From the NCBI RefSeq assembly GCF_003790525.1, contig NZ_CP033635.1: a DNA stretch of 64,000 bases; one strand, given 5' to 3'. The translations under genes were made by a program, and so were the position numbers. Source of the stretch: Escherichia coli. Lineage in GTDB: Bacteria; Pseudomonadota; Gammaproteobacteria; Enterobacterales; Enterobacteriaceae. The notes below the pieces were generated by a model that was given only the letters and a program-made list of their open reading frames with translations, was not told the DNA's origin and made no database searches. Numbering within the stretch: position 1 is the stretch's first letter; every line of letters begins with the position of its first letter. This document shows, piece after piece, positions 1 through 64,000 of the stretch.

Positions 1-1177
1 CCGGTATCGAACGCTTCAGTAACGTCAACTGGATACGTAAGTAAGAAAGTACCTGAGCCAGCGAGTCGTGCAATTCGCGGGCGATGGTCGCACGTTCTTC
101 CATCAACAATAACTGCTGAAAATGCTTCTGCGCCTGATTAAAGTACAAACCGCGTCCCAGCATCGACGAAACGCTGTTAAGCAGCGGTTCTGATGATGAA
201 ACGTGACTATTTTGCCAGTGCAGTTCGCCGTAAACCGTCTCTTGCATTGTCACCGGTAAAATCTGCATCGGCAATTCCGGGTTTGGCTGCCCTTCGCTAA
301 TCCGCCAGTTGTCACCGACATTTAACTCCAGATATTCAGCCGCTTCATTGTCGCGAACAATCTGCAAAATATGGCGGAAACAATGCACATCAATCTGGCT
401 GGTGTTTAGCGCCTGCGAACACTGATACAACACCTCCAGACGACGCTTGGCCTCGTGGAGATCGCGGGTCTTTTCTTCTACTGACGCCTCCAGCGAACGG
501 TACAATTTATGCAGCTCGCTCGACATCTGGTTAAAGGTTTTTGCAAGCAGGCCAAGCTCATTCGGCAGGCTGGTATCCAGCGGCGGCGAGTCGAACTGCC
601 CGTGTTCAATACGCTGACTGGCGGTAACCAGCTGATTCAGCGGGGCAACCACCTGATGGCGTATGCGGCGCAAAGTAAAAAAGACCAGCGTGAAAATACC
701 GATGCCGCCAGCCAGGGAAATCGCCACCACCAGCAGCATTTTGCGTTCAGCGTAGTGCTGTAAAGCCAGCACGAACAGGTCTATCTGATTAACATAATTA
801 TTAATATTGGCCTGATACCACGGCAAGTCGCCCTTGCTGAGCCGATTATTCATCTCCAGCCAGTTGGCATTCAGATGCGCATAGCGGGTTTTTACTGCCT
901 CTGGCACATACCAGACGTTGAGATTGGTTAATACCGGTGAATGCAGTGCCTGCTGAAATAACTGGCGATGTGCATTGAGTTGTGGACTGCCACTTTGCAA
1001 ATCGTAGCCCAGGCGGTAACTCTGCATACGCAGCGATCCGGCAATATTGATAGCCTCAGCGTCGCGCAAACTGCTCGCCAGAGTTAGCAGAGCGATACCC
1101 GTGGAAAGAATCGACAGCAGCACAATGTAAAAAAAGGCCCGGGCCAGACTGGCCGAGACGGGTCGTTTAACAATCAC
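1..1177 (-). CDS. narQ: Nitrate/nitrite sensor histidine kinase NarQ, 5' portion only (3' end lies beyond window start)
   Basis: Minus-strand frame open from window edge to GTG at 1175-1177; translation begins MIVKRPVSASLARAFFYIVLL; divergent from aegA. Confidence 0.85.
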   Translation of the reverse strand, partial: MIVKRPVSASLARAFFYIVLLSILSTGIALLTLASSLRDAEAINIAGSLRMQSYRLGYDLQSGSPQLNAHRQLFQQALHSPVLTNLNVWYVPEAVKTRYAHLNANWLEMNNRLSKGDLPWYQANINNYVNQIDLFVLALQHYAERKMLLVVAISLAGGIGIFTLVFFTLRRIRHQVVAPLNQLVTASQRIEHGQFDSPPLDTSLPNELGLLAKTFNQMSSELHKLYRSLEASVEEKTRDLHEAKRRLEVLYQCSQALNTSQIDVHCFRHILQIVRDNEAAEYLELNVGDNWRISEGQPNPELPMQILPVTMQETVYGELHWQNSHVSSSEPLLNSVSSMLGRGLYFNQAQKHFQQLLLMEERATIARELHDSLAQVLSYLRIQLTLLKRSIP

Positions 1178-1382
1178 ACGCGTCTTCTCCACAAAAAATC
1201 ATTAATGTTCCAGTTCGCTGAAACGCAATTTAGTCAGTGATGGGATTATTTGATCTGCCACAGTTTATAGCGAAATAGTTACTTATTCTGGGCACATGAA
1301 CATTGCCGATTCCCCTGTAAGTCGGGTAATAACAACACTCATATAAAGAATAAGGTTTTTACAACCAAAAAAGAAGGTCGTT

Positions 1383-3362
1383 ATGAATCGTTTTATTATG
1401 GCCAACAGTCAGCAATGTCTGGGTTGTCATGCTTGTGAAATCGCCTGTGTCATGGCTCACAATGACGAGCAACATGTCCTGAGCCAACGCCATTTTCATC
1501 CCCGAATTACGGTTATCAAACATCAGCAGCAACGTAGTGCAGTGACCTGTCACCATTGTGAAGATGCGCCCTGCGCCCGTAGCTGCCCTAATGGCGCAAT
1601 CAGCCACGTTGATGACAGCATTCAGGTCAATCAGCAAAAGTGTATTGGCTGTAAATCCTGCGTGGTGGCCTGTCCATTTGGTACGATGCAAATCGTCCTG
1701 ACACCCGTTGCGGCTGGCAAAGTTAAAGCCACGGCGCATAAATGCGACCTTTGTGCAGGGCGCGAAAACGGTCCTGCCTGTGTCGAAAATTGCCCGGCGG
1801 ACGCGCTGCAACTGGTCACTGACGCCGCACTCTCCGGCATGGCGAAATCCCGCCGCTTACGCACCGCACGTCAGGAACATCAACCGTGGCATGCCAGTAC
1901 CGCGGCACAAGAAATGCCGGTAATGAGTAAAGTCGAGCAAATGCAGGCAACGCCCGCGCGTGGCGAGCCGGACAAACTGGCGATTGAAGCGCGCAAAACC
2001 GGTTTTGATGAAATTTATCTGCCATTCCGTGCCGATCAGGCACAACGGGAAGCCTCGCGTTGCCTTAAGTGTGGCGAGCACAGCGTTTGTGAATGGACCT
2101 GCCCGCTGCATAACCATATACCGCAGTGGATTGAACTGGTGAAAGCAGGAAACATCGACGCCGCCGTCGAGCTTTCTCACCAGACCAACACCCTGCCGGA
2201 AATTACCGGACGCGTTTGCCCGCAAGACCGTTTGTGTGAAGGTGCCTGTACTATTCGCGATGAGCACGGCGCAGTAACTATCGGCAACATTGAACGCTAC
2301 ATTTCAGATCAGGCGTTGGCGAAAGGTTGGCGTCCTGACTTAAGTCATGTCACCAAAGTGGACAAGCGAGTGGCGATTATCGGTGCGGGTCCGGCAGGGC
2401 TGGCCTGTGCGGATGTTCTGACCCGCAATGGCGTAGAGGTGACGGTGTACGATCGCCATCCAGAAATCGGTGGCTTGCTCACTTTCGGCATTCCTTCTTT
2501 CAAACTGGATAAATCCCTGCTGGCACGCCGTCGGGAAATCTTCAGCGCGATGGGGATTCACTTCGAACTCAATTGTGAAGTGGGTAAAGATGTCTCTTTG
2601 GATTCGCTTTTGGAACAATACGACGCGGTCTTCGTTGGCGTAGGCACTTACCGTTCCATGAAAGCGGGTTTACCCAATGAAGATGCGCCGGGCGTTTATG
2701 ACGCCCTGCCGTTCCTCATCGCCAACACTAAACAGGTGATGGGACTCGAAGAGCTACCGGAAGAGCCGTTTATCAATACCGCCGGACTCAACGTCGTGGT
2801 ACTGGGCGGCGGCGACACCGCGATGGACTGTGTGCGTACCGCGCTGCGCCACGGCGCGAGTAACGTCACCTGCGCTTATCGTCGTGATGAAGCTAACATG
2901 CCAGGCTCGAAGAAAGAGGTGAAGAACGCCCGCGAAGAGGGGGCCAACTTTGAATTTAACGTCCAGCCGGTGGCGCTTGAGCTGAATGAGCAAGGTCACG
3001 TTTGCGGAATTCGTTTCCTGCGCACGCGTCTTGGCGAGCCGGATGCCCAGGGGCGTCGGCGTCCAGTGCCGGTGGAAGGCAGTGAATTTGTCATGCCAGC
3101 CGACGCGGTGATTATGGCGTTTGGCTTCAATCCGCACGGGATGCCGTGGCTGGAGTCGCACGGTGTAACGGTAGACAAATGGGGTCGCATCATCGCGGAT
3201 GTGGAAAGCCAGTACCGTTACCAGACCACCAATCCGAAAATCTTCGCTGGTGGTGACGCCGTGCGTGGTGCGGATCTGGTGGTTACCGCAATGGCAGAAG
3301 GACGTCATGCGGCACAGGGGATTATTGACTGGCTGGGGGTAAAATCAGTCAAATCTCACTGA
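1383..3362 (+). CDS. aegA: AegA, Fe-S cluster plus GltD-like FAD/NAD(P) oxidoreductase
   Basis: 659-aa ORF; N-terminal Cys-rich 4Fe-4S motifs (CxxCxxCxxxCP) followed by GAGPAG dinucleotide-binding motif. Confidence 0.9.
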   Translation: MNRFIMANSQQCLGCHACEIACVMAHNDEQHVLSQRHFHPRITVIKHQQQRSAVTCHHCEDAPCARSCPNGAISHVDDSIQVNQQKCIGCKSCVVACPFGTMQIVLTPVAAGKVKATAHKCDLCAGRENGPACVENCPADALQLVTDAALSGMAKSRRLRTARQEHQPWHASTAAQEMPVMSKVEQMQATPARGEPDKLAIEARKTGFDEIYLPFRADQAQREASRCLKCGEHSVCEWTCPLHNHIPQWIELVKAGNIDAAVELSHQTNTLPEITGRVCPQDRLCEGACTIRDEHGAVTIGNIERYISDQALAKGWRPDLSHVTKVDKRVAIIGAGPAGLACADVLTRNGVEVTVYDRHPEIGGLLTFGIPSFKLDKSLLARRREIFSAMGIHFELNCEVGKDVSLDSLLEQYDAVFVGVGTYRSMKAGLPNEDAPGVYDALPFLIANTKQVMGLEELPEEPFINTAGLNVVVLGGGDTAMDCVRTALRHGASNVTCAYRRDEANMPGSKKEVKNAREEGANFEFNVQPVALELNEQGHVCGIRFLRTRLGEPDAQGRRRPVPVEGSEFVMPADAVIMAFGFNPHGMPWLESHGVTVDKWGRIIADVESQYRYQTTNPKIFAGGDAVRGADLVVTAMAEGRHAAQGIIDWLGVKSVKSH

Positions 3363-3429
3363 TAGCCTGCGCAGACAAACCCGACTTCACAGCGTAAGAT
3401 AATTGTTCATTTCGCGCTGTGGAGTCGGT

Positions 3430-4005
3430 ATGACGCAACAAATCACCCTCATTAAAGACAAAATTCTCTCCGATAACTATTTCACCCTGCACAACATTAC
3501 TTACGATCTCACGCGCAAAGATGGCGAAGTTATCCGTCATAAACGTGAAGTTTACGATCGCGGTAATGGTGCGACGATCCTCCTGTACAACGCGAAGAAA
3601 AAGACCGTGGTTCTGATTCGTCAGTTCCGTGTCGCTACCTGGGTTAATGGCAATGAAAGCGGGCAGCTGATTGAAACCTGCGCCGGGCTGCTGGATAACG
3701 ACGAACCGGAAGTGTGCATTCGCAAAGAAGCAATTGAAGAGACGGGCTATGAAGTGGGCGAAGTGCGCAAATTATTTGAACTGTATATGTCGCCTGGCGG
3801 TGTGACTGAGCTAATCCACTTTTTTATCGCCGAATACAGTGACAGCCAGCGCGCTAACGCCGGTGGTGGTGTCGAAGATGAAGATATTGAAGTGCTTGAG
3901 CTGCCGTTCAGCCAGGCGCTGGAGATGATTAAAACCGGCGAGATACGTGACGGTAAGACGGTGTTATTGCTTAACTATTTGCAAACGTCACATTTAATGG
4001 ACTGA
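3430..4005 (+). CDS. nudK: GDP-mannose pyrophosphatase (Nudix hydrolase)
   Basis: ORF-track entry trimmed to ATG 3430 ([11 protein letters not shown]) preceded by GGAG; Nudix-type sequence. Confidence 0.88.
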
Positions 4006-4130
4006 AAAATAACAATAATATTTCGTTGTTTATTATTGGCTCAATCCGACAAATCCGATTGAGCCGCGCTACCTGCGCAACGAAGATACGACTTGTGCTG
4101 TTTGTTTGAACTTCTGGGGTCGTACCGTCC

Positions 4131-5174
4131 ATGCGCTATCGCATTTTCCTTCTCTTTTTTTTCGCTTTGTTGCCGACGTCTTTGGTGTGGGCGGCACCAG
4201 CGCAACGGGCGTTTTCCGACTGGCAGGTCACCTGTAATAACCAAAACTTCTGCGTGGCGCGTAATACGGGCGATCATAACGGACTGGTGATGACCCTGAG
4301 CCGCAGCGCCGGGGCGCATACCGATGCCGTTTTACGTATTGAGCGCGGCGGGTTGAAGTCGCCGGATGCGTCTGAAGGGGAGATAGCGCCACGGCTGCTG
4401 TTAGATGGTGAGCCGTTGGCGTTAAGTGGTGACAAGTGGCGGATTTCACCATGGTTACTAGTAACCGATGATACGGCAACCATCACCGCGTTTTTGCAGC
4501 TGATTCAGGAAGGGAAGGCAATCACCTTACGCGATGGCAATCAGACCATTTCTCTGAATGGCTTAAAAGCGGCGTTGTTGTTTATTGATGCTCAGCAAAA
4601 GCGCGTTGGCAGTGAAACCGCGTGGATAAAGAAAGGGGACGAACCGCCGCTCAGCGTACCGCCCGCGCCTGCGCTGAAAGAGGTCGCGGTGGTTAACCCA
4701 ACGCCGACGCCACTCTCACTCGAAGAACGCAACGATTTGCTGGATTATGGAAACTGGCGGATGAATGGTCTGCGCTGCTCGCTTGATCCGTTACGTCGTG
4801 AGGTGAATGTCACTGCGCTGACCGATGATAAAGCACTGATGATGATTAGCTGTGAGGCAGGGGCCTATAACACCATTGATTTGGCATGGATTGTGTCGCG
4901 TAAAAAGCCGCTAGCCTCGCGCCCGGTTCGGTTGCGTTTGCCGTTCAACAACGGTCAGGAGACGAATGAACTGGAACTGATGAACGCAACATTTGATGAG
5001 AAATCGCGTGAACTGGTGACCTTAGCGAAAGGGCGCGGATTAAGCGATTGTGGCATTCAGGCGCGCTGGCGCTTTGACGGTCAGCGTTTTCGCCTGGTGC
5101 GTTACGCCGCAGAACCCACCTGCGATAACTGGCATGGGCCAGACGCCTGGCCCACGTTGTGGATCACCCGTTAA
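4131..5174 (+). CDS. ypfG: Secreted protein of unknown function (DUF1176-like)
   Basis: 347-aa ORF with N-terminal signal peptide (MRYRIFLLFFFALLPTSLVWA). Confidence 0.85.
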   Translation: MRYRIFLLFFFALLPTSLVWAAPAQRAFSDWQVTCNNQNFCVARNTGDHNGLVMTLSRSAGAHTDAVLRIERGGLKSPDASEGEIAPRLLLDGEPLALSGDKWRISPWLLVTDDTATITAFLQLIQEGKAITLRDGNQTISLNGLKAALLFIDAQQKRVGSETAWIKKGDEPPLSVPPAPALKEVAVVNPTPTPLSLEERNDLLDYGNWRMNGLRCSLDPLRREVNVTALTDDKALMMISCEAGAYNTIDLAWIVSRKKPLASRPVRLRLPFNNGQETNELELMNATFDEKSRELVTLAKGRGLSDCGIQARWRFDGQRFRLVRYAAEPTCDNWHGPDAWPTLWITR

Positions 5175-5213
5175 ACAAAATCCCAGATGCGCCCCTAAAA
5201 AGCGCACAGACTG

Positions 5214-5268
5214 TCTCCTCGCCCCTCTGGGGAGAGGGTTAGGGTTAGGGGAACATACAGCATCCGGC
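5214..5268. repeat. GC-rich intergenic repeat (boxC-like), copy 1
   Basis: Sequence cctcgcccctctggggagagggttagggttaggggaaca is near-identical to 18608-18650; sits between convergent ypfG and tktB. Confidence 0.5.
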
Positions 5269-5276
5269 GATCACCA

Positions 5277-7280
5277 TCAGGCACCTTTCACTCCCAGCAC
5301 CTTATGCGCTTTTGCCACAATATTCTCGGCGGTAAAGCCAAAGAACGGGAACAGCTTATCCGCCGGAGCAGATTCCCCGTAACCCGTCATCCCGACAATT
5401 GCCCCTTTCAGACCAACATACTTGTACCAGTAATCGGCGATGCCTGCTTCCACCGCTACGCGAGCCGCAACGTTAGAAGGCAACACCGACTCCCGATATT
5501 CCTCATCCTGGGCGTCGAAAATATCGGTCGAGGGCAGGGAAACTACGCGTACATTGCGACCTTCTCCCGCTAATTTCTCTGCCGCTTGCAGGGTGATTTC
5601 CATCTCTGAACCGGTGGCAATCAAAATAATATCTGGCTTACCGCCGCTGTCTTTCAACACATAACCACCACGAGCAATCTCTTTAACCTGATCCGGCGTA
5701 CGTTCCACCTGGGCCAGATTCTGCCTGGAGAGGATCAGTGCCGTCGGTCCGTTGTGGCGCTCAACCGCCAGCTTCCAGCCCACCGCTGCTTCCACCTGAT
5801 CGCACGGTCGCCAGGTGCTGAAATTTGGCGTTAAGCGCAGACTGGCCAGTTGCTCAACAGCCTGGTGCGTAGGACCATCTTCGCCCAGGCCAATTGAGTC
5901 GTGGGTATAAACCATAATCTGCCGCGCTTTCATCAGTGCCGCCATCCGCGCGGCGTTACGGGCGTATTCAACAAACATCAGGAACGTCGCGGTATACGGC
6001 ACAAAGCCGCCGTGGTGCGCAATGCCGTTGGCGATAGCGGTCATGCCAAATTCACGCACCCCGTAGTGAATGTAGTTGCCCGCCGGATCTTCCTTCAGCG
6101 AAACAGAACCTTTCCAGATGGTCAGGTTGCTGGGAGCCAGATCCGCCGAACCGCCGAGCAGCTCCGGTAGCATAGGCCCGTAAGCGTTAAGCGTATTTTG
6201 CGAAGCCTTACGGGTAGCGATTTTCGCCGGATTCGCCTGCAACTCATTGATATATTTCTGAGTCGTTTTCTCCCAGTCCTTCGGTAAACCACCGCTCATC
6301 CGACGGGTAAACTCTTCTGCCAGTTGCGGATGAGCCTTTTTATAGGCGGCAAACTTCTCATTCCAGCTCTGCTGCGCTTTTTCGCCTTTTTCGCGGGCAT
6401 CCCAGGCGTGATAAATCTCTTTAGGGATCTCAAATGGCGGATGGTGCCAGCCCAGTTTTTGCCGTGCCAGCGCCACTTCTTCTTCCCCCAGTGGTGCGCC
6501 GTGCGCCTCTTCCTTACCTGCTTTATTCGGCGAACCAAAGCCAATCACCGTACGGCAGATAATCAGCGACGGCTTATCTTTCACGCTTTGCGCTTCAAGG
6601 ATCGCTTCCTTCACCGCCTGCGGATCGTGGCCGTCGATCTCGTGGATCACATGCCAGTGATAGGCTTCAAAACGTTTTGCTGTATCGTCGGTAAACCAGC
6701 CTTCGGTTTCACCGTCGATGGAAATACCGTTGTGATCGTAAAAACCAATCAGCTTGCCCAGTCCCAGCGTGCCCGCCAGCGAACAGACTTCGTGGGAAAT
6801 ACCTTCCATCAGGCAGCCGTCGCCCATAAACACATAGGTGAAGTGATCGACAATTTCATGATCTGGCTGGTTAAACTGCGCCGCCAGCGTACGCTCTGCT
6901 ATCGCCAGCCCGACGGCGTTCGCCAAACCTTGTCCAAGTGGACCGGTGGTGGTTTCAACACCAGGCGTATAGCCGATTTCCGGGTGACCAGGGGTTTTCG
7001 AATGCAACTGACGAAAGTTCTTCAGTTCTTCCAGCGGCAGGTCGTAACCGGTCAGATGCAGCAAACTGTAGAGCAGCATCGACGCGTGACCGTTGGAAAG
7101 AATAAAGCGGTCGCGATCATACCAGGTTGGGTCGGTAGGATTATGTTTAAGAAAATCGTTCCACAGCACTTCGGCAATATCAGCCATGCCCATCGGCGCG
7201 CCGGGATGACCAGAATTGGCTTTTTGTACCGCATCCATACTGAGTGCGCGAATCGCATTGGCAAGGTCTTTTCGGGACAT
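5277..7280 (-). CDS. tktB: Transketolase 2
   Basis: ORF trimmed to ATG at 7278-7280 ([27 protein letters not shown]); immediately downstream of talA. Confidence 0.92.
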
Positions 7281-7299
7281 ATAACACTCCGTGGCTGGT

Positions 7300-8250
7300 T
7301 TATAGTTTGGCGGCAAGAAGATCTTCCAGTTTGCGTTGATCAACGGCGAACAGACGAATGCCTTCAGACAGTTTTTCTACCGCCATCGCATCCTGATTGT
7401 GCTCCCAACGGAACTCCGCTTCGCTCATGGGAGCTGGGCGTGGGAACGTCTGAGAAGGTGGGATTAATTTACGTACCACTGGCGAAACTTTTTCCTGCAG
7501 CTCCTTTAGCAAATTCGGTGCGATAGTCAGTCGATCGCAGCCGGTTAAGGCGAGGATTTGTTCGGTGCGACGGAAACTCGCGCCCATCACAATGGTTTCA
7601 TAGTGGTGTTGCTTATAGTAGTCGTAGATATTGCGTACTGATTTAACGCCTGGATCTTCTTCCACCACATACGGGTCCATCGGCTTGCGTGCCTGATACC
7701 AGTCATAAATACGCCCGACAAACGGCGAAATCAGAAATACGCCTGCTTCTGCACAGGCCCGCGCCTGTGCAAAAGAAAACAGCAGCGTCAGGTTGCAGTT
7801 AATACCTTCTTTTTCCAGCTCTTCTGCCGCGCGAATTCCTTCCCAGGTTGAAGCCAGCTTGATCAAAATGCGTGATTTCTCAACGCCTTGTTGCTGATAC
7901 AAGTCCACCAGATGGCGGGCCTTTTCAATACTCTTTTCTTTATCAAAAGAGAGGCGTGCATCAACTTCTGTTGACACGCGACCGGGTACGATTTTGAGAA
8001 TTTCAGCACCGAAATTGACCGCCAGTTTGTCACACGCTGCGACCACCTGTTGTTCCTGGGTTTTGCCATTTTTTTTACCCCAGGCGATAGCATCGTCTAT
8101 TAAATGCTCATATTGTGATAATCCGGCAGCCTTGAGTAACAGCGAAGGATTGGTGGTGGCATCCTGGGGATGATAATGGCGAATGGACTCAATATCGCCG
8201 CTGTCTGCCACGACAGTGGTGAACTGTTTGATGCCGTCTAACTCGTTCAT
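7300..8250 (-). CDS. talA: Transaldolase A
   Basis: 316-aa ORF; transaldolase sequence; forms talA-tktB pair. Confidence 0.92.
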
Positions 8251-8538
8251 AGGAAATACTCCTTGAAAAGTAAAGTGTTAGATGAGTGCGTTAATTCACA
8301 CTTCTGAGAAATTTCGCTAAACGCATCAAAAAAGCATAGCAGACAGGCATGGTATTGCTGGATTAAGCAGGTAACATCAGTGTTATAGGATTATTACCAA
8401 AACATTATATTAATGGTGAGAGTTTGGACTTGCTCAAAGTCTGTAGACTCCGGCAAGGTAATAATGTGCGCCACGTTGTGGGCAGGGGCTGTTGCCCACA
8501 CACTTTATTTGTGAACGTTACGTGAAAGGAACAACCAA

Positions 8539-10818
8539 ATGGATGACCAGTTAAAACAAAGTGCACTTGATTTCCATGAATTTCCAGTTCCAGGGAAAAT
8601 CCAGGTTTCTCCAACCAAGCCTCTGGCAACGCAGCGCGATCTGGCGCTGGCCTACTCACCAGGCGTTGCCGCACCTTGTCTTGAAATCGAAAAAGACCCG
8701 TTAAAAGCCTACAAATATACCGCGCGTGGTAACCTGGTGGCGGTGATCTCTAACGGTACGGCGGTGCTGGGGTTAGGCAACATTGGCGCGCTGGCAGGCA
8801 AACCGGTGATGGAAGGCAAGGGCGTTCTGTTTAAGAAATTCGCCGGGATTGATGTATTTGACATTGAAGTTGATGAACTCGACCCGGACAAATTTATTGA
8901 AGTCGTCGCCGCGCTTGAACCGACCTTCGGCGGCATCAACCTCGAAGACATTAAAGCGCCAGAATGTTTCTATATTGAACAGAAACTGCGCGAGCGGATG
9001 AATATTCCAGTATTCCACGACGATCAGCACGGCACGGCAATTATCAGCACTGCCGCCATCCTCAACGGATTGCGCGTGGTGGAGAAAAACATCTCCGACG
9101 TGCGGATGGTGGTTTCCGGCGCGGGTGCAGCAGCAATTGCCTGTATGAACCTGCTGGTGGCGCTGGGGCTGCAAAAACATAACATCGTGGTTTGTGATTC
9201 AAAAGGCGTTATCTATCAGGGCCGTGAGCCAAATATGGCGGAAACCAAAGCCGCATATGCGGTGGTGGATGACGGCAAACGTACCCTCGATGATGTGATT
9301 GAAGGTGCGGATATTTTCCTCGGCTGTTCCGGCCCGAAAGTGCTGACCCAGGAAATGGTGAAGAAAATGGCTCGGGCACCAATGATCCTGGCGCTGGCGA
9401 ATCCGGAACCGGAAATTCTGCCGCCGCTGGCGAAAGAAGTGCGTCCGGATGCCATCATCTGTACCGGCCGTTCCGACTACCCGAACCAGGTGAACAACGT
9501 CCTTTGCTTCCCGTTTATCTTCCGTGGCGCGCTGGACGTTGGCGCAACCGCCATCAACGAAGAGATGAAACTGGCGGCAGTACGCGCGATTGCAGAACTG
9601 GCCCATGCGGAACAGAGTGAAGTGGTGGCTTCAGCGTATGGCGATCAGGATCTGAGCTTTGGTCCGGAATACATCATTCCAAAACCGTTTGATCCGCGCT
9701 TGATCGTTAAGATCGCTCCTGCGGTGGCGAAAGCGGCGATGGAGTCGGGCGTGGCGACGCGTCCGATTGCTGATTTCGACGTCTACATCGACAAGCTGAC
9801 GGAGTTCGTTTACAAAACCAACCTGTTTATGAAGCCGATTTTCTCCCAGGCTCGCAAAGCGCCGAAGCGCGTAGTTCTGCCGGAAGGGGAAGAGGCGCGC
9901 GTTCTGCATGCCACTCAGGAATTGGTAACGCTGGGACTGGCGAAACCGATTCTTATTGGTCGTCCGAACGTGATCGAAATGCGCATTCAGAAACTGGGCT
10001 TGCAGATCAAGGCGGGCGTTGATTTTGAGATCGTCAATAACGAATCCGATCCGCGCTTTAAAGAGTACTGGACCGAATACTTCCAGATCATGAAGCGTCG
10101 CGGTGTCACTCAGGAGCAGGCGCAGCGTGCGCTGATCAGTAACCCGACAGTGATCGGCGCGATCATGGTTCAGCGTGGCGAAGCCGATGCAATGATTTGC
10201 GGTACGGTGGGCGATTATCATGAACACTTTAGCGTGGTGAAAAATGTCTTTGGTTATCGCGATGGCGTTCACACCGCAGGTGCCATGAACGCGCTGCTGT
10301 TGCCGAGTGGTAACACCTTTATTGCCGATACCTACGTCAATGATGAGCCTGATGCAGAAGAGCTGGCGGAGATCACCTTGATGGCGGCAGAAACTGTTCG
10401 TCGTTTTGGTATTGAACCGCGTGTGGCTCTGTTGTCGCACTCCAACTTTGGTTCTTCTGACTGCCCGTCGTCGAGCAAAATGCGTCAGGCGCTGGAACTG
10501 GTCAGGGAACGTGCGCCAGAACTGATGATTGATGGTGAAATGCACGGCGATGCAGCGCTGGTGGAAGCGATTCGCAACGACCGTATGCCGGACAGCCCTT
10601 TGAAAGGTTCCGCTAATATTCTGGTGATGCCGAACATGGAAGCTGCCCGCATTAGTTACAACTTACTGCGCGTTTCCAGCTCGGAAGGTGTGACTGTCGG
10701 TCCGGTGCTGATGGGCGTGGCGAAGCCGGTTCACGTGTTAACGCCGATCGCATCGGTACGTCGTATCGTCAACATGGTGGCGCTGGCCGTGGTTGAAGCG
10801 CAAACCCAACCGCTGTAA
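8539..10818 (+). CDS. maeB: NADP-dependent malic enzyme (malic enzyme domain plus PTA-like C-terminal domain)
   Basis: 759-aa ORF; N-terminal malic enzyme, C-terminal phosphotransacetylase-like domain. Confidence 0.92.
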
Positions 10819-10835
10819 TTCTTTTTTAACTCTCA

Positions 10836-10863
10836 CGCTTACCCTGAATATTCAGGGTAAGCG
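10836..10863. terminator. Perfect 28-nt palindrome downstream of maeB (putative terminator/insulator before eut promoter)
   Basis: cgcttaccctgaatattcagggtaagcg is a perfect inverted repeat; only a short T-run follows. Confidence 0.45.
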
Positions 10864-10879
10864 GTTTAGCTGCAATATA

Positions 10880-11110
10880 TTAGTAAAGTTTATTACTGAG
10901 TTTGCGAATAATAAAAAAAACAGTATATAAAATATCTCGATATTATTTTATTTATATTCATGCGTTGCATATGAAAGTTTATGCACCACAGCAAATATCT
11001 CTCCATTCTTAGTGATCTACCTCACCTTTTAAACGCGCTTGCCGAATTTTGTTATTTACTCTGACGAAATATTGTCACGATACACGAAAGTTTTTCACAG
11101 GCGGCGACTC
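10880..11110 (+). promoter_or_regulatory. AT-rich control region upstream of eutS (eut operon promoter region)
   Basis: Strongly AT-rich 230 bp immediately upstream of first eut gene; exact promoter elements not resolved. Confidence 0.35.
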
Positions 11111-11446
11111 ATGGATAAAGAACGCATCATTCAGGAATTTGTGCCCGGTAAACAGGTCACACTGGCGCATCTCATCGCGCATCCCGGCGAGGAACTGGCG
11201 AAGAAAATCGGCGTTCCGGATGCGGGCGCAATTGGCATTATGACGCTAACTCCCGGAGAAACGGCGATGATCGCCGGTGATTTAGCGCTGAAAGCTGCCG
11301 ATGTGCATATCGGTTTTCTCGACCGTTTTAGCGGCGCGCTGGTGATTTATGGCTCGGTGGGTGCAGTAGAAGAAGCGTTATCACAAACCGTCAGTGGTTT
11401 AGGTCGCTTATTAAATTATACGCTTTGTGAAATGACCAAAAGTTAA
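11111..11446 (+). CDS. eutS: Ethanolamine utilisation microcompartment shell protein EutS
   Basis: ORF trimmed to ATG 11111 ([21 protein letters not shown]); BMC-domain protein; first gene of eut cluster. Confidence 0.9.
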
Positions 11447-11458
11447 TACGAGGCATTC

Positions 11459-11938
11459 ATGAAACGAATTGCGTTTGTGGGTACCGTCGGGGCAGGAAAA
11501 ACAACGTTATTTAATGCGTTGCAGGGGAATTATACCCTCGCCAGAAAAACACAGGCCGTGGAATTTAATGATAAGGGCGATATTGATACGCCGGGTGAAT
11601 ATTTTAGCCATCCCCGCTGGTATCACGCCTTAATTACCACGCTACAGGATGTGGACATGCTGATCTATGTCCACGGCGCGAATGACCCGGAAAGTCGGTT
11701 GCCTGCCGGGTTGCTGGATATTGGCGTCAGCAAACGGCAAATCGCCGTCATCAGTAAAACGGACATGCCAGATGCTGACGTCGCCGCAACGCGAAAGTTA
11801 TTGCTTGAGACGGGCTTCGAAGAGCCGATTTTCGAGCTAAACAGCCACGACCCGCAAAGCGTGCAGCAACTGGTGGATTATCTGGCATCTCTCACCAAAC
11901 AGGAGGAAGCAGGTGAAAAAACTCATCACAGCGAATGA
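11459..11938 (+). CDS. eutP: EutP, P-loop GTPase/acetate kinase-like protein
   Basis: 159-aa ORF with Walker A GTVGAGKTT. Confidence 0.9.
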   Translation: MKRIAFVGTVGAGKTTLFNALQGNYTLARKTQAVEFNDKGDIDTPGEYFSHPRWYHALITTLQDVDMLIYVHGANDPESRLPAGLLDIGVSKRQIAVISKTDMPDADVAATRKLLLETGFEEPIFELNSHDPQSVQQLVDYLASLTKQEEAGEKTHHSE

Positions 11939-12614
11939 TATTCGTGAAGCACACGCGCGCGGCGAACTGGCAATGTCCGTGGTTCTGCGCGCCAGCATTA
12001 TTACCCCGGAAGCTCGTGAAGTGGCTGATCTGTTGGGTTTTACCATCACCGAATGTGATGAATCGACTGCGGTAACGACGTCCGTTCCCGCCAGCGTGCC
12101 AGCCGATAAAACCGAAAGCCAGCGCATCCGCGAAACCATCATCGCCCAGCTACCGGAAGGCCAGTTTACCGAAAGCCTGGTCGCGCAGCTGATGGAAAAA
12201 GTGATGAAGGAAAAACAGTCACTGGAGCAGGGTGCAATGCAGCCGAGTTTCAAATCGGTGACCGGCAAAGGCGGCATCAAAGTGATTGATGGCAGCAGCG
12301 TCAAGTTTGGTCGTTTCGATGGCGCGGAACCGCACTGCGTAGGCTTGACTGATCTCGTGACCGGAGACGACGGCAGCAGTATGGCCGCTGGTTTCATGCA
12401 GTGGGAGAACGCCTTCTTTCCGTGGACCCTGAACTACGACGAAATCGACATGGTGCTGGAAGGGGAACTGCATGTTCGCCACGAAGGCGAAACTATGATC
12501 GCCAAAGCGGGCGATGTGATGTTTATCCCGAAAGGCTCCAGTATCGAATTTGGTACGACATCCAGCGTGAAATTCCTGTATGTCGCCTGGCCGGCTAACT
12601 GGCAATCCCTATGA
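11913..12614 (+). CDS. eutQ: EutQ, cupin-domain protein
   Basis: 233-aa ORF, overlaps eutP 3' end by 26 nt; eut synteny. Confidence 0.88.
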   Translation: MKKLITANDIREAHARGELAMSVVLRASIITPEAREVADLLGFTITECDESTAVTTSVPASVPADKTESQRIRETIIAQLPEGQFTESLVAQLMEKVMKEKQSLEQGAMQPSFKSVTGKGGIKVIDGSSVKFGRFDGAEPHCVGLTDLVTGDDGSSMAAGFMQWENAFFPWTLNYDEIDMVLEGELHVRHEGETMIAKAGDVMFIPKGSSIEFGTTSSVKFLYVAWPANWQSL

Positions 12615-13414
12615 AAGATTTCATCACCGAAGCATGGCTAAGAGCGAACCATACGCTCAGCGAAGGCGCAGAGATCCATCTCCCTGCGGACAGTCGCCTG
12701 ACGCCCTCTGCCCGGGAGTTACTGGAAAGCCGCCATCTGCGCATCAAGTTTATTGACGAGCAGGGCCGCCTGTTTGTTGACGATGAACAGCAGCAGCCGC
12801 AGCCCGTTCATGGGCTGACCAGTAGCGATGAACATCCGCAGGCGTGCTGCGAACTGTGCCGCCAGCCGGTGGCAAAAAAGCCGGATACGCTGACTCACCT
12901 GTCGGCGGAAAAAATGGTTGCCAAAAGCGATCCGCGCCTGGCTTTTCGCGCTGTTCTCGACAGCACCATTGCGCTGGCAGTGTGGCTGCAAATTGAACTG
13001 GCGGAACCGTGGCAGCCGTGGCTGGCGGATATCCGTTCGCGTCTTGGCAACATTATGCGTGCCGATGCGCTGGGGGAACCGCTGGCCTGCCAGGCGATTG
13101 TCGGGCTTTCTGACGAAGATCTGCATCGGCTTTCTCACCAGCCGCTGCGTTATCTCGACCACGATCATCTGGTGCCGGAAGCCAGCCACGGGCGCGATGC
13201 GGCGTTGCTAAATCTGCTACGCACCAAAGTGCGGGAAACCGAAACCGTAGCGGCGCAGGTCTTTATCACCCGCAGCTTTGAAGTATTACGCCCGGACATC
13301 TTGCAGGCGCTGAACCGCCTTTCCAGCACGGTCTACGTGATGATGATCCTGAGCGTAACGAAGCAGCCGCTAACGGTGAAGCAGATCCAACAACGACTGG
13401 GGGAAACGCAATGA
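12611..13414 (+). CDS. eutT: EutT, corrinoid adenosyltransferase
   Basis: 267-aa ORF; start overlaps eutQ stop; eut synteny. Confidence 0.88.
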
Positions 13415-14427
13415 TTATTGAACGTTGTCGTGAACTGGCGTTGCGAGCGCCCGCCAGAGTGGTTTTTCCGGATGCGTTAGATCAGCGTGTGCTGAAAGCT
13501 GCGCAATATTTACATCAACAAGGTCTGGCAACGCCCATTCTGGTCGCTAATCCGTTTGAACTTCGTCAGTTTGCGCTCAGTCATGGCGTAGCGATGGACG
13601 GGCTACAGGTGATTGATCCGCATGGCAACCTCGCAATGCGGGAAGAATTTGCTCATCGCTGGCTGGCCCGCGCGGGCGAAAAAACGCCGCCGGATGCGCT
13701 GGAAAAACTCACCGAACCGCTGATGTTCGCCGCCGCAATGGTCAGCGCCGGTAAAGCGGATGTCTGTATCGCGGGCAATCTCTCTTCCACGGCGAATGTG
13801 CTGCGTGCCGGATTACGCATTATTGGCTTGCAGCCAGGCTGTAAAACGCTCTCATCCATTTTCCTGATGCTGCCACAGTACAGCGGTCCGGCGTTGGGTT
13901 TTGCCGATTGCAGCGTGGTGCCACAGCCGACGGCGGCGCAGTTGGCGGATATCGCGCTTGCCAGCGCCGAAACCTGGCGCGCCATCACCGGAGAAGAACC
14001 GCGCGTGGCGATGCTGTCGTTTTCCAGCAACGGTAGTGCCCGTCACCCCTGCGTTGCCAACGTGCAGCAGGCGACAGAAATCGTCCGTGAGCGCGCACCA
14101 AAGCTGGTTGTCGATGGCGAGTTGCAGTTTGACGCCGCCTTCGTGCCGGAAGTGGCGGCGCAAAAAGCGCCTGCCAGCCCGCTACAAGGCAAGGCCAATG
14201 TGATGGTTTTTCCGTCGCTGGAAGCCGGAAATATTGGCTACAAAATCGCACAACGACTTGGCGGATATCGTGCCGTCGGGCCATTGATACAAGGACTTGC
14301 CGCGCCGATGCACGATCTCTCTCGTGGTTGTAGCGTGCAGGAAATTATCGAACTGGCGCTGGTGGCAGCTGTGCCGCGTCAGACAGAAGTGAACCGCGAA
14401 AGCAGTTTACAAACACTGGTTGAATGA
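13411..14427 (+). CDS. eutD: EutD, phosphotransacetylase
   Basis: 338-aa ORF, PTA family; start overlaps eutT stop. Confidence 0.9.
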
Positions 14428-14465
14428 ACGGTCCCGTTCTGGACCCTGATAAAGAGGAAAGCACA

Positions 14466-14759
14466 ATGGAAGCATTAGGAATGATCGAAACCCGGGGCCT
14501 GGTTGCACTGATTGAGGCTTCTGACGCGATGGTTAAAGCTGCGCGCGTCAAGCTGGTTGGTGTTAAGCAGATTGGCGGCGGCCTGTGTACTGCCATGGTT
14601 CGTGGTGATGTTGCAGCCTGTAAAGCCGCGACCGATGCAGGTGCCGCAGCGGCACAGCGTATCGGCGAGCTGGTATCTGTACACGTTATCCCGCGTCCGC
14701 ACGGCGACCTGGAAGAAGTGTTCCCGATCGGCCTGAAAGGCGATAGCAGCAACCTGTAA
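14466..14759 (+). CDS. eutM: EutM, major BMC shell protein
   Basis: ORF trimmed to ATG 14466 ([26 protein letters not shown]) with AAAGAGGAAA RBS; BMC domain. Confidence 0.92.
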
Positions 14760-14865
14760 TCACCCTGTGTGACGTCGATTCGGGCGTCACGCTCTCTCCT
14801 TTTTCATTTTACCTTCTGCGGAGGGTAGGGGGAGCTTTTACCTGAAATACGCCACGGAGGCGGGT

Positions 14866-15153
14866 ATGAAACTGGCAGTCGTCACTGGACAAATTGTTTG
14901 TACCGTACGCCATCACGGACTGGCGCATGACAAATTGCTGATGGTGGAAATGATTGATCCACAAGGTAATCCTGACGGGCAATGCGCTGTCGCCATCGAC
15001 AATATTGGCGCGGGAACCGGGGAGTGGGTGTTGCTGGTGAGTGGCAGTTCCGCCCGCCAGGCGCATAAAAGCGAAACGTCACCGGTCGATCTGTGCGTGA
15101 TTGGCATCGTCGATGAGGTGGTGTCTGGCGGTCAGGTCATTTTCCACAAATAA
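14866..15153 (+). CDS. eutN: EutN, BMC vertex (pentamer-type) shell protein
   Basis: 95-aa ORF, EutN/CcmL-like. Confidence 0.9.
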   Translation: MKLAVVTGQIVCTVRHHGLAHDKLLMVEMIDPQGNPDGQCAVAIDNIGAGTGEWVLLVSGSSARQAHKSETSPVDLCVIGIVDEVVSGGQVIFHK

Positions 15154-15164
15154 GGCAGAACATC

Positions 15165-16568
15165 ATGAATCAACAGGATATTGAACAGGTGGTGAAAGCG
15201 GTACTGCTGAAAATGCAAAGCAGTGACACGCCGCCCGCCGCCGTTCATGAGATGGGCGTTTTCGCGTCCCTGGATGACGCCGTTGCGGCAGCCAAAGTCG
15301 CCCAGCAAGGGTTAAAAAGCGTGGCAATGCGCCAGTTAGCCATTGCTGCCATTCGTGAGGCAGGCGAAAAACACGCCAGAGATTTAGCGGAACTTGCCGT
15401 CAGTGAAACCGGCATGGGGCGCGTTGAAGATAAATTTGCCAAAAACGTCGCTCAGGCGCGCGGCACACCAGGCGTTGAGTGCCTCTCACCACAGGTGCTG
15501 ACCGGTGACAACGGCCTGACCCTGATTGAAAACGCGCCCTGGGGCGTGGTGGCTTCGGTGACGCCTTCCACTAACCCGGCGGCAACCGTAATTAACAACG
15601 CCATCAGCCTGATTGCCGCGGGCAACAGCGTCATTTTTGCCCCGCATCCGGCGGCGAAAAAAGTCTCCCAGCGGGCGATTACGCTGCTCAACCAGGCGAT
15701 TGTTGCCGCAGGCGGGCCGGAAAACTTACTGGTTACTGTGGCCAATCCGGATATCGAAACCGCGCAACGTTTGTTCAAGTTCCCGGGTATCGGCCTGCTG
15801 GTGGTGACCGGCGGCGAAGCGGTAGTGGAAGCGGCGCGTAAACACACCAATAAACGTCTGATTGCCGCAGGCGCTGGCAACCCGCCGGTAGTGGTGGATG
15901 AAACCGCCGACCTCGCCCGTGCTGCTCAGTCCATCGTCAAAGGCGCGTCTTTCGATAACAACATCATTTGTGCCGACGAAAAGGTACTGATTGTTGTTGA
16001 TAGCGTAGCCGATGAACTGATGCGTCTGATGGAAGGCCAGCATGCGGTGAAACTGACCGCAGAGCAGGCGCAGCAACTGCAATCGGTGTTGCTGAAAAAT
16101 ATCGACGAGTGCGGAAAAGGCACCGTCAGCCGTGACTGGGTTGGTCGCGATGCGGCGAAAATCGCGGCGGCAATCGGCCTTAAAGTTCCGGAACAAACGC
16201 GACTGCTGTTTGTAGAAACCACCGCAGAACATCCGTTTGCCGTGACCGAACTGATGATGCCGGTGCTGCCCGTCGTGCGCGTCGCCAACGTGGCGGATGC
16301 CATTGCGCTGGCGGTGAAACTGGAAGGCGGTTGCCACCACACGGCGGCAATGCACTCGCGCAATATCGAGAACATGAACCAGATGGCGAATGCCATTGAT
16401 ACCAGCATTTTCGTTAAGAACGGACCGTGCATTGCCGGGCTGGGGCTGGGCGGGGAAGGCTGGACCACCATGACCATCACCACGCCAACCGGTGAAGGGG
16501 TAACCAGCGCGCGGACGTTTGTCCGTCTGCGTCGCTGTGTATTAGTCGATGCGTTTCGCATTGTTTAA
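15165..16568 (+). CDS. eutE: EutE, CoA-acylating acetaldehyde dehydrogenase
   Basis: 467-aa ORF; aldehyde dehydrogenase family; eut synteny. Confidence 0.92.
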   Translation: MNQQDIEQVVKAVLLKMQSSDTPPAAVHEMGVFASLDDAVAAAKVAQQGLKSVAMRQLAIAAIREAGEKHARDLAELAVSETGMGRVEDKFAKNVAQARGTPGVECLSPQVLTGDNGLTLIENAPWGVVASVTPSTNPAATVINNAISLIAAGNSVIFAPHPAAKKVSQRAITLLNQAIVAAGGPENLLVTVANPDIETAQRLFKFPGIGLLVVTGGEAVVEAARKHTNKRLIAAGAGNPPVVVDETADLARAAQSIVKGASFDNNIICADEKVLIVVDSVADELMRLMEGQHAVKLTAEQAQQLQSVLLKNIDECGKGTVSRDWVGRDAAKIAAAIGLKVPEQTRLLFVETTAEHPFAVTELMMPVLPVVRVANVADAIALAVKLEGGCHHTAAMHSRNIENMNQMANAIDTSIFVKNGPCIAGLGLGGEGWTTMTITTPTGEGVTSARTFVRLRRCVLVDAFRIV

Positions 16569-16578
16569 GGAGTAACCG

Positions 16579-17415
16579 ATGGCGCACGATGAACAATGGC
16601 TCACCCCACGTCTGCAAACGGCGGCAACGCTGTGTAACCAGACGCCCGCCGCGACGGAATCTCCGCTGTGGCTGGGGGTGGATCTGGGCACCTGCGATGT
16701 GGTGTCGATGGTTGTCGACCGCGACGGTCTGCCGGTGGCGGTATGCCTCGACTGGGCCGATGTGGTCCGCGACGGCATCGTCTGGGATTTCTTCGGTGCG
16801 GTCACCATTGTTCGTCGCCATCTCGACACCCTCGAGCAGCAATTCGGTCGCCGTTTTAGCCATGCGGCGACCTCTTTTCCTCCAGGTACGGACCCGCGTA
16901 TTTCCATCAACGTGCTGGAGTCTGCCGGACTGGAAGTGAGCCATGTACTGGATGAGCCAACCGCAGTCGCGGATCTGCTGCAACTGGACAACGCCGGTGT
17001 AGTGGATATCGGCGGTGGCACTACTGGTATTGCCATCGTGAAAAAGGGCAAGGTGACGTACTCGGCGGATGAAGCGACCGGCGGACATCACATCTCTCTG
17101 ACTCTCGCCGGAAATCGTCGTATTTCGCTGGAAGAGGCAGAGCAGTACAAGCGCGGTCACGGTGAAGAGATTTGGCCCGCGGTGAAACCGGTGTACGAAA
17201 AAATGGCGGACATTGTCGCCCGGCATATTGAAGGGCAGGGCATTACGGATTTATGGCTGGCGGGCGGCTCTTGTATGCAACCGGGCGTGGCGGAACTGTT
17301 TCGCAAACAATTTCCGGCGTTACAGGTGCATTTACCGCAGCACAGTTTGTTTATGACCCCGCTGGCGATCGCCAGTAGCGGGCGAGAGAAAGCGGAGGGG
17401 CTATATGCAAAATGA
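16579..17415 (+). CDS. eutJ: EutJ, actin/Hsp70-fold chaperone-like protein
   Basis: 278-aa ORF; eut synteny. Confidence 0.9.
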   Translation: MAHDEQWLTPRLQTAATLCNQTPAATESPLWLGVDLGTCDVVSMVVDRDGLPVAVCLDWADVVRDGIVWDFFGAVTIVRRHLDTLEQQFGRRFSHAATSFPPGTDPRISINVLESAGLEVSHVLDEPTAVADLLQLDNAGVVDIGGGTTGIAIVKKGKVTYSADEATGGHHISLTLAGNRRISLEEAEQYKRGHGEEIWPAVKPVYEKMADIVARHIEGQGITDLWLAGGSCMQPGVAELFRKQFPALQVHLPQHSLFMTPLAIASSGREKAEGLYAK

Positions 17416-18592
17416 ATTGCAGACCGCGCTCTTTCAGGCGTTCGATACCCTGAATCTGCAACGGGTAAAAACATTTAGCGTTCCACCGGTGACGCTTTGC
17501 GGTCCGGGCGCGGTGAGCAGTTGTGGGCAGCAAGCGCAAACGCGTGGGCTGAAACATCTGTTCGTGATGGCAGACAGCTTTTTGCATCAGGCAGGGATGA
17601 CCGCCGGGCTGACACGTAGCCTGGCCGTTAAAGGTATCGCCATGACGCTCTGGCCATGTCCGGTGGGCGAACCATGCATCACCGACGTGTGTGCAGCCGT
17701 GGCGCAGTTGCGTGAATCAGGCTGTGACGGGGTGATTGCGTTTGGCGGCGGCTCGGTGCTGGATGCAGCAAAAGCCGTGGCGTTGCTGGTGACGAACCCG
17801 GATAGCACGCTGGCAGAGATGTCAGAAACCAGCGTTCTGCAACCGCGCCTGCCGTTGATTGCCATTCCGACTACCGCCGGAACCGGCTCTGAAACCACCA
17901 ACGTAACGGTGATTATCGATGCGGTGAGCGGGCGTAAGCAGGTGTTAGCCCATGCCTCGCTGATGCCGGATGTGGCGATTCTCGACGCCGCATTGACCGA
18001 AGGTGTGCCGTCGCATGTCACGGCGATGACTGGCATTGATGCGTTAACCCATGCCATTGAAGCGTACAGCGCGCTGAACGCCACACCATTTACCGACAGC
18101 CTGGCGATTGGCGCCATTGCGATGATTGGTCAATCGCTGCCGAAAGCGGTGGGCTACGGTCACGACCTTGCCGCGCGCGAGAGCATGTTGCTGGCTTCAT
18201 GTATGGCGGGAATGGCGTTTTCCAGTGCGGGGCTTGGGTTGTGCCACGCGATGGCGCATCAGCCAGGGGCGGCGCTGCATATTCCGCACGGTCTGGCGAA
18301 CGCTATGTTGCTGCCAACGGTAATGGAATTTAACCGGATGGTTTGTCGTGATCGGTTTAGTCAGATTGGCCGGGCGCTGAGAACTAAAAAATCCGACGAT
18401 CGTGACGCTATTAACGCGGTAAGTGAGCTGATTGCGGAAGTCGGGATTGGTAAACGACTGGGCGATATTGGTGCGACATCTGCGCATTACGGCGCATGGG
18501 CGCAGGCCGCGCTGGAAGATATTTGTCTGCGCAGCAACCCGCGTACCGCCAGCCTGGAGCAGATTATTGGTCTGTATGCTGCGGCGCAATAA
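17405..18592 (+). CDS. eutG: EutG, iron-containing alcohol dehydrogenase
   Basis: 395-aa ORF; overlaps eutJ by 11 nt. Confidence 0.9.
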   Translation: MQNELQTALFQAFDTLNLQRVKTFSVPPVTLCGPGAVSSCGQQAQTRGLKHLFVMADSFLHQAGMTAGLTRSLAVKGIAMTLWPCPVGEPCITDVCAAVAQLRESGCDGVIAFGGGSVLDAAKAVALLVTNPDSTLAEMSETSVLQPRLPLIAIPTTAGTGSETTNVTVIIDAVSGRKQVLAHASLMPDVAILDAALTEGVPSHVTAMTGIDALTHAIEAYSALNATPFTDSLAIGAIAMIGQSLPKAVGYGHDLAARESMLLASCMAGMAFSSAGLGLCHAMAHQPGAALHIPHGLANAMLLPTVMEFNRMVCRDRFSQIGRALRTKKSDDRDAINAVSELIAEVGIGKRLGDIGATSAHYGAWAQAALEDICLRSNPRTASLEQIIGLYAAAQ

Positions 18593-18607
18593 AAGTGTAC
18601 GGACAGT

Positions 18608-18707
18608 CCCCTCGCCCCTTTGGGGAGAGGGTTAGGGTGAGGGGAACAGAGTCGCTCCGGTGCAAACAATTACCCTCACCCCGGTCCCTCGGCTTCCAGA
18701 GTGAGGG
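18608..18707. repeat. GC-rich intergenic repeat (boxC-like), copy 2, with additional inverted partial copy
   Basis: cccctcgcccctttggggagagggttagggtgaggggaaca matches copy at 5214-5268; downstream ccctcacccc is the inverse of gggtgagggg, so a long hairpin is possible; lies between eutG and eutH. Confidence 0.5.
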
Positions 18708-18761
18708 AAAAACCCACTTTCAGCATTGGCAATAAATAACAACTAACAGGGAGTAAAGGCG

Positions 18762-19988
18762 ATGGGAATTAACGAAATCATCATGTACATCATGATGTTC
18801 TTTATGCTGATAGCTGCCGTAGACAGGATCCTGTCGCAGTTCGGCGGTTCTGCTCGTTTCCTCGGTAAGTTCGGTAAAAGTATCGAAGGATCCGGCAGTC
18901 AGTTCGAAGAAGGCTTTATGGCAATGGGCGCTTTGGGCCTGGCGATGGTTGGTATGACCGCGCTGGCACCTGTTCTGGCCCACGTACTCGGACCGGTGAT
19001 TATCCCGGTTTACGAAATGCTCGGCGCAAACCCGTCAATGTTCGCCGGAACACTGCTGGCGTGCGATATGGGCGGCTTCTTCCTCGCCAAAGAGTTGGCG
19101 GGCGGCGACGTAGCAGCGTGGCTATACTCTGGATTAATTCTCGGGTCGATGATGGGGCCAACGATTGTGTTTTCCATTCCGGTGGCGCTCGGCATTATCG
19201 AACCTTCTGACCGTCGTTATCTGGCGCTCGGCGTGCTGGCGGGCATTGTGACCATTCCGATTGGCTGTATTGCCGGTGGTCTGGTGGCTATGTACTCCGG
19301 TGTGCAGATCAACGGTCAGCCAGTGGAATTCACCTTTGCGCTGATCCTGATGAACATGATCCCGGTACTTATCGTTGCGGTGCTGGTGGCGCTGGGGCTG
19401 AAATTCATCCCGGAAAAAATGATCAACGGCTTCCAGATCTTCGCCAAATTCCTCGTTGCATTGATCACCCTCGGTCTTGCCGCTGCGGTAGTGAAATTCC
19501 TCCTTGGCTGGGAACTGATCCCGGGCCTTGATCCTATCTTTATGGCCCCTGGCGATAAACCCGGTGAAGTGATGCGCGCCATTGAAGTTATCGGCTCGAT
19601 CTCCTGCGTTCTGTTAGGGGCGTATCCGATGGTGCTGCTGCTGACTCGCTGGTTTGAAAAACCGCTGATGAGTGTCGGTAAGGTGCTGAATATGAACAAT
19701 ATAGCGGCAGCCGGCATGGTGGCAACGCTTGCCAACAACATCCCGATGTTTGGCATGATGAAGCAGATGGATACCCGCGGCAAAGTCATCAACTGTGCCT
19801 TCGCCGTTTCCGCTGCTTTCGCCCTGGGCGACCATTTAGGCTTCGCGGCTGCCAACATGAACGCCATGATCTTCCCGATGATTGTCGGCAAGCTGATCGG
19901 CGGCGTCACGGCGATTGGCGTGGCGATGATGCTGGTACCTAAAGAAGACGCGAGCGCGGCTAAAACCGAAGCGGAGGCGCAATCGTGA
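18762..19988 (+). CDS. eutH: EutH, ethanolamine permease/facilitator
   Basis: 408-aa polytopic membrane protein (MGINEIIMYIMMFFMLIAAV). Confidence 0.9.
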   Translation: MGINEIIMYIMMFFMLIAAVDRILSQFGGSARFLGKFGKSIEGSGSQFEEGFMAMGALGLAMVGMTALAPVLAHVLGPVIIPVYEMLGANPSMFAGTLLACDMGGFFLAKELAGGDVAAWLYSGLILGSMMGPTIVFSIPVALGIIEPSDRRYLALGVLAGIVTIPIGCIAGGLVAMYSGVQINGQPVEFTFALILMNMIPVLIVAVLVALGLKFIPEKMINGFQIFAKFLVALITLGLAAAVVKFLLGWELIPGLDPIFMAPGDKPGEVMRAIEVIGSISCVLLGAYPMVLLLTRWFEKPLMSVGKVLNMNNIAAAGMVATLANNIPMFGMMKQMDTRGKVINCAFAVSAAFALGDHLGFAAANMNAMIFPMIVGKLIGGVTAIGVAMMLVPKEDASAAKTEAEAQS

Positions 19989-21388
19989 ACACTCGCCAGC
20001 TACTGAGCGTCGGTATCGATATCGGCACCACCACCACCCAGGTGATTTTCTCCCACCTGGAGCTGGTTAACCGTGCGGCGGTGTCGCAGGTGCCGCGCTA
20101 CGAATTCATCAAACGCGAAATTAGCTGGCAAAGCCCGGTGTTCTTTACCCCTGTCGATAAACAGGGTGGTTTAAAAGAAGCGGAACTGAAAACCTTAATC
20201 CTGGATCAATATCAGGCTGCGGGCATTGCGCCGGAAAGTGTTGATTCTGGTGCCATCATCATCACCGGTGAAAGCGCGAAAACCCGCAACGCTCGCCCGG
20301 CGGTGATGACGCTCTCCCAGTCGCTGGGCGATTTTGTCGTCGCCAGCGCCGGGCCGCATCTCGAATCCGTGATCGCCGGTCACGGTGCCGGGGCGCAAAC
20401 TCTTTCTGAACAACGGCTGTGTCGGGTACTGAATATCGATATCGGCGGTGGCACTGCGAACTACGCCCTGTTCGATGCCGGAAAAATCAGCGGCACCGCC
20501 TGCCTCAACGTCGGCGGTCGCCTGCTGGAAACCGACAGCCAGGGGCGCGTGGTTTACGCTCATAAACCGGGGCAGATGATTGTGGATGAGTGCTTCGGCG
20601 CAGGCACTGACGCCCGTTCGCTGACCGGCGCGCAGCTGGTGCAGGTTACCCGCCGGATGGCAGAGCTGATTGTCGAAGTGATTGACGGAACGCTTTCGCC
20701 GCTCGCGCAGGCATTGATGCAAACCGGTTTGCTGCCCGTAGGTGTTACGCCCGAAATCATTACGCTTTCTGGCGGCGTTGGCGAATGTTATCGCCACCAG
20801 CCCGCCGACCCGTTCTGTTTTGCCGATATTGGCCCGCTTCTGGCAACGGCGCTGCATGACCATCCGCGCCTGCGTGAGATGAACGTGCAGTTTCCGGCGC
20901 AAACCGTGCGCGCCACGGTGATTGGCGCGGGTGCACATACCCTTTCGCTCTCTGGCAGCACAATCTGGCTGGAGGGCGTACAACTGCCGCTGCGCAACTT
21001 GCCGGTGGCGATCCCAATTGATGAAAAGGATCTGGTGAGTGCCTGGCAACAGGCGCTGATTCAGCTGGATCTTGATCCTAAAACTGACGCGTACGTGCTG
21101 GCGCTTCCCGCCTCGCTGCCTGTGCGTTACGCCGCGGTACTGACGGTCATCAACGCGTTGGTCGATTTCGTCGCGCGTTTTCCGAATCCGCATCCCCTGC
21201 TGGTGGTGGCCGGGCAGGACTTTGGTAAAGCTCTGGGCATGTTGTTGCGCCCACAGCTACAACAACTCCCGTTGGCAGTCATTGACGAAGTGATTGTCCG
21301 CGCGGGGGACTATATCGACATTGGTACGCCTCTTTTTGGCGGATCGGTTGTGCCGGTGACGGTGAAATCACTCGCATTTCCTTCCTGA
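19985..21388 (+). CDS. eutA: EutA, ethanolamine ammonia-lyase reactivase
   Basis: 467-aa ORF; start overlaps eutH stop. Confidence 0.9.
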   Translation: MNTRQLLSVGIDIGTTTTQVIFSHLELVNRAAVSQVPRYEFIKREISWQSPVFFTPVDKQGGLKEAELKTLILDQYQAAGIAPESVDSGAIIITGESAKTRNARPAVMTLSQSLGDFVVASAGPHLESVIAGHGAGAQTLSEQRLCRVLNIDIGGGTANYALFDAGKISGTACLNVGGRLLETDSQGRVVYAHKPGQMIVDECFGAGTDARSLTGAQLVQVTRRMAELIVEVIDGTLSPLAQALMQTGLLPVGVTPEIITLSGGVGECYRHQPADPFCFADIGPLLATALHDHPRLREMNVQFPAQTVRATVIGAGAHTLSLSGSTIWLEGVQLPLRNLPVAIPIDEKDLVSAWQQALIQLDLDPKTDAYVLALPASLPVRYAAVLTVINALVDFVARFPNPHPLLVVAGQDFGKALGMLLRPQLQQLPLAVIDEVIVRAGDYIDIGTPLFGGSVVPVTVKSLAFPS

Positions 21389-21399
21389 GGGAACGACTT

Positions 21400-22761
21400 A
21401 TGAAACTAAAGACCACATTGTTCGGCAATGTATATCAGTTTAAGGATGTAAAAGAGGTGCTGGCTAAAGCCAACGAACTGCGTTCGGGGGATGTGCTGGC
21501 GGGCGTTGCTGCGGCAAGCTCACAGGAGCGCGTGGCGGCAAAGCAGGTGTTGTCGGAAATGACCGTAGCGGACATCCGCAATAATCCGGTGATTGCCTAT
21601 GAAGATGACTGCGTGACGCGGCTGATTCAGGACGATGTTAACGAAACGGCCTACAACCAGATTAAAAACTGGAGCATCAGCGAACTGCGTGAGTATGTGC
21701 TGAGCGATGAAACCAGCGTGGACGACATTGCCTTTACCCGCAAAGGGCTGACCTCGGAAGTGGTAGCGGCGGTAGCGAAGATTTGCTCCAACGCGGACCT
21801 GATCTACGGCGCGAAGAAAATGCCGGTGATCAAAAAGGCCAATACCACCATCGGTATTCCGGGCACCTTTAGCGCCCGCTTGCAGCCAAACGATACCCGT
21901 GACGATGTGCAAAGTATCGCCGCGCAAATCTACGAAGGGCTTTCCTTCGGGGTGGGCGATGCGGTGATCGGCGTTAACCCGGTGACTGACGACGTGGAAA
22001 ACTTAAGCCGCGTGTTGGATACCATCTATGGCGTGATCGACAAATTCAACATCCCAACTCAGGGCTGCGTACTGGCGCACGTCACCACCCAGATCGAAGC
22101 GATTCGTCGCGGCGCACCGGGCGGGCTGATTTTCCAGAGTATTTGCGGCAGCGAAAAAGGGCTGAAAGAGTTTGGCGTGGAGCTGGCGATGCTCGACGAA
22201 GCGCGCGCAGTGGGTGCAGAGTTTAACCGTATCGCCGGGGAAAACTGCCTCTACTTCGAAACCGGACAAGGTTCGGCGCTGTCCGCTGGCGCTAACTTCG
22301 GCGCTGACCAGGTGACGATGGAAGCGCGTAACTATGGGCTGGCGCGTCATTACGATCCGTTTATCGTCAACACCGTGGTCGGTTTTATTGGGCCGGAGTA
22401 TCTCTACAACGACCGCCAGATTATCCGCGCGGGCTTAGAAGATCACTTTATGGGCAAGCTGAGCGGCATCTCTATGGGCTGTGACTGCTGCTACACCAAC
22501 CACGCTGACGCTGACCAGAACCTCAACGAAAACCTGATGATCCTGCTCGCCACCGCAGGCTGTAACTACATCATGGGGATGCCGCTGGGTGATGACATCA
22601 TGCTCAACTACCAGACTACGGCCTTCCACGACACCGCCACTGTGCGTCAGTTACTCAACCTGCGCCCGTCACCGGAGTTTGAACGCTGGCTGGAAAGCAT
22701 GGGCATTATGGCAAACGGTCGCCTGACCAAACGGGCGGGCGATCCGTCACTGTTCTTCTGA
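21400..22761 (+). CDS. eutB: EutB, ethanolamine ammonia-lyase large subunit
   Basis: 453-aa ORF; 11 bp after eutA. Confidence 0.92.
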   Translation: MKLKTTLFGNVYQFKDVKEVLAKANELRSGDVLAGVAAASSQERVAAKQVLSEMTVADIRNNPVIAYEDDCVTRLIQDDVNETAYNQIKNWSISELREYVLSDETSVDDIAFTRKGLTSEVVAAVAKICSNADLIYGAKKMPVIKKANTTIGIPGTFSARLQPNDTRDDVQSIAAQIYEGLSFGVGDAVIGVNPVTDDVENLSRVLDTIYGVIDKFNIPTQGCVLAHVTTQIEAIRRGAPGGLIFQSICGSEKGLKEFGVELAMLDEARAVGAEFNRIAGENCLYFETGQGSALSAGANFGADQVTMEARNYGLARHYDPFIVNTVVGFIGPEYLYNDRQIIRAGLEDHFMGKLSGISMGCDCCYTNHADADQNLNENLMILLATAGCNYIMGMPLGDDIMLNYQTTAFHDTATVRQLLNLRPSPEFERWLESMGIMANGRLTKRAGDPSLFF

Positions 22762-22781
22762 TGACGCGGAGATAACACATC

Positions 22782-23669
22782 ATGGATCAAAAACAGATTG
22801 AAGAAATTGTACGCAGCGTGATGGCGTCAATGGGACAAGCGGCCCCCGCGCCGTCAGAAGCAAAGTGCGCCACCACCACCTGTACGACACCAGTGACCTC
22901 GGAAAGCTGCGCGCTGGATTTAGGTTCTGCGGAAGCAAAAGCGTGGATTGGTGTGGAAAACCCGCATCGCGCAGACGTATTAACAGAACTGCGTCGCAGC
23001 ACCGTGGCCCGCGTTTGTACCGGTCGTGCCGGTCCGCGTCCGCGTACCCAGGCGTTGCTGCGTTTCCTGGCCGATCACTCTCGTTCGAAAGATACCGTAC
23101 TGAAAGAAGTGCCGGAAGAGTGGGTGAAAGCGCAGGGCTTGCTGGAAGTCCGCTCTGAAATTAGCGACAAAAATCTCTACCTGACTCGTCCGGATATGGG
23201 CCGCCGCCTGTGTGCAGAAGCTGTTGAAGCGCTGAAAGCGCAGTGTGTTGCCAATCCGGACGTGCAGGTCGTTATTTCTGATGGCCTGTCAACTGATGCG
23301 ATCACCGTGAACTACGAAGAGATCCTGCCACCGCTGATGGCGGGCCTGAAACAGGCCGGGCTGAAAGTCGGTACGCCATTCTTTGTTCGTTATGGTCGCG
23401 TGAAGATTGAAGATCAGATCGGTGAGATCCTCGGCGCGAAAGTGGTGATCCTGCTGGTGGGGGAACGCCCGGGATTAGGGCAGTCAGAAAGCCTCTCCTG
23501 CTACGCCGTTTACTCGCCGCGTATTGCAACCACCGTTGAGGCCGATCGTACCTGTATCTCTAACATTCACCAGGGCGGCACGCCGCCGGTTGAAGCCGCA
23601 GCCGTCATTGTGGATTTGGCGAAACGTATGCTGGAGCAGAAAGCATCCGGCATCAACATGACCCGATAA
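22782..23669 (+). CDS. eutC: EutC, ethanolamine ammonia-lyase small subunit
   Basis: 295-aa ORF following eutB. Confidence 0.92.
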
Positions 23670-23678
23670 GGAGGCATC

Positions 23679-24338
23679 ATGCCAGCTTTAGATTTGATTC
23701 GACCGTCGGTAACCGCCATGCGGGTGATTGCCTCCGTTAACGCCGAATTTGCACGTGAACTGAAATTGCCGCCGCATATTCGTAGCCTCGGGCTGATTTC
23801 TGCTGATTCAGATGACGTCACCTACATTGCGGCTGACGAAGCGACCAAGCAGGCGATGGTCGAAGTGGTATATGGTCGCTCGCTGTATGCGGGCGCTGCA
23901 CACGGCCCGTCACCGACTGCCGGTGAGGTGCTGATTATGCTGGGTGGGCCAAACCCGGCGGAAGTGCGTGCTGGTCTGGATGCGATGGTTGCGCATATTG
24001 AAAATGGCGCTGCTTTCCAGTGGGCTAATGACGCAGAAAATACAGCCTTCCTGGCACATGTCGTTTCGCGTACCGGTTCTTATCTCTCATCAACCGCCGG
24101 GATCACGCCTGGCGATCCGATGGCGTATCTGGTGGCACCGCCGCTGGAAGCGACCTACGGCATTGATGCAGCGTTGAAATCTGCCGACGTGCAGCTGGTG
24201 ACCTATGTCCCGCCACCGTCTGAAACCAACTACTCGGCAGCATTTTTAACCGGTAGCCAGGCCGCGTGTAAAGCAGCCTGTAACGCCTTTACCGATGCAG
24301 TGCTGGAAATCGCGCGTAATCCAATCCAGCGTGCGTAA
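23679..24338 (+). CDS. eutL: EutL, tandem-BMC-domain shell protein
   Basis: 219-aa ORF; eut synteny. Confidence 0.9.
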
Positions 24339-24350
24339 CGGAGGTTGCCG

Positions 24351-24851
24351 ATGATCAATGCACTGGGATTGCTGGAAGTGGACGGCATGGTCGCCGCGAT
24401 AGATGCAGCTGATGCCATACTCAAAGCAGCTAACGTTCGTCTGCTCAGTCATGAAGTGCTTGACCCTGGTCGCCTAACGCTGGTGGTGGAAGGCGATCTG
24501 GCGGCGTGTCGTGCGGCGCTGGACGCAGGTTGTGCTGCCGCGATGCGTACCGGGCGTGTCATCAGCCGTAAGGAGATCGGTCGGCCAGACGATGACACCC
24601 AGTGGCTGGTTACTGGCTTTAACCGCCAGCCGAAGCAACCCGTAAAGGAACCCGACGCGCCAGTTATCGTCGCGGAATCTGCTGACGAGTTGTTGGCGCT
24701 GTTAACATCAGTACGTCAGGGAATGACGGCAGGAGAAGTGGCTGCCCACTTTGGCTGGCCGCTGGAAAAAGCCAGAAATGCGCTCGAACAGCTCTTTTCT
24801 GCCGGGACGTTACGTAAACGCAGTAGTCGTTACCGTCTCAAGCCCCATTAA
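24351..24851 (+). CDS. eutK: EutK, BMC shell protein with C-terminal helix-turn-helix-like tail
   Basis: ORF-track start is a TTG at 24345; ATG at 24351 (MINALGLLEVDG) has AACGGAGG RBS 6 nt upstream. Confidence 0.88.
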   Translation: MINALGLLEVDGMVAAIDAADAILKAANVRLLSHEVLDPGRLTLVVEGDLAACRAALDAGCAAAMRTGRVISRKEIGRPDDDTQWLVTGFNRQPKQPVKEPDAPVIVAESADELLALLTSVRQGMTAGEVAAHFGWPLEKARNALEQLFSAGTLRKRSSRYRLKPH

Positions 24852-24896
24852 CCTGTCGGAGGTGCCGGGTGTCCTACAACACCCGGCATTAACATC

Positions 24897-25949
24897 ATGA
24901 AAAAGACCCGTACAGCCAATTTGCACCATCTTTATCATGAACCCTTACCCGAAAACCTGAAGCTCACGCCGAAGGTCGAAGTGGATAATGTTCATCAACG
25001 ACAGACAACGGATGTCTATGAACATGCTTTGACAATTACCGCCTGGCAGCAGATTTACGATCAGCTGCATCCGGGCAAGTTTCATGGTGAATTTACGGAA
25101 ATTCTACTCGATGATATTCAGGTTTTTCGTGAATACACTGGTCTGGCGCTGCGTCAGTCGTGCCTGGTCTGGCCGAACTCGTTCTGGTTTGGCATTCCGG
25201 CGACGCGCGGTGAGCAGGGATTTATCGGTTCGCAATGTCTGGGAAGCGCAGAAATTGCGACGCGCCCGGGTGGAACCGAGTTTGAATTAAGTACGCCGGA
25301 CGATTACACGATCCTGGGCGTAGTGCTTTCTGAAGATGTCATCACTCGTCAGGCTAACTTTTTGCATAATCCGGATCGGGTATTACATATGCTGCGTAGC
25401 CAGTCGGCGTTGGAAGTGAAAGAGCAGCATAAAGCCGCGCTGTGGGGCTTTGTCCAACAGGCGCTGGCGACATTTTGCGAGAACCCGGAAAATCTTCATC
25501 AGCCTGCTGTGCGTAAAGTGCTGGGGGATAATTTGCTCATGGCGATGGGGGCGATGCTGGAAGAAGCGCAGCCAATGGTGACGGCGGAAAGCATCAGTCA
25601 TCAGAGTTACCGTCGATTGCTTTCCCGCGCCCGTGAATATGTGCTGGAAAACATGTCTGAACCGGTAACGGTGTTGGAGTTGTGCAATCAATTGCATGTC
25701 AGCCGCCGCACGCTACAAAACGCGTTTCACGCTATTTTAGGCATTGGCCCAAACGCGTGGCTGAAACGCATTCGCCTGAACGCCGTACGCCGCGAACTGA
25801 TAAGCCCGTGGTCGCAAAGCACAACGGTAAAAGACGCCGCCATGCAGTGGGGATTCTGGCATCTGGGGCAATTTGCCACGGATTACCAGCAGCTGTTTGC
25901 CGAGAAGCCGTCACTGACGCTGCATCAGCGGATGCGGGAGTGGGGGTGA
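24897..25949 (+). CDS. eutR: EutR, AraC-family activator of the eut operon
   Basis: 350-aa ORF with C-terminal AraC-type HTH; last gene of cluster. Confidence 0.9.
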
Positions 25950-25954
25950 GGGAG

Positions 25955-26857
<903 letters not shown>

Positions 26858-27727
26858 TTACCGCTTTCTCGAGTGTGCTTTCTGGTTGTCAAACCAGTGG
26901 AAATAACTGATCACGCCTTCGGCAATCGCTGTGGCGATTTTCTGGCGAAACGCTGCAGTGCCTAACAGCCGCTCTTCTTCCGGGTTGGTGATAAACGAGG
27001 TTTCCACCAGCACCGACGGAACCGACGGCGATTTCAACACCACAAACGCGGCTTGTTCGGTGTTGCGGCTGTGCAGTTTATGCACCGGCTTAATCTTTTT
27101 CAGAATATGCGAGCCGAGCGTCAGGCTGTTTTTAATAGTATCGGTTTGCACCAGATCAAACAGCACTTGCTGCAATAGGTGATCCTTGTCAGTCGCCTTT
27201 TTACCGGCAACTTCATCGGCGCGGTTTTCGCGTTCAGACAGGTATTTCGCCATTGCGCTACTTGCGCCGCGGTTAGAGAGAGCAAATACCGAAGCACCGG
27301 CAGCTTTCGGGTTAGTAAAGCCGTCGGCATGAATTGACATAAACAGGTCTGCGCCGTGTTTATGGGCGATTTCAACGCGATCGTACAGCGGGATAAACGT
27401 ATCGCCAGAACGCGTTAAACGCGCATCAATGCCATGATTACGCAAAATGGAACGGACGTTTTTAGCAATCGCCAGCACCACATGTTTTTCTTTCGAACCG
27501 TTGCGTCCGATCGCTCCGGTATCAATCCCGCCGTGGCCTGGATCGAGAACAACGACACGTTTGCCGCCGTTTTTTTTTGCTTTCGGCTTGCTGTGTCCGT
27601 TGCTGGTTTTTAAAGGTTCTTCTTTGGCGATGGCTTGCGACATTCCTGACAACGTCAGGGCAGCCAATCCGGCTTTCAGCACCTGGCGGCGCGAAGTGAG
27701 TGTTTTTAGTGGTTTAAAAGTGCTCAT
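26858..27727 (-). CDS. amiA: N-acetylmuramoyl-L-alanine amidase AmiA
   Basis: 289-aa ORF with twin-arginine signal (SRRQVLKAGLAAL) and amidase_3 sequence; directly upstream of hemF. Confidence 0.9.
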   Translation of the reverse strand: MSTFKPLKTLTSRRQVLKAGLAALTLSGMSQAIAKEEPLKTSNGHSKPKAKKNGGKRVVVLDPGHGGIDTGAIGRNGSKEKHVVLAIAKNVRSILRNHGIDARLTRSGDTFIPLYDRVEIAHKHGADLFMSIHADGFTNPKAAGASVFALSNRGASSAMAKYLSERENRADEVAGKKATDKDHLLQQVLFDLVQTDTIKNSLTLGSHILKKIKPVHKLHSRNTEQAAFVVLKSPSVPSVLVETSFITNPEEERLLGTAAFRQKIATAIAEGVISYFHWFDNQKAHSRKR

Positions 27728-27940
27728 ACGGCCTGAGTTGTAATAATAAAGTTCCAGATGTTATATCGTATCGCGTAATCCGTTACGACGGTTTGCTGTT
27801 GAGAATTGTTTTACTTTTCATTTCAATAGTTGACAACTCCCCATTATGCCACTTTTTCAACCGATTTTCGTCAGATATTGGCTAATTCGACCGTTCACGC
27901 CATAATCAGCCTTTTAACCCGCAAAAAGGTAACGAATACC

Positions 27941-28366
27941 ATGGAGATACGCGTATTTCGCCAGGAAGATTTCGAAGAGGTCATCACCCTTTGGGAGCGT
28001 TGCGACTTGCTGCGTCCGTGGAACGATCCGGAAATGGACATCGAGCGTAAGATGAACCATGACGTCAGTTTGTTTCTGGTCGCTGAGGTAAACGGTGAAG
28101 TGGTCGGAACGGTGATGGGCGGTTATGACGGGCATCGCGGGTCTGCTTATTATCTTGGCGTGCATCCAGAGTTTCGTGGGCGTGGGATTGCTAATGCGTT
28201 GCTTAATCGGTTGGAGAAAAAGCTGATTGCTCGCGGCTGTCCGAAAATTCAGATCAACGTGCCGGAAGATAACGACATGGTGCTCGGAATGTATGAACGC
28301 CTGGGATATGAACACGCCGACGTGCTGAGTCTGGGTAAGCGTTTGATTGAAGATGAAGAGTACTGA
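27941..28366 (+). CDS. ypeA: GNAT-family N-acetyltransferase
   Basis: ORF trimmed to ATG 27941 ([14 protein letters not shown]); acetyl-CoA-binding motif [10 protein letters not shown]. Confidence 0.88.
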
Positions 28367-28802
28367 GTTTCATCCTGTCCATTATGATGCGCACGGTCGC
28401 CTGCGTTTACCCTTGCTCTTCTGGCTTGTGCTATTGCTTCAGGCGCGAACCTGGGTGCTGTTTGTCATTGCCGGTGCGTCGCGCGAGCAGGGTACTGCGC
28501 TGCTAAATCTGTTTTATCCCGATCACGATAATTTCTGGCTGGGGTTGATTCCCGGTATTCCGGCGGTGCTGGCATTTTTGCTGAGTGGTCGGCGGGCTTC
28601 ATTTCCCCGTATCTGGCATGTGCTCTATTTTCTGTTGCTGTTGGCGCAGGTGGTTTTACTTTGTTGGCAACCGTGGCTGTGGCTGAACGGTGAATCCGTT
28701 AGCGGTATCGGTCTGGCGCTGGTAGTGGCGGATATCGTGGCGTTAATCTGGCTGCTGACCAATCGACGTTTACGCGCTTGTTTTAATGAAGAAAAAGAAT
28801 AA
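28347..28802 (+). CDS. yfeZ: Inner-membrane protein of unknown function
   Basis: 151-aa hydrophobic ORF overlapping ypeA 3' end by 20 nt. Confidence 0.8.
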
Positions 28803-28862
28803 CGGCACTTTTTGGTGAATTTGCACTCCAAGCAACGTTATTGAATAACCAAAGGAAGTGAC

Positions 28863-29438
28863 ATGAAATCGCTGCGTTTAATGTTATGCGCTATGCCGTT
28901 GATGCTGACCGGCTGTTCCACGATGTCGTCAGTTAACTGGTCGGCCGCTAACCCGTGGAACTGGTTTGGATCATCCACCAAAGTGAGCGAGCAGGGCGTG
29001 GGTGAATTAACGGCGTCCACACCACTGCAAGAACAAGCCATTGCTGATGCGCTTGATGGCGATTATCGCCTGCGCAGCGGAATGAAAACCGCGAACGGCA
29101 ACGTGGTGCGCTTTTTTGAAGTGATGAAAGGCGACAACGTGGCGATGGTGATTAACGGTGATCAAGGCACGATCAGCCGCATTGATGTGCTGGATAGCGA
29201 TATTCCTGCTGACACCGGTGTTAAAATCGGTACACCGTTTAGTGACCTTTACAGCAAAGCATTTGGCAATTGCCAAAAGGCCGACAGTGATGATAATCGT
29301 GCCGTCGAATGTAAAGCCGAAGGCAGTCAACATATTAGCTACCAGTTCAGCGGGGAATGGAGTGGCCCTGAAGGGTTAATGCCTTCGGACGATACCCTGA
29401 AAAACTGGAAAGTCAGTAAAATTATCTGGCGGCGTTAA
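28863..29438 (+). CDS. yfeY: Lipoprotein of unknown function
   Basis: 191-aa ORF with lipobox (LMLTGCS) after signal peptide. Confidence 0.85.
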   Translation: MKSLRLMLCAMPLMLTGCSTMSSVNWSAANPWNWFGSSTKVSEQGVGELTASTPLQEQAIADALDGDYRLRSGMKTANGNVVRFFEVMKGDNVAMVINGDQGTISRIDVLDSDIPADTGVKIGTPFSDLYSKAFGNCQKADSDDNRAVECKAEGSQHISYQFSGEWSGPEGLMPSDDTLKNWKVSKIIWRR

Positions 29439-29449
29439 TTTGCGTCTGA

Positions 29450-30433
<984 letters not shown>

Positions 30434-30453
30434 GCGTTTCTGATTCATTGATT

Positions 30454-30489
30454 AAAGGCCAGCCAGTAACACAACTGACTGGCCTTTTT
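30454..30489. terminator. Bidirectional rho-independent terminator between convergent yfeX and yfeW
   Basis: Stem aaaggccag / ctggccttt with inner 4-bp extension, flanked by A-run and T-run. Confidence 0.7.
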
Positions 30490-30490
30490 A

Positions 30491-31792
30491 TTACTGCTTT
30501 AACGCCGCATACACCTGATCAACTACCCAACCATAAGTTGCAATCGGTAGCTGACCGCTTTCGAACATATTGGGATTTTTTTGTGGATCGGCAACTGGCG
30601 AATGTGGCTTGTTGCTTAACATCACAATCGCCATATGATTCACCGGATCGATAACGGTCACCGTCCCGGTCCAACCTGTGTGACCGTAGGTTTGCGGGCT
30701 TGCCAGCGTGCCAAACGTCGGCGTCATGGTGGCATTACCATTCACGCGCCAGCCAAGGCCAAAAGTGGCATCTTCCTTAGAGCTGGTGGTGAACATCTTC
30801 ACCGTTTCTGCATTGAACAGCTGCACATCACCATAGCCACCGCCGTTCAGCATCGTTTGCATTAACACCGCAATATCGCCGGTATTGGAAAACAAACCTG
30901 CGTGCCCGGAAACACCGCCCATCGAATAAAAGGCTTTTTCATCGTGCACCTGACCCCAGAGAGTGGAGGTGCGGATATTCGGGAAGTGAATCACGCCATC
31001 GCGGGTATTGCCGTTCAGTTCCGTGGCGGCAATTTGCTGTGGTTTAAAGCCTTTCAACAGCGGATTAAACACCGTATGCGTCAGGCCGAGCGGGCGATAA
31101 ATCGACTCTTCAACATAGTGGTCAAGCGGCTGACCGGTGACCGACTCGACGATAAATCCAAGCAGCATATAATCGACATCGCTGTAGATATGCTTGCTGC
31201 CGGGCTGATACTCCAGCGGCGTGCGCTTGATCATCTCCAGCGTCTGGCCTTTATCCTGGGAATATAACGCGCCCGCGACCGCTTTATTCGGGTATTGCGG
31301 ATCTGCCGGGAAACCGCCGCTGTGATGCAGCAGATCAGAAATCCGCAGCGTGTTTTTGCCTTTGATCGCATCGTTCGGGCTGTCGGCAAACCCTGGAATA
31401 TATTTCGCAATCCGATCGTCAGGATGCAGTTTGCCTTCGCTCATCAGCTTTTGCAGCGCGAAGTTAGTGGCGTACATCTTGGTGTTTGAGGCCAGATCAT
31501 ACAGCGTCCCGGTGGTGGCTTTTACAGGCTGCGCCATTAACGCGCTGCCATCGTACTTTTTCGCCGCGCCCCAGGCTTTGCGATAAACAATCTGATTATC
31601 TTTTATAATCAGCAGGTTTACGCCGGGATAACCGGCATCAACTTGCTGGCTTATCCAGCGATCCATCTGATTAAGCCGTTCGACGTTAAACCCTGCCTTC
31701 TCTGGCGAACTTTCTGTCAGAACAGGGTATTTTGCGGCGCTGACGCTACAGCTGACAGCCAGCAGAGAAAGATAGAGCATTGTCCGTTTCAT
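30491..31792 (-). CDS. yfeW: Penicillin-binding protein 4B (class C low-MW PBP / beta-lactamase fold)
   Basis: ORF trimmed to ATG 31790-31792 (MKRTMLYLSLLAVSCSVSA signal peptide); the longer ORF-track extension would overlap murP. Confidence 0.85.
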   Translation of the reverse strand: MKRTMLYLSLLAVSCSVSAAKYPVLTESSPEKAGFNVERLNQMDRWISQQVDAGYPGVNLLIIKDNQIVYRKAWGAAKKYDGSALMAQPVKATTGTLYDLASNTKMYATNFALQKLMSEGKLHPDDRIAKYIPGFADSPNDAIKGKNTLRISDLLHHSGGFPADPQYPNKAVAGALYSQDKGQTLEMIKRTPLEYQPGSKHIYSDVDYMLLGFIVESVTGQPLDHYVEESIYRPLGLTHTVFNPLLKGFKPQQIAATELNGNTRDGVIHFPNIRTSTLWGQVHDEKAFYSMGGVSGHAGLFSNTGDIAVLMQTMLNGGGYGDVQLFNAETVKMFTTSSKEDATFGLGWRVNGNATMTPTFGTLASPQTYGHTGWTGTVTVIDPVNHMAIVMLSNKPHSPVADPQKNPNMFESGQLPIATYGWVVDQVYAALKQ

Positions 31793-31796
31793 ATTA

Positions 31797-33221
<1,425 letters not shown>

Positions 33222-33224
33222 GGG

Positions 33225-34121
33225 TTATTCCTTTTCCAGAGCCTTGCGAATAAAACCGCCGTGTTGATCCAGGCATTTTTTAGCTTCATCGGCATCGAGA
33301 TTTTTCAGTACCATCACAATGGCCGTTTTACAGTTGCGCTTGCAAGCAATTAACGCTGTTTCCGCTTGTTCGGCGCTACATCCGGTGGCGTTTTTAACGA
33401 TATTGACCTGGCGCACATGCAATTTTTCGTTGGTGGCGACCACATCGACCATCAGGTTGCCGAACACTTTGCCGGATTTAATCATCAGCCCGGTAGAGAG
33501 CATATTGAGCACCAGTTTCTGCGCTGTGCCTGCTTTCATTCGCGAAGAACCGGTAACCACTTCGGCACCAACCACCGGCGTAATAGCAAACTCAGCGGTG
33601 GTGGAAACCGCGCTCCCTGGATTACAGGAAATTCCCACTGTGCGGCAGCCGAGCTGGTGTGCGTATTCCAGTCCGGCAATTACATACGGCGTGCGACCAC
33701 TGGCCGCAATGCCAACCACCACATCCTGCGCGGTTAAGCCGATGTTTTTCAGATCGTTAACACCACCTTCCCGGCTATCTTCAGCGCCTTCCACCGCGTG
33801 CTGAATGGCATATTCGCCTCCAGCAATCAAACCAACCACCAAACCCGGTTTCACGCCGTAGGTCGGCGGACATTCGCTGGCATCAAGAATCCCCAGACGA
33901 CCGGATGTTCCCGCACCGAGATAAATCAGACGACCGCCGCCGCTTACCTGGGCGTGGATAACATCGATTGCCGCGGCGATATCCGGCAGTACGCGCTCAA
34001 CGGCAAGCGGCACGGTTTTATCTTCATCGTTGATAATCCGGCACATTTCCAGCGTTGATACGCGGTCAATTTCAGCCGAGGCGGCATTCGAGCCTTCAGT
34101 AATCATCTTTTCAAGTTGCAT
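33225..34121 (-). CDS. murQ: N-acetylmuramic acid 6-phosphate etherase
   Basis: 298-aa SIS-domain ORF upstream of murP. Confidence 0.9.
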
Positions 34122-34284
34122 CGGTGGTGACCTTACTATTTACGATCAAATAATTGCAGATGTATGGAATCATATATCCCGAATTGACAGACTTAAAGGA
34201 ATCATTGAGTCTACACTCGCAGAGTGTGAAGAGCGTCATAAGAACTTAAGCGGAATTTTTGCTGCCAGCCCAGGAGAGTGGAAG

Positions 34285-35142
34285 ATGTTGTACCTGACGA
34301 AAATACGCAATGCGGAAAGTGAATTTACCGGGAACGAGCAAAAAATTGCTGACTTTCTGCGGGCCAACGTGAGTGAGCTGAAATCCGTCTCTTCGCGCAA
34401 GATGGCGAAACAGCTCGGCATCAGCCAGTCGAGTATTGTGAAGTTTGCCCAGAAGCTCGGCGCGCAAGGATTTACTGAATTGCGTATGGCGTTAATTGGC
34501 GAATACAGTGCCAGCCGGGAGAAAACGAATGCCACGGCGCTGCACCTGCACAGTTCGATTACCAGTGATGATTCGCTGGAAGTGATTGCCCGTAAACTGA
34601 ATCGCGAAAAAGAGCAGGCGCTGGAGCAAACCTGCGCGTTGTTTGACTACGCGCGGCTGCAAAAAATCATTGAGGTCATCAGTAAAGCACCGTTTATCCA
34701 GATAACGGGCCTGGGCGGGTCGGCGCTGGTGGGGCGCGATCTGTCGTTCAAACTGATGAAAATTGGTTATCGCGTGGCCTGTGAGGCCGACACCCACGTA
34801 CAAGCCACCGTTTCTCAGGCGCTAAAAAAAGGCGATGTACAAATCGCTATCTCTTACAGTGGCAGTAAAAAAGAGATTGTCTTGTGCGCCGAGGCAGCGC
34901 GAAAGCAGGGGGCGACGGTGATTGCCATTACCTCATTAACCGATTCCCCGCTGCGGCGGCTGGCGCATTACACCCTCGATACCGTTTCTGGCGAAACCGA
35001 ATGGCGCAGCTCGTCGATGTCCACCCGCACGGCGCAAAATTCTGTTACCGATTTACTGTTTGTTGGCCTTGTGCAACTCAATGATGTGGAGTCATTGAAA
35101 ATGATTGAGCGCAGCAGTGAGCTAACGCAACGCCTGAAATGA
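34285..35142 (+). CDS. murR: RpiR/SIS-family repressor MurR
   Basis: ORF trimmed to ATG 34285 ([25 protein letters not shown]); divergent from murQP. Confidence 0.88.
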
Positions 35143-35270
35143 TGCATAAAGCAGCGACTGGATTGAGATTTTCCTGAATTAGTGAGCTGATCCGCAGCAA
35201 TATTTTGTTTATCCTGTATTTTCAGAGGGAATGGAGTGTAACGCTCTGTATTAACAAGGAGAGCATTAAA

Positions 35271-36062
35271 ATGGGTAAACTCACGGGCAAGACAGCACTG
35301 ATTACGGGCGCATTGCAGGGAATTGGCGAAGGAATTGCCAGAACTTTTGCGCGTCATGGCGCAAACCTAATCTTGCTGGATATCTCCCCTGAGATCGAAA
35401 AGCTGGCGGACGAACTGTGTGGTCGTGGTCATCGCTGTACGGCGGTTGTCGCCGATGTGCGTGACCCGGCGTCGGTCGCCGCAGCTATCAAGCGTGCGAA
35501 GGAAAAAGAAGGGCGCATTGATATCCTGGTGAATAACGCAGGCGTTTGTCGTCTGGGAAGTTTCCTCGATATGAGCGATGAAGATCGCGATTTCCATATT
35601 GATATCAATATAAAAGGCGTATGGAACGTCACGAAGGCGGTGTTGCCGGAGATGATTGCCCGCAAAGATGGTCGCATTGTGATGATGTCTTCAGTCACTG
35701 GCGATATGGTGGCCGATCCGGGTGAAACGGCGTATGCCTTAACGAAAGCGGCGATTGTTGGCCTGACTAAATCGCTGGCGGTGGAGTACGCGCAGTCTGG
35801 TATTCGCGTTAACGCCATCTGCCCCGGATACGTTCGCACGCCAATGGCGGAAAGCATTGCCCGCCAGTCGAACCCGGAAGATCCAGAATCGGTGCTGACT
35901 GAAATGGCGAAAGCAATCCCGATGCGTCGCCTCGCCGATCCGCTGGAAGTCGGCGAACTGGCGGCCTTCCTCGCATCGGATGAATCCAGCTATTTAACCG
36001 GTACACAGAATGTGATTGATGGCGGCAGCACACTGCCGGAGACGGTTAGCGTCGGCATCTGA
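35271..36062 (+). CDS. ucpA: Short-chain dehydrogenase/reductase UcpA
   Basis: ORF trimmed to ATG 35271 (MGKLTGKTALITGALQGIG) with AGGAGA RBS; SDR motifs. Confidence 0.9.
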   Translation: MGKLTGKTALITGALQGIGEGIARTFARHGANLILLDISPEIEKLADELCGRGHRCTAVVADVRDPASVAAAIKRAKEKEGRIDILVNNAGVCRLGSFLDMSDEDRDFHIDINIKGVWNVTKAVLPEMIARKDGRIVMMSSVTGDMVADPGETAYALTKAAIVGLTKSLAVEYAQSGIRVNAICPGYVRTPMAESIARQSNPEDPESVLTEMAKAIPMRRLADPLEVGELAAFLASDESSYLTGTQNVIDGGSTLPETVSVGI

Positions 36063-36075
36063 TTCACCTCTGTTT

Positions 36076-36105
36076 CCTCCCTGCATTTGTGGGGAGGATT
36101 TCGTC
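36076..36105 (+). terminator. Putative rho-independent terminator after ucpA
   Basis: Stem tcctccc / gggagga followed by T-rich tract. Confidence 0.4.
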
Positions 36106-36219
36106 TTATTCCCTTTTCAACTTCCAAATCACCAAACGGTATATAAAACCGTTACTCCTTTCACGTCCGTTATAAATATGATGGCTATTAGAAAGTCATT
36201 TAATTAATAAGGGTGCGCA

Positions 36220-37236
36220 ATGGCCGTTAACTTACTGAAAAAGAACTCACTCGCGCTGGTCGCTTCTCTGCTGCTGGCGGGCCATGTACAGGCAACGGAA
36301 CTGCTGAACAGTTCTTATGACGTCTCCCGCGAGCTGTTTGCCGCCCTGAATCCGCCGTTTGAGCAACAATGGGCAAAAGATAACGGCGGCGACAAACTGA
36401 CGATAAAACAATCTCATGCCGGATCATCAAAACAGGCGCTGGCGATTTTACAGGGCTTAAAAGCCGACGTTGTCACTTATAACCAGGTGACCGACGTACA
36501 AATCCTGCACGATAAAGGCAAGCTGATCCCGGCCGACTGGCAGTCGCGCCTGCCGAATAATAGCTCGCCGTTCTACTCCACCATGGGTTTCCTGGTACGT
36601 AAGGGCAACCCGAAGAATATCCACGACTGGAACGATCTGGTGCGCTCCGACGTGAAGCTGATTTTCCCGAACCCAAAAACCTCCGGTAACGCGCGTTATA
36701 CCTATCTGGCGGCATGGGGCGCAGCGGATAAAGCTGACGGTGGCGACAAAGCCAAAACCGAACAGTTTATGACCCAGTTCCTGAAAAACGTTGAAGTGTT
36801 CGATACTGGCGGTCGTGGCGCGACCACCACTTTTGCCGAGCGCGGCCTGGGCGATGTGCTGATCAGCTTCGAGTCGGAAGTGAACAACATCCGCAAACAG
36901 TATGAAGCGCAGGGCTTTGAAGTGGTGATTCCGAAAACCAATATTCTGGCGGAATTCCCGGTGGCGTGGGTCGATAAAAACGTGCAGGCCAACGGTACGG
37001 AAAAAGCAGCAAAAGCTTACCTGAACTGGCTCTACAGCCCGCAGGCGCAAACCATCATCACCGACTATTACTACCGCGTAAATAACCCGGAGGTGATGGA
37101 CAAACTGAAAGACAAATTCCCGCAGACCGAACTGTTCCGCGTGGAAGACAAATTTGGCTCCTGGCCGGAAGTGATGAAAACCCACTTCACCAGCGGCGGC
37201 GAGTTAGACAAGCTGTTAGCGGCGGGGCGTAACTGA
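36220..37236 (+). CDS. cysP: Thiosulfate-binding periplasmic protein
   Basis: 338-aa ORF with signal peptide; first of the cysPUWAM cluster. Confidence 0.9.
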
Positions 37237-38069
37237 TGTTTGCAGTTTCATCAAGACGCGTGCTGCCGGGCTTTACCTTAAGCCTCGGCACCAGTCTGCT
37301 GTTTGTTTGCCTGATTTTGCTGCTGCCGCTCTCCGCGCTGGTGATGCAGCTCTCTGAGATGAGCTGGGCGCAGTACTGGGAGGTGATCACCAACCCGCAG
37401 GTGGTCGCAGCCTATAAAGTGACGCTGCTGTCGGCGTTTGTCGCGTCGATTTTTAACGGCGTTTTCGGTCTGCTGATGGCGTGGATCTTAACCCGCTATC
37501 GCTTTCCGGGCCGCACGCTGCTTGATGCGCTGATGGATTTACCCTTTGCGCTGCCAACGGCAGTCGCCGGTTTAACGCTGGCCTCGCTCTTTTCCGTGAA
37601 CGGTTTTTACGGTGAATGGCTGGCGAAGTTTGATATCAAAGTCACCTATACCTGGCTGGGGATCGCGGTGGCGATGGCCTTTACCAGCATTCCGTTTGTG
37701 GTGCGTACCGTGCAGCCGGTGCTGGAAGAGTTAGGCCCGGAATATGAAGAAGCGGCGGAAACGCTTGGCGCAACGCGCTGGCAGAGTTTCTGCAAAGTGG
37801 TGCTGCCGGAACTTTCTCCGGCGCTGGTGGCGGGCGTGGCGCTGTCGTTTACCCGTAGTCTTGGTGAATTTGGCGCGGTGATTTTCATCGCCGGGAACAT
37901 TGCCTGGAAGACGGAAGTGACGTCGCTGATGATTTTTGTTCGCTTACAGGAGTTTGATTACCCGGCGGCGAGCGCGATTGCTTCGGTGATCCTCGCGGCA
38001 TCCCTGTTGCTGCTGTTCTCAATTAACACTCTGCAAAGTCGCTTTGGTCGGCGTGTGGTAGGTCATTAA
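37236..38069 (+). CDS. cysU: Sulfate/thiosulfate ABC permease CysU (CysT)
   Basis: 277-aa membrane ORF; start overlaps cysP stop. Confidence 0.9.
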   Translation: MFAVSSRRVLPGFTLSLGTSLLFVCLILLLPLSALVMQLSEMSWAQYWEVITNPQVVAAYKVTLLSAFVASIFNGVFGLLMAWILTRYRFPGRTLLDALMDLPFALPTAVAGLTLASLFSVNGFYGEWLAKFDIKVTYTWLGIAVAMAFTSIPFVVRTVQPVLEELGPEYEEAAETLGATRWQSFCKVVLPELSPALVAGVALSFTRSLGEFGAVIFIAGNIAWKTEVTSLMIFVRLQEFDYPAASAIASVILAASLLLLFSINTLQSRFGRRVVGH

Positions 38070-38944
38070 TGGCGGAAGTGACACAATTGAAGCGTTATGA
38101 CGCGCGCCCGATTAACTGGGGCAAATGGTTTCTGATTGGCATCGGGATGCTGGTTTCGGCGTTCATCCTGCTGGTGCCGATGATTTACATCTTCGTGCAG
38201 GCGTTCAGCAAAGGGCTGATGCCGGTTTTACAGAATCTGGCCGATCCGGACATGCTGCACGCCATCTGGCTGACGGTGATGATTGCGCTGATTGCCGTGC
38301 CGGTGAACCTGGTGTTCGGCATTCTGCTGGCCTGGCTGGTGACGCGCTTTAACTTCCCCGGACGCCAGTTGCTGCTGACGCTGCTGGACATTCCGTTTGC
38401 CGTGTCGCCGGTGGTTGCCGGTCTGGTGTATCTGCTGTTTTACGGCTCTAACGGCCCGCTCGGTGGCTGGCTGGATGAACATAATCTGCAAATTATGTTC
38501 TCCTGGCCGGGAATGGTGCTGGTCACCATCTTCGTGACCTGTCCGTTTGTGGTGCGCGAGCTGGTGCCGGTAATGTTAAGCCAGGGCAGCCAGGAAGACG
38601 AAACAGCGATTTTGCTGGGCGCATCTGGCTGGCAGATGTTCCGTCGCGTCACGCTGCCGAACATCCGCTGGGCGCTGCTTTATGGCGTGGTGCTGACCAA
38701 CGCCCGCGCGATTGGCGAGTTTGGTGCGGTGTCGGTAGTTTCCGGCTCGATTCGCGGCGAAACACTTTCGCTGCCGTTACAGATTGAATTGCTGGAGCAG
38801 GACTACAACACCGTCGGCTCCTTTACCGCTGCCGCGTTGTTGACGCTGATGGCGATTATCACCCTGTTTTTAAAGAGTATGTTGCAGTGGCGTCTGGAGA
38901 ATCAGGAAAAACGCGCGCAGCAGGAGGAACATCATGAGCATTGA
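38069..38944 (+). CDS. cysW: Sulfate/thiosulfate ABC permease CysW
   Basis: 291-aa membrane ORF; start overlaps cysU stop. Confidence 0.9.
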
Positions 38945-40031
38945 GATTGCCAATATTAAGAAGTCTTTTGGTCGCACCCAGGTGCTGAACGATATCTCAC
39001 TGGATATTCCTTCTGGTCAGATGGTCGCGTTGCTGGGGCCGTCCGGTTCCGGGAAAACCACGCTGCTGCGGATTATCGCCGGGCTGGAGCATCAAACCAG
39101 CGGGCATATTCGCTTCCACGGCACCGACGTTAGCCGCCTGCATGCGCGCGACCGTAAAGTCGGTTTCGTGTTCCAGCATTACGCGTTGTTCCGCCATATG
39201 ACGGTATTCGACAATATCGCTTTTGGCCTGACGGTGCTACCGCGTCGCGAGCGCCCGAATGCGGCGGCGATCAAAGCGAAAGTGACAAAATTGCTGGAGA
39301 TGGTGCAGCTTGCCCATCTGGCAGACCGCTATCCTGCGCAGCTTTCCGGCGGCCAGAAACAGCGTGTGGCGCTGGCGCGCGCGCTGGCTGTAGAACCGCA
39401 AATTCTGCTGCTTGATGAACCGTTTGGCGCGCTGGATGCGCAGGTGCGTAAAGAGTTGCGTCGCTGGCTGCGTCAGTTACATGAAGAGCTGAAATTCACC
39501 AGCGTGTTTGTGACCCATGACCAGGAAGAAGCGACCGAAGTAGCCGATCGTGTAGTGGTGATGAGCCAGGGCAATATCGAGCAGGCTGATGCACCGGACC
39601 AGGTCTGGCGCGAACCAGCGACCCGTTTTGTACTCGAATTTATGGGCGAAGTTAACCGCCTGCAGGGAACCATTCGCGGCGGGCAGTTCCATGTTGGCGC
39701 ACATCGCTGGCCGCTGGGCTATACACCTGCGTATCAGGGGCCAGTGGATCTCTTCCTGCGTCCGTGGGAAGTGGATATCAGCCGCCGTACCAGCCTCGAT
39801 TCGCCGCTGCCGGTACAGGTACTGGAAGCCAGCCCGAAAGGCCACTACACCCAATTAGTCGTGCAGCCGCTGGGGTGGTACAACGAAGCGCTGACGGTCG
39901 TGATGCACGGCGACGACGCCCCGCAACGTGGCGAGCGTTTATTCGTTGGTCTGCAACATGCGCGGCTGTATAACGGCGACGAGCGTATTGAAACCCGCGA
40001 TGAGGAACTTGCTCTCGCACAAAGCGCCTGA
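38934..40031 (+). CDS. cysA: Sulfate/thiosulfate ABC transporter ATPase
   Basis: 365-aa ORF with Walker [10 protein letters not shown] and ABC signature [14 protein letters not shown]. Confidence 0.92.
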
Positions 40032-40052
40032 TAGGTTGAGTGAATGTTAAAC

Positions 40053-40085
40053 GCCCGGAGGCGCTTCCCGCGATCCGGGCTTTTT
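40053..40085 (+). terminator. Putative terminator/attenuator after cysA
   Basis: Stem gcccgga / tccgggc followed by tttt. Confidence 0.4.
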
Positions 40086-40104
40086 AATGGCAAGGTTTGT
40101 AACC

Positions 40105-40140
40105 TGTAGGTCTGATAAGACGCGCAAGCGTCGCATCAGG
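40105..40140. repeat. REP (repetitive extragenic palindromic) element
   Basis: gtaggtctgataagacgcgcaagcgtcgcatcaggc matches the REP pattern (gataag...cgcatc...ggc). Confidence 0.6.
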
Positions 40141-40164
40141 CAACACCACGTATGGACAGAGATC

Positions 40165-41076
40165 GTGAGTACATTAGAACAAACAATTGGCAATACGCCT
40201 CTGGTGAAGTTGCAGCGAATGGGGCCGAATAACGGCAGTGAAGTCTGGTTGAAACTGGAAGGCAATAACCCGGCAGGTTCGGTAAAAGATCGTGCGGCAC
40301 TTTCGATGATCGTCGAGGCGGAAAAGCGCGGCGAGATTAAACCGGGTGATGTGTTGATCGAAGCCACCAGTGGTAACACCGGCATTGCGCTGGCAATGAT
40401 TGCCGCGCTTAAAGGCTATCGCATGAAATTGCTGATGCCCGACAACATGAGCCAGGAACGCCGTGCGGCAATGCGTGCCTACGGTGCGGAACTGATTCTG
40501 GTCACCAAAGAGCAGGGCATGGAAGGTGCGCGCGATCTGGCGCTGGAGATGGCCAATCGTGGTGAAGGAAAGCTGCTCGATCAGTTCAATAATCCTGATA
40601 ATCCCTTCGCCCATTACACCACCACCGGGCCGGAAATCTGGCAGCAGACTGGCGGGCGCATTACCCATTTTGTCTCCAGCATGGGAACAACCGGCACTAT
40701 CACCGGCGTTTCACGCTTTATGCGCGAACAATCCAAACCGGTGACCATTGTTGGCCTGCAGCCGGAAGAAGGCAGCAGTATTCCGGGCATTCGCCGCTGG
40801 CCTGCGGAATATCTGCCGGGGATTTTCAACGCTTCGCTGGTGGATGAGGTGCTGGATATTCATCAGCGCGATGCGGAAAACACCATGCGCGAACTGGCAG
40901 TGCGGGAAGGAATATTCTGTGGCGTCAGCTCCGGCGGCGCGGTTGCCGGAGCACTGCGGGTGGCAAAAGCTAACCCCGGCGCGGTGGTTGTGGCGATCAT
41001 CTGCGATCGCGGCGATCGTTACCTTTCTACCGGGGTGTTTGGGGAAGAGCATTTTAGCCAGGGGGCGGGGATTTAA
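40165..41076 (+). CDS. cysM: Cysteine synthase B (O-acetylserine sulfhydrylase B)
   Basis: ORF trimmed to GTG 40165 (STLEQTIGNTPLVKLQRMGP); PLP-enzyme sequence. Confidence 0.88.
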   Translation: MSTLEQTIGNTPLVKLQRMGPNNGSEVWLKLEGNNPAGSVKDRAALSMIVEAEKRGEIKPGDVLIEATSGNTGIALAMIAALKGYRMKLLMPDNMSQERRAAMRAYGAELILVTKEQGMEGARDLALEMANRGEGKLLDQFNNPDNPFAHYTTTGPEIWQQTGGRITHFVSSMGTTGTITGVSRFMREQSKPVTIVGLQPEEGSSIPGIRRWPAEYLPGIFNASLVDEVLDIHQRDAENTMRELAVREGIFCGVSSGGAVAGALRVAKANPGAVVVAIICDRGDRYLSTGVFGEEHFSQGAGI

Positions 41077-41078
41077 GA

Positions 41079-41538
<460 letters not shown>

Positions 41539-41551
41539 GAGAAAAAATTAA

Positions 41552-42403
41552 ATGAGTAGTTTGTTGTTGTTTAACGATAAGAGCAGGGCACTGCAGGCGG
41601 ATATCGTTGCCGTGCAGTCGCAGGTAGTGTACGGCAGCGTAGGCAACAGCATTGCGGTGCCTGCTATCAAACAGAACGGCCTGAATGTCTTTGCCGTGCC
41701 GACGGTATTGCTGAGCAATACGCCGCATTATGACACTTTCTACGGTGGTGCGATTCCGGATGAATGGTTTAGCGGTTATTTGCGTGCGCTTCAGGAGCGT
41801 GATGCGCTGCGCCAACTTCGTGCTGTAACCACGGGCTATATGGGAACGGCATCGCAAATCAAAATCCTTGCCGAGTGGCTGACTGCGCTACGCAAAGACC
41901 ATTCTGACTTATTGATTATGGTCGATCCGGTGATCGGCGATATTGATAGCGGAATTTATGTCAAACCTGACCTTCCCGAAGCGTATCGACAATATTTACT
42001 GCCGCTGGCGCAGGGAATTACCCCCAATATCTTTGAGCTGGAAATCCTGACCGGTAAAAATTGCCGCGATCTCGACAGTGCCATTGCTGCCGCAAAAAGT
42101 CTGCTTTCAGACACATTAAAATGGGTGGTGATTACCAGCGCCTCCGGTAATGAAGAAAATCAGGAGATGCAGGTGGTGGTGGTCAGTGCCGACAGCGTGA
42201 ATGTCATTTCCCATTCACGGGTTAAAACTGACCTGAAAGGGACTGGCGACCTGTTTTGTGCTCAGCTTATCAGTGGTTTGCTGAAAGGGGAGGCGTTAAC
42301 CGATGCGGTGCACCGCGCGGGGTTGCGCGTACTGGAAGTGATGCGCTATACCCAGCAGCATGAGAGCGATGAATTGATTTTGCCGCCGCTGGCGGAAGCA
42401 TAA
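41552..42403 (+). CDS. pdxK: Pyridoxal/pyridoxine/pyridoxamine kinase
   Basis: 283-aa ORF, ribokinase-like PdxK sequence. Confidence 0.9.
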
Positions 42404-42411
42404 AAAAATGG

Positions 42412-42423
42412 CGCCGATGGGCG
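42412..42423. repeat. IS4 target-site duplication, left copy (cgccgatgggcg)
   Basis: Identical 12-mer directly flanks the other IS4 end at 43850-43861. Confidence 0.85.
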
Positions 42424-43849
42424 TAATGCCAGTCAGTTAAGCAACTGACTGGCTCTTTTTCGGGGCTGTGGGGTATTTCCAGGGCCTCTCCTTTACCACT
42501 CTCGGGAAGGCCCTTTCCCTTCTTGTCGGTAATTTCACAAGTTGTCCCATACTTGCAAGATCGCGCATCAGCTCCGGTATACGTCCCGGTGAAGCGCCCT
42601 GCAATGTCATCAGCATTCTCATCACCATTCCACATGATTCTGAGAAACTCAGTTGATTCGGCCAGTAACCTTTCAGATGTTCCGCCATTTTAATCATCTG
42701 ATATCTCACCAGATTATAAGCCAGTAAGACACCCCACAGCTCTTGCTCCACAAGCTCCGGTTTTTTACTTCTCAGCGTCAGCCTGCTCAGTTGCATCGTC
42801 TGTTTTATCTCCCTGTATCCCAGTTCGATTTCCCAGCGATGACTGTACAGATCCGCCATTTCTCCTCCGGGGAAGCGCATGGCGTCCGTCATCGACGTCA
42901 GCAGATGGCAGACTTTTCCTTTGCGCGTCACGGTCAGCAGGCGGGCTGTCACTTCATTTCCCAGTCCCGGCCACTTTTTTCGTGCCTGCGGGCTGGTTTT
43001 CAGCTTCACCAGATGATCGCCTTTACCCAGTTTTCTGATCTCTTCATATTGCGCTCCCTTTCTGAGAGGTATCATCCAGTGGCGGTGTTCTCCCGCCAGG
43101 CTCCAGGCATTTAACAGTCCCAGTGAGTAATAACCTTTATCCATTAACGTCAGAGTGTTATCGCCGGTTTGTTCTATAAGTTGCTCAGCAAGCTCATTTT
43201 CGCTGTTCTTCATCGTGCCGAAGGCTGCAGCCGTCAGCAGATGGCTGGTCAGTTCCATCTGGCAGACCATTTTGACCTGCGGGTAGAGCGCCGGGTTCCC
43301 GGCATGTGTCTGGCGGGGGAAGGCTGCATCGTTCTCTGGTGTATCCGGTGTGCGCCAGAACACACCATCGATGGCCAGCAGGGTCAGGCCGCACCAGTGC
43401 GGATGCGGCGTGGCGTTATGCCAGAGCTGCGCTGTTTTCGTGAACACGCGGCGGACAGCCTCACTTCCCAGGCGCTGGCGGGCCTGAATAACGGCACTGG
43501 GGGCAACGAAGGGGCGATTGCCCGGCAGCATGATGTCCAGGCGATTCACAATCTGGTGAAGAGGTTCTTTACGCTCAAGCGCCATGCCAACAATACACCA
43601 GACCATCATTTCGAGGGGAAGACGGCGCTTGCGTAGCGTTACAGTACCTGATTCGGCAAGGCAACGAGAGATGAGTTCGGGGTCGAGGTAATCCCCCAGA
43701 GAAGTCAGTGGGTTACGCAGAGAATCGTAACGGGATACCAGATCAAGAGCCTGTCCAATGTGCATAAAAAAATCCGGAAACAAGTGAGCGTTTCCGGATT
43801 CTTACACAGCCACTGGATCGGTCAACTGATCCTTAACTGATCGGCATTA
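42424..43849 (-). mobile_element. Insertion sequence IS4 (1426 bp), intact
   Basis: Terminal 18-bp inverted repeats taatgccagtcagttaag / cttaactgatcggcatta (16 of 18 match), single transposase ORF, 12-bp direct repeats. Confidence 0.92.
42437..43765 (-). CDS. insG: IS4 transposase (DDE family)
   Basis: 442-aa ORF from ATG 43763-43765 ([16 protein letters not shown]) inside the IS4 inverted repeats. Confidence 0.9.
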
Positions 43850-43861
43850 CGCCGATGGGCG
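43850..43861. repeat. IS4 target-site duplication, right copy (cgccgatgggcg)
   Basis: Identical to 42412-42423. Confidence 0.85.
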
Positions 43862-43883
43862 CCATTTTTCACTGCGGCAAGAA

Positions 43884-44393
43884 TTACTTCTTGATGCGGA
43901 TAACCGGGGTTTCACCCACAGTCACGCTACCGGACAGTTTGATCAGTTCTTTGATTTCGTCCATGTTGGAGATAACAACCGGAGTCAGGGTAGACTTGGC
44001 TTTCTCTTCCAGCAGCGGCAGATCGAATTCAATCACGGTATCGCCAACTTTCACGCGCTGACCTTCTTCAGCAATACGCTTGAAGCCTTCGCCTTTCAGT
44101 TCAACGGTGTCGATACCGAAGTGGACGAACAGTTCAACGCCGCTATCAGATTCGATAGAGAACGCGTGGTTGGTTTCAAAGATTTTACCAATGGTGCCGT
44201 CTACAGGCGCGACCATTTTGTTACCCGTTGGTTTGATAGCAATGCCATCACCAACGATTTTTTCCGCAAAAACGACATCCGGCACGTCTTCGATATTGAC
44301 GATCTCGCCAGAGAGCGGAGCAATGATCTCAATAGTTCCGGTATCCTTCTTGTCGTCGGAAACCAGAGATTTCAGTTTATCGAACAAACCCAT
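43884..44393 (-). CDS. crr: PTS glucose-specific EIIA component
   Basis: 169-aa ORF ([39 protein letters not shown]). Confidence 0.95.
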
Positions 44394-44433
44394 GATCTTC
44401 TCCTAAGCAGTAAATTGGGCCGCATCTCGTGGA

Positions 44434-46161
44434 TTAGCAGATTGTTTTTTCTTCAATGAACTTGTTAACCAGCGTCATTAACTCGTCCGTTGTCGGTTGA
44501 GCAAGAGCCTGCTCTGCTAACACCTTCGCATCTTCGAAGTTCGTGTTACGGATAATCTTCTTAATGCGCGGGATAGAAATGGCGCTCATAGAGAATTCGT
44601 CCAGACCCATCCCCAGCAACAGAAGTGTAGCACGTTCATCGCCAGCAAGCTCACCACACATGCCAGTCCATTTGCCTTCAGCATGAGAAGCATCAATAAC
44701 TTGCTTGATCAAGTTCAGCACGGACGGTGACATTGGCTGGTAAAGGTGTGAAATCATATCATTACCACGGTCAACTGCCAGAGTGTACTGCGTTAAATCA
44801 TTGGTGCCGATACTAAAGAAATCAACTTCTTTGGCTAAATGACGTGCAATTGTTGCGGCAGCCGGTGTTTCCACCATTACGCCGATTTCAATTGACTCGT
44901 CAAACGCTTTACCTTCGTCGCGCAGTTCCTGTTTGTAGATTTCGATCTCTTTGCGCAGTGCACGCACTTCTTCAACAGAGATGATCATCGGGAACATAAT
45001 GCGCAATTTACCGAAAGCCGAGGCACGCAGGATAGCGCGGAGCTGATCGCGCAGGATCTCTTTACGATCCATCGCGATACGGATAGCGCGCCAGCCGAGG
45101 AACGGGTTCTCTTCTTTCGGGAAGTTCATGTATGGCAGCTCTTTGTCGCCGCCGATGTCCATGGTACGAACGATAACCGCCTGCGAGCCACACGCTTCAG
45201 CCACTGCTTTGTAAGCAGCAAACTGTTCTTCTTCAGTGGGCAGCGCGTCGCGGTCCATGAACAGGAACTCAGTACGATACAGACCAACGCCTTCAGCGCC
45301 GTTACGCTCTGCACCTTCAACGTCACGAACCGTACCAATGTTAGCGCACACTTCTACCTGGTGACCGTCCAGCGTAATAGCTGGCAGATCTTTCAGTTTA
45401 GCAAGCTCTGCTTTTTCAGAAGCCACTTGCTCCTGAACAGCGCGCATTTTATCAATAACTTCGTTGGTTGGATTGACGTAAACCTGATTATTTACGGCAT
45501 CCAGAATCAGATAGTCGTCATTTTTCACCTGAGAGGTGACGCTACCGGTACCCACGATAGCAGGCAGTTCCAGAGAACGCGCCATGATAGAGGTGTGGGA
45601 AGTACGGCCACCCGCGTCGGTGATGAAACCCAGCACCTTCTTCAGGTTCAGCTGTGCGGTTTCGGACGGCGTCAGGTCAGCGGCAACCAGAATGACTTCA
45701 TCCTGAATGGCGCTCAGGTCGATAATCTTCAGGCCCAGGATGTTGCGCAGCAGGCGCTTACCGATATCACGTACGTCAGCCGCACGTTCTTTCAGGTATT
45801 CATCATCCAGCTCTTCCAGGGCAGAAGCCTGACCTTCGATAACTTCATGAGCAGCTGCGTCAGCTGTCATGTGCTTATCTTTAATCAGGGCTATGATTTC
45901 CTGCTCCAGCTCCTCATCTTCGAGCAGCATAATATGCCCTTCAAAGATGGCTTCTTTTTCTTCACCGAACGTTTCACCAGCTTTCGTTTTGATCGTTTCC
46001 AGCTGGGCTGATGCCTTGGCACGACCGCTCAGAAAACGTTCAACTTCCTGATCAACCTGGTCGGCAGAAATTTTTTTCCGGTCAATGACAATTTCGTCTT
46101 CTTTCAGAAGCAGAGCTTTACCGAAAGCGATACCCGGGGATGCTAAAATGCCTGAAATCAT
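44434..46161 (-). CDS. ptsI: PTS enzyme I
   Basis: 575-aa ORF ([19 protein letters not shown]). Confidence 0.95.
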
Positions 46162-46205
46162 AACCCTACCTTACTTGTGACTGATTTTTAAAAGAACCCG
46201 GGAAA

Positions 46206-46463
46206 TTACTCGAGTTCCGCCATCAGTTTAACCAGATGTTCAACCGCTTTCTGCTCGTCTTCGCCTTCTGCGGAGATAGTCACAACGGTACCTTGAGTCA
46301 GGCCCAGAGTCTGCAGTTTAAACAGGCTTTTCGCGCTGGCGCTTTTGCCGTTGGAAGTCACAGTAATTTCAGAAGTGAAGCCCTTAGCTTCTTTTACAAA
46401 CTGGGCAGCAGGGCGGGTGTGCAGACCGTTCGGAGCGGTAATGGTAACTTCTTGCTGGAACAT
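46206..46463 (-). CDS. ptsH: Phosphocarrier protein HPr
   Basis: 85-aa ORF ([29 protein letters not shown]). Confidence 0.95.
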
Positions 46464-46796
46464 TGTATTTCCCCAACTTATAGGTTTAGTGTTGTGGAAC
46501 TAAAGTCTAGCCTGGCGGTTCGACTTTAGCCTGTATTGTTAGCGCCAGTTTTTAACAGACGCGACGCACGAAGAGCGCAATACAGTCCATTGCTGGCGGG
46601 TGTTGACCGCTGACGTTTCGTACGTCATTAAACATTATGCCGCTAAAGGAAGAATTGAACCAAATCATAAAATCGATTCAGCTTTGGCTTTTCCTGTAAC
46701 GATTAATTTCGCGCATCAAAATAATTAGTCTGGTTAAATACCAGTTCCGACAGGCTGAATCAATGCCAGGAGGGGCGAAAGTTTGAAGCAGGCCAC

Positions 46797-46824
46797 AAAA
46801 AAGCACCTGAAAAGGTGCTTTTTT
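46797..46824 (-). terminator. Rho-independent terminator downstream of cysK
   Basis: Hairpin agcacc / ggtgct flanked by A-run and T-run (works on either strand). Confidence 0.6.
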
Positions 46825-46846
46825 ACGCATTTTTAACAAGCTGGCA

Positions 46847-47818
46847 TTACTGTTGCAGTTCTTTCTCAGTGAAGAGATCGGCAAACAATGCGGTGCTTAA
46901 ATAACGCTCACCCGATGATGGTAGAATAACCACAATATTCTTGTTGGTAAAGCTTTCATCTTCTTGTAGTTTCAACGCCGCGGCAACAGCTGCTCCAGAA
47001 GAGATACCAGCAAGAATACCTTCTTCTTCCATCAGACGACGTGCGGTAGAAATGGCTTCTTCATTGGTGATGCCAATGACTTTGTCGACCAGCTTGAGAT
47101 CGAGGTTAGCCGGGATAAAACCAGCGCCAATACCCTGAATTTTATGCGGGCCAGGTTTAATCTCTTCACCTGCCAGCGCCTGGGCGATAACTGGAGAATC
47201 GGTTGGCTCAACGGCGACAGAGATAAGATCGGTCTTGCCTTTGGTGCCTTTAATGTAGCGGCTGACGCCAGTCAGCGTACCGCCAGTCCCAACGCCAGCA
47301 ATAAATACATCAACCTGACCGTCGGTATCTTCCCAGATCTCCGGACCGGTGGTTTTTTCGTGAATTTCAGGGTTTGCCGGATTGCTGAATTGTTGCAGCA
47401 GCAGGTATTTCTCTGGATTGCTGGCGACAATTTCTTCTGCTTTTTGGATTGCGCCTTTCATGCCTTTAGCACCTTCGGTCAGCACCAGGTTTGCACCTAA
47501 CGCTTTCAGCAGCTTGCGGCGTTCAATACTCATGGTTTCTGGCATGGTCAGGGTAAGTTTGTAACCGCGAGCGGCAGCGACATAGGCCAGTGCAATCCCG
47601 GTATTACCGCTGGTTGGTTCAACCAGTTCAACGCCTGGTTTCAGCACGCCGCGCTTTTCGGCATCCCAAATCATGTTGGCACCGATACGGCACTTAACGC
47701 TGAAGCTGGGGTTACGAGATTCCACCTTCGCCAGAATGCGTCCGTTACCGATGCGATTCAGGCGAACCAGCGGTGTGTGACCGATAGTCAGCGAGTTATC
47801 TTCAAAAATCTTACTCAT
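46847..47818 (-). CDS. cysK: Cysteine synthase A (O-acetylserine sulfhydrylase A)
   Basis: 323-aa ORF ([42 protein letters not shown]). Confidence 0.95.
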
Positions 47819-48002
47819 GGCCTGTCCTTAACTGTATGAAATTGGGATACAACAGGTAGCATACCCGCTCAGAGAATATGCGGAAGTAAGGATTTAGCAT
47901 ATCTATATGCAGAAGGGAAATAATGACATGCAAGATGGAATAAGGGGCGGCATAAGCCACCCCTGTTTCATACAAACGGTTTACAAAATAACCGGTAGAT
48001 TG

Positions 48003-48764
48003 TTACCGCCACATGGCGTGTTTATCGCGATAGCAATCGACCCACATCGCCGTCGCGCCACAAACGGCAACGGGCATAATGAACAGATTAAGCAGCGGGA
48101 TCATCGTAAACAGGCTGGTTAAAGCACCAAACTGCATATTGGTGATTTTGCGTGTGCGCAGGGCGGTGCGCATCTCTTTAAACGGCACTTTGTGGTTATC
48201 GAAGGGGTAATCGCAATACTGGATGGCTAACATCCAGGCGCTAAACAGGAACCATAGTACCGGCGCGACGGTTTGCCCAATACCAGGGATGAAGTAAAGA
48301 ATTAGCAATACAATTGCGCGCGGCAGATACCAGGCAAATTTTTGCCATTCGCGTTTCATGATTCGCGGCACATCTTTCATGATACCGAAAATCCCGGTAT
48401 CTGGCGGTGTAGCGCCAGTCAATCTTGCTTCCAGTTGTTCAGCCAATAAACCGTTGAACGGAGCGGCAATCCAGTTAGCAATCGTTGAGAAGAAATAGCC
48501 AAACACTAACAGCACGGAGATGACTGCCAGAGGCCACAACAGATAGCTCAGCCATTGTAACCAGTCCGGAACATAACTCATGAGCGTCGGGATCCAGACA
48601 TCGAGCTGCGTAAATAGCCACCAGAATGCGCCCCCCATCAACAAAATATTGACCAGCAGCGGTAAAATAACGAAACGCCGAATCCCAGGTTGCGAGACGA
48701 GCTTCCAGCCTTGCGCAAAATAGTAAAAACCGCTGCGTGGGGCAGATGTGAATGATGAAACCAT
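48003..48764 (-). CDS. cysZ: Sulfate transporter CysZ
   Basis: 253-aa membrane ORF upstream of cysK. Confidence 0.9.
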
Positions 48765-48993
48765 AATCAGGATGAGCTCCTTTTGACCAATCCCAGGAAA
48801 ATTCTGCGTATTTTACCGGGTAATTGCGCAATGGACAGTTAGGATATGTTCGAAAAAACAGCAAAAAGCACGATTTCATCTATCTTTGTGCTGTGAAAGT
48901 TAATAGTGCACTTGCACTTGAGGTAATCGGCAAATACTCTTAGTGAGTAAATGTTTGCCGTGGTGGCAAGGTGTTAGAACAACAGAGAATATA

Positions 48994-49992
48994 ATGATGC
49001 AGGATTTGCGTCTGATATTAATCATTGTTGGCGCGATCGCCATAATCGCTTTACTGGTACATGGTTTCTGGACCAGCCGTAAAGAACGATCTTCTATGTT
49101 CCGCGATCGGCCATTAAAACGAATGAAGTCAAAACGTGACGACGATTCTTATGACGAGGATGTCGAAGATGATGAGGGCGTTGGTGAGGTTCGAGTTCAC
49201 CGCGTGAATCATGCCCCGGCTAACGCCCAGGAGCATGAGGCTGCTCGTCCGTCGCCGCAACACCAGTACCAACCGCCTTATGCGTCTGCGCAGCCGCGTC
49301 AACCGGTCCAGCAGCCGCCTGAAGCTCAGGTACCGCCGCAACATGCTCCGCGTCCAGCGCAGCCGGTGCAGCAACCCGTGCAGCAGCCTGCCTATCAGCC
49401 GCAGCCTGAACAGCCGTTGCAGCAGCCAGTTTCGCCACAGGTCGCATCAGCGCCGCAGCCAGTGCATTCAGCACCGCAACCGGCACAACAGGCTTTCCAG
49501 CCTGCAGAGCCTGTAGCGGCACCACAGCCTGAGCCTGTAGCGGAACCGGCTCCAGTTATGGATAAACCGAAGCGCAAAGAAGCGGTGATTATCATGAACG
49601 TCGCGGCGCATCACGGTAGCGAGTTAAACGGTGAACTGCTTCTTAACAGCATTCAACAAGCGGGCTTCATTTTTGGCGATATGAATATTTACCATCGTCA
49701 TCTTAGCCCGGATGGCAGCGGCCCGGCGTTATTTAGCCTGGCGAATATGGTGAAACCGGGAACCTTTGATCCTGAAATGAAGGATTTCACTACTCCGGGT
49801 GTCACTATCTTTATGCAGGTACCGTCTTACGGTGACGAGCTGCAGAACTTCAAGCTGATGCTGCAATCTGCGCAGCATATTGCCGATGAAGTGGGCGGTG
49901 TAGTGCTTGACGATCAGCGCCGTATGATGACTCCGCAGAAATTGCGCGAGTACCAGGACATCATCCGCGAAGTCAAAGACGCCAACGCCTGA
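48994..49992 (+). CDS. zipA: Cell division protein ZipA
   Basis: ORF trimmed to ATG 48994 ([28 protein letters not shown] anchor); P/Q-rich linker; C-terminal FtsZ-binding domain. Confidence 0.88.
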
Positions 49993-50021
49993 TACACTTA
50001 AGGCAAATTAACTCCTTTTCG

Positions 50022-50046
50022 AACCCCCGCTTGTCGGGGGTTTTTA
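50022..50046 (+). terminator. Rho-independent terminator/attenuator between zipA and ligA
   Basis: Stem aacccccg / cgggggtt followed by ttttt, 17 nt before ligA ATG. Confidence 0.6.
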
Positions 50047-50053
50047 GCATTGA

Positions 50054-52078
<2,025 letters not shown>

Positions 52079-52079
52079 G

Positions 52080-52298
52080 ATGGAAAAAGAGCAGCTGATT
52101 GAAATAGCCAATACGATAATGCCGTTTGGCAAGTACAAAGGGCGTCGCTTAATCGACCTGCCGGAGGAGTATCTGCTGTGGTTTGCCCGCAAAGATGAGT
52201 TCCCGGCAGGGAAGCTCGGTGAGCTAATGCAAATCACGCTGCTGATTAAAACCGAGGGGCTGACGCAACTGGTCCAGCCCCTGAAACGCACACTTTAA
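52080..52298 (+). CDS. ypeB: Small protein of unknown function (DUF3820-like)
   Basis: 72-aa ORF from ATG 52080 (MEKEQLIEIANTIMPFGKYKGRRL), 1 nt after ligA stop; 3' end overlaps yfeH. Confidence 0.8.
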   Translation: MEKEQLIEIANTIMPFGKYKGRRLIDLPEEYLLWFARKDEFPAGKLGELMQITLLIKTEGLTQLVQPLKRTL

Positions 52299-53293
52299 GC
52301 TTTATCGGCGCTGCTTTCCTGCTGCGCCTGTAACTGTTCGGTCTGGCGTTTGTATCGACGCGCCAGCACCGCACAGACCATCAATTGGATCTGATGGAAA
52401 ATCATCAGAGGCAGCACCATCATACCGATCACCGATGTGGGGAACAGAATGTTTGCCATCGGGATGCCATTTGCCAGACTCTTTTTCGAACCACAAAAGA
52501 CGATAGTAATTTCATCTGCCTTATTGAAGCCCAGTCGGCGTGCCATAAAGACGTTAACTACAATCACGATAGCCAGAAGAACGCAACTGACCACCACGAT
52601 AAACAGCAATGATCCCCAGCCAACTTTGTGCCAGATACCGTTAACGACGGCTTCGCTGAATGCCGTATAAACCACCAACAGAATGGACGTCTGGTCAGTT
52701 TTCGCAATCCATTTTTTATTGCGCGACACCCAGTCACCAATCCACGGCCGGGAAAGATGCCCCAACACAAACGGCAGCAGCAGTTGCAGCATAATTTTAC
52801 CGACCTGCTCAAGGCTGCCCCCTGCACCGTGAACATTCATCACCAGACCAACCAGCAATGGTGAAAGGAAAATCCCCAGCAGGCTGGATGCTGACGCAGA
52901 ACAAACCGCCGCCGCGACGTTACCGCCCGCCATTGACGTGAAGGCGATTGCAGACTGCACGGTAGCAGGAAGAATGCACAAGTAGAGAAAACCGGAATAG
53001 AGCATCGGGGCGACATTTACCGGTTTCCACCAGGCAAACAGCACGCCCAAAATTGGGAACAGCACGAAGGTGCTACACATCACCCATAAATGCAGTCGCC
53101 AATGACCACCGCCTGCAATAATGGCTTCTCGCGATAACTTCGCGCCGTGCATAAAGAACAGCAGAGCAATGGCTGCGGTAGTCAGATTTTCAAAGAAGGG
53201 AACGGAATCGCCTCTGGCCGGAAAGAAAGAGGCCAGCAGCACCACCGTGATCAGGGTTAAGGTGAAAGGATCGAGGATACGAAAAAGTTTCAT
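52295..53293 (-). CDS. yfeH: Bile acid:sodium symporter (BASS)-family transporter
   Basis: 332-aa polytopic membrane ORF. Confidence 0.85.
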   Translation of the reverse strand: MKLFRILDPFTLTLITVVLLASFFPARGDSVPFFENLTTAAIALLFFMHGAKLSREAIIAGGGHWRLHLWVMCSTFVLFPILGVLFAWWKPVNVAPMLYSGFLYLCILPATVQSAIAFTSMAGGNVAAAVCSASASSLLGIFLSPLLVGLVMNVHGAGGSLEQVGKIMLQLLLPFVLGHLSRPWIGDWVSRNKKWIAKTDQTSILLVVYTAFSEAVVNGIWHKVGWGSLLFIVVVSCVLLAIVIVVNVFMARRLGFNKADEITIVFCGSKKSLANGIPMANILFPTSVIGMMVLPLMIFHQIQLMVCAVLARRYKRQTEQLQAQQESSADKA

Positions 53294-53382
53294 AAAGACT
53301 CCAGATGATCGATGGTTCTATTGTGCTTCTTCCAGTTTGAGAAATAAAATTGATTTATTGCATCCATTCATGAAGAAAACAG

Positions 53383-54309
53383 ATGAATTATTCTTTAAAA
53401 CAATTAAAGGTTTTCGTCACAGTAGCGCAGGAGAAAAGTTTTAGTCGTGCAGGAGAGCGTATCGGCCTGAGCCAGTCGGCAGTGAGTCACAGTGTGAAGG
53501 AGCTGGAAAATCATACTGGTGTTCGCCTGCTGGACAGAACCACGCGTGAAGTGGTGCTTACAGATGCAGGGCAGCAGTTGGCTTTGCGTCTTGAGCGACT
53601 GCTGGATGAACTTAACAGCACGTTGCGCGATACCGGGCGTATGGGGCAACAACTGAGCGGAAAAGTTCGGGTCGCTGCCAGCCAGACCATTTCCGCGCAT
53701 CTTATTCCGCAATGCATTGCTGAAAGCCATCGCCGCTATCCAGATATTCAGTTTGTCCTGCACGATCGTCCGCAGCAGTGGGTGATGGAAAGTATTCGCC
53801 AGGGAGATGTCGATTTTGGCATCGTCATCGATCCAGGCCCAGTGAGCGATCTGCAATGTGAAGCGATTCTTTCCGAGCCTTTCTTCTTGCTTTGCCATCG
53901 CGATAGCGCTTTGGCCGCGGAAGATTATGTCCCCTGGCAGGCATTACAGGGAGCGAAATTGGTGTTGCAGGATTACGCGTCAGGCAGCCGACCGCTGATT
54001 GACGCAGCTCTGGCGCGCAATGGTATTCAGGCGAATATTGTGCAGGAGATTGGACATCCGGCGACGCTGTTCCCGATGGTAGCCGCAGGCATCGGCATCA
54101 GTATTCTTCCCGCACTGGCGCTACCATTGCCTGAAGGTAGCCCGCTGGTGGTAAAGCGCATTACGCCGGTGGTGGAACGCCAGTTGATGCTGGTGCGCAG
54201 GAAGAACCGTTCACTTTCCACCGCCGCACAAGCGTTATGGGACGTGGTACGAGGCCAGGGCCGTGCGCTAATGGCTGGGCGGGAAGGGGATCCGCTGTAT
54301 CAGATATAG
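53383..54309 (+). CDS. yfeR: LysR-family transcriptional regulator
   Basis: 308-aa ORF with N-terminal LysR HTH ([34 protein letters not shown]); divergent from yfeH. Confidence 0.85.
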
Positions 54310-54320
54310 AGCTATTCATA

Positions 54321-54339
54321 CTGCCGGGAGCCCCGGCAG
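54321..54339. terminator. Hairpin between convergent yfeR and yfeN
   Basis: ctgccggg agcc ccggcag inverted repeat. Confidence 0.45.
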
Positions 54340-54346
54340 TAATCAA

Positions 54347-55111
54347 TCAGAAATTAAATTTGATGGAGTAGATTATTGCATCCTGGTAAAAATCTTCGCC
54401 CAGTTTGTCATCCGCATAACGATACTGAATCCCTGTGGTGATGTGTGAAGTTGCATTCCACCAAAGTGCGACGGCACCGTTCAGACCTTCTTTGCCGCCA
54501 TTACTTGCCGCGTAGGTGGCATCACGATCAAACTCGTACTCGTTCCAGTTGGTGAGGGTGAATTTCTCACTGCCCAGCATAAAGCTGTAACCTGCAACCC
54601 AACCGGCGACATAACCGTTAACGCCGGTATAATAGGTTTGGTCTGTATAGCGTTTTGCAAAGAACGGTTTGAACCACCAACCGCTGCCGGTGAAATTGTA
54701 GCCGATCCCGTAAAGGAACATATCGTCATGGAAATTCACACGATTCGCAGAACCGTAGGTGCCATACGCATGCAAGTAGAGATTAAATCCGGTGTCACCC
54801 AGGTAAATACGGTTGGTATTTTTAAATGTGTAACGCTGCTCGCTACCCGGTTTATCATGACGATTATTATAAAAGTTTTCCCAGTCGAAGAACCCGTACA
54901 TTTCTCCCCAACTAAAGTTAGCGCCGCCTTCCAGTTCCAGATATCCAAAATCATCTTTGTGTGATTTGGTCGACGATTTCTCAGTGGTTCTGCTAGTCCA
55001 GTCAAGATAATGAATACCTATATCAGCAAAACCGCCTTTAAATTCTGCATGGGATACTGCTGGTATCGCCAATACAGAAGAGAGTGTCAGAGTAAAAAGA
55101 TGTTTTTTCAT
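54347..55111 (-). CDS. yfeN: Outer-membrane beta-barrel protein, Tsx-like nucleoside channel family
   Basis: 254-aa ORF with signal peptide, aromatic-rich sequence ending ...YSIKFNF (C-terminal Phe typical of OM barrels). Confidence 0.8.
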   Translation of the reverse strand: MKKHLFTLTLSSVLAIPAVSHAEFKGGFADIGIHYLDWTSRTTEKSSTKSHKDDFGYLELEGGANFSWGEMYGFFDWENFYNNRHDKPGSEQRYTFKNTNRIYLGDTGFNLYLHAYGTYGSANRVNFHDDMFLYGIGYNFTGSGWWFKPFFAKRYTDQTYYTGVNGYVAGWVAGYSFMLGSEKFTLTNWNEYEFDRDATYAASNGGKEGLNGAVALWWNATSHITTGIQYRYADDKLGEDFYQDAIIYSIKFNF

Positions 55112-55359
55112 AGCATAATTCCCTATGCTGATCGTTATTAGTTGATTGCTTAATAAAAAGGTTGATTAAAAGCGGCATATTGTTAATGCAAGGGAAAGGA
55201 GAGTACCAATACAGTTTTTTCAGTCTATTAATAGTGAAAAAATATAAATATATCGATATCGAATAACTATCGGATACATGAAAAAAGTGTATTGGTATGA
55301 GTTAGGGCAATCTCGTTATAAAAAGGCGTTAGATTCCACCCTACAAAAAAAGGATATAT

Positions 55360-56193
55360 ATGTATCAGGCTCAGTTTTCTCATAACCCACTGTATTGCGT
55401 AGATATTATCAAGACTTATAAACCTGATTTCACGCCACGAGTGGCCTTTATTTTAGGTTCCGGGCTGGGCGCGCTGGCCGATCAGATTGAGAACGCGGTC
55501 GCAATTTCCTACGAAAAGCTGCCTGGGTTCCCGGTAAGTACCGTACACGGTCATGCGGGTGAGCTGGTGCTGGGTTATCTCCAGGGGGTGCCAGTGGCGT
55601 GCATGAAAGGTCGCGGACATTTCTACGAAGGTCGTGGGATGACCATCATGACGGATGCAATCCGTACCTTTAAGTTGCTGGGCTGCGAGTTGCTGTTCTG
55701 CACCAATGCGGCTGGCTCACTGCGTCCTGAAGTGGGGGCCGGCAGTCTGGTCGCATTGAAAGATCACATCAACACCATGCCGGGAACGCCGATGGTGGGT
55801 CTTAATGATGAACGTTTTGGTGAGCGCTTCTTCTCGCTGGCAAATACCTACGATGCGGAATACCGCGCACTGTTACAAAAAGTGGCGAAAGAAGAGGGGT
55901 TCCCTCTGACGGAGGGCGTGTTCGTCTCGTATCCGGGTCCGAATTTCGAGACTGCGGCGGAAATTCGCATGATGCAAATTATTGGTGGGGATGTTGTTGG
56001 TATGTCTGTGGTGCCTGAGGTTATTTCTGCTCGCCATTGCGAACTTAAAGTCGTTGCGGTCTCTGCGATTACCAACATGGCGGAAGGTCTGAGTGACGTG
56101 AAGCTTTCTCATGCCCAAACGCTGGCAGCAGCGGAACTCTCAAAGCAAAACTTTATTAATCTTATTTGCGGCTTTCTGCGCAAAATTGCCTGA
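55360..56193 (+). CDS. xapA: Xanthosine phosphorylase (PNP-II)
   Basis: 277-aa ORF, purine nucleoside phosphorylase family. Confidence 0.9.
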   Translation: MYQAQFSHNPLYCVDIIKTYKPDFTPRVAFILGSGLGALADQIENAVAISYEKLPGFPVSTVHGHAGELVLGYLQGVPVACMKGRGHFYEGRGMTIMTDAIRTFKLLGCELLFCTNAAGSLRPEVGAGSLVALKDHINTMPGTPMVGLNDERFGERFFSLANTYDAEYRALLQKVAKEEGFPLTEGVFVSYPGPNFETAAEIRMMQIIGGDVVGMSVVPEVISARHCELKVVAVSAITNMAEGLSDVKLSHAQTLAAAELSKQNFINLICGFLRKIA

Positions 56194-56253
56194 GTAAAAC
56201 AACAATAAACGGCCTCACTGAGTGAGGCCATATGATGCGACAAGGAAACGATT

Positions 56254-57510
56254 ATGAGCATCGCTTTGCGCTTAAAGGTAATGTCCTTTTTGCAATATTT
56301 TATCTGGGGGAGCTGGCTGGTTACCCTCGGTTCTTACATGATTAATACCCTTCATTTCACCGGCGCTAATGTTGGCATGGTTTACAGTTCCAAAGGGATC
56401 GCCGCGATTATTATGCCTGGTATAATGGGGATCATCGCAGACAAATGGCTGCGTGCAGAACGTGCATACATGCTGTGTCACCTGGTGTGTGCAGGCGTAC
56501 TTTTTTATGCGGCATCCGTAACTGATCCGGATATGATGTTTTGGGTGATGTTAGTCAATGCGATGGCGTTTATGCCGACTATTGCGTTATCGAACAGCGT
56601 CTCTTATTCCTGTCTTGCCCAGGCAGGGCTTGACCCGGTGACCGCTTTCCCGCCCATTCGCGTTTTTGGTACTGTGGGGTTCATTGTCGCCATGTGGGCA
56701 GTAAGCCTGCTGCATCTGGAATTGAGTAGTCTGCAACTGTATATCGCGTCCGGTGCGTCATTGCTGCTGTCGGCTTATGCGCTGACTTTGCCGAAGATTC
56801 CGGTTGCGGAGAAAAAAGCGACTACATCGCTTGCCAGCAAGCTGGGCCTGGATGCCTTCGTGCTGTTTAAAAATCCACGCATGGCTATCTTTTTCCTCTT
56901 CGCCATGATGCTGGGTGCGGTGCTGCAAATTACCAACGTTTTTGGCAACCCGTTCCTGCATGATTTCGCCCGTAATCCTGAGTTTGCTGATAGCTTCGTG
57001 GTGAAATACCCGTCCATTTTACTGTCAGTTTCACAGATGGCTGAAGTCGGTTTCATTCTGACGATACCGTTCTTTTTGAAGCGTTTCGGTATTAAAACCG
57101 TCATGCTGATGAGTATGGTGGCGTGGACGCTGCGCTTTGGCTTCTTTGCCTATGGCGACCCATCACCAACCGGGTTTATTTTGCTGTTGCTGTCGATGAT
57201 TGTTTACGGTTGTGCATTCGATTTCTTCAATATTTCTGGTTCGGTCTTTGTCGAACAGGAAGTTGATTCCAGCATTCGTGCCAGCGCCCAGGGCCTTTTT
57301 ATGACGATGGTAAATGGCGTCGGCGCATGGGTTGGCTCGATTCTGAGCGGTATGGCAGTGGATTACTTCTCGGTGGATGGCGTAAAAGATTGGCATACCA
57401 TTTGGCTGATGTTTGCAGGGTATGCTCTTTTCCTCGCAGTGATATTTTTCTTTGGGTTTAAATATAACCATGACCCTGAAAAGATAACGCATCGTTCAGT
57501 TACACATTAA
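56254..57510 (+). CDS. xapB: Xanthosine permease (MFS nucleoside:H+ symporter)
   Basis: 418-aa polytopic ORF following xapA. Confidence 0.9.
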   Translation: MSIALRLKVMSFLQYFIWGSWLVTLGSYMINTLHFTGANVGMVYSSKGIAAIIMPGIMGIIADKWLRAERAYMLCHLVCAGVLFYAASVTDPDMMFWVMLVNAMAFMPTIALSNSVSYSCLAQAGLDPVTAFPPIRVFGTVGFIVAMWAVSLLHLELSSLQLYIASGASLLLSAYALTLPKIPVAEKKATTSLASKLGLDAFVLFKNPRMAIFFLFAMMLGAVLQITNVFGNPFLHDFARNPEFADSFVVKYPSILLSVSQMAEVGFILTIPFFLKRFGIKTVMLMSMVAWTLRFGFFAYGDPSPTGFILLLLSMIVYGCAFDFFNISGSVFVEQEVDSSIRASAQGLFMTMVNGVGAWVGSILSGMAVDYFSVDGVKDWHTIWLMFAGYALFLAVIFFFGFKYNHDPEKITHRSVTH

Positions 57511-57562
57511 AAGGATTCGCAGCTCTGTTCCTTGGGGCTGCTTTTATGATAAAGGTTAATTA

Positions 57563-57721
57563 GTGAAAGATATTTTATTTTCTTCTGGCGTTGGTTTTGG
57601 CATTGGTGCTTTGTTTACAATCGTGCGATTACCTATTCCTGTTCCAAATGTATTGCCGGGTATATTATCCATCGTGTTTATGTATGTCGGATATCTGGTG
57701 GTGAAATACTTTATGCCATGA
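57563..57721 (+). CDS. Candidate small hydrophobic protein (52 aa), unverified
   Basis: GTG-initiated ORF with AAGG 7 nt upstream; encodes (M)KDILFSSGVGFGIGALFTIVRLPIPVPNVLPGILSIVFMYVGYLVVKYFMP; below the ORF-track length cutoff. Confidence 0.3.
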   Translation: MKDILFSSGVGFGIGALFTIVRLPIPVPNVLPGILSIVFMYVGYLVVKYFMP

Positions 57722-57762
57722 TAATTTAATACGATATATTTTTTTATATGGAGCACTTAATT

Positions 57763-58647
57763 ATGGAACGCGTATATAGAACAGATCTTAAGTTGCTCCG
57801 TTATTTTCTTGCCGTAGCGGAAGAGTTGCATTTTGGTCGCGCAGCAGCGCGTTTAAATATGTCTCAGCCTCCGCTCAGTATTCATATTAAAGAGCTGGAA
57901 AATCAACTCGGCACGCAGCTTTTTATTCGCCATTCGCGCAGCGTCGTACTGACACACGCGGGCAAAATCTTGATGGAAGAATCGCGTCGATTGCTGGTGA
58001 ATGCAAATAATGTATTGGCTCGGGTTGAACAAATAGGTCGGGGAGAAGCAGGGCGGATTGAACTCGGGGTTGTGGGAACGGCAATGTGGGGACGGATGCG
58101 CCCGGTTATGCGGCGATTCCTTAGAGAAAATCCTAACGTTGAAGTTCTGTTTCGCGAAAAGATGCCCGCGATGCAAATGGCCTTGCTGGAACGCCGCGAA
58201 CTTGATGCCGGGATCTGGCGAATGGCGACAGAACCACCGACTGGTTTTACCAGCTTACGGTTGCATGAATCGGCGTTTCTGGTGGCGATGCCTGAAGAGC
58301 ATCATCTCTCATCATTTTCCACCGTCCCGCTGGAAGCGCTACGTGACGAGTATTTCGTTACAATGCCGCCCGTGTACACTGACTGGGATTTTTTGCAGCG
58401 AGTTTGCCAGCAGGTGGGATTTTCACCGGTTGTTATTCGCGAAGTTAATGAACCGCAAACGGTACTCGCCATGGTCAGTATGGGTATTGGTATCACATTG
58501 ATAGCGGACAGCTACGCGCAGATGAACTGGCCCGGTGTCATATTCCGTCCGCTCAAAGAACGCATCCCGGCAGACTTATATATTGTTTATGAAACGCAGC
58601 AGGTGACGCCCGCGCTGGTTAAACTGCTGGCGGCGTTGGCGCAGTAG
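57763..58647 (+). CDS. xapR: LysR-family activator of xapAB
   Basis: ORF trimmed to ATG 57763 (MERVYRTDLKLLRYFLAVAEELHFGRAAARLNMSQPPLS). Confidence 0.9.
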   Translation: MERVYRTDLKLLRYFLAVAEELHFGRAAARLNMSQPPLSIHIKELENQLGTQLFIRHSRSVVLTHAGKILMEESRRLLVNANNVLARVEQIGRGEAGRIELGVVGTAMWGRMRPVMRRFLRENPNVEVLFREKMPAMQMALLERRELDAGIWRMATEPPTGFTSLRLHESAFLVAMPEEHHLSSFSTVPLEALRDEYFVTMPPVYTDWDFLQRVCQQVGFSPVVIREVNEPQTVLAMVSMGIGITLIADSYAQMNWPGVIFRPLKERIPADLYIVYETQQVTPALVKLLAALAQ

Positions 58648-58673
58648 ATGAGAGGCACGGGAACTGCCGGACA

Positions 58674-58706
58674 TAGTTGGTCTGATAAGCGAAGCGCATC
58701 AGGCAA
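58674..58706. repeat. REP element
   Basis: ggtctgataagcgaagcgcatcaggc matches REP pattern. Confidence 0.55.
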
Positions 58707-58725
58707 TTTCGCAAATTGCAGATAG

Positions 58726-58753
58726 CAAAAAAGCGCCTTTAGGGCGCTTTTTT
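58726..58753. terminator. Bidirectional rho-independent terminator (tRNA operon / xapR)
   Basis: aaaaaagcgcc tttag ggcgcttttt: 6-bp GC stem flanked by A-run and T-run. Confidence 0.7.
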
Positions 58754-58757
58754 ACAT

Positions 58758-58833
58758 TGGTGGGTCGTGCAGGATTCGAACCTGCGACCAATTGATTAAA
58801 AGTCAACTGCTCTACCAACTGAGCTAACGACCC
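58758..58833 (-). tRNA. lysV: tRNA-Lys (anticodon UUU)
   Basis: Reverse complement is a 76-nt cloverleaf ending CCA with anticodon loop CUUUUAA. Confidence 0.95.
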
Positions 58834-58837
58834 GAAG

Positions 58838-58913
58838 TGGTGGGTGATGACGGGATCGAACCGCCGACCCCCTCCTTGTAAGGGAGGTGCTCTCCCAGCT
58901 GAGCTAATCACCC
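58838..58913 (-). tRNA. valY: tRNA-Val (anticodon UAC)
   Basis: 76-nt tRNA, reverse complement GGGTGATTAGCTCAGCTGGGAGAGCACCTCCCTTACAAGGAGG...CACCCACCA. Confidence 0.95.
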
Positions 58914-58959
58914 ACTTCGGTACTTCACATTTTTACAAGAAATTTAGCTGGCGAGAAAG

Positions 58960-59035
58960 TGGTGGGTGATGACGGGATCGAACCGCCGACCCCCTCCTTG
59001 TAAGGGAGGTGCTCTCCCAGCTGAGCTAATCACCC
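58960..59035 (-). tRNA. valX: tRNA-Val (anticodon UAC)
   Basis: Identical copy of the tRNA-Val sequence. Confidence 0.95.
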
Positions 59036-59079
59036 ACTTCTCAATTTCTTGCTACACGGCGGAGACTACATAAAGTAGT

Positions 59080-59155
59080 TGGTGGGTGATGACGGGATCG
59101 AACCGCCGACCCCCTCCTTGTAAGGGAGGTGCTCTCCCAGCTGAGCTAATCACCC
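59080..59155 (-). tRNA. valU: tRNA-Val (anticodon UAC)
   Basis: Identical copy of the tRNA-Val sequence; first gene of the operon. Confidence 0.95.
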
Positions 59156-59172
59156 CCGCTGTGTGGAGTCGC

Positions 59173-59200
59173 ATTATAGGGAGAGTTCAAAATGAGTCAA
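59173..59200 (-). promoter_or_regulatory. Sigma70 promoter of the valU-valX-valY-lysV tRNA operon
   Basis: On minus strand: TTGACT (59195-59200), 16-nt spacer, TATAAT (59173-59178), GC-rich discriminator, AT-rich UP-like sequence upstream. Confidence 0.7.
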
Positions 59201-59413
59201 CGCATTTTCTAAAGAAATTGTTCGTTCGTCGTAAATTTAAGCAAGATGATCGCAAAACAGGCCGTGCTGCGCAATTTCTCAACGAAAACAATAATGCATC
59301 ATGTAGCAACCCGAACTACATTGAGGAATCAGGCGGGAGTGATAGAATATCGCCCACTCAATTTTTCCAGGATTTGCCGGTTGTCGGCATCTTTCTAAAC
59401 GTAAGGCCATTTC

Positions 59414-60829
59414 ATGAAAATCAAAACTCGCTTCGCGCCAAGCCCAACAGGCTATCTGCACGTTGGCGGCGCGCGTACTGCTCTTTACTCTTGGCTTTTT
59501 GCACGTAACCACGGCGGTGAGTTCGTGCTGCGTATTGAAGACACCGATCTTGAGCGTTCCACGCCGGAAGCTATCGAAGCCATTATGGATGGCATGAACT
59601 GGCTGAGCCTGGAGTGGGATGAAGGTCCGTACTACCAGACCAAACGTTTTGATCGCTACAATGCGGTGATCGATCAGATGCTGGAAGAGGGCACTGCTTA
59701 TAAATGCTATTGCTCTAAAGAGCGCCTGGAAGCGCTGCGCGAAGAGCAAATGGCGAAAGGTGAGAAGCCGCGTTATGACGGTCGCTGCCGCCACAGCCAT
59801 GAGCATCACGCTGATGATGAACCGTGTGTCGTGCGTTTTGCTAACCCGCAGGAAGGTTCTGTTGTTTTTGACGATCAGATCCGTGGTCCGATCGAATTCA
59901 GCAACCAGGAGCTGGATGATCTGATTATCCGTCGTACCGATGGTTCTCCAACCTATAACTTCTGTGTAGTGGTTGACGACTGGGATATGGAAATCACGCA
60001 CGTCATCCGTGGTGAAGACCATATCAACAACACGCCGCGCCAGATCAACATCCTGAAAGCGCTGAACGCGCCCGTACCGGTTTACGCGCACGTTTCTATG
60101 ATCAACGGTGATGACGGTAAAAAACTGTCCAAACGTCACGGGGCGGTCAGCGTAATGCAGTATCGTGATGACGGTTATTTGCCAGAAGCACTGCTGAACT
60201 ATCTGGTGCGTCTGGGCTGGTCCCACGGCGATCAGGAAATCTTCACTCGTGAAGAGATGATCAAATACTTCACTCTGAATGCCGTCAGCAAATCTGCCAG
60301 TGCGTTCAACACCGACAAGCTGCTGTGGCTAAACCATCACTACATTAACGCACTGCCGCCGGAGTATGTGGCTACCCACTTACAGTGGCACATCGAGCAG
60401 GAAAATATCGATACCCGTAACGGCCCGCAACTGGCTGATCTGGTAAAACTGCTGGGTGAACGCTGCAAAACGCTGAAAGAGATGGCACAGACTTGCCGTT
60501 ATTTCTACGAAGATTTTGCTGAGTTCGATGCCGACGCCGCGAAAAAACATCTGCGTCCGGTAGCGCGTCAGCCGCTGGAAGTGGTTCGTGACAAACTGGC
60601 CGCGATTACTGACTGGACCGCTGAAAACGTTCATCACGCTATTCAGGCGACGGCGGATGAGCTGGAAGTGGGTATGGGTAAAGTTGGTATGCCGCTGCGT
60701 GTCGCCGTTACCGGTGCGGGGCAGTCTCCGGCACTGGACGTTACCGTTCACGCGATCGGTAAGACCCGCAGTATCGAGCGTATCAACAAAGCGCTGGCTT
60801 TTATTGCGGAACGCGAAAACCAGCAGTAA
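59414..60829 (+). CDS. gltX: Glutamyl-tRNA synthetase
   Basis: 471-aa ORF ([31 protein letters not shown]) with HIGH-type and KMSKS (KLSKR) motifs. Confidence 0.95.
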
Positions 60830-60848
60830 TTAGCGCATAAAAGATAAA

Positions 60849-60880
60849 CGGCAGGAGAAATACCCCTGCCGTTTTTTATT
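60849..60880 (+). terminator. gltX rho-independent terminator
   Basis: Stem cggcagg / cctgccg followed by ttttttattt. Confidence 0.75.
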
Positions 60881-60949
60881 TATCCGGTGCGCCGTAAAAC
60901 CCCGTCCTTCAGGGCGGGGATATAAGGCGCGGTTTTCCACCTGACCAGG

Positions 60950-61363
60950 TGTTTGCTGTTGTTCAATGTATTGGCGGATGACGGATATTGGCGCACCTCC
61001 GCAGCTACTGGCAAAATAGCCAGGACTCCACAAAACGCCTTTGTAGTAATACCTGACTGCAATATCTGGTCGATCTCGTCGCAGTCACCTACCCGATACG
61101 CCTTTGAGGCTGTTTACCAGACTGGATATCGCCAGTTTGGGAGGATAGTTAATTAACAAATGGACGTGATCTGGTTCGCCATCCATTTCAACCAGTTCAG
61201 CTTCAAAATCAGCACATACATTTGAAAAGTAAGTGCGTAGTTTTTCTGTCGCGTCATGGTCAAAAATCTGGCGTCGGTATTTGGGACAAAGACCAGGTGA
61301 ACATGCATCAGGAAAACACAATGCCTTCCACGCCGGATATCGGTTTCTTTTTTCACAGACCAA
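60950..61363 (-). pseudogene. tnpA: IS200/IS605 tnpA (HuH Y1 transposase), frameshifted
   Basis: N-terminal part in frame of 61085-61363 (…CPKYRRQIF…HVHLLINYPP…LKGVSGR*); C-terminal part (LWSPGYFASSCGGAPISVIRQYIEQQ) in a different frame at about 60950-61033. Confidence 0.65.
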
Positions 61364-61378
61364 AATATAATTTGACCT

Positions 61379-62589
61379 GTGAAACGACTACAGGCATTTA
61401 AATTCCAGTTAAGACCCGGTGGTCAACAGGAGCATGAAATGAGGCGCTTCGCAGGCGCATGTCGTTTCGTTTTCAATCGTGCTCTGGCGCTTCAGAATGA
61501 GAATCATGAGGCCGGTAATAAATACATCCCTTACGGGAAAATGGCTTCCTGGCTGGTTGAGTGGAAAAACGCCACTGGAACGCAATGGCTTAAAGATTCT
61601 CCCTCACAGCCATTGCAACAGTCACTGAAAGACCTTGAGCGGGCTTACAAAAACTTCTTCCAGAAGCGGGCTGCTTTTCCCCGATTCAAAAAGCGGGGAC
61701 AGAATGATGCATTCCGCTACCCGCAGGGCGTTAAGCTCGATCAGGAAAACAGCCGTATTTTTCTGCCGAAACTGGGCTGGATGCGCTACCGGAACAGCCG
61801 TCAGGTCACGGGTGTTGTGAAAAATGTCACGGTCAGCCAGTCCTGCGGTAAGTGGTACATCAGTATTCAGACAGAAAGTGAAGTATCAACTCCGGTTCAC
61901 CCTTCAGCATCAATGGTCGGGCTGGATGCCGGCATGGCTGAACTTGCCACGCTGTCAGATGGGGCACAGTCTTTGAGCCTGTAAACAGTTTTCAGAAAAA
62001 CCAGAAGACGCTGGCGAGACTTCAGCGACAGTTAAGCCGCAAGGTCAAATTCAGCAATAACTGGAAGAAGCAGAAACGCAAAATACAGCGACTGCATTCC
62101 CGTATCGCAAATATCCGCAGGGACTACCTTCACAAAGTCACAACGACCGTCAGCAAAAACCACGCAATGATAGTCATTGAGGATTTGAAGGTCAGCAACA
62201 TGTCAAAGTCAGCAGCGGGTACGGTCAGCCAGCCGGGGCGCAATGTCCGGGCAAAATCAGGTTTAAACCGTTCGATACTGAATCAGGGCTGGTATGAAAT
62301 GCGCCGCCAGCTTGAGTACAAGCAGCTCTGGCGTGGCGGTCAGGTGCTTGCTGTTCCGCCAGCGTACACAAGCCAGCGTTGCGCGTGCTGTGGTCATACA
62401 GCGAAAGAAAATCGCCTGTCACAAAGTAAATTCAGATTCCAGGTATGTGGATATACAGCGAACGCCGATGTAAACGGCGCTCGTAACATTTTAGCGGCGG
62501 GGCACGCCGTTCTTGCCTGTGGAGAGATGGTGCAGTCAGGCCGCCCGTTGAAGCAGGAACCCACCGAAATGATTCAGGCGACAGCCTGA
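61379..62589 (+). pseudogene. tnpB: IS605-family tnpB (RuvC-like RNA-guided nuclease homologue), single frameshift
   Basis: Frame 1: 61379-61984 (…VGLDAGMAELATLSDGAQSLSL*); continues in -1 frame from 61981 to 62589 (VNSFQKNQKTLARLQRQL…IEDLKV…CACCGHT…[10 protein letters not shown]); shift at agc-ctg-taa, consistent with a 1-bp deletion. Confidence 0.7.
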
Positions 62590-62628
62590 ACGTAGCAGGG
62601 ATCCTCGTCCTTCAGGGCGTGGAGGATG

Positions 62629-63021
62629 TCAAGCTGATTCATCTATGTCGAGACGAGCAAGGAAATTACGAATTCCTTCGCGTGACAAAAATTGCGCAAC
62701 TTTTTCCCGCTCACTGTGAGTCATGTTGTCTATTGCGCTGATGATTTGCCGATAAGCAGGAGTGCGAATCCCCGGTGCGTATTCGGCAAGGGGTTCTTCG
62801 GCTTCCAGAAGCATCGGCGTGTTATGGAAGGCTGGCGTGTTCTGAATAAACTCGCAAACTTGCGTATCGACCAGAATAAGTCTGGCACGACCGCCTTTCA
62901 CGCCGGGAAATTTTTCCGTTTTCCAGCCTTTTTCTCTGATCCAACGGTTAACAGTTTGTTTAGCCACACCGAGGCATTCAGCCAGTTCTTCGGTGGTCAT
63001 TTTATTGCGTAATCTTTTCAT
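62629..63021 (-). CDS. yfeD: Small putative DNA-binding protein (DUF1323-like)
   Basis: 130-aa ORF (MKRLRNKMTTEELAECLGVAKQTVNRWIREKGW); paralogous to adjacent yfeC. Confidence 0.8.
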   Translation of the reverse strand: MKRLRNKMTTEELAECLGVAKQTVNRWIREKGWKTEKFPGVKGGRARLILVDTQVCEFIQNTPAFHNTPMLLEAEEPLAEYAPGIRTPAYRQIISAIDNMTHSEREKVAQFLSREGIRNFLARLDIDESA

Positions 63022-63022
63022 A

Positions 63023-63382
63023 TTATTTGCTATCGCGAATCCCTAAGCGTTGTAATAATCCGATAATCCCTTCCCGCAGAAGCAAGGATGTAAACTGTTT
63101 TTGTTCAACTGGCGTCATCTCTTTCGCCAGTGTCACCAGCAACACTTCAAGCGGCGCATCACCAGACAGGGCAGGCGTTTCTCCCTGACTTTCCGGACGT
63201 TCAGCATTGCGAATATATTCACGAACCTGTTCATTGACGTGAACCAGTCGGGCTTTGCCACCCTGGACGCCTGGTTTTGGTGACGTTGTCCAGCCTTCCT
63301 TGCGTACCCATTTATTAATGGTCTGGCGGCTATAGCCGGTCAGTCTGGCAAGTTCATCTGGCGTCATCCTCTCCTTGAACAT
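63023..63382 (-). CDS. yfeC: Small putative DNA-binding protein (DUF1323-like)
   Basis: 119-aa ORF (MFKERMTPDELARLTGYSRQTINKWVRKEGW). Confidence 0.8.
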   Translation of the reverse strand: MFKERMTPDELARLTGYSRQTINKWVRKEGWTTSPKPGVQGGKARLVHVNEQVREYIRNAERPESQGETPALSGDAPLEVLLVTLAKEMTPVEQKQFTSLLLREGIIGLLQRLGIRDSK

Positions 63383-63541
63383 AACAATTCCCTGAATGTA
63401 TGTGGGTCTATTAGTAGTTCATTTTATAACACCACTTTACAGGAAACCGTGACATGAATAACTACTGAATGCGAGCGGTTTTCCAAAATTGTTCATTTGC
63501 CTGATTTTTCAGCGATTGAAACTACACGTTGCAATTTGCCG

Positions 63542-63570
63542 TTGACACATTCGGGCGGAATTCATATGAT
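63542..63570 (+). promoter_or_regulatory. Sigma70 promoter of the tRNA-Ala operon
   Basis: TTGACA (63542-63547), 17-nt spacer, TATGAT (63565-63570), GC-rich discriminator; about 30 nt upstream of the tRNA. Confidence 0.65.
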
Positions 63571-63602
63571 GCCGCCCGTCAACTCGACAAGCTTTACGTG
63601 AC

Positions 63603-63678
<76 letters not shown>

Positions 63679-63717
63679 AATTTTGCACCCAGCAAAATTT
63701 GTACGTAAACGCATCGT

Positions 63718-63793
<76 letters not shown>

Positions 63794-63802
63794 AATTTCA
63801 AA

Positions 63803-63828
63803 CCCTCGCTGTAAAGCGGGGGTTTTTT
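63803..63828 (+). terminator. Rho-independent terminator of the tRNA-Ala operon
   Basis: Stem ccctcgc / gcggggg (one G-U pair) followed by tttttt. Confidence 0.7.
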
Positions 63829-64000
63829 GTCTCTGCTTTTTGCCGCTTTTGTAATACAGTCTACGTCCGGGTTAGCGGCGCCTGGTGAAAGCATCATTGG
63901 ATGAAAAATCGGCAACAGGCTGACCCCTGTTTGCTTCGCGATGCGAATAAACTTATTATTTGTGTGCCTGAAAACCCCGATCAGTGAGAGTAGTGTACTC

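Follow-up and report, generated by a model that had tools for sequence, protein, structure and literature searches.

Natural length alleles of the Pro/Gln-rich ZipA tether in Escherichia coli and the short direct repeats at their endpoints

The C-terminal linker of FtsZ and the tether of ZipA are disordered, low-complexity spacers in essential division proteins, and their length and sequence vary by species. The FtsZ linker belongs to a different protein and differs in composition from the ZipA tether. ZipA of E. coli K-12 binds the C-terminal peptide of FtsZ and is essential for division (PMC8669495, PMC6904479). Its P/Q domain is assigned to residues 86 to 185 of the 328-residue K-12 protein in PMC6904479, which cites Ohashi et al. 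(2002) for these limits and for a tether that is flexible and without structure. In a published model (PMC6904479) the tether is a flexible chain that determines how far the FtsZ-binding domain can extend; PMC8669495 deals with the globular domain only and has nothing on the P/Q linker. ZipA and its P/Q tether are thus textbook features, and the 332-residue allele described here has a RefSeq accession. A literature search of limited coverage found no prior description of a natural zipA length polymorphism, which is weak evidence of novelty.

The window, the 64,000-nt stretch of E. coli DNA that was analysed, contains the same gene as K-12 with the same order of transmembrane anchor, charged region, P/Q linker and FtsZ-binding domain. 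The window protein differs from K-12 ZipA by an extra QPVQ (4 residues) and by R120H and S152P, which are the only amino acid substitutions and both lie in the linker. A closely similar described process is the classical replication slippage of E. coli, in which direct repeats give rise to short-homology (RecA-independent) deletions and duplications. The zipA alleles resemble it in their endpoint repeats of 7 to 11 nt, in the retention of one repeat copy and in the occurrence of reciprocal tandem duplications, and differ in that the zipA case is reconstructed from natural alleles alone.

The gene and its domains are laid out as follows.

48994 to 49992, plus strand: zipA coding sequence, 332 residues plus stop, the "332-aa" major allele (open reading frame with Pfam and TIGR02205 matches)
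49012 to 49077, plus strand: N-terminal transmembrane anchor, residues 7–28 (hydrophobic run; domain limits from PMC6904479)
49078 to 49248, plus strand: charged segment, residues 29–85, near-invariant among Escherichia species (alignment; limits from PMC6904479)
49249 to 49560, plus strand: P/Q-rich linker, residues 86–189 (P+Q 55%)
49585 to 49956, plus strand: C-terminal FtsZ-binding globular domain, Pfam ZipA_C, residues 198–321 (Pfam match)

The Pfam ZipA_C domain (PF04354) matches residues 198–321 with E = 3.2e-46 and 156.8 bits (cut-off 23), and the NCBIfam equivalog TIGR02205, "cell division protein ZipA", covers residues 4–324 with 416.5 bits against a cut-off of 119.65. Upstream lie cysK and cysZ on the minus strand and downstream lies ligA; the conserved enterobacterial order cysZ–zipA–ligA is also what RefSeq annotates at identical and related loci. 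On these domain matches and the location between cysZ and ligA, the gene is assigned as zipA. The C-terminal domain of the encoded protein aligns to that of K-12 with an identical protein sequence. The open reading frame delimited mechanically on the plus strand runs from 48943 to 49992, begins with GTG and would give a product of 349 residues. The zipA start is the ATG at 48994 (MMQDL...), not the upstream GTG, and gives a gene of 999 nt and 332 residues. This sequence is 100% identical to the 999-nt zipA annotated by RefSeq in strain 2016C-3878. The GTG sits 51 nt upstream of the annotated ATG (48943–48993). By coincidence, E. coli ZipA proteins of 349 residues do exist (P0002, P0003); their extra length comes from 51 nt of the linker duplicated in tandem.

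A single N-terminal transmembrane helix, as expected of a bitopic ZipA with its N-terminus outside, is predicted from the hydrophobic run, and AlphaFold2 places a helix at residues 2–31. The domain structures solved by crystallography and NMR (1f46, 1f47, 1f7w and others) span residues 189–332 only, and the 144-residue chains of 1f47 and 1f7w align to exactly this range. PDB entry 9iue holds the full-length 328-residue ZipA sequence in 18 chains. AlphaFold2 assigned residues 32–196 no secondary structure, with pLDDT values of 34–51, in a model that is weak overall (mean pLDDT 48.8, 7-sequence alignment). Because the whole model is poor, the low confidence in the linker is weak evidence of disorder.

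The composition of the linker sets it apart from the remainder of the protein. Residues 86–189 consist of 29.8% Pro, 25.0% Gln, 15.4% Ala and 9.6% Val, and the eight most frequent residues elsewhere in ZipA include neither Pro nor Gln. In 20-residue windows the P+Q fraction is 0.40–0.70 from 81–100 to 161–180, and 0–0.15 up to 61–80 and from 191–210 onward. The codons of the tether are almost all CAG or CAA (Gln), CCN (Pro), GCN (Ala) and GTN (Val). The low-complexity Pro/Gln-rich run that the preliminary description placed at 49250–49560 corresponds to residues 86–189, 55% of which are Pro or Gln.

The same description had the run encoded by imperfect short repeats, and this was borne out in part. 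A repeat search found three units spaced by 12 nt at 49360, 49372 and 49384 that are 74–79% identical to a reference copy at 49300, together with scattered repeats of 8–13 nt elsewhere in the linker. A tandem array is absent: Tandem Repeats Finder returned 0 arrays over 48900–50050 at a minimum score of 30. Ranked by repeated 8-mers, the linker is 6th among 637 segments of the window, and the higher-ranked segments appear to be tRNA gene clusters. Linkers with shuffled codons reach about half of the observed repeat count, with p = 0.0135 for 6-mers and 0.06–0.12 for 8- to 12-mers, and residue identity shows a modest periodicity at lag 4 (z = 2.4). Because codon shuffles alone yield about half of the repeats and Tandem Repeats Finder returned nothing, the repetitiveness of the linker is mostly compositional low complexity and not a defined repeat array.

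Internal repetition within the window is highest at 58755–59160 on the minus strand and at 63603–63805 on the plus strand. One has four copies of a unit of about 84 nt and the other two copies of a unit of about 88 nt. By sequence appearance both look like clustered tRNA genes (e.g. GGGGCTATAGCTCAGCTGGGAGAGCG...).

Comparison with K-12 confirmed that the ZipA of the window, put beforehand at about 332 residues and slightly longer than the K-12 protein, exceeds the 328-residue form by exactly one 12-nt QPVQ unit. The two proteins are 99% identical, and zipA of the K-12 derivative MC1061 is 987 nt long, encodes 328 residues and lacks the QPVQ at residues 123–126. The indel lies in the following pair of units.

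49360 to 49383, plus strand: CAGCCGGTGCAG followed in tandem by CAACCCGTGCAG, units of 12 nt that together encode QPVQ-QPVQ, against a single unit in K-12

Protein and DNA alignments both give a single 12-nt indel, with CAGCCG-GTGCAGCAACCC-GTGCAGCAGCCT in the window and CAGCCG-GTGCAGCAGCCT in K-12. Because the 8-nt repeat GTGCAGCA flanks the gap, with copies at 49366–49373 and 49378–49385, the start of the 12 nt absent from K-12 may lie anywhere from 49366 to 49374. The 11 other nucleotide differences between the two zipA genes are all synonymous. Within the window the two QPVQ units have diverged at 2 of 12 bases, which makes the duplication an old one. At the QPVQ site E. albertii and E. marmotae carry QPVQQPQPVQQP, still longer in the alignment than the window sequence. 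Since these two species retain the longer form, the K-12 allele is most simply a derived deletion of one unit, the window strain having gained nothing.

The distribution of the two lengths was surveyed with a 211-nt query (49270–49480), which matched 5,427 records in a set of 5,426 complete E. coli genomes; zipA is present in 5,425 of the 5,426. Identity to the query was at least 95% in 2,378 records, and all 26 sampled rows of this class with full query cover span 211 nt. A further 3,048 records are 90–95% identical, and all 33 rows sampled from them span 199 nt, the signature of the 12-nt gap. Taking the identity classes as a proxy, with the span read from the sampled rows, about 44% of the 5,426 complete genomes carry the 332-residue type and about 56% the 328-residue type. 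The 987-nt form is found in K-12 derivatives, BL21 and one O111:H11 strain, and the 999-nt form in O157:H7, CFT073 and the ST131 strain ZH193. Because length tracks strain background in the sampled strains, the two major lengths look like stable, inherited alleles, and about 99% of complete genomes carry one or the other. The 332-residue form is thus a normal major allele.

The remaining genomes carry larger changes. The query was covered to less than 80% in 63 records, and these were resolved with concatenated 40-nt junction sequences that are unable to seed on the parental alleles. A first set of junctions explained 31 of the 63 low-coverage genomes. Another 30 were matched by a second set, which drew on other sequence backgrounds and contained the ML775 junction, for a total of 61 of 63. 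These 61 genomes (about 1.1%) hold eight alleles of 295–314 residues with in-frame linker deletions, listed here by protein length.

300 residues: 84-nt deletion, 30 genomes, including O103 strain ML775
309 residues: 69-nt deletion, 22 genomes, including ZH063, SaT040 and an O25:H4 strain
308 residues: 60/72-nt deletion, 3 genomes
305 residues: 69-nt deletion, 2 genomes
295 residues: 111-nt deletion, 1 genome (EM10-18-28)
303 residues: 75/87-nt deletion, 1 genome
310 residues: 54-nt deletion, 1 genome
314 residues: 54-nt deletion, 1 genome (strain GF43)

All deletion variants that were inspected carry an intact-zipA annotation. Three duplication junctions were also searched in the complete E. 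coli genomes and none was found; the rare duplication alleles, of 349–375 residues, come from draft assemblies only.

The prior proposal that the linker is length-variable across strains is upheld by the alignment and the genome survey, which show several lengths where one identical length in all strains would have been the alternative. Repeat number as the source of this variation accounts for the step from 332 to 328 residues, which is one QPVQ unit, but not for most other variants, which lose or gain 17–37 residues between scattered repeats. A true VNTR or contingency locus would go further: a defined unit would expand and contract often, and linker length would change rapidly and reversibly within lineages. 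The exact 12-nt difference between the major alleles, the three units at 49360, 49372 and 49384 and the weak lag-4 periodicity fit such a locus. Set against them are the lack of an array in Tandem Repeats Finder, with only two to three degenerate 12-nt units present, the marginal excess of repeats over codon shuffles, and the divergence of the QPVQ units at 2 of 12 bases that marks them as old copies. About 99% of complete genomes sit at two lengths that track strain background in the sampled strains, the other alleles use different scattered repeat pairs and segments of 51–111 nt, and the frequent variant alleles are each found on one sequence background, so copy number does not vary freely among close relatives. 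A contingency locus is therefore very unlikely.

Public protein sequences extend the series. The E. coli ZipA clusters in the protein database run from 298 to 375 residues, and the full-length alleles from 301 to 375. The 298-residue entry was rejected as a length allele because its N-terminus is truncated in the gene call. Distinct alleles in the database number at least 20 for deletions and at least 5 for duplications. In pairwise analysis the in-frame length differences of 17 residues or more fall within residues 87–184, and the indels outside the linker are of 1–3 residues only and lie in the charged region. With the 332- or 328-residue sequence as parent, most alleles are reproduced with 0–4 residue mismatches by one in-frame deletion (54–93 nt) or one perfect tandem duplication (51–81 nt); the public proteins include tandem duplications of 17–27 residues. 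In the collection, 1,861 blocks list the 309-residue allele and 478 list the 308-residue allele.

Three database proteins (P0013, P0015, P0113) contain short internal stretches that are out of frame and then restored, as in compensated frameshifts, each on a single contig. These are most likely sequencing or assembly errors and not alleles. Together with the 349-residue product that the mechanical reading frame gives from the GTG at 48943, they are what would recommend reading the length differences as artefacts of start-codon calls, assembly collapse or expansion, or sequencing errors. The indels, however, are internal to the gene, where DNA alignments show them directly. Closed, complete chromosomes contain them, and a single allele can be found in 22–30 independent complete genomes and in hundreds of assemblies. 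The repeats involved are only 7–11 nt, far too short to confuse an assembler, and what lengthens the 349-residue database proteins is a genuine 51-nt tandem duplication and not a GTG extension. An artefactual origin is accordingly the least credible of the readings weighed here and borders on the negligible.

The endpoints of the deletions coincide with direct repeats in the window, positioned as follows.

49288 to 49296, plus strand: GCGCAGCCG, left copy of a direct repeat, endpoint of the 69-nt deletion (309- and 305-residue alleles)
49357 to 49365, plus strand: GCGCAGCCG, right copy, partner of 49288–49296
49309 to 49316, plus strand: CAGCAGCC, first copy, endpoints of the 60/72-nt (308 residues) and 111-nt (295 residues) deletions
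49381 to 49388, plus strand: CAGCAGCC, second copy of the direct repeat
49420 to 49427, plus strand: CAGCAGCC, third copy of the direct repeat

The endpoint repeats verified in DNA are of 8, 9, 8, 7, 11 and 2 nt and are assigned to alleles below.

328 residues: GTGCAGCA, 8 nt
309 and 305 residues: GCGCAGCCG, 9 nt
308 and 295 residues: CAGCAGCC, 8 nt
300 residues: CGCAGCC, 7 nt
310 residues: GCCGCAGCCTG, 11 nt
314 residues (strain GF43): CG, 2 nt, against the slippage pattern

The DNA alignment of the 349-residue allele shows a perfect 51-nt tandem duplication. Endpoint homology was compared with a null consisting of all 2,777 possible in-frame deletions of 54–111 nt in the linker. The mean over 20 deletion alleles is 5.5 nt against 0.66 nt for the null (Mann–Whitney p = 8e-17), and homology of 7 nt or more is found in 8 of the 20 observed alleles and in 0.5% of the null. 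For alleles known from protein only, the placement with the most endpoint homology was chosen, which biases the statistic upward; the DNA-verified subset has the same pattern. Because endpoint homology is so far above the null, we infer that slippage or short-homology recombination between direct repeats generated the indels.

Sequence backgrounds bear on how often this happened. The 309-residue alleles lie on the ZH193 (ST131-type) background with 0–1 mismatches, and the 305-residue allele lies on a different one, with 8–9 mismatches to each of three full-length reference alleles. Since the two alleles are on different backgrounds, the GCGCAGCCG pair was used at least twice, independently. 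The 300-residue allele has 2 mismatches to K-12.

The best explanation, and one held with high confidence, is a disordered P/Q tether whose length varies by repeat-mediated in-frame indels. The Gln, Pro, Ala and Val codon makeup, rich in CAG and CCG, fills the tether DNA with many direct repeats of 7–11 nt. Occasional strand slippage or short-homology recombination between such repeats would delete or duplicate the DNA between them. As zipA is essential, purifying selection would pass only the in-frame products. The tether would act as a spacer and not as a folded domain, so that a change in its length would be tolerated and strains would come to differ in tether length. The 328-residue K-12 allele most simply arose by loss of one QPVQ unit, and the window holds the major 332-residue allele with two.

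Constraint across related proteins is consistent with a spacer role. In an alignment of seven Escherichia ZipA sequences, variable or gapped columns number 45 of 106 in the linker and 6 of 228 elsewhere (odds ratio 27, Fisher p = 6e-20), and all gaps fall in the linker. Among 107 apparently full-length representatives of the ZipA family, the spacer between the anchor and the C-terminal domain has an interquartile range of 135–180 residues and is 162 residues long in the window. In these 107 representatives the median P+Q fraction of the spacer is 0.13 and the extremes are 0 and 0.36. The representative closest to the window has the maximum of 0.36 and, among those listed, is the only one above 0.25. 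On these family comparisons, a long spacer is the conserved feature, and P/Q richness is not general. Because both range widely across the family, spacer length and composition appear free to drift. Length variation of the tether is what is expected of a low-complexity, disordered spacer, real but ordinary.

E. albertii has a shorter linker allele of its own, so the same kind of length variation occurs in a sister species. The proteins concerned (P0080 and P0110) are of 321 residues, 10 below the usual 331, and are found on 3 and 21 contigs, respectively.

Selection could in principle tune linker length, if the 23-residue (ST131-type) and 28-residue (including O103 strain ML775) deletions altered the spacing between the Z-ring and the membrane, or the surface crowding of ZipA, and were favoured where they occur. 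The two alleles do reach appreciable frequency, with 22 and 30 complete genomes and, for the 309-residue form, 1,861 blocks, and in the published flexible-chain model the tether governs how far the FtsZ-binding domain extends (PMC6904479). Each frequent allele nevertheless sits on a single background, which clonal hitch-hiking explains equally well, and spacer length varies widely in the family without an obvious pattern. Selection for particular lengths is therefore considered improbable. The related proposal that tether length is a selectable trait, with recurrent repeat-mediated indels as a source of standing variation in how far the FtsZ anchor reaches, is similarly doubtful; if it held, the 309-residue (ST131-type) and 300-residue (ML775 lineage) alleles would contribute to the fitness of these successful clones and not merely hitch-hike. 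The data do not favour lineage-specific selection over clonal hitch-hiking.

The 22 genomes with the 309-residue allele, which has lost 23 residues, include ZH063 and OZ039818.1 and carry it on the ZH193 zipA background, and ZH193 itself has the full 332 residues. The 23-residue deletion could serve as a lineage marker. The 30 complete genomes with the 300-residue allele, which has lost 28 residues, are about 5.3–5.6 Mb in size, come from human, bovine and food sources and apparently constitute one lineage.

The length polymorphism leaves the understanding of ZipA unchanged. The detail it adds is that the K-12 allele is most simply the derived one, that about 1% of genomes carry large in-frame deletions attributable to repeats, and that rare tandem duplications exist. 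For annotation, E. coli ZipA lengths of 295–375 residues are to be read as real alleles of an essential gene and not as errors. The natural alleles also constitute a ready-made deletion and duplication series, from which tolerance of tether length change can be inferred: of the roughly 104 linker residues the cell appears able to lose at least 37 (295-residue allele), and it appears able to gain 43 (375-residue allele).

Other frames and the minus strand hold several open reading frames of 66–101 residues across the linker (49129–49595; e.g. 49220–49525, minus strand, 101 residues). They were taken as non-genes and as by-products, because their Arg/Ala-rich, low-complexity translations are typical of G+C-rich repetitive DNA within a well-supported gene. 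A promoter and terminator consensus scan of 48700–50150 returned no promoter-like site and missed a hairpin that follows zipA.

50021 to 50043, plus strand: in the zipA–ligA interval, a G+C-rich hairpin with a T run after it (RNA fold −14.9 kcal/mol, z = −3.1)

This hairpin is probably an intrinsic terminator and probably that of zipA.

What the first reader, a model, noticed from the sequence alone, without database searches (positions are those of the whole stretch)
54347..58647. Tsx-like outer-membrane channel gene yfeN sits divergently next to the xanthosine operon
yfeN encodes a signal-peptide protein with the aromatic-rich, C-terminal-Phe character of Tsx-family nucleoside channels. It is transcribed divergently from xapA (phosphorylase), xapB (inner-membrane permease) and xapR, sharing a 248-bp AT-rich control region (55112-55359). 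The adjacency suggests yfeN could supply the outer-membrane step of xanthosine or nucleoside uptake, giving a complete OM channel / IM permease / catabolic enzyme / regulator module.
Basis: inference. Interest (0 to 1): 0.3.

Follow-up and report, generated by a model that had tools for sequence, protein, structure and literature searches.

The report
Nucleoside porin gene beside xanthosine operon
An outer-membrane channel gene of the nucleoside-porin family (yfeN) lies back-to-back with E. coli's xanthosine-utilisation genes, is gained and lost with them as one 4.4-kb block, and carries a mirror copy of their promoter's regulator-binding motif; it therefore probably supplies the outer-membrane entry step, which is a sensible idea that is already partly annotated and has not been tested experimentally.

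Summary
The window is E. coli SMS-3-5. yfeN (54347-55111, minus strand) is divergent from xapA-xapB-(xapX)-xapR across a 248-bp spacer that is 69% AT.

- **Block inheritance.** yfeN and xapABXR form one 4,393-bp presence/absence block. About 24% of complete E. coli genomes lack it.
- **Conserved linkage.** The linkage recurs in Enterobacteriaceae and Budviciaceae. OmpK-type genes also sit in nupC/deo nucleoside operons in Shewanella and Halomonadaceae, and beside deo genes in Endozoicomonas.
- **Shared operator.** The spacer holds two mirror-image LysR-type operator and promoter layouts, one facing xapA and one facing yfeN. In other genera the same three-part motif occurs only upstream of xapA and yfeN.

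Limits: no experiment links YfeN to xanthosine, and OmpK orthologues in Yersinia, Morganellaceae and Vibrionaceae lie in housekeeping context. The family assignment and the adjacency are already annotated. The predicted XapR control of yfeN is the only new element. Interest is modest.

The parts
54311..58703 (.). 4,393-bp accessory block (yfeN, spacer, xapA, xapB, xapX, xapR). It is bounded by the yfeR stop codon on one side and by the region just upstream of tRNA-Lys on the other.
   Evidence: Alignment to a block-less E. coli strain (L083) breaks at 54310 and resumes at 58704. About 396 bp carrying a FlxA-like gene replaces the block there. The region is present in 4107 of 5426 complete E. 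coli genomes, and yfeN alone in 4089.
54347..55111 (-). yfeN: 254-aa precursor of a predicted 12-stranded outer-membrane beta-barrel channel. It belongs to the Tsx family, OmpK branch.
55046..55111 (-). Signal-peptide-like first 22 codons of yfeN (MKKHLFTLTLSSVLAIPAVSHA).
   Evidence: Sequence inspection. These residues form a low-confidence helix outside the barrel in the model, and the barrel starts at residue 24. No signal-peptide predictor was run.
54320..54341 (.). GC-rich 10-bp-stem hairpin (ACTGCCGGG...CCCGGCAGT) in the 37-bp gap between the convergent genes yfeR and yfeN. It looks like a terminator but has no U-run.
   Evidence: RNA fold of 54285-54375, minus strand: -22.9 kcal/mol, z -2.2. 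The consensus terminator scan did not call it.
55112..55359 (.). Shared 248-bp divergent control region, 69% AT.
   Evidence: Conserved blocks appear in alignments across genera and between the K-12 and SMS-3-5 alleles.
55179..55184 (-). Inferred -10 element of a yfeN promoter (AACAAT on the minus strand), 20 nt after the left repeat arm.
   Evidence: Inference from position. An A/T-rich TAATAAT-like box is conserved at the same spacing upstream of yfeN in other genera. The stringent sigma-70 scan did not call it.
55204..55222 (-). Left arm of a 19-nt inverted repeat (TGAAAAAAcTGTATTGGTA on the minus strand). It is the proposed activation-site half of a LysR-type operator facing yfeN, about -37 from the inferred yfeN start.
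   Evidence: Repeat I1 is 95% complementary. The 10-mer TGTATTGGTA occurs exactly only at the two arms in 64 kb. TATTGG lies 100-185 nt upstream of yfeN in 14 of 14 xap-linked, Budviciaceae or Rahnella loci, against 3 of 66 controls.
55227..55249 (-). Degenerate dyad facing yfeN (ATTTATAT-N7-CTATTAAT on the minus strand, containing T-N11-A). It is the proposed recognition site, centred about -66 from the inferred yfeN start.
   Evidence: Better-conserved versions lie upstream of yfeN in C. sedlakii, Phytobacter, Entomohabitans, Pragia, Limnobaculum and Budvicia.
55252..55274 (+). Dyad facing xapA (ATCGATAT-N7-CTATCGGA, containing T-N11-A). It is the proposed XapR recognition site, centred about -66 from the inferred xapA start.
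   Evidence: Phylogenetic footprint of ten xapA promoters gives the consensus ATCGATAT-N7-ATATCGAT-N15-TATTGG-N19-TATAAA. The literature reports two XapR sites, one overlapping -35 and one upstream (PMC7205307).
55279..55297 (+). Right arm of the inverted repeat (TGAAAAAAGTGTATTGGTA). It is the proposed XapR activation site overlapping the xapA -35 region.
55317..55322 (+). Inferred xapA -10 element (TATAAA).
   Evidence: Invariant in eight genera and part of the xapA promoter consensus.
55360..56193 (+). xapA, xanthosine phosphorylase.
   Evidence: TIGR01699 XAPA equivalog, 532 bits.
56254..57510 (+). xapB, xanthosine/H+ symporter (inner membrane).
   Evidence: PF03825, 629 bits; TIGR00889, 749 bits.
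57563..57721 (+). xapX, a 52-aa small hydrophobic protein with a GTG start.
   Evidence: RefSeq annotates it as a DUF1427 family protein. TIGR03510 XapX, 64 bits against a 27.8-bit cut-off.
57763..58647 (+). xapR, LysR-type activator.
   Evidence: NF007439 equivalog, 533 bits.
58758..58833 (-). tRNA-Lys, the first gene of the Lys-Val-Val-Val tRNA cluster that flanks the block.

Best explanation
YfeN is the E. coli orthologue of the OmpK branch of the Tsx family. It is a monomeric 12-stranded outer-membrane beta-barrel that lets nucleosides cross the outer membrane. At this locus it is one of five genes (yfeN | xapA-xapB-xapX | xapR) in a 4.4-kb accessory block next to a tRNA cluster.

The 248-bp spacer holds two back-to-back LysR-type operator and promoter layouts in mirror symmetry. 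Each consists of a dyad at about -66, a TATTGG box at about -37, and a -10 element. One layout faces xapA and the other faces yfeN.

The most likely working model is that xanthosine-bound XapR activates both promoters. The outer-membrane channel would then be made together with the inner-membrane symporter XapB and the phosphorylase XapA, giving a complete route from the medium to ribose-1-phosphate plus xanthine.

What is shown:
- family and fold;
- block inheritance;
- conserved linkage to nucleoside genes;
- the motif architecture and its restriction to xapA and yfeN upstream regions.

What is inferred:
- the transcription start points;
- XapR binding on the yfeN side;
- the substrate.

From my own knowledge, not tested here: xanthosine is largely anionic at neutral pH (pKa about 5.7). 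That could make a dedicated channel useful at low concentrations.
For: **Family and fold**
- PF03502, 153 bits, covering positions 2-244 of the 244-position profile. Tsx matches the same model at 292 bits.
- AlphaFold2 model: pLDDT 89.5, 12 strands.
- Full-length homologues named OmpK share 42-63% identity.

**The gene is functional**
- dN/dS is 0.034 despite dS of 0.56 against K-12.

**Module behaviour**
- The block 54311-58703 is present or absent as a unit.
- Divergence between the E. coli alleles peaks over yfeN, the spacer and xapA.

**Linkage elsewhere**
- yfeN-xapABR adjacency occurs in five Enterobacteriaceae genera.
- In Budviciaceae the layout is deoC-xapB-xapA <> deoB-yfeN.
- In Rahnella, yfeN is followed on the same strand by a xapB-like permease gene.
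- Shewanella has nupC-ompK-deoCABD. Halomonadaceae have deoR <> ompK-nupC-deoCABD-cdd. Endozoicomonas has two tandem Channel_Tsx genes beside deoD-deoB-deoC.
- V. cholerae ompK is CytR-repressed together with udp, cdd and nupC (PMC4581735).

**Operator**
- A 19-nt inverted repeat lies in the spacer, and its 10-mer core is unique to the two arms in 64 kb.
- Ten xapA promoters share the layout dyad-N15-TATTGG-N19-TATAAA.
- In 3.1 Mb of strand-sequence, the full three-part motif occurs only upstream of xapA (10 loci) and yfeN (8 loci).
- Where xapA and yfeN are 2 kb apart (Pragia, Limnobaculum), or separated by extra genes (L004), yfeN keeps its own copy.
- An unbiased metagenome scan with the motif found a XapR-like LysR gene abutting 34 of 120 sites, and it was divergent in all 34.
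- The literature describes two XapR sites at the xapAB promoter, one overlapping -35 and one upstream (PMC7205307).
Against: - **No experimental link.** No experiment ties yfeN to xanthosine or XapR in any paper I could search.
- **No known phenotypes.** The yfeN S121P change had no effect on cellobiose growth. The Keio yfeN mutant showed no phage phenotype.
- **Weak yfeN-side dyad in E. coli.** The arms carry 2 and 3 mismatches to the consensus. However, the xapA-side right arm also carries 3 mismatches.
- **Rigid matrix test.** An 84-column matrix built from xapA promoters scores the yfeN side above background only in the E. coli group.
- **No promoter call.** The stringent sigma-70 scan called no yfeN promoter.
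- **Motif without nearby xap genes.** Budvicia aquatica keeps the motif upstream of yfeN with no xap genes within 10 kb.
- **Housekeeping context elsewhere.** Most orthologues, in Yersinia, Morganellaceae, Plesiomonas and Photobacterium, lie between ampG and cyoA or panE.
- **Operator type not exclusive to XapR.** The metagenome hits belong to other LysR regulators.
- **HusR study.** The study lists yfeN as a predicted target but reports induction only for xapA.
- **Pore residues.** Conservation of Tsx pore residues was not examined.
Confidence: 0.5

Rival explanations
1. YfeN is a nucleoside (or other small-solute) channel that was simply carried along with the xap genes by horizontal transfer. 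It is transcribed independently of XapR, for example constitutively at a low level, in stationary phase, or under another regulator. On this view the yfeN-proximal repeat arm is only a distal XapR site serving xapA.
For: - The literature describes two XapR sites serving xapAB and does not mention yfeN.
- HusR binds this spacer in K-12.
- The E. coli yfeN-side dyad is degenerate.
- The operator type is shared by many LysR regulators.
- OmpK orthologues elsewhere function away from any xap genes.
Against: - yfeN keeps its own full motif copy, correctly oriented and 100-140 nt upstream of the start codon, where it is not adjacent to xapA (Pragia, Limnobaculum, L004). In those genomes xapA has a complete operator of its own.
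- The motif elements facing yfeN are conserved across genera whose spacers are otherwise about 50% identical.
Confidence: 0.32
2. YfeN is essentially silent or cryptic in E. coli and matters mainly as a surface structure, such as a phage or colicin receptor, rather than as a transporter.
For: - Vibrio OmpK is best known as a phage receptor (papers listed).
- No yfeN phenotype has been reported.
- The gene has low GC (44.6%) and an AT-rich upstream region, which is typical of silenced horizontally acquired DNA.
- About a quarter of E. coli genomes lack the gene.
Against: - Strong purifying selection (dN/dS 0.034 at dS 0.56) argues against a dispensable, decaying gene.
- No BASEL phage depended on yfeN.
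- Repeated embedding of OmpK-type genes in nucleoside operons, and CytR control in Vibrio, point to transport.
Confidence: 0.12
3. The adjacency of yfeN and the xap operon is a chance neighbourhood with no functional meaning.
For: Only the lack of experimental data.
Against: - Presence and absence coincide as a single 4.4-kb block.
- The linkage is conserved in two families with different flanking genes.
- The promoter motif is shared.
Confidence: 0.03

Closest known systems
Tsx, the nucleoside-specific outer-membrane channel of E. coli (PDB 1TLY/1TLW/1TLZ; Pfam PF03502)
   Same: - Both match the same Pfam family model end to end.
- Both have a signal peptide, are rich in aromatic residues, contain no cysteine, and end in -NF.
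   Different: - Structure-based identity is only about 13%.
- Neither phmmer nor a 34-sequence profile of YfeN homologues finds Tsx in the PDB, even at E<=10.
- hhalign aligns only the first 82 columns.
- The YfeN precursor is 40 residues shorter.
- From general knowledge, tsx is a stand-alone gene under CytR/DeoR/CRP control, whereas yfeN sits in the xap block.
- Conservation of nucleoside-binding residues was not examined.
OmpK of Vibrio and related gamma-proteobacteria
   Same: - Full-length homologues named OmpK in Photobacterium, Shewanella, Halomonas, Endozoicomonas, Yersinia, Proteus and others share 42-63% identity.
- RefSeq itself names the window's protein 'outer membrane protein OmpK'.
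- V. cholerae ompK belongs to the CytR nucleoside regulon.
   Different: - The common position of the orthologue is ampG-ompK-(cyoA/panE/yajQ). In Escherichia and its relatives the gene lies in the xap block instead.
- Phage-receptor roles known for Vibrio OmpK were not seen for yfeN.
ompK-nupC-deoCABD nucleoside operons of Shewanella and Halomonadaceae
   Same: The logic is the same: an outer-membrane channel, an inner-membrane permease, catabolic enzymes and a regulator encoded together.
   Different: - The permease family differs (NupC/CNT rather than XapB/NHS-MFS).
- The enzymes differ (DeoD/DeoA rather than XapA).
- The regulator differs (DeoR rather than LysR-type XapR).
- In those operons the channel is co-directional with the other genes rather than divergent.
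Substrate-specific porins encoded within catabolic regulons (LamB in mal, ScrY, BglH, NanC in nan, KdgM, ChiP)
   Same: The proposed working principle is the same: an inducible outer-membrane channel is made together with the cognate inner-membrane transporter and enzymes. NanC and KdgM are also 12-stranded barrels and rank among the structural neighbours.
   Different: These are unrelated or only distantly related families. Co-regulation of those systems is established experimentally (general knowledge), whereas for yfeN it is only predicted.

Membership tests
Tsx family (Pfam PF03502 Channel_Tsx; TC 1.B.10) | Significant full-length match to the family profile. | tested here: met
   153.1 bits against a 27.2-bit cut-off, residues 34-254 on profile positions 2-244 of 244. 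E. coli Tsx scores 292 bits on the same model.
Tsx family (Pfam PF03502 Channel_Tsx; TC 1.B.10) | 12-stranded antiparallel beta-barrel with Tsx as the nearest solved structure. | tested here: met
Tsx family (Pfam PF03502 Channel_Tsx; TC 1.B.10) | Outer-membrane targeting signals: a cleavable signal peptide and a C-terminal aromatic beta-signal ending in Phe. | tested here: met
   By inspection only: MKKHLFTLTLSSVLAIPAVSHA|EF... and ...IYSIKFNF. The model places residues 1-22 outside the barrel. No dedicated predictor was run.
Tsx family (Pfam PF03502 Channel_Tsx; TC 1.B.10) | Conservation of the nucleoside-binding pore residues defined in the Tsx crystal structures. | not tested
   The structure paper was not held. 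Model coordinates could not be inspected. hhalign covered only 82 columns.
Tsx family (Pfam PF03502 Channel_Tsx; TC 1.B.10) | Nucleoside-specific channel activity: uptake at low concentration, and conductance blocked by nucleosides. | not testable with these tools
   No experimental report was found.
OmpK branch of the family | Close full-length similarity to proteins annotated as OmpK. | tested here: met
   42-63% identity at 89-100% coverage to OmpK-named proteins from more than ten genera. 46 invariant columns in a 34-sequence alignment.
OmpK branch of the family | Conserved chromosomal position next to ampG. | tested here: not met
   The gene lies in ampG-ompK context in Yersinia, Morganellaceae, Plesiomonas and Photobacterium. 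In the window it lies between yfeR and xapA. This concerns synteny, not homology.
XapR (xanthosine) regulon | A XapR-type operator upstream of the gene, in the activating orientation. | tested here: inconclusive
   A mirror-image dyad, TATTGG box and -10 element face yfeN. The three-part motif is restricted to regions upstream of xapA and yfeN in other genera. The motif type is tied to XapR-like LysR genes in metagenomes. In E. coli itself the yfeN-side dyad is degenerate, and published XapR site sequences could not be consulted.
XapR (xanthosine) regulon | Co-occurrence with xapA, xapB and xapR. | tested here: met
   A single 4,393-bp presence/absence block. The region is found in 4107 of 5426 E. 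coli genomes and yfeN alone in 4089.
XapR (xanthosine) regulon | Xanthosine- and XapR-dependent transcription. | not testable with these tools
   No expression data for yfeN with xanthosine were found.
Regulon-embedded substrate-specific porins (LamB, ScrY, BglH, NanC, KdgM, ChiP type) | An outer-membrane channel gene clustered with the cognate permease, enzyme and regulator genes. | tested here: met
   Parallel clusters occur in Shewanella, Halomonadaceae and Endozoicomonas.

The most novel reading that the evidence does not exclude
The xap locus is a self-contained, horizontally mobile five-gene unit that takes xanthosine from the medium to the cytoplasm. YfeN would be a XapR-activated outer-membrane channel tuned to xanthosine, a nucleoside that is largely anionic at neutral pH. 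A single mirror-symmetric pair of LysR operators would fire both divergent promoters. E. coli would then have two specialised nucleoside porins: Tsx for general nucleosides under CytR control, and YfeN for xanthosine under XapR control.
Probability: 0.4. Interest if true: 0.45.

Novelty: new member of a known kind. Interest (0 to 1): 0.33.

Why it matters
yfeN is one of the remaining E. coli K-12 genes with no assigned function. If the prediction holds, three things follow.

- yfeN would gain a function and a regulator.
- The textbook xapABR circuit, which is also used as a model bistable switch (PMC7205307), would gain an outer-membrane component. That component is missing from current models and deletion designs. 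The published xapABR deletion ends exactly at the yfeN start codon and removes the whole shared spacer.
- It would be another example of bacteria packaging an outer-membrane channel with a permease, an enzyme and a regulator as a transferable unit.

The practical value is modest. The family assignment and the adjacency are already in the databases, and the concept of regulon-embedded porins is well established.

Tried and rejected
- **Foldseek against the PDB.** It returned generic porins with poor TM-scores and was uninformative.
- **hhalign of the YfeN alignment against a single Tsx sequence.** It aligned only 82 columns at 79.6% probability. I did not build a Tsx alignment.
- **A rigid 84-column matrix from xapA promoters.** It separated the yfeN side from background only in the E. 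coli group (15-23 bits against a 99th percentile of -3.2). The yfeN-side spacing is 1 nt shorter, so I replaced this test with a modular motif test.
- **The consensus promoter/terminator scan.** It called neither promoter in the spacer and no terminator.
- **Primary papers.** Seeger 1995, Jorgensen & Dandanell 1999 and Ye & van den Berg 2004 are not held. The supplement of PMC7205307 gives no XapR site sequences.
- **Literature hits for 'yfeN'.** Most are author names or unrelated strings, for example yeast 'Y-fene' strains in PMC5962535. Yersinia 'yfeN' in PMC6867900 is listed among iron-transport genes and is uninformative.
- **YfeR as regulator of yfeN.** I considered this because yfeR is the neighbouring LysR gene. 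I rejected it as the first choice for three reasons. yfeR stays with yfeH in strains that lack the block. The xapA and yfeN operators co-vary within genomes. The metagenomic regulators next to this motif resemble XapR (30-39% identity, up to 61% over partial alignments) more than YfeR (24-31%).
- **Chance adjacency.** Rejected on the block-inheritance evidence.

Full report
**1. What is there**

The 4.3-kb region is 100% identical to E. coli SMS-3-5. RefSeq annotates the neighbourhood as ligA, ypeB, yfeH, yfeR, yfeN (opposite strand), xapA, xapB, a 52-aa DUF1427 gene, xapR, four tRNAs (Lys, Val, Val, Val) and gltX.

- yfeN 54347-55111 (minus strand, 254 aa)
- xapA 55360-56193
- xapB 56254-57510
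- xapR 57748-58647 (RefSeq uses the ATG at 57763)

The spacer 55112-55359 is 248 bp and 69.0% AT, against 47.2% AT for the window. Profile searches confirm each assignment:
- XapA: TIGR01699, 532 bits
- XapB: PF03825, 629 bits
- XapR: NF007439, 533 bits
- YfeN: PF03502 Channel_Tsx, 153 bits (cut-off 27.2), and the NCBIfam equivalog PRK11528, 453 bits

The small gene at 57563-57721 is a XapX-domain protein (TIGR03510, 64 bits). Rfam finds only the four tRNAs.

**2. What YfeN is**

The N-terminus reads as a Sec signal (MKKHLFTLTLSSVLAIPAVSHA|EF). The mature protein is 22.4% aromatic, has no cysteine, and ends ...KFNF. Tsx is 19.5% aromatic and ends ...GYNF.

The relationship to Tsx is remote:
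- phmmer and a family profile of YfeN homologues do not find Tsx in the PDB even at E<=10.
- hhalign against a single Tsx sequence aligns only 82 columns.
- Foldseek does not discriminate among barrels.
- Both proteins nevertheless match the same Pfam model end to end.

Homologues at 42-63% identity are named OmpK in Yersinia, Xenorhabdus, Proteus, Providencia, Morganella, Plesiomonas, Endozoicomonas, Halomonas, Shewanella and Photobacterium. YfeN is therefore the OmpK-branch member of the Tsx family. This is already stated in RefSeq names and in the literature (PMC7797564).

The gene is under strong purifying selection. Against the K-12 allele, dS is 0.56 but dN/dS is 0.034, and the proteins are 96% identical.

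**3. Is the neighbourhood meaningful?**

*Within E. coli.* The whole region is found in 4107 of 5426 complete genomes and yfeN alone in 4089. In the remaining genomes, yfeR is followed by a 113-aa FlxA-like gene and then tRNA-Lys. Alignment places the breakpoints at 54310/54311 and 58703/58704. So yfeN, the spacer, xapA, xapB, xapX and xapR form one 4,393-bp presence/absence block next to a tRNA cluster.

Nucleotide identity between SMS-3-5 and K-12 falls from 98.6% (ligA) and 97.8% (yfeR) to 90.3% (yfeN) and 92.0% (xapA). It then recovers through xapB (94.5%) and xapR (96.5%). Synonymous divergence is about ten times higher at yfeN than at ligA. [quoted passage not shown]

*Across genera.* I scanned one genome per species and mapped neighbours with tblastn.
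- The divergent yfeN-xapA arrangement occurs in Escherichia, Pseudocitrobacter, Citrobacter, Phytobacter and Entomohabitans. In Phytobacter the flanking genes differ.
- In the Budviciaceae Limnobaculum and Pragia the layout is xapR...deoC-xapB-xapA <> deoB-yfeN. This adds phosphopentomutase and deoxyribose-phosphate aldolase genes to the cluster.
- In Rahnella laticis, yfeN is followed 45 bp later on the same strand by a XapB-like nucleoside permease gene (66% identity; TIGR00889, 603 bits).
- An Escherichia lineage (L004) carries an extra nucleoside permease gene and a gene with a nucleoside 2-deoxyribosyltransferase-like domain between xapA and yfeN.

*Further afield.*
- Shewanella has nupC-ompK-deoC-deoA-deoB-deoD.
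- A Halomonadaceae genome has deoR <> ompK-nupC-deoC-deoA-deoB-deoD-cdd.
- Endozoicomonas has two tandem Channel_Tsx genes next to deoD-deoB-deoC.
- V. cholerae ompK is repressed by CytR together with udp, cdd and nupC (PMC4581735).

*Against a universal link.* In 62 loci from Yersinia, Xenorhabdus, Photorhabdus, Proteus, Providencia, Morganella and Moellerella, the orthologue lies in clpP-tig-bolA-yajG-ampG-[ompK]-cyoABCDE. In Plesiomonas and Photobacterium it lies next to ampG.

**4. The control region**

The spacer contains a 19-nt inverted repeat with arms at 55204-55222 and 55279-55297 (TGAAAAAAnTGTATTGGTA, 95% complementary). The 10-mer TGTATTGGTA occurs exactly only at these two places in the 64-kb window.

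Aligning ten xapA promoters from two families gives this consensus:

ATCGATAT-N7-ATATCGAT-N15-TATTGG-N19-TATAAA

The dyad is a perfect 8-bp inverted repeat containing T-N11-A, the general hallmark of LysR-type recognition sites (established knowledge). In the window it is centred at about -66, and the TATTGG box lies at about -37 from the start inferred from the -10 element. This matches the published statement that the xapAB promoter has two XapR sites, one overlapping -35 and one upstream, both needed for full induction (PMC7205307).

The yfeN side is a mirror image on the minus strand:
- TATTGG at 55211-55206
- a -10-like AACAAT at 55184-55179, at the same 20-nt distance from the repeat arm
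- a degenerate dyad, ATTTATAT-N7-CTATTAAT, at 55249-55227

These elements, and little else in the spacer, are conserved between the diverged K-12 and SMS-3-5 alleles and across genera whose spacers are otherwise about 50% identical.

**5. Tests of the operator idea**

- **(a) TATTGG box.** TATTGG lies 60-200 nt upstream of yfeN, in the coding direction, in 14 of 14 loci from the xap-linked, Budviciaceae and Rahnella group. It does so in 3 of 66 control loci, where 0.06 per region is expected. These loci are not phylogenetically independent. I count roughly eight independent lineages on each side.
- **(b) Modular motif.** I searched for a right arm with <=2 mismatches to ATATCGAT, then 14-15 nt, then TATTGG, and scored the left arm afterwards. 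In 3.1 Mb of strand-sequence, left arms with <=3 mismatches occur only upstream of xapA (10 loci, always 15-nt spacing) and upstream of yfeN (8 loci, always 14-nt spacing, including Budvicia). The other 26 partial hits have 4-7 left-arm mismatches.
- **(c) Separated promoters.** Where xapA and yfeN are not adjacent, each keeps its own copy. In Pragia the two promoters lie 2 kb apart. They share 20 of 23 dyad positions and have identical TATTGGTA boxes. In L004 xapA has its own operator, and the inverted pair stays between the extra permease gene and yfeN.
- **(d) Metagenome scan.** In 34 of them a LysR gene related to XapR (30-61% identity) abuts the dyad. It is divergent from the TATTGG side in all 34. 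So the motif is a genuine operator type of this regulator clade, with the target on the TATTGG side. It is not exclusive to XapR, however, and none of those loci encodes XapA, XapB or YfeN.

Weak points:
- In the window's own lineage both right arms carry 3 mismatches. This includes the xapA side, whose K-12 counterpart is the promoter shown experimentally to depend on XapR.
- A rigid matrix scores the yfeN side above background only in the E. coli group.
- The stringent promoter scan calls nothing in the spacer.
- Start sites are inferred, not measured.
- I could not read the papers that mapped the XapR sites.

**6. Mechanism proposed**

YfeN is exported, inserts into the outer membrane as a monomeric 12-strand barrel, and passes nucleosides. 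In this block it is probably switched on by xanthosine-bound XapR from a promoter that mirrors the xapA promoter. Channel, symporter (XapB), phosphorylase (XapA) and the small membrane protein XapX would then appear together.

Family, fold, block inheritance and motif architecture are shown. XapR binding on the yfeN side, xanthosine specificity and physiological need are inferred.

A plausible reason the gene has escaped genetics is that growth tests use millimolar xanthosine, at which general porins suffice (inference). A plausible reason for a dedicated channel is that xanthosine is mostly anionic at neutral pH (my own knowledge, not tested here).

I put 0.5 on the full model and about 0.3 on the variant in which YfeN is a nucleoside channel that travels with xap but is regulated independently. 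The rest goes to a cryptic or receptor-only role and to chance adjacency.

**7. Comparison with what is known, and novelty**

The family assignment and the gene order are already in RefSeq and the literature. Regulon-embedded specific porins are a well-known kind (LamB, ScrY, BglH, NanC, KdgM, ChiP). I found no paper that proposes or tests XapR control of yfeN or a role in xanthosine uptake.

The HusR study lists yfeN only as a possible target of a site in the K-12 spacer. That site, CGGGACAACCTCGCTA, lies between the TATTGG box and the -10 element of xapA. It differs at 5 of 16 positions in SMS-3-5.

The finding is therefore an ordinary, well-annotated locus with a reasonable functional hypothesis. 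This analysis strengthens the hypothesis but does not prove it: YfeN would be a new member of a known kind. Interest is 0.33.

Noticed in passing
window 57563-57721 (+): A fifth gene in the xap cluster: xapX, a 52-aa hydrophobic protein with a GTG start between xapB and xapR (TIGR03510, 64 bits). RefSeq annotates it in SMS-3-5 but not in the K-12 record. Its function is unknown.
   Followed up: partly
window 54311-58703; locus L083 2517-2912: The whole yfeN-xapA-xapB-xapX-xapR block is a presence/absence polymorphism. About 24% of complete E. coli genomes carry a roughly 396-bp segment with a 113-aa FlxA-like gene between yfeR and tRNA-Lys instead.
   Followed up: yes
window 54347-57510 compared with K-12 locus L082: There is deep allelic divergence inside E. 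coli, centred on yfeN and xapA. dS is 0.56 (yfeN), 0.36 (xapA) and 0.26 (xapB), against 0.054 for ligA, and dN/dS is 0.03-0.05. Among complete genomes, yfeN identity to the window is clearly bimodal (>=99% or about 90%). This suggests separate acquisitions or imports by recombination.
   Followed up: partly
locus L003 (Pseudocitrobacter vendiensis) 6469-11728: In this genus YfeN, XapA, XapB and YfeR are 96-97% identical to the window's proteins (XapR 93%), whereas YfeH (87%) and LigA (91%) are less similar. This hints at recent exchange of the block between genera.
   Followed up: no
locus L004 (Escherichia lineage, strain SCPM-O-B-8794) 7277-9745: A variant of the locus carries three extra ORFs between xapA and yfeN: a second nucleoside/H+ symporter gene (62% identical to XapB), a 309-aa ORF with a nucleoside 2-deoxyribosyltransferase-like domain, and an 82-aa ORF. 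The inverted operator pair lies between the extra permease gene and yfeN.
   Followed up: partly
loci L007, L009, L032 (Limnobaculum, Pragia) and L010 (Budvicia): In Budviciaceae, yfeN lies between ModE-like and ModF-like/galE/galT genes. Limnobaculum and Pragia also have xapR, deoC, xapB and xapA divergent from deoB-yfeN. Budvicia aquatica has yfeN with the same promoter motif but no xap or deo genes within 10 kb.
   Followed up: partly
locus L011 (Rahnella laticis) 9700-10000: Upstream of a co-directional yfeN and xapB-like permease gene pair there is a different perfect dyad (TTTATAG-N7-CTATAAA), followed 16 nt later by TATTGG. No LysR gene lies nearby, and the regulator is unknown.
   Followed up: no
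window 54320-54341: A GC-rich hairpin with a 10-bp stem lies in the 37-bp gap between the convergent genes yfeR and yfeN. It lacks a U-run and was not called by the terminator scan.
   Followed up: partly
window 55298-55316 compared with K-12 locus L082: The HusR (YnfL) box reported for the K-12 xapA/yfeN spacer (CGGGACAACCTCGCTA) lies between the TATTGG box and the -10 element of xapA. It differs at 5 of 16 positions in SMS-3-5, so HusR control may be allele-specific.
   Followed up: partly
window about 60947-62589: RefSeq annotates a degraded IS200/IS605 element (frameshifted tnpA and tnpB/InsQ pseudogenes) just beyond gltX in SMS-3-5. K-12 has no such annotation between gltX and yfeD.
   Followed up: no
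loci L086 (Halomonadaceae) and L012-L081 (Yersinia, Morganellaceae and relatives): The ompK orthologue lies close to the cytochrome bo oxidase operon (cyoABCDE) both in Halomonadaceae, with only a deoR gene between them, and in Yersinia and Morganellaceae. This linkage across orders is unexplained.
   Followed up: no
metagenome loci L092-L209: A clade of LysR regulators 30-39% identical to XapR (up to 61% over partial alignments) shares the operator layout dyad(AT..ATAT-N7-ATATYRAT)-N14/15-TATTGG. The regulator's own start codon sits at or inside the outer dyad arm, and the regulator gene is always divergent from the TATTGG side (34 of 34). The target genes were not identified.
   Followed up: partly

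Follow-up and report, generated by a model that had tools for sequence, protein, structure and literature searches.

The window analysed here, a stretch of 64,000 nucleotides from Escherichia coli (assembly GCF_003790525.1, contig NZ_CP033635.1), carries a xap module in the order yfeN, xapA, xapB, xapX, xapR, followed by tRNA-Lys and three tRNA-Val genes on the opposite strand and then by gltX (Table 1). The short frame xapX, which lies between xapB and xapR, had been flagged in a first-pass annotation of the sequence as an unlisted ORF for a hydrophobic two-helix peptide. Our ORF listing returned the same coordinates and translation, and the AAGG said to precede its GTG by 7 nt is seen in the sequence. 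The 52-nt gap after the xapB stop and the shared orientation with xapB and xapR, to which xapA can be added, were also as described; the distance to xapR, given as 42 bp, is actually 41 nt to the annotated ATG. That the ORF was unlisted is true of the gene track supplied with the window, because of its 60-aa cut-off, and of the curated K-12 record NC_000913.3, where nothing is annotated from xapR to xapB, but not of PGAP-annotated RefSeq genomes, which list xapX. The 501 bases around xapX are 100% identical to those of E. coli FDAARGOS_497.

Table 1. Genes and sequence elements of the xap locus, in window coordinates
Feature	Coordinates	Strand	Remarks
xapA, xanthosine phosphorylase	55360..56193	+	First gene of the xap module
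xapB, xanthosine/H+ symporter (MFS, NHS family)	56254..57510	+	Directly 5' of xapX
Terminator-like hairpin	57519..57547	+	GCAGCTCTG-TTCCT-TGGGGCTGC, then TTTTAT; -13 kcal/mol; between the xapB stop and xapX; putative function
SD-like AAGG	57552..57555	+	7 nt 5' of the xapX GTG
xapX CDS	57563..57721	+	52 codons plus stop, GTG start; product MKDILFSSGVGFGIGALFTIVRLPIPVPNVLPGILSIVFMYVGYLVVKYFMP
Weak sigma-70-like match	57713..57740	+	ATGCCA-16-TATATT; consensus match only; overlaps the last xapX codons; possible xapR promoter
xapR, LysR-type activator of xapAB	57763..58647	+	Directly 3' of xapX

The hairpin between xapB and xapX folds at -13 to -23 kcal/mol in five of seven sequences compared, and a U-run follows it in E. 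coli, Salmonella, Enterobacter and Citrobacter. From its sequence it looks like a partial terminator after xapAB, and because hairpin and U-run stand ahead of xapX, the gene may be transcribed together with xapR or only by read-through from xapAB. Both stem arms in K-12 (locus L002, 3120-3148) differ from those of the window strain, yet a 9-bp stem still folds. A similar GC-rich inverted repeat with a T-run, read by eye rather than folded, follows xapB in Klebsiella huaxiensis (L137, 3912-3940), which has no xapX. Genomic SELEX in vitro placed an RpoN (sigma-54) holoenzyme peak in the xapB-xapR spacer (near window position 57700; old coordinate 2,520,564) and assigned it to xapR (PMC8743547). 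Inspection of the spacer by eye found no GG-N10-GC match with consensus flanks, so that a canonical sigma-54 promoter was rejected there. Downstream of xapR, K-12 has an annotated RtT-like sRNA repeat of 126 nt ahead of tRNA-Lys (L002, 4248-4511), which is absent from the window strain (58648-58757); the xapR-to-tRNA-Lys gap is about 110 nt in the window strain versus about 264 nt in K-12.

Conservation of the xapX reading frame

The length of the ORF is by itself no evidence for a gene, because 836 of 5000 dinucleotide-preserving shuffles (17%) of the 252-nt spacer, which has 35% GC, hold an ORF of at least 52 codons. The first-pass annotation had allowed that an AT-rich promoter region might simply happen to be open; with length uninformative, this was a reasonable worry, and comparison with other genomes therefore had to decide. 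The homologous interval was gathered from K-12, Salmonella, Enterobacter, Citrobacter, Entomohabitans and Chimaeribacter, with Kluyvera added later. Every one of these intervals has a GTG or ATG at the same position and a 52-codon frame, so that the frame, start position and length of xapX stay constant over eight enterobacterial genera, in contrast to the variable spacers on either side. A purine-rich SD-like run (AAGG, AGGAGG or GGGGG) stands at the same distance before the start in the other genera. The xapX alignment contains zero indels, against a xapX-xapR spacer of variable length (about 39 to about 119 nt) and a xapB-xapX spacer that differs in sequence.

Substitutions within the frame follow the codon pattern of a protein gene. 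Across seven sequences from six genera, the variable columns at codon positions 1, 2 and 3 number 19, 12 and 45, and pairwise dN/dS is 0.04-0.3 where dS could be estimated, several pairs being saturated at synonymous sites. The window strain and K-12 represent the two main allele classes, with about 94% DNA identity and the same protein (WP_000651752.1); all seven sites at which their ORFs differ are third-position and synonymous, an outcome with p ~6e-5 if substitutions were random. As judged from these patterns, purifying selection acts on the xapX frame, and the conservation and synonymous-versus-nonsynonymous comparison that the first-pass annotation had proposed as a check came out in favour of a gene, with the frame kept, dN/dS low and no frame-breaking stops or indels. 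Two overlapping frames were considered and rejected: an antisense 66-aa ORF (57556-57756, minus strand) and a 37-aa ORF in another frame (57591-57704, plus strand) are both interrupted by stops in other genera. Rfam covariance models run over 57300-59500 found only the four downstream tRNAs, with none in 57563-57721 at E<=1.

We conclude that xapX almost certainly acts as a real, translated gene. The opposite view, that an AT-rich terminator and promoter spacer is open here by chance, can point to the shuffles, to a GC content of 38% for xapX versus 48% for xapB, to the curated K-12 annotation that omits it and to one ribosome-profiling supplement without footprints there. This view is effectively refuted by the conservation data, that is, by substitutions that are synonymous only, an alignment without indels and a start kept across eight genera, while the overlapping antisense and other-frame ORFs are not conserved; it is further opposed by an HMM match far above cut-off and by a family of hundreds of members across phyla (see below). 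We regard it as extremely improbable and have discarded the chance-ORF reading. NC_000913.3 omits a gene of a textbook E. coli regulon, the GTG of which corresponds to position 2522676 on the minus strand of that record, and listing xapX would fix the gap.

A subtler alternative accepts translation and gives the peptide no importance, the ORF acting mainly in cis as an upstream ORF that sets xapR expression by translational coupling or transcript stabilisation. The short distance from the xapX stop to xapR, the hint of a xapX-xapR unit given by the terminator-like hairpin on the 5' side and the reported constitutive expression of xapR (PMC7205307) would all suit such a role. It is nevertheless very improbable, given the strong purifying selection on the amino-acid sequence, homologues with the same motifs in places where xapR is absent, a spacer to xapR that reaches 111-119 nt in two genera, and the presence of xapR without xapX in Klebsiella and Atlantibacter. 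On a dN/dS of about 0.05-0.2 and the homologues without a downstream xapR, we likewise rejected a place for xapX among leader peptides and regulatory upstream ORFs.

The gene travels with its neighbours. The order xapA-xapB-xapX-xapR was found in eight genera, among them Escherichia, Salmonella, Enterobacter, Citrobacter, Entomohabitans, Kluyvera (xapX at L139, 3792-3950) and Chimaeribacter; in the last of these the cassette occupies a different chromosomal neighbourhood with xapX still inside it. Among complete E. coli genomes, xapX is present in 4084 of 5426 and xapB in 4088 of 5426. The xap cassette is known to transfer horizontally (Price et al. 2008, PMC2395238), and these comparisons show that xapX is inherited as part of a mobile cassette xapA-xapB-xapX-xapR. 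Two enteric loci at the same chromosomal site retain xapA-xapB-xapR with no xapX: Klebsiella huaxiensis, with a 100-nt xapB-xapR gap (L137, 3901-4000), and Atlantibacter subterraneus, with a 50-nt gap (L138, 3951-4000). It follows that xapX is not an obligate partner of XapB and is dispensable there, and, with Kluyvera retaining it, that some enteric lineages have either shed it or never acquired it.

Within E. coli, about one quarter of complete genomes are without the entire cassette. In strain RM14721, an IS1 occupies the place of xapA-xapB-xapX beside a truncated yfeN (L136, 3248-3945), and in strain TUM9975 an IS903B is inserted in xapB.

Database membership and predicted fold

The xapX gene is already catalogued and named in public databases, and its novelty as a gene is therefore low. 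Its product matches the NCBIfam model TIGR03510 'XapX' with 64.2 bits (E 5.8e-18, cut-off 27.8), residues 4-50 aligning to positions 2-48 of the 49 in the model; it is a full-length member of this family, which takes its name from the position between xapB and xapR, and shares its signature G-x3-G ... [K/R]-LPxPxP ... G ... G. All 29 full-length E. coli records that were sampled, a K-12 MG1655 assembly among them, have the product (WP_000651752.1) under the PGAP name 'DUF1427 family protein', and the exact sequence occurs on at least 1000 public contigs. A Pfam-A scan of E. coli XapX gave no match even at E<=10, PF07235 (DUF1427) included, and Pfam DUF1427 matches 16 of 30 XapX homologues at E<=0.001. 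Because the E. coli sequence lacks a direct Pfam match, its link to DUF1427 runs through these relatives and the PGAP product name.

Searches of the literature for XapX, DUF1427, TIGR03510 and PF07235 returned a domain census from 2005 (PMC554113) and one gene table, with no published function. The supplement of the ribosome-profiling preprint of Stringer et al. has no entry for the xapX locus, a preprint on the Enterobacteriaceae microproteome does not mention xap, and the literature searched contained no experimental work on xapX by tagging or ribosome profiling.

The first-pass annotation had described two hydrophobic stretches separated by a Pro-rich turn, and structure prediction gives the same picture. 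AlphaFold2, run with a 65-sequence alignment, folds XapX into a helical hairpin (mean pLDDT 86.8), in which residues 2-20 and 31-50 form the helices and residues 21-30 link them without helical structure; the topology was unchanged when a shallower alignment was used, at a pLDDT of 69. The protein is strongly hydrophobic (GRAVY 1.31). Its first helix is Gly-rich (GxGxGxG), its second has small residues spaced as in a glycine zipper, and the connector carries a rigid, near-invariant [K/R]-L-P-x-P-x-P, which in E. coli lies within the loop R22-L-P-I-P-V-P-N-V30. Across the 65 family sequences P26, P28 and G43 are invariant, and conservation is at least 90% at G11, G15, F18, L23, P24, A27, G33 and I37. 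The loop has a mean charge of +0.93/-0.03 over 120 family members among the matches listed, the N-terminal tail is slightly acidic and the C-terminal tail mildly basic, a pattern from which the positive-inside rule yields no definite membrane orientation. XapX is thus predicted from the model to be a helical-hairpin inner-membrane protein, and the proposal of a small two-helix inner-membrane protein at the xanthosine locus now has behind it selection on the frame, a conserved start and SD, membership of the XapX family and the hairpin model.

A sequence profile search of the PDB returned noise only (E>0.6), and Foldseek found no match for the XapX model in the PDB or AFDB50, a weakly informative result since the tool serves short hairpins poorly. 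None of five family members matched a PHROG at E<=0.01, and we rejected assignment to the phage holins or other small phage membrane proteins; one relative lies on a phage-like contig. One likeness is to the F-type ATPase c subunit, a glycine-zipper helical hairpin that oligomerises. XapX is also a hairpin, with a first helix of the GxGxGxG type and a short conserved connecting loop, but the searches gave no sequence or fold match, and XapX lacks a conserved membrane-embedded carboxylate.

Family neighbourhoods and possible function

The family is far broader than the xap cassette. When 1.84 billion representative proteins were searched with a profile, 77 clusters were obtained at E<=0.001, every one composed of small proteins. 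Searching one genome per GTDB species with a degenerate DNA pattern for LPIPAPxxLxG[IV]xxI recovered at least 120 loci, a sample biased by the motif; 120 of the 121 pattern matches listed score as members of the XapX family, and all nine relatives tested match TIGR03510 at 58-76 bits. The matches listed come from Bacillota, Gamma-, Alpha- and Betaproteobacteria, Actinomycetota, Bacteroidota, Cyanobacteria, CPR bacteria and Micrarchaeota MAGs. Enteric XapX forms a separate branch with at most 46% identity to the rest of the family.

Clustering the neighbouring ORFs and naming the clusters with NCBIfam revealed several recurrent arrangements around the xapX homologue (X below). The largest is that of Bacillota, where X follows YwiB and ArgS and is succeeded by an alpha/beta hydrolase, UvsE, cardiolipin synthase or PyrG in at least some 55 loci; these argS-linked loci are one vertically inherited block, which accounts for about half of the family members among the matches listed and has no obvious link to nucleosides. 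Other arrangements belong to nucleoside catabolism. The order TatD-NupC-X-DeoC-DeoA occurs in at least 22 loci of Vibrio, Aliivibrio, Photobacterium, Salinivibrio, Aeromonas and Endozoicomonas, in Colwelliaceae (Colwellia and Thalassotalea) X lies between add (adenosine deaminase) and deoD, and in Neobacillus drentensis and a Bacillus species it stands in the order DeoR-DeoC-X-Cdd with gaps of 22 and 16 nt. With xap itself, the matches listed include four nucleoside-catabolism contexts in two phyla, which use the unrelated transporters XapB (MFS-NHS) or NupC (CNT) or have no adjacent transporter. The Neobacillus protein is 74-76% identical to the Aeromonas copies, and so a 'deo-type' subfamily keeps its nucleoside linkage across phyla. 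This recurrence of XapX-family genes in clusters for nucleoside uptake and catabolism, with unrelated transporters and in two phyla, is what is new here.

Outside these clusters, the 52-aa family member on two metagenome contigs (L010, 1654-1812; L011, 682-840) has a 4-nt overlap with the stop of an FMN-reductase gene, as is typical of translationally coupled pairs. Another non-nucleoside neighbour of family members is a CsoR-like repressor. Family members were also seen on a phage-like contig with RecA and MazG-like genes (L014, 3065-3220), in CPR bacteria (L033, L128) and in Micrarchaeota MAGs (L080, L096).

XapX could have a function with no bearing on nucleosides, such as general membrane or stress housekeeping, and merely hitch-hike in the xap cassette; the many unrelated contexts (argS in Bacillota, the FMN reductase, the CsoR-like repressor, the phage-like contig, and the CPR and archaeal MAGs) would then need no special explanation, nor would the loss of xapX from the otherwise intact xap loci of Klebsiella and Atlantibacter. 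Against this stand the four separate nucleoside-catabolism contexts in two phyla, for which, at about 1% per context, the chance of four in about 20 being nucleoside-related is ~5e-5 (a rough estimate from a biased sample, not a formal test), together with the span of the deo-type linkage from Bacillota to Gammaproteobacteria and the relocated xap cassette of Chimaeribacter, which took xapX along. We consider a function unrelated to nucleosides unlikely, and lean towards one that is tied to nucleoside utilisation, with some reserve over the half of the listed family that follows argS and over the FMN-reductase, CsoR-like and phage contexts. The breadth of the family, which extends to bacteria and archaea with ultra-small genomes and to a probable phage contig, is hard to reconcile with a role in a single pathway.

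Our best explanation, to which we give roughly even chances as a whole, is that XapX is a genuine hairpin membrane protein of the xap cassette and serves nucleoside utilisation as an accessory that is not essential. Placed in the inner membrane as a helical hairpin, it might act at a membrane step, most plausibly transport; it could, for instance, modulate or stabilise a nucleoside permease or the coupling of the permease to catabolism, in the manner of other very small membrane proteins that tune larger transporters. Familiar examples of the latter are AcrZ with AcrB, KdpF with KdpABC, MgtS and MgtR with MgtA, and CydX with CydAB, which are mostly single-helix proteins, each specific for one partner. 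XapX resembles them in being very small, hydrophobic, encoded in or beside a transporter operon and non-essential, and a modulatory role would fit; it differs in being a two-helix hairpin of a large, widespread family found beside two unrelated transporter families or beside none, and the association seen with XapB is one of gene adjacency.

Action through the permease or a transport step is the more tentative part of this explanation, and we hold it to be rather doubtful. It is suggested by adjacency to a transporter, XapB in the xap cassette and NupC in at least 22 other loci. However, the terminator-like hairpin separates xapX from xapB, the xap loci of Klebsiella huaxiensis and Atlantibacter indicate that the permease needs no XapX, and a single partner for two unrelated transporter folds is not parsimonious, the more so as no transporter adjoins X in two of the nucleoside contexts.

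The same contexts invite a permease-independent reading, in which XapX is autonomous and its glycine-zipper hairpins assemble into a homo-oligomeric minimal channel or facilitator that lets a product of nucleoside breakdown, such as a free nucleobase or another small solute, through the membrane. The X protein is the sole membrane protein of the Add-X-DeoD and DeoR-DeoC-X-Cdd clusters, it adjoins two unrelated transporter families elsewhere, glycine is near-invariant at positions 11, 15, 33 and 43, and each nucleoside context includes an enzyme that releases or modifies a base (XapA, DeoA, DeoD, Add or Cdd). But the homo-oligomer is only a proposal, neither the PDB profile search nor Foldseek gave a sequence or fold match to known channels, 52 residues in helices almost without polar side chains make a poor pore lining, and the argS-linked majority would go unexplained. 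We judge such a channel improbable, more so than the unrelated function considered above.

The most far-reaching reading is that XapX hairpins constitute an unrecognised, widespread class of micro-membrane proteins dedicated to nucleoside or nucleobase traffic, either as a universal add-on that tunes nucleoside permeases of the unrelated MFS-NHS and CNT folds or as a minimal oligomeric conduit for bases from nucleoside phosphorylases and deaminases. This is speculative and on balance unlikely. If it holds, the classic xap system of E. coli K-12 would have a working fourth gene that is missing from the list. Work on small membrane proteins that tune transporters is active, and a widespread family of two-helix members would enrich it; if a xapX deletion has no phenotype, the gene would be an ordinary annotated hypothetical. 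The recurrent nucleoside neighbourhoods provide a concrete hypothesis for a DUF, one that is cheap to test because the genetic tools for studying xanthosine and nucleoside transport are already available in E. coli.

Divergent members of the family

Oceanobacillus salinisoli has two tandem XapX-family ORFs about 120 nt apart (L027, 782-826 and 948-992), and such tandem ORFs may be the origin of longer, two-domain DUF1427 proteins. A longer subfamily of about 70-90 aa, with an N-terminal Y-V-Y-V-G-R-N-E extension and a C-terminal F-G-R-P-P tail, occurs in Alpha- and Betaproteobacteria (L017, L059, L081, L090 and L121) and in an Actinomycetota MAG (L099-L100). At three of these loci (L081, L090 and L121), a gene nearby weakly resembles formamidase/acetamidase, with a score of 61 bits that lies under the cut-off.

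Follow-up and report, generated by a model that had tools for sequence, protein, structure and literature searches.

The 258-bp stretch at positions 59156–59413 of the 64-kb Escherichia coli sequence analysed here (the window) is very probably the characterised gltX–valU control region, in which a valU promoter of the rrn P1 class stands back to back with an extended −10 promoter of gltX. The divergent promoter region is already known, having been described in 1990 and again in 1998. To judge by its title, the paper of Brun, Sanfacon, Breton & Lapointe 1990 (J Mol Biol 214:845; PMID 2201777) deals with this promoter pair, and Champagne & Lapointe 1998 (Mol Microbiol 27:1141) name in their title an influence of Fis on both non-overlapping promoters. 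The view that the tRNA operon and the synthetase gene form a coordinated control unit, which the initial annotation put forward as plausible, is to judge from these titles the hypothesis of Brun et al. 1990, whose Fis side Champagne & Lapointe 1998 pursued.

Positions 59156–59413 correspond exactly to the intergenic region between gltX and valU. The surrounding sequence (58650–59500) shows 100% identity to several complete chromosomes of E. coli, e.g. SMS-3-5, and occurs in 5,425 of the 5,426 complete genomes of this species. The RefSeq annotations of SMS-3-5 and K-12 MG1655 give a common gene order around the locus: xapA-xapB-xapR, then lysV-valY-valX-valU (K-12 names) on the opposite strand, gltX, yfeD-yfeC and two tRNA-Ala genes. 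The units next to the control region are the following:

58758–59155, minus strand: valU-valX-valY-lysV tRNA operon (three Val-UAC and one Lys-UUU), located with ARAGORN, Rfam and the RefSeq annotation
58725–58755, minus strand: Rho-independent terminator hairpin directly 3′ of lysV, from folding and PMC4176162
59414–60829, plus strand: gltX open reading frame, 471 amino acids

The valU operon gives rise to a polycistronic transcript with a Rho-independent terminator after lysV, which is removed by RNase P (PMC4176162). The corresponding hairpin in the window has a perfect 13-bp stem (−19.1 kcal/mol, z = −4.6), and none of 200 shuffled sequences was equally stable; it was absent from the output of a consensus terminator scan. 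Since it lies between the convergent xapR and lysV genes with an A-run on one side and a T-run on the other, the hairpin can serve as a terminator in both directions, including for xapR on the plus strand. An Rfam search of 58600–59700 at a permissive E-value returned the four tRNAs only and left the intergenic region and the gltX leader without a hit. Two further features of the neighborhood were observed. The gap between xapB and xapR contains a 52-amino-acid open reading frame (57563–57721, plus strand), for which the SMS-3-5 annotation gives a DUF1427 family protein. Downstream of gltX, between its stop codon and yfeD (60830–62628), the window strain carries about 1.7 kb that is absent from K-12, where the gap between the two genes is only about 50 bp; the SMS-3-5 annotation identifies this IS200/IS605 remnant as a degraded tnpA pseudogene and a frameshifted gene for a TnpB/InsQ RNA-guided endonuclease.

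On the valU side of the control region we identified these elements:

59200–59195, minus strand: −35 hexamer TTGACT, part of an 11/12 promoter match together with the −10 hexamer
59179–59194, minus strand: 16-bp spacer CATTTTGAACTCTCCC, with CTCCC at its 3′ end
59178–59173, minus strand: −10 hexamer TATAAT, from the consensus scan
59165–59172, minus strand: discriminator GCGACTCC, 8 nt between the −10 hexamer and +1, G or C at 6 of 8 positions
59156–59164, minus strand: 5′ leader ACACAGCGG, ending at mature valU (59155)
59202–59223, minus strand: A/T tract GAACAATTTCTTTAGAAAATGC resembling an UP element, −59 to −38, in the register of rrnB P1 and with a putative UP function
59228–59242: Fis-like 15-mer GCTTAAATTTACGAC (G, A/T core, C), centred at −71 relative to valU +1 and at −121 relative to gltX +1
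59269–59283: second Fis-like 15-mer GCGCAATTTCTCAAC, a candidate site centred at −112 relative to valU +1 and at −80 relative to gltX +1

The minus-strand hexamers, the 16-bp spacing and the GC-rich discriminator were read accurately in the initial annotation, as was the assignment of this promoter to the valU-valX-valY-lysV operon, which begins immediately downstream. The arrangement TTGACT-16-TATAAT matches the sigma-70 consensus at 11 of 12 positions. At a threshold of 9/12, each kb should yield about 1.2 matches, so that consensus scans alone are no evidence for a promoter, and the possibility had to be considered that the match arose by chance and that the tRNA operon has its promoter at another place. 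Matches of at least 11/12 are rare: the whole 64-kb window contains two of them, where Markov simulations expect 0.6 ± 0.8, and both lie directly upstream of tRNA operons (valU and alaW). The alaW-side site, TTGACA-17-TATGAT, was found at 63542–63570 on the plus strand, upstream of the tRNA-Ala gene at 63603, and presumably corresponds to the alaW-alaX promoter that Brun et al. 1990 mention in their title. Conservation was followed by searching one genome per species with GltX as the protein query, which returned 80 Enterobacteriaceae loci, all from close relatives, and the conservation counts refer to 72 distinct enterobacterial intergenic sequences. In all 72, TTGACT, the 16-bp spacing, TATAAT and GCGACTCC were invariant. 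Transcription start mapping points to the same place. Agrawal, Mohanty and Kushner (PMC4176162), by sequencing of circularised transcripts, placed the start of the valU operon 9 nt before the 5′ end of mature valU, compared with 7 nt in EcoCyc. In window coordinates the published start is A59164, 9 nt after the last base of TATAAT, and the EcoCyc-based start is A59162, 11 nt after the −10 hexamer. Because of the mapped start and the conservation, the chance-match reading is already refuted and its residual probability is negligible. The core promoter contains a single Escherichia-specific position in an otherwise invariant sequence: at 59188 (−24, in the spacer) the valU strand has G in Escherichia and C in nearly all other genera.

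The assignment of the valU promoter to the rrn P1 class comes from an alignment of rrnB P1 from K-12 with the region upstream of valU. The two sequences align without gaps over about 100 bp, from the −71 15-mer through the A at the start. Common to both are a near-consensus −35 hexamer, a 16-bp spacer ending in CTCCC, TATAAT and an A start 9 nt after the −10 hexamer. The discriminators, GCGACTCC in valU and GCGCCACC in rrnB P1, are identical at 6 of 8 positions in the same register, and both are GC-rich, 8 nt long and begin with GCG. Further upstream, the valU A/T tract from −38 to −59 is in register with the rrnB P1 UP element AGAAAATTATTTTAAATTTCCT, and the 15-mer at −71 aligns column for column with GGTTGAATGTTGCGC of rrnB P1, which is likewise centred at −71, the position of Fis site I. 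The A/T tract of valU is 70% A/T and highly conserved by column conservation. It matches the UP consensus, in the form used here (after Estrem et al. 1998), at 13 of the 15 specified positions. The two promoters also differ: the −35 hexamer is TTGACT in valU and TTGTCA in rrnB P1, the UP-like tract of valU is less A/T-pure, valU has a single promoter whereas rrnB has tandem P1 and P2, and the valU upstream region, unlike that of rrnB P1, is shared with a divergent protein-coding gene.

This comparison changes the view of the valU spacer. The initial annotation had counted it, correctly, as 16 bp and treated it as one base below the 17-bp optimum. Judged by sequence, the 16-bp spacer is a hallmark of the class of stable-RNA promoters and no defect, since rrnB P1 has the same spacer in exactly the same register and its length is invariant across the Enterobacteriaceae. 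A short spacer combined with a GC-rich discriminator gives rrn P1 promoters a short-lived open complex and makes them sensitive to ppGpp/DksA and to the initiating NTP, and by analogy the valU promoter may have similar kinetics. A literature search turned up no experimental work on how ppGpp/DksA affect valU. Other E. coli tRNA operon promoters, those of tyrT, leuV, argX and alaW, are likewise strong sigma-70 promoters with short leaders adjoining tRNA clusters, but the alaW promoter, with its 17-bp spacer and TATGAT, is unlike that of valU. The pArgX promoter forms stable open complexes and differs from rrnB P1 in its response to DksA (PMC5137449); extrapolation from the class to valU is therefore unsafe.

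The initial annotation also put a gltX promoter in the region, with no position given. Such a promoter exists at 59321–59348, and the gltX side is organised as follows:

59321–59348, plus strand: main gltX promoter, with −35 TTGAGG (59321–59326), a 16-bp spacer and extended −10 TGaTAGAAT (59340–59348); 9/12 plus TG
59356, plus strand: main gltX transcription start, 8 nt after TAGAAT, giving a 58-nt 5′ UTR
59331, plus strand: weaker gltX start, giving an 83-nt UTR
59375–59389, plus strand: small conserved hairpin UGCCGG-UUG-UCGGCA in the 5′ UTR, followed by a U-rich tract
59402–59416, plus strand: Shine-Dalgarno sequence TAAGG (invariant) and start codon ATG (at 59414)

Two gltX starts are published for K-12, at 2518752 (33 reads, 58-nt UTR) and 2518777 (19 reads, 83-nt UTR) (Kim et al. 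2012, PMC3415461 supplement), and the K-12 alignment places them at 59356 and 59331. Start mapping on both strands had been suggested as the check on the promoters, with starts elsewhere as the outcome that would speak against them; the published valU and gltX starts fit the predicted promoters. The extended −10 motif TGnTAGAAT was present in 72 of 72 sequences with variation only at n, and TTGAGG with the 16-bp spacer in 69 of 72. The weak −35 hexamer of gltX is offset by the TG extension, a promoter type unlike the rrn-like valU promoter, and the gltX discriminator, ATCGCCC in E. coli, is unconserved across other genera by column conservation. Because the promoter types differ and the gltX discriminator is unconserved, the sequence lends no support to kinetic control shared with valU and speaks against it.

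In the gltX leader, 5 pairs of the small hairpin were retained in 60 of 60 sequences, with weak covariation (one G-C pair is replaced by A-U in three sequences and by G-U in two), and the fold stability of the leader as a whole is ordinary (z = 0.21). With an ordinary fold, one small hairpin and weak covariation, we make no claim of a riboswitch, a T-box-like element or an attenuator. A scan hit in the leader that appeared terminator-like was rejected, being a short 6-pair stem with a poor U-tract. Brun et al. reportedly described a stable structure near the gltX ribosome-binding site and processing of gltX transcripts by RNase E. The length of the 5′ UTR is 56–60 nt, and in three genera it takes insertions of 115–126 bp. 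These insertions, in Intestinirhabdus, Entomohabitans and Buttiauxella brennerae, lie between the gltX start and the conserved hairpin, contain TGAAGTATGACGAGT and leave the distance between the promoters unaltered. They resemble an ERIC/IRU repeat. As the extra sequence is ERIC/IRU-like and falls inside the gltX 5′ UTR, a duplicated promoter and a degraded tRNA were both rejected as explanations for it.

The K-12 gltX–valU region is the same locus and is also 258 bp long. The valU promoter, the UP-like tract and the −71 Fis-like site are identical base for base in K-12 and the window, and so are the gltX extended −10, the 5′ UTR hairpin and the ribosome-binding site; the two differ by 8 substitutions, all within 59261–59359. 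One of them is at 59278, among the degenerate positions of the second Fis-like site, where the window has C and K-12 has G. On the gltX strand the K-12 base creates TTGTCA, seen in K-12 only, followed by a 17-bp spacer and TAAGGT. Speculatively, this TTGTCA-17-TAAGGT may correspond to the upstream, third promoter of gltX in the 1990 paper, and that promoter would then be weaker in the window strain.

Column conservation was near-invariant from the valU leader to about 59255, fell to a variable level over 59256–59316, and resumed over the gltX promoter, the 5′ UTR hairpin and the Shine-Dalgarno sequence. Of 5,426 complete E. coli genomes, 5,425 carry the 100 bp of the valU core and its upstream block (59156–59255) at 99% identity or more. 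In both Fis-like 15-mers, which match a degenerate motif (G-N13-C with an A/T-rich core), G1 and C15 were invariant in 72 of 72 sequences while the free internal positions of the motif varied, and in the second 15-mer these anchors sit within an otherwise variable stretch. An unusual pattern was observed in locus L005 (Escherichia sp. MOD1-EC7003, positions 2223–2512), which has a mosaic intergenic region with E. coli-like ends and a middle part of about 170 bp nearly identical to that of Klebsiella spallanzanii. The patch begins at the UP-like tract, takes in the gltX −10 and reaches ~35 nt into the 5′ UTR, and from its sequence it looks like inter-genus recombination within the control region that kept the promoter geometry.

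The initial annotation had placed the start of gltX about 210 bp from the tRNA promoter. This figure holds for the distance from the valU −35 hexamer to the gltX ATG (214 bp) but not for the distance to the gltX promoter; from the valU start to the ATG (59414) it is 250 bp. The two core promoters are on opposite strands and do not overlap, with 121 bp between their −35 hexamers. We considered whether the promoters are mere neighbors that are regulated independently, with a spacing that is fixed by the packing of separate elements. Independent regulation would agree with the difference in promoter type, with the poor conservation of the ~60 bp between the promoters, with the distance of the conserved A/T block from the gltX start (−101 to −153), a long one for direct activation, and with the word 'non-overlapping' in the 1998 title. 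Other observations argue against it. A divergent Val(UAC)/Lys(UUU) tRNA cluster was found upstream of gltX in all 75 loci with enough upstream sequence, the usual gap between cluster and gene being 256–260 bp. The valU start and the main gltX start were 192 bp apart in 64 of the 72 distinct sequences, despite the diverging sequence between the promoters and the variable length of nearby spacers (the tRNA spacers within the operon vary from 29 to 61 nt). In addition, the second Fis-like site, with its invariant anchors, is centred at −80 relative to the gltX start, and the 1998 title has Fis influencing both promoters. On balance we consider independent regulation of mere neighbors rather unlikely.

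The start-to-start distance stays fixed while the ~60 bp that separate the conserved blocks have diverged freely. Exceptional spacings were 191 or 193 bp in four sequences and 181–182 bp in four, that is, 1 bp more or less or about one helical turn shorter. These values are the basis for the suggestion that the distance is held in helical phase and that the two promoters, together with the Fis-like sites, form one phase-dependent nucleoprotein or supercoil-coupled unit, which we regard as doubtful; the one-turn-shorter spacings agree with a constraint on phase but represent only about two independent events, and the spacing is noted here as an observation and not as a result. We know of no earlier comparative demonstration of a phase-held valU–gltX spacing for this locus.

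A conserved distance is also compatible with the twin-domain model, in which coupling would be topological and would not go through shared proteins: heavy valU transcription would leave negative supercoils behind the polymerase, and these would favour transcription of gltX in the opposite direction. The back-to-back arrangement, the 192 bp between the starts and the great strength of one of the promoters speak for this model; tRNA promoters are supercoiling-sensitive, as far as the reference list of PMC5137449 indicates. The conserved Fis-like sites, on the other hand, suggest the involvement of a protein. Extended −10 promoters, moreover, generally melt with less dependence on supercoiling, and purely topological coupling appears quite improbable.

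The preferred reading remains that of a control region with an rrn P1-class valU promoter and an extended −10 gltX promoter. One sigma-70 promoter of the rrn P1 class produces a single valU-valX-valY-lysV precursor ending at the lysV hairpin terminator, and gltX is transcribed mainly from the extended −10 promoter (59356), with a weaker start at 59331. The two main starts, placed back to back at a distance of 192 bp, share one upstream region with the two conserved Fis-like sites. This arrangement is drawn from sequence features, conservation and mapped starts. The mechanism that we propose for it is based on the analogy with rrnB P1 and on the titles of the two papers on this locus, and from these we infer the function of the UP-like tract, Fis occupancy at the named 15-mers, a response to ppGpp and coupling of the promoters. 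The strength of the valU promoter would come from its near-consensus hexamers, contact of the alpha-CTD with the UP element and activation by Fis, and its short spacer and GC-rich discriminator would give a short-lived open complex sensitive to ppGpp/DksA, the initiating NTP and supercoiling. The gltX promoter, too, may be modulated by Fis at sites in this common upstream region, so that the output of tRNA and of synthetase would track growth conditions. The first of the two earlier studies reportedly proposed shared upstream elements and coordinate regulation, and the second is said to have located Fis sites in the intergenic region and to have found valU activated and gltX repressed. If Fis acts with opposite sign on valU and gltX, 'coordinated' need not mean 'co-activated'. 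In Salmonella the gltX–valU intergenic region had a FabR ChIP-chip peak and was listed as a putative target; we do not count FabR as a regulator of the pair, as the peak was among other peaks at tRNA and ribosomal-protein promoters and was left aside by its authors.

As a discovery the present analysis has little importance, and the fixed 192-bp distance between the starts is its only mildly new point. Its value is that the sequence reading of the initial annotation was confirmed, the view of the valU spacer was corrected, and the gltX promoter and the start coordinates were supplied. The invariant valU core, the anchors of the Fis-like sites and the 192-bp distance may serve as a guide for work on the phasing of promoter coupling.

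Follow-up and report, generated by a model that had tools for sequence, protein, structure and literature searches.

Related transposable elements

IS608 of Helicobacter pylori (PMC3201880) carries imperfect subterminal hairpins that lie in the same orientation, and it inserts without duplicating its target; the Escherichia coli element IS609 shares both features. In IS608 the cleavage and target motif is read by the four bases located 5' of the left hairpin, so that the guide AAAG reads TTAC (PMC3201880). IS609 likewise has its left target tetranucleotide outside the element, to be recognised by the tetranucleotide that precedes the left hairpin on its 5' side, and both elements have TCAA as the right cleavage site, which ends 10 nt beyond the hairpin foot in the 3' direction. 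The two elements differ in their target (TTAC in IS608, TTAT in IS609), in their guide (AAAG and AAAA, respectively) and in the length of the left spacer, which is 19 nt in IS608 and 16 nt in IS609. Furthermore, the gene arrangement of IS608 differs from the divergent tnpA and tnpB genes of IS609.

IS200 belongs to the same family as IS609 and also inserts beside terminator hairpins, but it possesses tnpA only, is about 0.7 kb long and has unrelated ends. The paradigm for TnpB as an RNA-guided nuclease is ISDra2, whose TnpB works with an omega RNA; the guide comes from the flanking DNA and the target-adjacent motif (TAM) equals the transposon target. IS609 resembles ISDra2 in the domains of TnpB, namely HTH, OrfB_IS605/RuvC and zinc ribbon, and in a predicted structured RNA that extends over the 3' end of tnpB and the right end. 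The copy in our window, by which we mean the entire 64-kb stretch of DNA that was analysed, differs from ISDra2 in that its nuclease gene is a pseudogene and in the motif, which is TTGAT in ISDra2 and expected to be TTAT here.

The single IS200/IS605 element of strain MG1655 is IS609 (PMC5009759). The K-12 copy lies beside ydcO and is annotated as a tnpA pseudogene together with insQ/ydcM. It resembles the copy in the window in its divergent tnpA and tnpB, in its gene order and in its ends, TTAT/CCGGTG ... GATGTCAA/ (slashes mark the element boundaries). As in the window, codon 96 of its tnpA is TGA and the reference stop codon is replaced by CAG. The two copies differ in their locus, in tnpB, which is intact in K-12 whereas the window copy has an additional GG and the replacement Cys353Phe, and at position 62605, where the window has T and K-12 has A. 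Moreover, tnpA in the window also lacks its ATG and one base.

Identity of the insertion between gltX and yfeD

Separating gltX from yfeD are 1.75 kb that we identify, with a probability of about 95%, as a copy of the named E. coli element IS609 (IS200/IS605 family) that is decaying and non-autonomous. Membership in this family had been proposed from the sequence in the original prediction, and searching both frames against the TnpA and TnpB profiles gave strong matches for each. The raw frames of the tnpA remnant match the profile of Y1 (HUH) IS200-type transposases, NF033573 transpos_IS200 (E-values of 7.5e-23 and 3.4e-7), as well as Pfam Y1_Tnp (7e-22). The raw frames of the two tnpB halves match NF040570 guided_TnpB (9e-47 and 5.5e-62) and in addition the Pfam families HTH_OrfB_IS605, OrfB_IS605 and Cas12f1-like_TNB.

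At the DNA level, the window copy and K-12 IS609 share 97.8% identity over 1748-1749 bp. The identity to the copy of F8111-1SC3 is also 97.8%, and in that copy both the 143-aa transposase, which has the RefSeq name 'IS609 family transposase', and the 402-aa TnpB are intact. Strain 165 (NZ_CP020509.1) is 100% identical across the whole stretch, with both genes annotated as pseudogenes. The 1.8-kb stretch was matched in 5014 of the 5426 complete E. coli genomes, with a median of two places per genome, a maximum of nine and many different loci; everywhere the matched places are annotated as IS200/IS605 tnpA and 'RNA-guided endonuclease InsQ/TnpB'.

The alternative, conserved intergenic DNA of an ordinary kind in which open frames arose by chance, is refuted: profile E-values reach 1e-62, the same 1.75 kb is found at many other loci, and about 4890 genomes have an empty site. 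The sequence is thus not shared by all relatives as intergenic DNA. IS609 is an already known element and its occurrence here is an ordinary finding. The locus label should read IS609 remnant with two pseudogenes. The comparative data presented below illustrate known rules for the IS609 clade (guide-specified target choice and omega RNA covariation) and no new type of system. Further copies had been suggested as something to look for; none was found elsewhere in the 64-kb window, and the identical genome NZ_CP020509.1 has two further IS609 places.

Boundaries, insertion site and effect on yfeD

As the original prediction had anticipated, comparison with genomes in which gltX and yfeD are adjacent, here K-12 and MS 198-1, defines the exact ends of the element and its target TTAT. 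Both genomes have the uninterrupted sequence ...TTTTTTATTTAT/GCTGATTC, where the slash marks the insertion point; the empty site of K-12 reads ...CCTGCCGTTTTTTATTTAT/GCTGATTC... and that of MS 198-1 has TCTGATTC after the junction. The window contains an insertion of 1749 bp exactly at the slash of TTTAT/GCTGATTC, and the target is not duplicated. Insertion 3' of a short motif without target duplication is what characterises the IS200/IS605 family. Taking empty sites and other copies together, the IS609 copy occupies positions 60884-62632 on the plus strand, which corresponds to the active 'top' strand. An insertion had been predicted at 60881-62630; its existence stands, while its coordinates were off by 2-3 bases.

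The convergent genes gltX (59414-60829, plus strand) and yfeD (62629-63021, minus strand, followed by yfeC) have a common terminator hairpin at 60846-60874, which is part of the flank outside the element and is unchanged at empty sites. On the plus strand this hairpin is followed by the T-run TTTTTTATTTAT, which ends in TTAT, so that the left boundary does adjoin the gltX terminator T-run as had been proposed. The terminator scan gave the same hairpin for the minus strand only, and the plus-strand gltX terminator is absent from its listing. TTAT at 60880-60883 (plus strand) is both the target and the left cleavage tetranucleotide; according to the empty sites and the six IS609 loci it is part of the flank, where it occurs in a single copy. 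At six independent IS609 loci TTAT directly precedes the left end CCGGTG, and the copies at these loci all finish with ...GGAGGATGTCAA, after which unrelated sequence follows. The element ends in TCAA (62629-62632, plus strand), the right cleavage site, and the similarity to other copies and to 66 relatives stops here.

An empty site, recognised by a query of the joined flanks being covered in one piece, is present in about 4890 of the 5426 complete E. coli genomes (~90%), and the left junction of the occupied site was found in 533 genomes (~10%). The locus can be used as a presence/absence marker, with ~10% of complete E. coli occupied and the additional GG of tnpB as an allele found in 30 genomes.

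The terminal TCAA of the element provides the stop codon of yfeD, TGA (62629-62631, minus strand), whereas the stop codon at empty sites is TAA and overlaps the TTAT target. The C-terminus of YfeD is ...DESA in both the window and K-12. The insertion lies between the yfeD stop codon and the terminator hairpin, which are now 1.75 kb apart, and in the occupied lineage the stop codon and the 3' end of yfeD come from the element.

A separate observation concerns NZ_OZ547043.1, where the same terminator contains an IS200-type element of about 0.7 kb, inserted 6 bases upstream of the point used by IS609.

Subterminal hairpins and target rule

The near-identical subterminal hairpins in the same orientation that had been noticed in the sequence form a direct repeat, 60900-60920 and 62603-62623, with 19 of 21 bases identical. 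Same-orientation hairpins without terminal inverted repeats are the arrangement found in the IS200/IS605 family. The left hairpin, CCCCGTCC-TTCA-GGGCGGGG (60900-60919, plus strand), lies within an outer stem formed by 60889-60893 with 60926-60930. Its folding energy is -13.8 kcal/mol (z -3.2; one shuffled sequence in 200 did equally well), and the intact F8111 copy has the same sequence. Directly 5' of the hairpin foot is the left guide tetranucleotide AAAA (60896-60899, plus strand), which is predicted to pair with TTAT under the IS608 rule. The cleavage site is 10 nt 3' of the hairpin foot on the right, and the left spacer is 16 nt long.

The right hairpin, CCTCGTCC-TTCA-GGGCGTGG (62603-62622, plus strand), has the tetranucleotide GGAT (62599-62602, plus strand) 5' of its foot. 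By analogy with IS608 this would be the right guide, and relatives have GGAT or GAAT at this position. In the window copy the right hairpin is weak (-6.4 kcal/mol, z -0.96) because T at 62605 creates a T·T mismatch with 62620. Copies with A at 62605, those of K-12 and F8111, reach -10.5 and -7.7 kcal/mol (z -3.9 and -2.1). We rejected the idea that this A>T change is a lesion private to the locus, as T at 62605 is also present in the yedK copy of IS609 and, together with a further C>A change, in the yeaQ copy and in the same-locus copies of O157:H7 and EC556. As copies at yedK and yeaQ carry it too, the T·T variant may still permit mobility.

A scan for relatives in one genome per species resulted in 80 loci with a TnpB identity of 58-95% from Enterobacterales, Burkholderiales and other Proteobacteria. 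The target rule was scored by comparing the four bases 5' of the hairpin with the four bases 16 nt upstream. Among the 38 relatives with a recognisable left end, guide and target fall into correlated classes in 34 cases: AAAG/TTAC in 15, CAAA/T(T)GAT in 12 and AAAA/TTAT in 7, the remaining four being exceptions or register shifts. The T(T)GAT of the relatives with the guide CAAA can be compared with the TTGAT of ISDra2. These classes agree with the guide-target rule of IS608. The same rule explains why IS609, whose guide is AAAA (60896-60899), inserted directly behind the TTAT that ends the terminator T-run. By analogy, TTAT would also be the expected TAM of the IS609 TnpB.

Lesions in tnpA and tnpB

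The divergent tnpA-like and tnpB-like frames of the original prediction could be recovered, and both genes are disrupted as it had stated. The tnpA pseudogene, encoding the Y1/HUH transposase, covers 60941-61371 on the minus strand, and we mapped its lesions against the intact F8111 copy. The start codon ATG is changed to ATT (61369-61371), one base is deleted between 61284 and 61285 at approximately codon 30 and before the HUH motif, codon 96 is changed from TTA to TGA (61086), and CAG is found at 60943 where the intact reference has its stop codon. Most E. coli copies lack the reference stop codon, and this change alone may not inactivate the protein. We sampled nine IS609 copies from six independent loci, including the same-locus copies of O157:H7 and EC556. 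A normal tnpA stop codon was found in one of the nine, tnpA is intact in only one, and in five it is broken by an internal stop or a frameshift. Intact 143-aa IS609 TnpA is encoded on at least 1000 public E. coli contigs.

The tnpB (insQ) pseudogene at 61379-62589 on the plus strand still contains the codons for the RuvC residues D183, E267 and D363. Compared to the intact F8111 copy it has an additional GG at 61961-61962, by which the frame is shifted after Gly195 and D183 is parted from E267 and D363. Furthermore, the second CxxC of the zinc ribbon has lost a ligand through the replacement Cys353Phe (62438 G>T), and the four Cys are listed among the critical TnpB residues (PMC12781874). Sibling copies have the RuvC D-E-D triad and the CxxC...CxxC zinc ribbon in one frame, which is not the case here. 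With four lesions in tnpA and with the frameshift and the zinc-ligand change in tnpB, the copy therefore makes neither protein.

The exact allele with the additional GG is present in 30 genomes, SMS-3-5 among them, and because the identical GG occurs in 30 independent complete genomes a sequencing error is excluded. Of the 4816 further records that match, 4763 have an identity of 90-95%, as expected if a copy lacks the additional GG. The same-locus copies of O157:H7 and EC556 have an intact tnpB, and tnpB is full-length in seven of the nine sampled IS609 copies, the exceptions being the window copy with its frameshift and CB7286 with a stop at codon 399. Programmed ribosomal frameshifting that joins the two tnpB halves into a functional gene would agree with a single feature, the downstream 208 codons that stay open in the other frame, and we rejected it as practically impossible. 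The additional GG is limited to 30 of 5426 genomes, it is absent from the O157:H7 and EC556 copies at the same locus and from the copies sampled at five other loci, all sampled copies without it except CB7286 encode the full 402 aa, and the zinc-ligand Cys is lost as well.

Intact tnpB genes compared with each other have pN/pS ratios of 0.16-0.32, and the values for tnpA, based on few substitutions, are 0.4-2. Comparisons with the window tnpB gave 0.31-0.39, and such higher values are what relaxed constraint in this lineage would give. Across E. coli, the IS609 tnpB appears to be under purifying selection. That tnpB appears to be kept while tnpA is often broken hints at a TnpB function independent of transposition.

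Predicted omega RNA

Besides its protein-coding remnants, the element ends in a conserved sequence, GAGGA(T/C/A)G(T/C)CAA, which is found in 66 of the 80 loci and mostly in the form ...GGAGGATGTCAA, and the similarity stops there. For the covariation analysis the last 220 nt of 47 sequences (TnpB identity 58-95%) were aligned. The consensus contains 31 pairs in six helices, several of which are located within coding sequence (62495-62509), and 17 of the pairs show compensatory changes. For the right hairpin, compensatory changes were found in seven of the nine pairs among the 47 relatives. Paired cells amount to 95.9%, compared to 84.2% in shuffles and 37-58% in slid controls, and double-change cells to 128, compared to 33 in shuffles; none of 500 shuffles reached the observed values.

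Covariation therefore points to a structured RNA over the 3' end of tnpB and the right end, as in other TnpB and omega RNA systems. The predicted scaffold with its six conserved helices extends over 62448-62632 on the plus strand, the last ~190 nt of the element, and the window copy retains 30 of the 31 consensus pairs. The covarying helices are consistent with a TnpB omega RNA scaffold, and the covariation of the terminal hairpin could equally be explained by a DNA hairpin bound by TnpA. In Rfam no family reaches its gathering score at this place, RAGATH-18 scoring 25-29.5 bits against a threshold of 44.9, and as the matches to RAGATH-18, HgcC and sot0042 are all sub-threshold we did not adopt an Rfam name for the RNA. 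Judging from TnpB biology, the flank GCTGATTCATCTATGT (62633-62648, plus strand), which is antisense to the last yfeD codons, would form the guide of the omega RNA.

Possible mobility and function of the remnant

Based on IS608, a dimer of the Y1/HUH transposase TnpA would bind both subterminal hairpins while the top strand is single-stranded, and would locate the cleavage sites through their base pairing with the tetranucleotide 5' of each hairpin. The element would be excised as a single-stranded circle, in which the right end ...GATGTCAA (TCAA) is predicted to be joined to the left end CCGGTGCG (CCGGTG), and the circle would be inserted 3' of TTAT without duplicating the target. The target used here was the TTAT that forms the last four bases of the gltX/yfeD terminator T-run. 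The second gene, tnpB, encodes an RNA-guided RuvC nuclease, whose omega RNA would derive from the 3' part of tnpB together with the right end, and its guide from the flank. The empty site, TTAT followed by GCTGATTCATC..., would then be what the TnpB-omega RNA complex recognises.

The ends and the RNA scaffold of the window copy are nearly intact: the TTAT, both guides, the left hairpin and TCAA are unaltered, and the right hairpin has the T·T mismatch. It is plausible that these ends can be used in trans by an intact relative. We consider it possible, though rather unlikely, that the coding-dead copy is still mobile in this way, being excised and reinserted by the TnpA of an intact IS609 in the same cell. 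The unaltered left guide AAAA and right guide GGAT and the two cleavage sites would allow this, intact TnpA is widespread on public contigs, the identical genome NZ_CP020509.1 has its two more IS609 places, and carriers of the T·T variant at yedK and yeaQ may themselves have transposed. However, gene conversion can explain variants that are common to several loci, the right hairpin of this copy is predicted to be weak, and an intact tnpA is rare among the sampled copies. In addition, no new IS609 insertions were detected in K-12 mutation-accumulation lines (PMC5009759).

Co-option by the host, either through an omega RNA that is loaded on a sibling TnpB and cuts the empty allele or through an insertion that alters 3'-end formation of yfeD, is in our view very improbable. 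The retained scaffold pairs, the purifying selection on tnpB and not on tnpA in other copies, and the displacement of the terminator hairpin by 1.75 kb from the yfeD stop would fit such a role. Against this, the tnpB of the copy itself is frameshifted, the pN/pS of its lineage fits relaxed constraint, and 90% of E. coli genomes manage without the insertion. Considered separately, the idea that the omega RNA together with a sibling IS609 TnpB might cut an incoming empty allele (TTAT followed by GCTGATTCATCTATGT), a role of TnpB beyond transposition, is a speculative one that we regard as improbable. If it were true, the remnant would protect its own retention when empty-site DNA enters by recombination. 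We retain the reading of the locus as a decaying, non-autonomous IS609 copy.

Variation among IS609 copies

The three copies at the gltX-yfeD locus differ from each other by 36-45 bases, whereas the window copy and the yedK copy differ by 30. The same-locus copies are thus more divergent than the window copy is from a copy elsewhere, and a single ancient insertion that was inherited vertically is not supported. The variable sites are shared as a mosaic among loci, with the same-locus copies not being mutually closest. Such sharing suggests gene conversion or repeated insertion as the likely origin of the mosaic copies, and the sequence data fit either of the two.

Constraint and shared variation among IS609 copies

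A full-length tnpB was found in seven of the nine sampled E. coli IS609 copies, with pN/pS values of 0.16-0.32, whereas a normal tnpA stop codon is present in only one of the nine and the constraint on tnpA is relaxed. The tnpB gene of IS609 seems to be kept without a working transposase.

The copy between gltX and yfeD (window 60884-62632) was compared with eight other copies (L002, L003 and L007-L012) for shared polymorphisms. Copies at different loci have polymorphisms in common, and these are distributed in a mosaic pattern. The TGA at tnpA codon 96 is found at the gltX, ydcO and yeaQ loci, the loss of the tnpA ATG is common to the window copy and the yedK copy, and the variants at 61598, 61600 and 61603 are common to the O157, EC556 and DUF3251 copies. 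This mosaic suggests that gene conversion has taken place between copies.

Target classes of IS609 relatives

Among relatives of IS609 (L013-L092), three classes of target can be told apart, TTAC, TTAT and T(T)GAT, and the class follows the left guide tetranucleotide. In some relatives, both the right hairpin and one helix of the predicted omega RNA (alignment columns 130-155) are enlarged by long insertions.

The gltX/yfeD insertion site

Read on the opposite strand, the IS609 target TTAT gives the stop codon TAA and the terminal TCAA of the element gives the stop codon TGA (window 62629-62634, compared with the empty sites L004 and L005). Because both tetranucleotides supply a stop codon on that strand, the insertion exchanged the stop codon of yfeD and left the protein end unchanged.

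Searching with the joined flanks, which comprise the gltX 3' end and the yfeD region (window 60634-60883 plus 62633-62882), revealed two deeply diverged E. coli haplotypes. There are 2107 records with 95-99% identity to the window flanks and 3105 records with 80-90% identity, the latter being of the K-12 type (89.4%).

One genome (L006, NZ_OZ547043.1) has an IS200-type element of about 0.7 kb with an intact tnpA in the gltX/yfeD terminator, at 544-1261 of that locus. Its insertion point corresponds to window 60877/60878, between the T6 run and ATTTAT and six bases upstream of that of IS609. This is a different member of the IS200/IS605 family, independently inserted at the same hairpin.

yfeD and yfeC (window 62629-63382, minus strand) are neighbouring, paralog-like small HTH regulators, whose stop and start codons nearly touch. 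tRNA arrays are located on both sides of the locus: four tRNA genes upstream of gltX (window 58761-59155, minus strand), annotated in strain 165 as one Lys and three Val, and two identical tRNA-Ala genes beyond yfeC (window 63603-63790, plus strand).

Follow-up and report, generated by a model that had tools for sequence, protein, structure and literature searches.

The window analysed here, a stretch of 64,000 nucleotides from Escherichia coli, carries an IS609-type element of the IS200/IS605 family between gltX and yfeD. The element is 1749 bp long by empty-site comparison (60884–62632, plus strand) and consists of a left end, tnpA on the minus strand, tnpB on the plus strand and a right end. 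No second copy of the element was found in the window. The tnpA pseudogene, encoding a Y1/HUH transposase (60947–61371, minus strand), is described in RefSeq as frameshifted, with an internal stop and incomplete. The tnpB pseudogene, which derives from an insQ-type RNA-guided nuclease (61379–62589, plus strand), has 1211 bp against 1209 bp in intact copies and is listed in RefSeq as "RNA-guided endonuclease InsQ/TnpB family protein", pseudogene, "frameshifted". The locus is thus a decaying transposon, a known kind of feature that is already annotated as a pseudogene, and it has little consequence past correct annotation.

Ends, target site and predicted ωRNA

The element extends from 60884 (CCGGTGCG...) through 62632 (...GGATGTCAA). 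These bounds come from occupied and empty sites, as K-12 is empty at gltX-yfeD and strain SMS-3-5 is empty at ydcL-ydcO, and the alignment of hundreds of plasmid and viral copies ceases at the same position, 62632. At both sites TTTAT lies directly 5' of the element (60879–60883, plus strand, in the window, as target and transposon-adjacent motif), and the junctions are clean, without a target-site duplication. One published assay of IS609 TnpB used a target starting with TTAT (PMC12781874 supplement). A subterminal hairpin is found near the left end (60900–60920, plus strand; CCCCGTCC-TTCA-GGGCGGGG) and another near the right end (62603–62623, plus strand), where it also forms the last stem (helix 9) of the RNA scaffold described below. 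The two are a direct-repeat pair (family D1), 90% identical and in the same orientation, and there are no terminal inverted repeats, as is typical of IS200/IS605 ends. In the right-end hairpin, the T at 62605 gives a U-U mismatch; T is also present in the same-locus copies of EC571 and RM19259, while K-12 has A.

On the right side, the insertion rebuilt the last codon and the stop of yfeD (62629–63021, minus strand) from GCA TAA to GCT TGA, and the end of the YfeD protein is unaltered. Both characterised IS609 insertions occupy the stop-codon region of a convergent gene (62629–62636 at yfeD); in K-12, ydcO has gained one Tyr and takes its TGA from the end of the insertion sequence. The TAA within the reverse complement of TTTAT may bias insertions to gene 3' ends. 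On the left side, a terminator-like hairpin and T-run downstream of gltX (60846–60879) end exactly at the TTTAT target, so that the left end of the element abuts the terminator. Among relatives in viral contigs, three end in ...GTCAC instead of ...GTCAA and have the flank GCTGCCTCTTTAAT in common, probably reflecting one conserved prophage insertion site.

A conserved RNA structure is present over the 3' end of tnpB and the right end. The predicted ωRNA scaffold (62486–62632, plus strand) is delimited by a closing helix (62486–62491 with 62624–62629), measures ca. 147 nt and reaches to the right end of the element. Upstream of it, at 62458–62484, is another conserved hairpin. The initial annotation had placed a guide-RNA scaffold at about 62500–62630, and covariation now supports one close to this, at about 62486–62632. 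The alignment behind this result (A1) contains 17 non-identical 3' ends, mostly from viral contigs, ranging from near-identical to about 60% protein identity. RNAalifold on A1 gave 46 pairs, 13 of them with compensatory changes, and the conserved structure as a whole counts 14 covarying pairs. After one hairpin had been added by hand, 93.7% of the cells in the structure are paired; sliding the partners lowers this to 35–45%. Its covariation score is 0.28, slid partners give no more than 0.09, and none of 500 shuffles attains the observed score. The folding z-score is −2.3. Directly 3' of the right end, inside the 3' end of yfeD, lies the segment that would be expected to serve as the guide (GCTGATTCATCTATGT; 62633–62648, plus strand), if the mechanism of ISDra2 is applied to the element boundary. 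An Rfam scan of 60000–64000 (E<=1) returned no family at threshold on the scaffold, with two tRNA-Ala genes as the only hits to pass; a match to RAGATH-18 at 62516–62559 reached 25 bits, compared with a gathering score of 45, and was taken as chance. A promoter scan gave a match count no higher than in shuffled sequences.

Coding regions and the lesions in tnpB

By homology and by its lesions, tnpA is a Y1 HUH homologue that is present but dead. It has an in-frame TGA at 61085–61087, common to K-12 and EC571, and a 1-bp deletion after 61284, common to relatives in AR13438, 2016C-3878 and TCM3e1. The uninterrupted tnpA of RM19259 matches NCBIfam transpos_IS200 (NF033573) with E=1.7e-40, covering profile positions 2–126 of 126. 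In every IS609 copy examined, the tnpA frame has no stop within the element and passes through the left-end hairpin into the flank (...TAHRI|flank; 60830–61371, minus strand, in the window), which makes the C-terminal tail of TnpA dependent on the site. This probably explains why PGAP labels all copies with "missing C-terminus". One otherwise identical allele, in CS5L, differs by six extra bases at scattered positions and by one 1-bp deletion, none of them outside the tnpA region (about 61240–61361); these look more like assembly errors than biology.

Judged by its domains and profile matches, tnpB is unmistakably a member of the TnpB family. It is 97.4% identical at the DNA level to K-12 insQ (IS609 transposase B), and 97–98% identical when the intact same-locus copies are included. 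The joined product was compared with TnpB families by profile, as the initial annotation had proposed, and it scores 383.8 bits (cut-off 100; E=1.1e-114) against NCBIfam guided_TnpB (NF040570). On the repaired translation, Pfam finds HTH_OrfB_IS605 (PF12323, residues 1–48), OrfB_IS605 (PF01385, 162–277) and Cas12f1-like_TNB (PF07282, 304–370), meaning that the HTH/WED-REC, RuvC and zinc-ribbon domains of TnpB are present in the expected order. With phmmer, the joined product matches the ISDra2 TnpB structures 8exa and 8h1j (E=3.6e-52). What the gene lacks is an uninterrupted ORF. A 2-bp insertion leads to a stop after codon 201, and tnpB is for this reason a pseudogene and not a functional TnpB member.

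The GTG-started ORF of tnpB runs from 61379 to 61984 and encodes 201 aa, ending at a TAA (61982–61984, plus strand) that is the product of the frameshift; the frame displaced by −1 (equal to +2) is open from the junction up to the TGA at 62587–62589. The initial annotation had read this layout in the same way, and its view that one frame-shifting indel made tnpB non-functional is borne out. The indel itself was misidentified as a single 1-bp deletion. Alignment to three intact copies, K-12 insQ at ydcL-ydcO and EC571 and RM19259 at gltX-yfeD, leaves a 2-base gap at 61961–61962: where the intact copies have CTG TCA GAT GGC ACA GTC (LSDGTV), the window has GAT GGGG C ACA. The result is a GGGG run (61959–61962, plus strand) in place of GG, with the two extra G aligned at the last two positions. 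All three intact genes are 1209 bp long and encode 402 aa, in place of the approximately 404 aa suggested for the restored protein. Among 40 fetched loci that carry the motif, it reads GG in 35, GGGG in 5 and GGGGG in none. From these counts and from the length of the intact copies it follows that the lesion is a duplication of GG. One added base would restore the frame arithmetically, so a 1-bp deletion from an ancestral GGGGG, encoding a protein of 403–404 aa with an extra Gly, can be formulated; but since that ancestral state is missing from the 40 loci and every intact copy keeps GAT GGC ACA, it is extremely improbable.

The frameshift cuts the protein after 194 native residues, past RuvC-I (D183) and ahead of RuvC-II (E267). 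The stop then follows within only 7 codons, and this short distance is one of two points in favour of reading GGGG as a site of programmed or tolerated slippage, either ribosomal (−1) or transcriptional, by which some full-length TnpB would still be made. The other is that further IS families, IS1 and IS3 among them, often use programmed frameshifting. However, the GGGG site has no slippery X XXY YYZ heptamer, and every intact copy and every distant relative examined has GG and an unbroken ORF. Any read-through product would still carry the cysteine loss described below, and alleles with GGGG gather further lesions. The chance that the slippage site raised in the initial annotation exists is therefore tiny. 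A split TnpB, made of the 201-aa fragment and a 140-aa ORF (62167–62589), was also considered and is unlikely; inspection by eye shows no Shine-Dalgarno sequence ahead of the ATG of that ORF, and the second part holds the cysteine loss.

The GG insertion is always linked to four substitutions at 61930, 61934, 61940 and 61945 (61930–61945, plus strand; V186M, K188E and two synonymous changes), which gives five changes inside 33 bp in all. Two of the four substitutions (within 61927–61936) convert ATGTCGGCGT into a perfect 10-bp palindrome, ATGCCGGCAT. A quasi-palindrome template switch was considered as the source of the cluster, but the two corrections run in opposite directions and one switch is insufficient. 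The cluster and the GG insertion may represent one complex mutational event or chance.

The initial annotation regarded the RuvC and zinc-finger motifs as otherwise intact, and this holds for the first of the two. The RuvC triad is kept, with D183 (61925–61927), E267 (62179–62181) and D363 (62467–62469) aligning with the ISDra2 motifs GVDVG, E-H-L and RDENAA. The CxxC...CxxC zinc finger is broken: C334, C337 and C356 are present, but codon 353 is TTC (62437–62439, plus strand) where intact copies have TGC, and the third zinc-finger cysteine is thereby lost (C353F). In the phmmer alignment, residue 353 pairs with the first Cys of the second CxxC in ISDra2 TnpB (tCpnCg vs rFqvCg). Ten residues, among them C351, are named as critical in a 2026 paper whose authors also purified an IS609 TnpB (PMC12781874). 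These residues map onto the window protein at an offset of +2, so that C351 in that numbering is C353 here. Nor is the rest of the gene unchanged, as 8 nonsynonymous and 2 synonymous changes are private to the window allele, compared with 13 and 21 in the intact copies (Fisher two-sided p=0.03), a contrast drawn from few sites with a mosaic history that is consistent with relaxed constraint on this tnpB. Careful alignment, named beforehand in the initial annotation as the check on a single-lesion gene, thus found additional inactivating lesions.

Alleles among E. coli genomes

Among 5426 complete E. coli genomes, 501 have an occupied gltX-yfeD site, and the stretch 60830–62640 is 100% identical in SMS-3-5 and 23 other complete genomes. 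The GGGG allele is found in 37 of the 5426, on two haplotypes. Thirty genomes match an 81-bp patch spanning GGGG without any difference, and seven more have it with 2 nearby mismatches. In these seven, the TCM3e1/Z226 group, the four SNPs and the GG insertion recur on another haplotype, distinct at dozens of further sites, and their tnpB has one more 1-bp deletion as well as an internal stop. Being present in 37 genomes on two haplotypes, GGGG is real and inherited; it is no sequencing error, and it cannot be shown to be recent. The initial annotation had offered both of these readings. A very recent origin is untenable given two haplotypes that each have further lesions. As for an artefact of sequencing or assembly, with tnpB intact in the cell, the extra bases do sit within a short run of G, a setting in which certain platforms get the length wrong. 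Against this, the 30 exact genomes were assembled independently and come from varied hosts and sources, the seven others repeat this GGGG in a clearly distinct haplotype background, the insertion is tied to four specific SNPs, and a run of 4 bases is below the length at which systematic homopolymer errors occur across platforms; the probability of an artefact is consequently close to nil.

An 81-mer containing C353F is exact in 71 records. These include the 2016C-3878 group, which lacks the GG insertion and has an internal stop of its own. The two lesions occur in each of the four possible combinations, with both in the window, GG only in the TCM3e1 group, C353F only in the 2016C-3878 group, and neither in most copies. 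The idea that C353F came before the GG insertion was set aside, because the TCM3e1 group has GG together with Cys353. Read from these allele combinations, the two lesions have been shuffled by recombination, and the combinations do not give their order. In AR13438, the intact tnpB at the same locus has exactly the SNPs of the K-12 ydcL-type copy (62367, 62387, 62409, 62412 and 62475) and Cys353 in its 3' third only (62281–62475). The pattern resembles gene conversion from one IS609 copy to another, which may have "repaired" the AR13438 allele.

The SMS-3-5 chromosome contains two further places that match tnpB. A synteny search for these copies found ydcL-ydcO, yedK and yoaG-yeaQ empty in SMS-3-5, and a region at about 12–40 kb that bears a copy in several other genomes is empty there as well. 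Compared with K-12, SMS-3-5 (NC_010498.1) has a large inversion of the terminus region, with the sampled stretches (K-12 ~1.1–2.0 Mb) in reverse order, and its ydcO is interrupted by IS4.

Given that tnpB is a multiply damaged pseudogene in a small set of strains, it is neither a candidate live TnpB system nor a case for resequencing. The locus is of modest use for studies of IS609-type TnpB in E. coli, for which it offers exact ends, a TTTAT target and a scaffold supported by covariation, as well as many occupied gltX-yfeD sites with alleles that decay in several independent ways.

Interpretation and relation to known systems

By far the most probable account, in our judgement, is that the window holds a fossil IS609-type element in which both genes are dead through ordinary neutral decay, with vertical inheritance and homologous recombination. 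The element inserted 3' of TTTAT between gltX and yfeD. The duplication of GG to GGGG disabled tnpB, C353F independently removed a zinc-finger ligand of TnpB, and tnpA has the in-frame TGA and the 1-bp deletion. These lesions would represent neutral decay of a mobile-element gene that the cell does not need, passed on by vertical descent and exchanged between E. coli strains by homologous recombination. If an intact IS609 works like ISDra2, TnpA would excise the element in single-stranded form and insert it 3' of TTTAT, and TnpB with its ωRNA would cut the rejoined donor site (TTTAT followed by the sequence from 62633 onward), after which recombinational repair would restore the element. A cycle of TnpA excision and insertion, TnpB-ωRNA cutting and repair is established in ISDra2 and related elements, and RNA-guided, TAM-dependent cleavage would be expected of an intact IS609 copy. 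Neither TnpA nor TnpB can be made from the window copy, so it is a fossil.

The 201-aa N-terminal fragment or the predicted ωRNA may retain some role. It is also conceivable, though unlikely, that with its protein genes dead the locus is still an RNA/DNA module that draws in trans on the TnpA and TnpB of sibling IS609 copies, and remains mobilisable and "guarded". In line with this, there is no window-private change in the hairpins of the left and right ends or in the scaffold region, the matches elsewhere in SMS-3-5 could be such siblings, and exchange between copies that resembles gene conversion is visible in AR13438. The siblings were not found at the locations searched in SMS-3-5, and a module of this kind supplements the main explanation and does not compete with it. 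A little less likely still is that the ends and the predicted ωRNA (guide GCUGAUUCAUCUAUGU, in the 3' end of yfeD) are used in trans, or that the transcript acts antisense on yfeD. If true, a protein-less fossil would still be retained or mobilised by other IS609 copies in the genome.

Returning to the fossil reading, the closest known system is IS609 itself (K-12 insQ/ydcM with a tnpA remnant; IS200/IS605, IS605-like). Besides the high identity of tnpB, the ends and subterminal hairpins of the two copies are identical, and both have the divergent layout of tnpA and tnpB, the TTTAT context and the in-frame TGA in tnpA. They differ in location (gltX-yfeD in the window, ydcL-ydcO in K-12) and in damage, as the window copy has the GG insertion and C353F in tnpB and an extra 1-bp deletion in tnpA. 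The TnpB-ωRNA complex of ISDra2 from Deinococcus radiodurans (PDB 8exa, 8h1j) has the same domain order and the same D-E-D RuvC triad, its CxxC...CxxC zinc finger is found in intact IS609 copies, and a structured RNA over the 3' end of the gene and the right end is predicted here too. The similarity in sequence is distant, and the motif is TTTAT/TTAT here in contrast to TTGAT in ISDra2. Unlike ISDra2 TnpB, the window TnpB cannot be assumed to be active, because it is truncated and lacks one zinc cysteine.

TldR-type regulators are nuclease-dead, exapted relatives of TnpB that are full-length, have mutated RuvC residues and sit among conserved non-transposon neighbours. The window locus resembles them in being a TnpB-derived locus that is kept without a working transposase. 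It differs from them in that its RuvC residues are intact while its ORF is broken, a state that would fit neutral decay.
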